Positions 1 to 5,013 of a stretch of DNA of 5,013 nucleotides are shown piece by piece (position 1 is the stretch's first letter; each line of letters starts with the position of its first letter). The stretch is from IMG/VR virus record IMGVR_UViG_2534682088_000014. One strand, 5' to 3'. The position numbers were made by a program, and so were the translations under genes. The DNA comes from a virus (lineage: Duplodnaviria > Heunggongvirae > Uroviricota > Caudoviricetes). The notes beneath the pieces are model-generated. The model was not told where the DNA came from, ran no database searches, and saw nothing but the letters and a program-made list of their open reading frames with translations.

Positions 1-2399
1 AGGACCGACCGTCGGATAAGGTGTGGACCTATAACCGCAGTAATGTGGTGATGCCGGATGATGGTGCGCCGTTCCGCTACAGCTTCAGCGCCCTGAAAGA
101 CCGCCATAATGCTGTTGAGGTGAACTGGATTGACCCGGATAACGGCTGGGAGACGGCGACAGAGCTTGTGGAGGACACGCAGGCCATTGCCCGTTACGGT
201 CGTAACGTCACGAAGATGGATGCCTTTGGCTGTACCAGCCGGGGGCAGGCACACCGCGCCGGGCTGTGGCTGATTAAAACGGAACTGCTGGAGACGCAGA
301 CCGTGGATTTCAGCGTGGGTGCTGAAGGGCTTCGCCATGTACCGGGCGATGTCATTGAAATCTGCGATGATGACTATGCCGGTATCAGCACCGGTGGTCG
401 CGTGCTGGCGGTGAACAGCCAGACCCGGACGCTGACGCTCGACCGTGAAATCACGCTGCCATCCTCCGGTACCACGCTGATAAGCCTGGTTGACGGTCAG
501 GGTAATCCGGTCAGCGTGGAGGTCCAGTCCGTCACCGACGGCGTGAAGGTGAAAGTGAGCCGTGTTCCTGACGGCGTTGCAGAATACAGCGTGTGGGGGC
601 TGAAGCTGCCGACGCTGCGCCAGCGCCTGTTCCGCTGCGTGAGTATCCGTGAGAACGATGACGGCACGTATGCCATCACCGCCGTGCAGCATGTACCGGA
701 GAAAGAAGCCATCGTGGATAACGGGGCGCACTTTGACGGTGACCAGAGCGGCACGGTGAATGGTGTCACGCCGCCAGCAGTGCAGCACCTGACCGCCGAA
801 GTCACTGCAGACAGCGGGGAATATCAGGTGCTGGCGCGATGGGACACACCGAAGGTGGTGAAGGGCGTGAGCTTCCTGCTCCGTCTGACCGTAACAGCGG
901 ACGACGGCAGTGAGCGACTGGTCAGCACGGCCCGGACGACGGAAACCACATACCGCTTCACGCAACTGGCGCTGGGGAACTACAGGCTGACAGTCCGGGC
1001 GGTAAATGCCCGGGGGCAGCAGGGCGATCCGGCGTCGGTATCGTTCCGGATTGCCGCACCGGCAGCACCGTCGAGGATTGAGCTGACGCCGGGCTATTTT
1101 CAGATAACCGCCACGCCGCATCTTGCCGTTTATGACCCGACGGTACAGTTTGAGTTCTGGTTCTCGGAAAAGCGGATTGCGGATATCAGGCAGATTGAAA
1201 CCGCAGCCCGCTATCTTGGCTCGGCGCTGTACTGGATAGCTGCCAGTATCAATATCAAACCGGGCCATGATTATTATTTTTATATCCGCAGTGTGAATAC
1301 TGTTGGCAAATCGGCATTCGTGGAGGCTGTCGGTCGGGCGAGCGATGATGCGGAAGGTTACCTGGATTTTTTCAAAGGAGAAATCGGGAAAACACATCTG
1401 GCCCAGGAGTTGTGGACGCAGATTGATAACGGTCAGCTTGCGCCGGACCTGGCTGAAATCAGGACGTCCATTACGAATGTCAGCAATGAAATCACGCAGA
1501 CCGTCAATAAAAAAATGGAAGACCAGAGTGCGGCAATCCAGCAGATACAGAAAGTTCAGGTTGATACAAATAATAACCTGAACAGCATGTGGGCCGTGAA
1601 ACTGCAGCAGATGAAGGACGGACGCCTTTATATTGCGGGTATCGGTGCCGGTATTGAGAACGCCCCTGACGGCATGCAGAGTCAGGTGCTTCTGGCTGCT
1701 GACCGGATTGCGATGATTAATCCTGCGAATGGCAACACAAAGCCGATGTTTGTTGGTCAGGGCGATCAGATATTCATGAACGACGTGTTCCTGAAACGCC
1801 TGACGGCTCCGACCATTACCAGCGGCGGTAATCCTCCGGCATTTTCCCTGACACCGGACGGGCGGCTGACGGTGAAAAATGCCGATATCAGCGGTAACGT
1901 GAATGCGAACTCCGGGACGCTCAACAACGTCACGATTAACGAGAACTGTCGGGTTCTGGGAAAATTGTCCGCGAACCAGATTGAAGGCGATCTCGTTAAA
2001 ACAGTGGGCAAAGCTTTCCCCCGGGACTCCCGTGCACCGGAGCGGTGGCCATCAGGAACCATTACCGTCAGGGTTTATGACGATCAGCCGTTTGACCGGC
2101 AGATTGTTATTCCGGCGGTGGCATTCAGCGGCGCTAAACATGAGAAAGAGCATACTGATATTTACTCCTCATGCCGTCTGATAGTGCGGAAAAACGGTGC
2201 TGAAATTTATAACCGTACCGCGCTGGATAATACGCTGATTTACAGTGGTGTTATTGATATGCCTGCCGGTCACGGTCACATGACACTGGAGTTTTCGGTG
2301 TCAGCATGGCTGGTAAATAACTGGTATCCCACAGCAAGTATCAGCGATTTGCTGGTTGTGGTGATGAAGAAAGCCACTGCAGGCATCACGATTAGCTGA
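1..2399 (+). CDS. J: Tail-tip host specificity protein J (central and C-terminal part; 5' end lies upstream of the window)
   Basis: Frame 3 is open from the window edge (codons 3..20 = D-R-P-S-D-K, no stop) through the track ORF 21..2399 to TGA at 2397-2399, so the GTG at 21 is not the real start. The translation carries motifs I recognise from lambda gpJ (e.g. [73 protein letters not shown] near the C-terminus). Gene order J-lom-stf matches lambda. Confidence 0.9.
770..1350 (+). other. Two tandem fibronectin type III-like domains within J (approximate boundaries)
   Basis: Two consecutive ~95-aa segments ([11 protein letters not shown]...SVSFRIAAP and [14 protein letters not shown]...[13 protein letters not shown]) each end in a Y-x-[FI]-x-[VI]-R-[AS]-VN motif typical of the FN3 fold. 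Assignment rests on recollection that lambda gpJ contains FN3 domains. Confidence 0.45.
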
Positions 2400-2417
2400 A
2401 TTTTATAACCCAGATAC

Positions 2418-2443
2418 GGGCGCCAGAAATGACGCCTTTTTTA
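2418..2443 (+). terminator. Weak hairpin plus T-tract immediately after the J stop (possible partial terminator/attenuator)
   Basis: GGGCG (2418-2422) can pair with CGCCT (2433-2437, one G:U) around a 10-nt loop, followed by TTTTTT (2437-2442). The stem is short, so this is tentative. Confidence 0.25.
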
Positions 2444-2455
2444 TTGCAGAGAAGC

Positions 2456-2461
2456 GAGAGG
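2456..2461 (+). promoter_or_regulatory. Ribosome-binding site for lom
   Basis: GAGAGG sits 5 nt upstream of the ATG at 2467. Confidence 0.55.
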
Positions 2462-2466
2462 TAATT

Positions 2467-3067
2467 ATGCGTAAACTTTATGCCGCCATTTTGTCCGCAG
2501 CCATTTGTCTGGCCGTATCCGGTGCGCCTGCATGGGCGTCTGAACATCAGTCCACGCTGAGCGCGGGGTATCTTCATGCCCGGACGAACGTTCCCGGCAG
2601 TGATGATCTGAACGGGATTAACGTGAAATACCGTTATGAGTTTACGGACGCGCTGGGGCTAATTACGTCCTTCAGTTATGCCAATGCTGAGGATGCGCCA
2701 GATTACCCGTTACAGCGATACCCGCTGGCATGAAGATTCCGTTCGTAACCGCTGGTTCAGCGTGATGGCGGGGCCGTCTGTGCGCGTGAATGAATGGTTC
2801 AGCGCGTATGCGATGGCGGGTGTGGCTTACAGCCGTGTGTCGACTTTCTCCGGGGATTATCTCCGCGTAACTGACAACAAGGGGAAAACGCACGATGTGC
2901 TGACCGGAAGTGATGACGGTCGCCACAGCAACACGTCTCTGGCGTGGGGGGCTGGCGTGCAGTTTAACCCGACCGAATCCGTGACCATTGACCTTGCTTA
3001 TGAAGGTTCCGGTAGTGGCGACTGGCGATCGGATGCATTTATTGTTGGTATCGGATACCGTTTCTGA
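2467..3067 (+). pseudogene. lom: lom-like outer-membrane protein gene (Ail/Lom/OmpX/PagC family), interrupted by a frameshift
   Basis: The frame-1 ORF 2467..2733 encodes a signal peptide (MRKLYAAILSAAICLAVSGAPAWA|SEHQ) and the N-terminal part, matching my recollection of lambda Lom. Homology then continues in frame 2 (track ORF 2678..3067: ...TRYSDTRWHEDSVRNRWFSVMAGPSVRVNEW...GYRF, ending in the aromatic residue typical of OM beta-barrels). The switch lies in the 16 nt at 2683-2698, which is not a multiple of 3; frame 1 stops at 2731-2733. Position directly after J matches lambda. Confidence 0.75.
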
Positions 3068-3171
3068 CAACAGACGCCGATTTATCTTCTGTAAATATTG
3101 TTATGATACGCAGGTTCATCCACCTTATGGGGTGAACTGCGTTTGAGGAAACGTAAAGTTACACTGTCCTG

Positions 3172-3207
3172 AAGCCCGTGGCGTCACTGCTGCGGGCTTT
3201 TTTTATT
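3172..3207 (+). terminator. Rho-independent terminator downstream of lom
   Basis: AAGCCCG (3172-3178) pairs with CGGGCUU (3193-3199), with further inner pairs (UG/GC with GC/UG) closing a hexaloop GUCACU (3183-3188). A run of 7 T (3198-3204) follows. It lies 105 nt after the lom stop and 12 nt before the stf ATG. Confidence 0.6.
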
Positions 3208-3213
3208 GGTGGA
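3208..3213 (+). promoter_or_regulatory. Ribosome-binding site for stf
   Basis: GGTGGA sits 5 nt upstream of the ATG at 3219. Confidence 0.45.
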
Positions 3214-3218
3214 AAAGT

Positions 3219-5013
3219 ATGACAGTAAAAATTTCTGGCGTGCTTAAAGATGGCACAGGAAAACCAGTACAGAACTGCACCATTGTGCTGAAGGCCAGAC
3301 GAACCAGCAGCACGGTGGTGGTGAACACGGTGGCCTCTGAAAATCCGGATGAAGCCGGACGTTACAGCATGGATGTTGAGCATGGTCAGTACAGCGTCAC
3401 CCTGCTGGTTGAAGGTTTTCCGCCTTCACATGCCGGGACCATTACCGTCTATGAAGGTTCCAGACCAGGTACGCTGAATGATTTTCTCGGTGCCATGACG
3501 GAGGATGATGTCCGACCGGAGGCACTGCGCCGCTTTGAGCAGATGGTGGAAGAAGTGTCACGTAACGCCTCCGCGGTTGCACAGAATACGGCAGCCGCGA
3601 AAAAATCAGCCAGCGATGCCAGTGCATCAGCCAGCGAGGCGGTAACTCATGCAACCGATGCTGCAGCCTCAGCACGTGCCGCCAGCACGTCAGCCGGACA
3701 GGCCGCGTCGTCGGCTCAGTCAGCGTCTTCCAGCGCAGGAACGGCATCAACAAAGGCCAGTGAAGCATCGAAAAGTGCTGCTGCTGCAGAGTCCTCAAAA
3801 AGCGCGGCAGCTACCAGTGCCGCTGCGGCGAAAACGTCAGAAACGAATGCGGCAGCGTCACAACAATCAGCAGCCACTTCTGCATCCGCCGCGACCACGA
3901 AGGCGTCAGAAGCAGCCACCTCAGCCCGGGATGCGGCGGCCTCAAAAGAGGCAGCGAAATCATCAGAAACGAACGCATCCTCGAGCGCCAGTAGCGCAGC
4001 TTCCTCGGCAACGGCGGCAGGAAATTCCGCGAAGGCGGCAAAAACGTCAGAGACGAACGCCAGGTCTTCTGAAACGGCAGCGGGACAGAGCGCCTCGGCT
4101 GCGGCAGGCTCAAAAACAGCGGCTGCGTCGTCTGCCAGTGCAGCGTCAACAAGTGCCGGGCAGGCCTCAGCCAGTGCCACCGCCGCCGGAAAATCGGCAG
4201 AAAGCGCCGCATCGTCTGCTTCAACAGCCACAACGAAGGCTGGCGAAGCCACTGAACAGGCCAGCGCAGCAGCGAGGTCTGCTTCCGCAGCGAAGACATC
4301 CGAAACGAACGCGAAAGCGTCGGAAACCAGCGCAGAATCCTCAAAAACGGCTGCCGCATCGTCCGCCAGTTCGGCGGCGTCATCGGCATCATCTGCGTCT
4401 GCTTCAAAAGATGAGGCGACCAGACAGGCGTCAGCAGCGAAGGGTAGCGCCACGACGGCATCCACGAAGGCGACAGAGGCAGCTGGCAGTGCGACGGCAG
4501 CAGCTCAGAGCAAAAGTACGGCGGAATCTGCAGCAACGCGCGCTGAGACAGCGGCAAAACGGGCAGAGGATATTGCATCCGCCGTGGCGCTTGAGGATGC
4601 GAGCACGACGAAAAAGGGGATAGTACAGCTCAGCAGTGCGACTAACAGCACTTCCGAGTCACTGGCGGCAACGCCAAAAGCCGTTAAGGCCGCGTATGAG
4701 CTGGCTAACGGGAAATACACCGCACAGGATGCAACGACAGCACAGAAAGGGATAGTTCAGCTTAGCAACGCGACCAACAGCACATCTGAAATGCTGGCGG
4801 CAACGCCAAAGTCGGTAAAGGCAGCCTATGACCTTGCTAACGGGAAATATACTGCTCAGGACGCTACGACAGCACAAAAAGGAATTGTCCAGCTCAGTAG
4901 TGCAACCAACAGCACATCTGAAATGCTGGCGGCAACGCCAAAGTCGGTAAAGGCAGCCTATGACCTTGCTAACGGGAAATATACTGCTCAGGACGCTACG
5001 ACAGCACAAAAAG
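3219..5013 (+). CDS. stf: Side tail fibre protein Stf (N-terminal ~598 aa; 3' end lies beyond the window)
   Basis: Not in the ORF track because there is no in-window stop. Hand translation of frame 3 from ATG 3219 gives MTVKISGVLKDGTGKPVQNCTIVLKARRTSSTVVVNTVASENPDEAGRYSMDVEHGQYSVTLLVEGFPPSHAGTITVYEGSRPGTLNDFL..., which matches my recollection of the lambda Stf N-terminus. It continues without a stop through a long Ala/Ser/Thr-rich region and the tail-fibre repeat motif KGIVQLSSATNSTSE.LAATPK to 5013. Confidence 0.9.
   Translation, partial: MTVKISGVLKDGTGKPVQNCTIVLKARRTSSTVVVNTVASENPDEAGRYSMDVEHGQYSVTLLVEGFPPSHAGTITVYEGSRPGTLNDFLGAMTEDDVRPEALRRFEQMVEEVSRNASAVAQNTAAAKKSASDASASASEAVTHATDAAASARAASTSAGQAASSAQSASSSAGTASTKASEASKSAAAAESSKSAAATSAAAAKTSETNAAASQQSAATSASAATTKASEAATSARDAAASKEAAKSSETNASSSASSAASSATAAGNSAKAAKTSETNARSSETAAGQSASAAAGSKTAAASSASAASTSAGQASASATAAGKSAESAASSASTATTKAGEATEQASAAARSASAAKTSETNAKASETSAESSKTAAASSASSAASSASSASASKDEATRQASAAKGSATTASTKATEAAGSATAAAQSKSTAESAATRAETAAKRAEDIASAVALEDASTTKKGIVQLSSATNSTSESLAATPKAVKAAYELANGKYTAQDATTAQKGIVQLSNATNSTSEMLAATPKSVKAAYDLANGKYTAQDATTAQKGIVQLSSATNSTSEMLAATPKSVKAAYDLANGKYTAQDATTAQK
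3663..4586 (+). repeat. Degenerate 42-bp (14-codon) periodic array inside stf, about 22 units
   Basis: When the Stf translation is cut every 14 residues from 3663, units align: AASARAASTSAGQA, ASSAQSASSSAGTA, STKASEASKSAAAA, ESSKSAAATSAAAA, KTSETNAAASQQSA, ATSASAATTKASEA ... ASSASAASTSAGQA ... ESSKTAAASSASSA ... STKATEAAGSATAA. Ala is nearly invariant at position 14. The K[TS]SETNA motif recurs at 3831, 3957, 4041 and 4293, with offsets of 126, 84 and 252 nt, all multiples of 42. Confidence 0.7.
4614..5013 (+). repeat. 132-bp (44-codon) in-frame tandem repeats in stf: three full copies plus the start of a fourth
   Basis: Copies start at 4614, 4746 and 4878; a fourth starts at 5010 and is cut by the window. 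Each encodes KGIVQLS[SN]ATNSTSE[SM]LAATPK[AS]VKAAY[ED]LANGKYTAQDATTAQ. Copies 2 and 3 are identical over 109 nt (4773-4881 versus 4905-5013); copy 1 is roughly 80% identical. The motif matches the conserved phage tail fibre repeat that lambda Stf carries once. Confidence 0.9.

Follow-up and report, generated by a model that had tools for sequence, protein, structure and literature searches.

The DNA analysed here (the window, 5013 bases in its full length) covers the distal part of a lambdoid cluster of tail genes, in the order J - lom - stf that is also found in lambda, UTI89 and VT1-Sakai. Its J gene follows that of lambda and then departs from it, which raises the question of which outer membrane receptor the phage would recognise. 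The initial annotation had offered two answers, a receptor other than that of lambda or a different LamB allele specificity. The reading that we consider highly likely is that this is the J gene of a lambdoid prophage, a modular mosaic with a receptor-binding domain (RBD) of the 1A2 type that binds OmpC and not LamB.

Extent and domain content of gene J

The first feature of the window is defined by homology and by a frame that is open from nt 3.

3..2399, + strand: 3' part of gene J (tip attachment / central tail fibre protein)

The J frame encodes 798 amino acids (nt 3-2396) and ends with a stop codon at 2397-2399. Alignment of the frame-3 translation with lambda gpJ (NC_001416, 1132 amino acids) using MAFFT places it against lambda residues 362-1132, the gene being cut by the 5' edge of the window at the equivalent of residue 362. 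The portion present is the 3' two-thirds of the gene. The N-terminal 361 residues lie beyond the window, and J is known here from the equivalent of residue 362 onward. A full-length relative in UTI89 has 1159 amino acids. The 792-amino acid protein first described for this locus, starting at GTG 21, is an artefact: this GTG is internal to the open frame.

The window protein aligns over its whole length with the NCBIfam profile lambda_TipJ (NF049904), amino acids 1-798 corresponding to profile positions 362-1163 of 1163. The score of 1528 bits is below the curated cut-off of 1950 because the N-terminus of J is absent from the window, which holds only these profile positions. Five Pfam domains score far above their cut-offs and occur in the order found in lambda-type J proteins: Phage-tail_3 (PF13550), Ig_J (PF24421, amino acids 249-353), Ig_J_second (PF24489, amino acids 355-457), Phage_Tail_Tip (PF09327, amino acids 511-639) and Ig_GpJ_C (PF12421, amino acids 668-798, 128 bits). 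A search of the PDB with the window J finds lambda gpJ (8iyk, E=0). Judged from its 97% identity to the hub and FNIII domains of 8iyk, the window J would build a trimeric tail tip and the central fibre in a siphovirus particle.

Lambda gpJ (P03749; PDB 8iyk, 8xcj, 8xck) binds LamB. It has the same gene position, domain order and RBD fold family (PF12421) as the window J. It differs in its shaft, which is 28 residues shorter and 19% identical, in its RBD, which is 44% identical, and in the use of LamB rather than the OmpC predicted here.

Identity profile of J against lambda gpJ

The domains of gpJ have been described in the order HD-FNIII-AHS-CSF-RBD, together with the mechanism by which the protein is triggered (PMC11101478). 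When the window is mapped to this scheme, the two stretches that diverge from lambda are the alpha-helical shaft (AHS) and the RBD, and the conserved island between them is the central straight fibre (CSF).

3..1376, + strand: hub / FNIII (C-terminal hub domains, FNIII-1 and FNIII-2), amino acids 1-458; lambda identity 446/458 (97%)
1377..1592, + strand: alpha-helical shaft, amino acids 459-530; lambda identity 13/70 (19%), net +28 residues
1593..1913, + strand: central straight fibre (beta-prism), amino acids 531-637; lambda identity 80/107 (75%)
1914..2396, + strand: receptor-binding domain (RBD, Ig-like), amino acids 638-798; lambda identity 71/161 (44%)

The profile of J against lambda gpJ was computed in 30-residue blocks. 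Blocks up to window amino acid 450 (nt ~1352) are 93-100% identical to lambda, with a single block at 83%. Over amino acids 451-540 the values are 47%, 13% and 40%, and there is a net insertion of 28 residues relative to lambda 820-843. Identity is again 80-93% over amino acids 571-630 (the conserved 30-residue stretch), and from amino acid ~631 to the C-terminus the blocks are 67%, 50%, 43%, 40%, 30% and 42% identical. At the DNA level, blastn aligns lambda only with window positions 1-1416 (94.9%) and 1586-1949 (76%), and no lambda alignment is obtained over 1417-1585 or 1950-2400. Within the fibre, DNA identity to lambda rises to 85% over 1801-1900.

The profile bears out most of the initial annotation. 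This had placed J close to lambda up to ~1377 with similarity returning after ~1590 and decaying from ~1940, and it had described the last ~110 amino acids as mostly different, which agrees with the 30-43% identity of the final RBD blocks. Its boundaries (1378, ~1590, ~1940 and 2399) are right to within a few bases. The block at 1378-1590 had been considered unrelated to the lambda segment; the divergence is real (13/70 identities, no blastn alignment), but the block is a longer allele of the same shaft element. Uniformly high identity to lambda through the C-terminus was looked for and is absent. The close similarity to gpJ residues ~970-1132 that characterises a lambda-type LamB-binding RBD is likewise lacking, with 71 of 161 RBD residues identical and no DNA alignment over 1950-2400.

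The receptor-binding domain is of the 1A2 type

The RBD protein is identical at all 161 of 161 residues to that of the VT1-Sakai J and is 100% identical to those of the O157 PPompW prophages. Its identity is 97% to UTI89, 61% to A8 (PDB 9wca), 44% to lambda and 42% to phage 434. Pairwise RBD identities separate at least four classes, listed here with their identity to the window and their receptor.

1A2 / VT1-Sakai / UTI89: 97-100%; OmpC
A8 / ev017 / BP-4795: 61-66%; OmpC (shown for A8)
Phage 434 / WGPS6 / phi330: 42%; OmpC (PMC12502783)
Lambda: 44%; LamB

A8 and 1A2 are chimeric gpJ proteins constructed by Brödel et al. (Nature 2024, PMC11338833); in the latter the 1A2 gpJ RBD was grafted onto lambda at residue 964. 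The sequence of GpJ 1A2 is given in the supplement to that study (Brödel et al. 2024, PMC11338833) as recoded DNA in a PDF, which was read by machine with dropped bases, and the window was compared with it by a frameshift-tolerant dynamic-programming alignment. Over window amino acids 631-798 there are identities at 155 of the 160 readable codons, a further 12 codons being unreadable. One of the five mismatches is an impossible internal stop, and all five look like misreads of the PDF. The identity of the window RBD to 1A2 is at least 97% and probably 100%, although exactness is unproven. At the five RBD positions that separate UTI89 from the window (HEKEHTD, AGHGH, ITIS), 1A2 has the window residues. 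By its sequence, the window RBD is of the 1A2 type.

A search of the PDB with the C-terminal region gives as best match the A8 structures (9wca/9wcb, "A8 gpJ 713", E=1e-119), followed by lambda gpJ713 (8xcj, E=2e-98); both span the whole region. A8 is the best-scoring solved structure, uses OmpC and has a 17-residue C-terminal motif in common with the window. The RBDs of A8, ev017 and BP-4795 differ from that of the window by two indels at 61-66% identity, and A8 takes the OmpC of K-12 whereas 1A2 does not.

The 1A2 RBD occurs in nature as the J allele of VT1-Sakai (Sp15), of the PPompW prophages of O157 and of many Stx2a phages. Among phage records, 14 have an RBD at least 99% identical to that of the window, and in 55/258 the identity is at least 90%. 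In a collection of complete E. coli genomes, 994 records carry the RBD DNA at 99% identity or higher, and another 1280 at 95% or higher. The 1A2/VT1-Sakai RBD is among the commonest J alleles in E. coli.

OmpC as the predicted receptor

The recipients used with the chimeras were MG1655 cells deleted for lamB and ompC, with ompC alleles supplied on a plasmid (PMC11338833; bioRxiv 10.1101/2025.02.28.640725). The 1A2 chimera delivers DNA via OmpC in lamB-deleted cells (PMC11338833; bioRxiv 10.1101/2025.02.28.640725). It accepts the OmpC of EDL933 and of other strains and rejects that of K-12, while A8 accepts both K-12 and EDL933 OmpC (PMC11338833). Efficient delivery by A8, 1A2 or both was obtained with 21 of 23 natural OmpC variants (PMC11338833). 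The central tail fibre of phage 434, WGPS6 and phi330 also binds OmpC (PMC12502783). These are lambdoid J proteins that use OmpC like the class of the window but belong to a distinct RBD class (42%), therefore OmpC binding is found in at least three RBD classes.

From these data the RBD of the window J is predicted to bind the trimeric porin OmpC, not LamB, and to accept EDL933-type and many natural OmpC alleles but not that of K-12. The demonstration of OmpC use concerns the 1A2 chimera, in which the graft sits on the short shaft and the fibre of lambda; the native window J has a long shaft and a fibre 75% identical to that of lambda.

It could be argued that the divergent RBD still binds LamB and is adapted to another LamB allele, such as the one carried by its natural host. 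The RBD is indeed homologous to the LamB-binding domain of lambda (Ig_GpJ_C family, 44%), and LamB alleles are known to affect lambda binding, the A384S change turning reversible into irreversible binding (PMC11101478). However, delivery by the matching 1A2 RBD into MG1655 deleted for lamB and ompC depended on the ompC allele on the plasmid (PMC11338833), and adsorption of the 1A2 chimera is reported to be lost on deletion of ompC and normal on deletion of lamB. The sister type A8 and the 434 type use OmpC as well. We regard binding to another LamB allele as extremely improbable. Of the two answers in the initial annotation the different receptor is supported, given a 1A2-type RBD that is OmpC-dependent in lamB-deleted cells, and the LamB allele is not.

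A second alternative is that the RBD targets some other outer membrane protein (OmpF, FhuA, BtuB or another) and that its resemblance to 1A2 is incidental. The J-like RBDs of siphophages target many receptors, and small changes in lambda J add the use of OmpF (PMC11101478). Against this, the RBD agrees with 1A2 at essentially every residue, which goes beyond a loose family resemblance, and a receptor of this kind is scarcely more probable than a LamB allele. OmpC remains the preferred receptor.

By homology to the open and closed structures of lambda gpJ (PMC11101478), the three RBDs would move apart on inserting their loops into the porin trimer. The beta-prism would then twist and the helical shaft flip and partly refold, as proposed from the same homology to lambda gpJ. 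After this, again by analogy with lambda gpJ, the FNIII arms may detach and the tail tip may open for ejection of DNA.

In practical terms, the central tail fibre of the window prophage is assigned to the OmpC-using 1A2/VT1-Sakai class, an assignment of little import beyond annotation. For prophages of this kind the last ~165 residues of J can serve for predicting host range, and the 1A2/VT1-Sakai RBD class is already employed where engineered DNA is delivered to E. coli in the gut.

J is a modular mosaic

Lambdoid J genes swap their receptor-binding ends at conserved linker stretches. J had been described as mosaic in the initial annotation, and this is correct. The hub/FNIII module (amino acids 1-458) is 97% identical to lambda and 73% identical to VT1-Sakai at the protein level. 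Over nt 1-1100 the DNA matches lambda at 93-99% and the ompW-integrated UTI89 prophage at 100%. The VT1-Sakai J is merely 63-81% identical here, upstream of nt ~1100, where the window is lambda/UTI89-like. Over nt ~1100-2400 the window is 97-100% identical to the VT1-Sakai J in each 100-nt block, with a dip to 89-93% over 1601-1800, and UTI89 is patchy at 90-100%. PhiR68_2 follows the window through the shaft and fibre, and its alignment is lost in the RBD.

The mosaic at window positions 700-2399 recurs in three complete E. coli genomes (99.6% identity) and, at 98%, in O104:H4 among others. For the whole window, the best match in complete E. coli genomes is no better than 97.7%.

This DNA profile is the classic one of homologous exchange, and the gene very probably arose as a modular mosaic by recombination between co-circulating, co-resident lambdoid prophages whose crossovers fall in conserved stretches. 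Its parts are a lambda-type hub/FNIII module, a long shaft allele, a moderately conserved beta-prism fibre and an RBD of the 1A2 / VT1-Sakai / PPompW type. The conserved 30-residue stretch of the fibre is a linker for recombination and grafting. Mosaicism of lambdoid J genes, exchange near lambda residue 964, this RBD allele and its receptor are all documented already. The window J is a well-known and very common allele, and it represents ordinary lambdoid mosaicism.

A long allele of the alpha-helical shaft

The block at 1377-1592 is a divergent, long allele of the alpha-helical shaft, with 28 more residues (four heptads) than lambda 820-863. Its amino acid sequence is 96-99% identical to the J proteins of VT1-Sakai, UTI89 and PhiR68_2. 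Amino acids 482-539 are without proline or glycine, and hydrophobic residues occur at a spacing of 3-4. A single-sequence AlphaFold2 model of the C-terminal 359 amino acids has one continuous helix at amino acids 481-530. This is weak evidence, as the block-mean pLDDT reaches ~70 only in the middle of the helix and is below 50 at its end. With a mean pLDDT of 37 overall, the model was used for the helix call only and offers no structural check of the RBD. If the helix is continuous, the fibre would gain roughly 4 nm from the longer shaft, a value obtained by arithmetic (28 x 0.15 nm) and not by measurement.

The long shaft is also found in phage 21, cdtI, the PPompW prophages and most Stx phages, and the length of the lambda_TipJ profile (1163) fits the long-shaft form. 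Among the 261 phage records matching the shaft region, sampled at even spacing, the long form (306-nt match) accounts for ~60% and the short form of lambda (222-nt match) for about one third. Most lambdoid J genes have the long shaft, and lambda has the short form.

RBDs of the 434 type occur with long shafts (ev243, cdtI) and with short shafts (2B8, Stx2c phages), and RBDs of the 1A2 type are combined with long shafts of two different sequence types. The shaft and RBD modules therefore reassort. Both shaft lengths are common and each is associated with more than one RBD class. We speculate that the long/short dimorphism, reassorting independently of RBD type, need not be neutral and may be a functional tuning element, which would determine either how far the fibre reaches through O-antigen or capsule, or how readily receptor binding triggers the flip of the shaft. 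This idea is a long shot, and the dimorphism is the only loose thread of possible biological interest at this locus.

State of this copy and the neighbouring genes

Downstream of J the following features were identified.

2467..3067, + strand: lom (Ail/Lom outer membrane protein gene), split into two overlapping ORFs (2467..2733 and 2678..3067) by an apparent frameshift near nt 2696-2710
3171..3200, + strand: terminator-like hairpin with a T run after it, in the lom-stf interval; consensus scan, a pattern match only
3219..5013, + strand: 5' part of the side tail fibre gene stf, open from ATG 3219 and leaving the window at its 3' end

Compared with the lom genes of UTI89 and VT1-Sakai, lom of the window has one extra base within a cluster of seven substitutions, and the Pfam family Ail_Lom matches the second ORF (2678..3067). 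The frameshift was searched for in complete E. coli genomes and is present in none, the best match being 96.4% identical.

The frameshifted lom bears on the possibility that the window J is a dead remnant in a decaying prophage, in which case its mosaic C-terminus would record past recombination and bind nothing now. The closest match to window 700-2399 (99.6%) lies in a prophage remnant of E. coli FDAARGOS_1248, where it is annotated as a pseudogene of J, truncated at its 5' end about 100 nt upstream of the window, and adjoins a partial terminase gene. In VT1-Sakai, too, this J is interrupted by a mutation. The 798 window codons are nevertheless fully open, the RBD protein is identical to many other copies, and the homologous prophage of UTI89 has an intact J of 1159 amino acids with a full set of tail genes. 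A dead copy is unlikely, though it deserves far more weight than either alternative receptor. A decayed prophage setting is compatible with the RBD type in any case and bears only on the use of this copy; the assignment to the OmpC-binding 1A2 type is unaffected.

Open reading frames on the minus strand and in other frames inside J and stf are unsupported and were dismissed as by-products of composition, and an Rfam scan of the window gave no match. The hairpin at 3171..3200 has a stem of 13 pairs, including seven G-C pairs, followed by TTTTTATT. The product of stf contains a phage_tail_N domain at amino acids 1-134 and three copies of Phage_fiber_2. At its 3' end in the window, stf has three fibre repeat units of 132 nt (44 amino acids) at 4612-5013, as detected by Tandem Repeats Finder (period 132, 3.0 copies).

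J genes in defective prophages

The nearest relative of positions 700-2399 of the window is the J gene of E. coli FDAARGOS_1248 (NZ_CP069542.1, our locus L009, 2283-5198), which matches at 99.6%. The 5' end of this J gene is truncated and adjoins a partial gene for the terminase small subunit; the FDAARGOS_1248 locus is a prophage remnant. Its truncation point would map some 100 nt before the window begins, and the window may itself come from a remnant of this kind.

In the J gene of the phage VT1-Sakai, the 3' half matches most of window 1100-2400 at 97-100% identity. The annotation splits this gene into two CDS, with the remark 'truncated by a mutation' (AP000400.1, our locus L002, 250-3722). 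The widespread allele of the receptor-binding domain (RBD) that is common to the window and VT1-Sakai often resides in defective prophages.

Length forms of the J shaft

The alpha-helical shaft of J, encoded at window 1377-1592, occurs in two forms, which differ by 28 residues. The long form is found in about 60% of an evenly spaced sample of the 261 phage records matching the shaft region, including phage 21, cdtI and most Stx phages. The short form is found in lambda, HK630, 2B8 and Stx2c phages. Lambda, the reference, represents the minority form. Across the phage records compared, shaft length reassorts independently of RBD class.

The lom and stf genes

Downstream of J the window contains the following features:

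2467-3067, + strand, lom, as two overlapping ORFs (2467..2733 and 2678..3067) with the break near 2696-2710
3171-3200, between lom and stf, terminator-like hairpin, strong, with a 13-pair stem and then a T run (consensus match only)
3219-5013, + strand, stf, side tail fibre gene, with ATG at 3219, a phage_tail_N domain and continuation past the window end
4612-5013, + strand, three copies of the Phage_fiber_2 repeat in stf, each of 132 nt (44 aa)

Relative to the lom genes of UTI89, VT1-Sakai and FDAARGOS_1248, the break consists of one additional base within a tight cluster of seven substitutions. Among complete E. coli genomes the best match to the window lom is at 96.4%, with none higher. 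Either the window lom is a private pseudogene, or the break comes from a sequencing error.

The stf gene includes a long low-complexity stretch rich in Ala and Ser, and its composition gives rise to spurious ORFs. We rejected as wrong-frame artefacts a 324-aa ORF rich in Arg, Pro and Gln (3649..4623), as well as the long minus-strand ORFs within stf.

The UTI89 ompW prophage

Among complete E. coli genomes, the prophage most similar to the window as a whole, at 97.7%, is one of UTI89 (NC_007946.1, our locus L003, 4920-14672). It is integrated at ompW and holds an ompW fragment at its right end. This prophage and the 'PPompW' prophages of O157, which have the RBD in common with the window, are the same kind of element.

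UTI89 was a recipient of DNA delivered with gpJ 1A2 by Brödel et al. (PMC11338833). The strain's own ompW prophage encodes a 97%-identical RBD.

Follow-up and report, generated by a model that had tools for sequence, protein, structure and literature searches.

A canonical intrinsic terminator, by sequence and predicted fold, at the lom-stf junction of a lambdoid late operon

In phage lambda, Luk and Szybalski (1983) reportedly described tandem terminators, t'J1-4, downstream of J, and the hairpin between lambda lom and stf is probably one of these t'J terminators. Antitermination of lambdoid late transcripts by Q is established, and tR', an intrinsic terminator directly after the late promoter PR', lies within the Q-antiterminated unit; the short PR' transcripts that end at tR' (lambda 6S RNA, StxS) can become an Hfq-bound regulator (PMC7547250). 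Accessory genes bounded by a terminator define the moron pattern, and in the moron cassettes described (HK97 gene 15; lambda lom and bor) a factor-independent terminator lies downstream of the accessory gene (PMC3594210). A short terminator-bearing unit has also been described in a tail-operon spacer of prophage PP6 of enteropathogenic Escherichia coli (EPEC) E2348/69: this unit encodes the small RNA PasB, is widespread in E. coli, and was verified by Northern blot and RIL-seq (PMC8550237).

Here we analyse a 5,013-nt stretch of viral DNA ('the window') that extends from the 3' part of J, through lom, into stf, and that has its best whole-window match in UTI89-like E. coli (97.7%), with E. albertii NBRC 107761 at 95.9%. 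The features of the window are as follows.

1-2399, plus strand: 3' part of the tail-tip host-specificity gene J (ORF 21-2399, stop codon 2397-2399).
2419-2442, plus strand: J-terminator hairpin, GGCGCC-AGAAAT-GACGCC followed by T6, with a C-A mismatch that weakens the stem here.
2467-3067, plus strand: lom, an Ail/Lom outer-membrane beta-barrel gene by the annotation of relatives, frameshifted (stop codon 3065-3067).
3068-3218, plus strand: lom-stf spacer, 151 nt.
3068-3098, plus strand: 5' end of the long spacer, a more variable part (variation in 8 of 31 columns across 51 distinct long-spacer loci).
3099-3107, plus strand: extended -10-like box, TGTTATGAT, candidate promoter by motif match.
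3108-3142, plus strand: hairpin 1, a predicted fold with an inner stem that pairs 3114/3115-3121 with 3130-3137 and with loop ACCUUAUG.
3140-3170, plus strand: predicted small hairpin (3140-3144 with 3149-3153) and A/U-rich unpaired stretch, invariant among long-spacer loci.
3171-3204, plus strand: predicted intrinsic terminator, the feature under study (stem 3174-3182/3189-3197, loop 3183-3188, T7 3198-3204).
3205-3218, plus strand: stf leader, with ribosome-binding site GGTGGA at 3208-3213 (11 of 14 columns vary among the 51 distinct loci).
3219-5013, plus strand: stf, side tail fibre gene (ATG 3219-3221; 598 codons without a stop, open at the window end).

Near-identical J loci carry the annotation 'phage attachment tail tip protein J', and the N-terminal part of Stf shares 85% identity with lambda-type Stf (orf-401) loci. 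When aligned with intact lom genes of 600 nt, lom of the window shows a 1-nt insertion near 2696-2712, and this frameshift breaks it into ORFs 2467-2733 and 2678-3067.

An earlier note on this DNA had described a GC-rich hairpin with a seven-T tract between lom and stf on the coding strand, and sequence, folding and a pattern scan all bear out that description. The core stem pairs GCCCGUGGC (3174-3182) with GCUGCGGGC (3189-3197) around the loop GUCACU and can be extended by GAA/UUU to 3171-3200, giving a GC-rich stem of 9-12 bp; the seven T that follow (3198-3204) are uninterrupted and are succeeded by ATT. The hairpin by itself has a predicted folding energy of -16.4 kcal/mol, and RNAfold of 3165-3210, a segment for which a strongly negative energy had been anticipated, yields -20.5 kcal/mol vs. 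-11.4 +/- 2.5 kcal/mol for shuffled sequences (z = -3.59; 0 of 200 shuffles as good). In a pattern scan of the window, the lom-stf hairpin is the strongest terminator-like site by far (13 pairs, 7 of them G-C); the total of such sites in the window, 6, shows no excess over the 5.2 +/- 2.1 expected by chance. A plus-strand site at 1095, within J, found by a strict detector, was dismissed for its weak TATTTT. On the minus strand no T-run follows the lom-stf hairpin, and the terminator is therefore unidirectional. The hairpin lies 104 nt past the lom stop codon, with 14 nt between the end of T7 and the stf ATG (3219); the earlier placement of the terminator just upstream of stf thus holds, with the correction that the quoted distance of 12 nt is 3219 minus 3207, and that the wider T-tract, to 3207, ends 11 nt from the ATG. 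The ribosome-binding site takes up most of this gap, and so, as had been proposed, a promoter could not fit between the terminator and stf. We conclude that, by sequence and predicted fold, 3171-3204 is a canonical intrinsic terminator, from which we infer termination in vivo.

Within the late operon the hairpin lies past J, at the site held in lambda by the lom/orf-401 (stf) hairpin (NC_001416, approximately 19612-19640), which likewise stands directly before the stf ribosome-binding site and has the same flanking genes. The two hairpins share the basal stem GCCCG/CGGGC and a run of six or seven T, but differ in upper stem and loop (CCGG-AA-CCGG in lambda, UGGC-GUCACU-GCUG in the window), and the lambda spacer, 64 nt vs. 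151 nt, is without the 5' module (extended -10 box plus hairpin 1) that is present in the window. Given this lambda counterpart, the terminator is a genuine but unremarkable feature. The site also resembles tR' in being a predicted intrinsic terminator within a Q-antiterminated late transcription unit; however, tR' immediately follows PR' and ends an experimentally mapped RNA, whereas the lom-stf site lies approximately 20 kb further down the operon and would end a putative one.

Comparison across relatives shows that position is conserved while sequence is not. A strict detector that requires a T-run and a hairpin at least as stable as -13.5 kcal/mol (background 0.48 per kb) finds such a pair no more than 35 nt from the stf start in 28 of 29 distinct relatives, the sole exception having an insertion sequence inside the T-run. 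At least four versions of the hairpin occur before stf (window type, lambda, Stx type and Rac-like, plus that of FHI_NMBU_11), and every version in all relatives has a T-run of T6 to T8. The hairpin sequence differs between spacer types, the hairpin itself is present in each type examined, and the spacer types diverge immediately past the T-run. Changes within window-type hairpins fall in the loop or convert G-U to A-U (one such pair change in FHI_NMBU_11). Among long-spacer loci the stem does not vary and has 0 compensatory pairs, and covariation consequently gives the terminator no support. These observations directly support the existence of a stable hairpin with canonical features and the conservation of its position across divergent hairpin sequences.

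The reading that we favour, with a probability of roughly 0.7, is that 3171-3204 is a Rho-independent terminator of a lambdoid late operon that would close the lom cassette, stop polymerase unmodified by Q, and be passed by Q-modified polymerase. Under this proposal, unmodified polymerase would halt and release at the U-run whatever its origin (a lom promoter, the candidate promoter at 3099-3107 or stray initiation); because of that release, stf and the genes downstream of it would stay untranscribed in the prophage. During lytic growth, Q-modified polymerase from PR' would pass the terminator, and stf would be translated off the read-through RNA by means of the ribosome-binding site just past the U-run. 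Override by Q, which draws on established lambdoid biology since Q, qut and PR' all lie outside the window, and the identity of the transcripts ended are what we infer beyond termination itself. As a terminator, the element would be one more insulating hairpin at the junctions and accessory cassettes of lambdoid late operons, and of little importance. One observation counted against a plain terminator is the invariance of 3141-3170, which lies upstream of the hairpin and is superfluous for one.

The J-lom junction and loci without lom place the terminator in the wider operon. The J-terminator hairpin has a predicted energy of -6.3 kcal/mol here vs. -11.4 to -13.5 kcal/mol in 18 other distinct junctions, and its relatives exhibit two independent compensatory changes (GGCACC/GGTGCC and GGCGTC/GACGCC), which argues that this kind of hairpin is under structural selection in the operon. 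In two lom-less loci, L009 and L014, the gene order is J, hairpin, stf, and a hairpin of J-terminator type with its T-run is found 17 nt before stf. Since these loci retain a pre-stf hairpin without lom, the pre-stf terminator is not specifically that of lom; the occurrence of the same design at J-lom and, in lom-less phages, at J-stf suggests a general insulating feature of the operon's gene junctions. Comparison of loci with and without lom delimits an insert comprising ribosome-binding site, lom and terminator, such that the lom cassette appears to have carried in its own copy of the terminator.

The insert begins approximately 21 nt before the lom ATG, directly past the J-terminator T-run (the distance from T6 to the ATG is approximately 24 nt, approximately 21 of these in the insert), and a search of the plus strand upstream of lom found no sigma-70-like site; for these two reasons no lysogenic lom promoter is evident. 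A weak TATAAC lies at 2403-2408, upstream of the J hairpin. Like a moron, lom is present or absent between the same neighbours (absent in L009 and L014) and has its own downstream terminator (the 3171-3204 hairpin). Unlike the published morons, the lom insert has no visible promoter, and its GC content is the same as that of its flanks (0.52-0.58 for lom, 0.47-0.57 for J, 0.51-0.63 for stf). The presence of a pre-stf terminator in lom-less relatives, taken together with a lom insert that has no visible promoter, calls into question the simple view in which the lom cassette brings both a promoter and a terminator of its own.

The interpretation in the earlier note, that the terminator ends lysogenic lom transcription and is read through in the late transcript, corresponds to the textbook moron model combined with Q antitermination. 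The statement that lom is expressed in lysogens is indeed found in the literature (PMC7067206), but lom was undetected in an array study of lambda, which described the lom promoter as little known (PMC2147009), and lom of EPEC E2348/69 PP6 is almost silent in one RNA-seq dataset (baseMean 2.0). With PP6 lom near zero and no lom promoter found, the proposed role is left without a demonstrated lysogenic lom transcript. The proposal is thus partly supported: a canonical coding-strand terminator at the lambda position survives, while the case for a lom-specific role is weakened. The lom frameshift in the window also counts against the lysogenic-lom reading.

A second reading, which we consider rather unlikely, is that the terminator serves chiefly as the 3' end of an unannotated small-RNA gene. 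The gene, itself a doubtful candidate, would be independent and take up the 5' two-thirds of the spacer, with an extended -10 element at 3099-3107, a start near 3113-3115, a length of approximately 90 nt and an end at the 3171-3204 hairpin; its RNA would run from a stem-loop at the 5' end, through a small hairpin and a conserved stretch free of pairing, to the terminator and its U7 tail. Such a gene would be compatible with the hairpin also stopping lom transcripts. The TTGTTA at 3098-3103, previously listed for a weak and unconvincing -35/-10 candidate, fits the extended -10 box TGTTATGAT better than it fits a -35 element. The motif TGNTATRAT has a single match in the window, vs. 0.14 expected, and the box is at the identical position in every long-spacer locus. 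TG-n-TATAAT/TATGAT is retained in four lineages while n varies (T, G, C), the three other lineages having the variants TGTTATAAT, TGGTATAAT and TGCTATAAT; the window-type box, TATGAT, is however weaker than consensus.

Conservation downstream of the box favours a small RNA as well. Across the 51 distinct loci, 0 of 30 columns vary in 3141-3170, vs. diversities of 0.061 for lom, 0.14 for stf and 0.035 for lom second codon positions; in the region 3140-3170, some changes are seen solely in an 85% divergent copy (L132). Variation in hairpin 1 falls mainly in the loop or converts U-G to U-A; 93% of cells are paired, and neither hairpin 1 nor the other spacer stems have compensatory pairs. The 5' module is confined to the lom-stf-spacer context (1970 places) and can be separated from the terminator, which FHI_NMBU_11 has on its own. 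PasB provides a precedent: the same prophages encode this small RNA within their tail operon, approximately 4.3 kb upstream of the lom-stf spacer and on the opposite strand.

Against a small RNA, EPEC E2348/69, whose PP6 lom-stf spacer is identical to that of the window, has no entry for the element in the complete RIL-seq table S5, from the same EPEC data that verified PasB. The corresponding position in Sakai has no Hfq-CRAC peak in the tables for enterohaemorrhagic E. coli, from a screen that left out sites within 100 bp of a gene. No Rfam 15 family reaches threshold (best 22.8 bits vs. a gathering score of 46): a search of the whole window at E <= 1 gave no match in the spacer, and a search of the spacer by itself gave only sub-threshold matches to generic small-RNA or leader families. 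Complementarity of the invariant stretch to Sp9 transcripts within 30 kb is no better than for shuffled controls, and a search for spacer sequence strings gave no match in the papers covered. With support from neither the Hfq datasets nor Rfam, the small RNA stays a lead, and it is as a lead that the putative promoter-to-terminator unit of approximately 90 nt in the long spacer is new here. Very common and hardly variable, the long spacer has a conserved promoter-like box: approximately 30% of complete E. coli genomes carry the 151-nt form, among them O157:H7 Sakai (Sp9), EPEC E2348/69 (PP6) and UTI89. Should the box drive a small RNA, pathogenic E. coli would have a common prophage-borne regulator that has been overlooked.

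Four described RNAs were considered for this site and ruled out by location: 24B_1 (encoded on the other strand of the 428-bp lom-vb_24B_43 spacer in phage Phi24B; none of the five phage records matching the spacer is of Phi24B), PasB (I-J spacer, opposite strand), HnrS (EcOnc10-12; approximately 19 kb away in Sp9) and EsrF (adjoining glnA).

Stable GC-rich hairpins at gene junctions shield upstream RNA from 3' exonucleases, and such hairpins are found here at both J-lom and lom-stf; the hairpin could accordingly serve mainly to stabilise the 3' end of the J-lom message within the late transcript, or to block its processing, and not as a termination site. We judge this improbable, as a long uninterrupted U-run, the mark of a terminator and unnecessary for a stabiliser, is kept in every version of the hairpin.

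Less probable still is control of stf translation by the structure. The hairpin abuts the ribosome-binding site, and in the minimum-free-energy fold of the whole spacer the terminator hairpin is enclosed by a predicted CGCCGAU/AUUGGUG helix (3075-3081/3205-3211) that would overlap GGTGG and so partly cover that site. However, two of the pairs in the helix are G-U, its arms both lie in the most variable parts of the spacer, and it is missing from the short-spacer types, which share the same terminator-to-ATG geometry.

A chance inverted repeat without function, the reading suggested by a window total of terminator-like sites equal to the shuffle expectation, is scarcely credible for a hairpin whose 46-nt segment has no shuffle that folds equally well and that, with its T-run, is held at this position in 28 of 29 distinct contexts in spite of differing sequences.

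The window holds the J-lom-stf segment of a lambda-like prophage, with the following features (gene assignments follow the annotation of near-identical RefSeq/GenBank loci):

to 2399: J, annotated as tail-tip protein J
2419-2442: hairpin and T6 of the J-lom spacer
2467-3067: lom, annotated as Ail/Lom outer-membrane protein
3068-3218: lom-stf spacer, 151 nt
3219 to window end: stf, open, 598 codons, annotated as prophage tail fibre

Among complete E. coli genomes, none is an exact match to the entire window; the closest, at 97.7%, are UTI89-like strains.

The results confirm the lom-stf hairpin, which almost certainly acts as an intrinsic terminator. Positions 3174-3182 pair with positions 3189-3197 (GCCCGUGGC / GCUGCGGGC) around the loop GUCACU, the stem can be extended by GAA/UUU to 3171-3200, and a T7 run occupies 3198-3204. 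The 46-nt hairpin segment folds at -20.5 kcal/mol vs. -11.4 +/- 2.5 kcal/mol for shuffled versions (z = -3.6; 0 of 200 shuffles fold as well as the native segment). In a pattern scan no other terminator-like site in the window comes near the hairpin in strength, and a stricter detector returns only two plus-strand sites in the window, this hairpin and a weak one inside J. The GC-rich hairpin with a 7-T tract described between lom and stf in the earlier note, and the strongly negative folding energy expected of it, are thus borne out. So is the claim that a promoter for stf cannot fit past the terminator, since a GGTGGA ribosome-binding site occupies the gap between the terminator and the stf ATG. 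A predicted long-range helix (3075-3081 with 3205-3211) brackets the entire spacer and shares bases with the stf ribosome-binding site; this helix is weak, with two G-U pairs, and both of its arms lie in variable parts of the spacer.

The terminator is an ordinary one with a direct counterpart in lambda. Among 116 loci gathered through a search with the Stf N-terminal domain, together with records from BLAST, a hairpin of -13.5 kcal/mol or lower with a T-run at most 35 nt from the stf ATG is present in 28 of 29 distinct upstream contexts, vs. a background density of 0.48 such sites per kb in the same loci. The lambda lom-stf spacer is 64 nt, in contrast to 151 nt in the window, and ends in AGCCCGCCGG-AA-CCGGTGGGCT and a T6 run, 11 nt from the ATG of orf-401 (stf). 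The stem base GCCCG/CGGGC is common to several versions of the hairpin (window type, lambda, Stx-phage type, Rac-like and FHI_NMBU_11), and FHI_NMBU_11 carries a window-like hairpin in a short, 74-nt spacer. Spacer types diverge in sequence immediately past the T-run, making the terminator a module boundary. In the sole exception among the 29 contexts, locus L046 (IMGVR_UViG_2563366803_000005), an IS200-like transposase gene lies within the terminator T-run; the site is at approximately 775-1480 of the locus, the original hairpin remains upstream, and a hairpin of the insert itself adjoins the stf leader. Separately, stf 85% identical to the query occurs on low-coverage contigs (L010-L013, L015-L018, L020, L022-L028 and L030) assigned to unrelated genera, including Pseudomonas, Shewanella, Oceanobacillus and Kitasatospora; three are about 48.4-48.5 kb, and 14 loci, the lambda reference L001 included, share the lambda upstream sequence exactly. 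Such contigs probably represent contamination of assemblies with lambda DNA.

A terminator is present just before stf with or without lom. Two loci (Escherichia ruysiae and Escherichia sp. E1V33) lack lom; past the J stop codon they carry a different hairpin (GGGC[A/G]CC-AGAAAT-GG[T/C]GCC) and a T6 run, with the stf ATG 17 nt beyond. Phages that carry lom have the same hairpin between J and lom, where its T-run starts 30 nt before the lom ATG; the inserted unit therefore comprises a ribosome-binding site, lom and a terminator, and lies between the T-run of the J terminator and the stf leader. In 19 distinct junctions compared, the J hairpin has undergone two independent compensatory double changes, and one G-U intermediate is also seen. 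In lambda, Luk and Szybalski (1983) reportedly located a tandem series of terminators, t'J1-4, past the end of J. The window copy is the only one of the 19 with a mismatch (C-A; -6.3 vs. -11.4 to -13.5 kcal/mol), and the window lom, split into two ORFs (2467-2733 and 2678-3067) by a 1-nt insertion in a short divergent patch (2695-2712), is either a pseudogene or the product of a sequencing error; both defects suggest that this copy is decaying or that the sequence contains errors.

Anatomy and established lambdoid biology together make it most likely that unmodified RNA polymerase would stop at the U-run, that Q-modified polymerase from PR' would pass the terminator during lytic growth (general mechanism summarised in PMC7547250), and that stf would then be translated from the read-through RNA. 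The scheme agrees with how morons have been described, namely as units that possess a promoter and a terminator of their own and can thereby be expressed from repressed prophages (PMC3594210), and the mechanism proposed in the earlier note is, to this extent, the standard model and plausible. The lom-specific half of that proposal, that the terminator ends a lysogenic lom transcript, is not supported by the checks made. Expression of lom in lysogens has been cited (PMC7067206), but lom went undetected in a lambda array study, which describes its promoter as poorly known (PMC2147009); a search in and near the lom insert found no promoter; RNA-seq baseMeans in EPEC E2348/69, the prophage PP6 of which has a spacer identical to that of the window, are 2 for lom, 7 for stf and 15 for J; and the lom-less loci keep a terminator. 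Nor does the GC content of lom differ from that of its flanks.

The long spacer itself is widespread, occurring in 1640 of 5426 complete E. coli genomes (1563 records at >=99% identity), with copies identical to the window in O157:H7 Sakai Sp9 (NC_002695 1798916-1799066) and in PP6. Its 5' end, about 95 nt, is a separable add-on, since FHI_NMBU_11 has a terminator of the window type and lacks this part, and is never found outside the spacer context (1970 places vs. 1973 for the whole spacer). Across 51 distinct long-spacer loci, the thirty bases at 3141-3170 show zero variation, whereas 66-81% of columns are variable in the flanking genes (nucleotide diversity 0.061 for lom, 0.035 at second codon positions, and 0.14 for stf). 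This invariance is beyond what a plain terminator explains; the near-zero diversity of the hairpin itself is a biased value, because long-spacer loci were picked by a pattern on the hairpin.

One explanation, which we consider unlikely, is that the spacer encodes a small RNA that would start near 3113-3115, extend about 90 nt and end at the lom-stf terminator. Besides the invariant stretch, an extended -10-like box at 3099-3107 favours it: the box reads TGTTATGAT in the window and TGTTATAAT, TGGTATAAT and TGCTATAAT in three other lineages (TG-n-TATAAT in these three), with TG and hexamer constant and the free position variable, as expected of an extended -10 promoter. The motif is unique in the window (0.14 expected) and identical in position in all long-spacer loci; it takes in part of what had been read as a weak -35 element at 3098-3103. 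The putative RNA would open with a 5' stem-loop and continue through a small hairpin and a conserved, unpaired stretch to the terminator. However, its three helices, 96.5% paired in nine distinct variants, show zero compensatory change; Rfam returns no family at threshold; the spacer has no entry in the EPEC RIL-seq table of interacting RNAs; EHEC Hfq-CRAC tables, from a screen that dropped sites <100 bp from genes, hold nothing at the spacer; and complementarity of the invariant stretch to Sp9 transcripts is no better than that of shuffled versions. The literature searched contains no quotation of the spacer sequence strings. In view of the negative tests, we retain a small-RNA gene in the long spacer as a lead, and an improbable one, rather than as a finding.

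The known prophage small RNAs 24B_1, PasB and HnrS were rejected as the spacer RNA, each being located elsewhere. PasB, a validated small RNA, is encoded between I and J in this prophage type (locus L121, 4262-4344, minus strand; NC_011601 1466261-1466343); in EPEC it is approximately 4.3 kb upstream of the corresponding lom-stf spacer, a position just outside the window. IsrG hits are reported to be common near PasB in these prophages (2026 preprint); in the window, a sub-threshold Rfam isrG match (3803-3893, minus strand; 30.6 bits vs. a gathering score of 100) falls within the Ala/Ser-rich part of stf. Further downstream in stf, at 4612-5013, a 132-nt (44-aa) unit occurs three times in tandem, 87% alike, in an array that continues past the window end.
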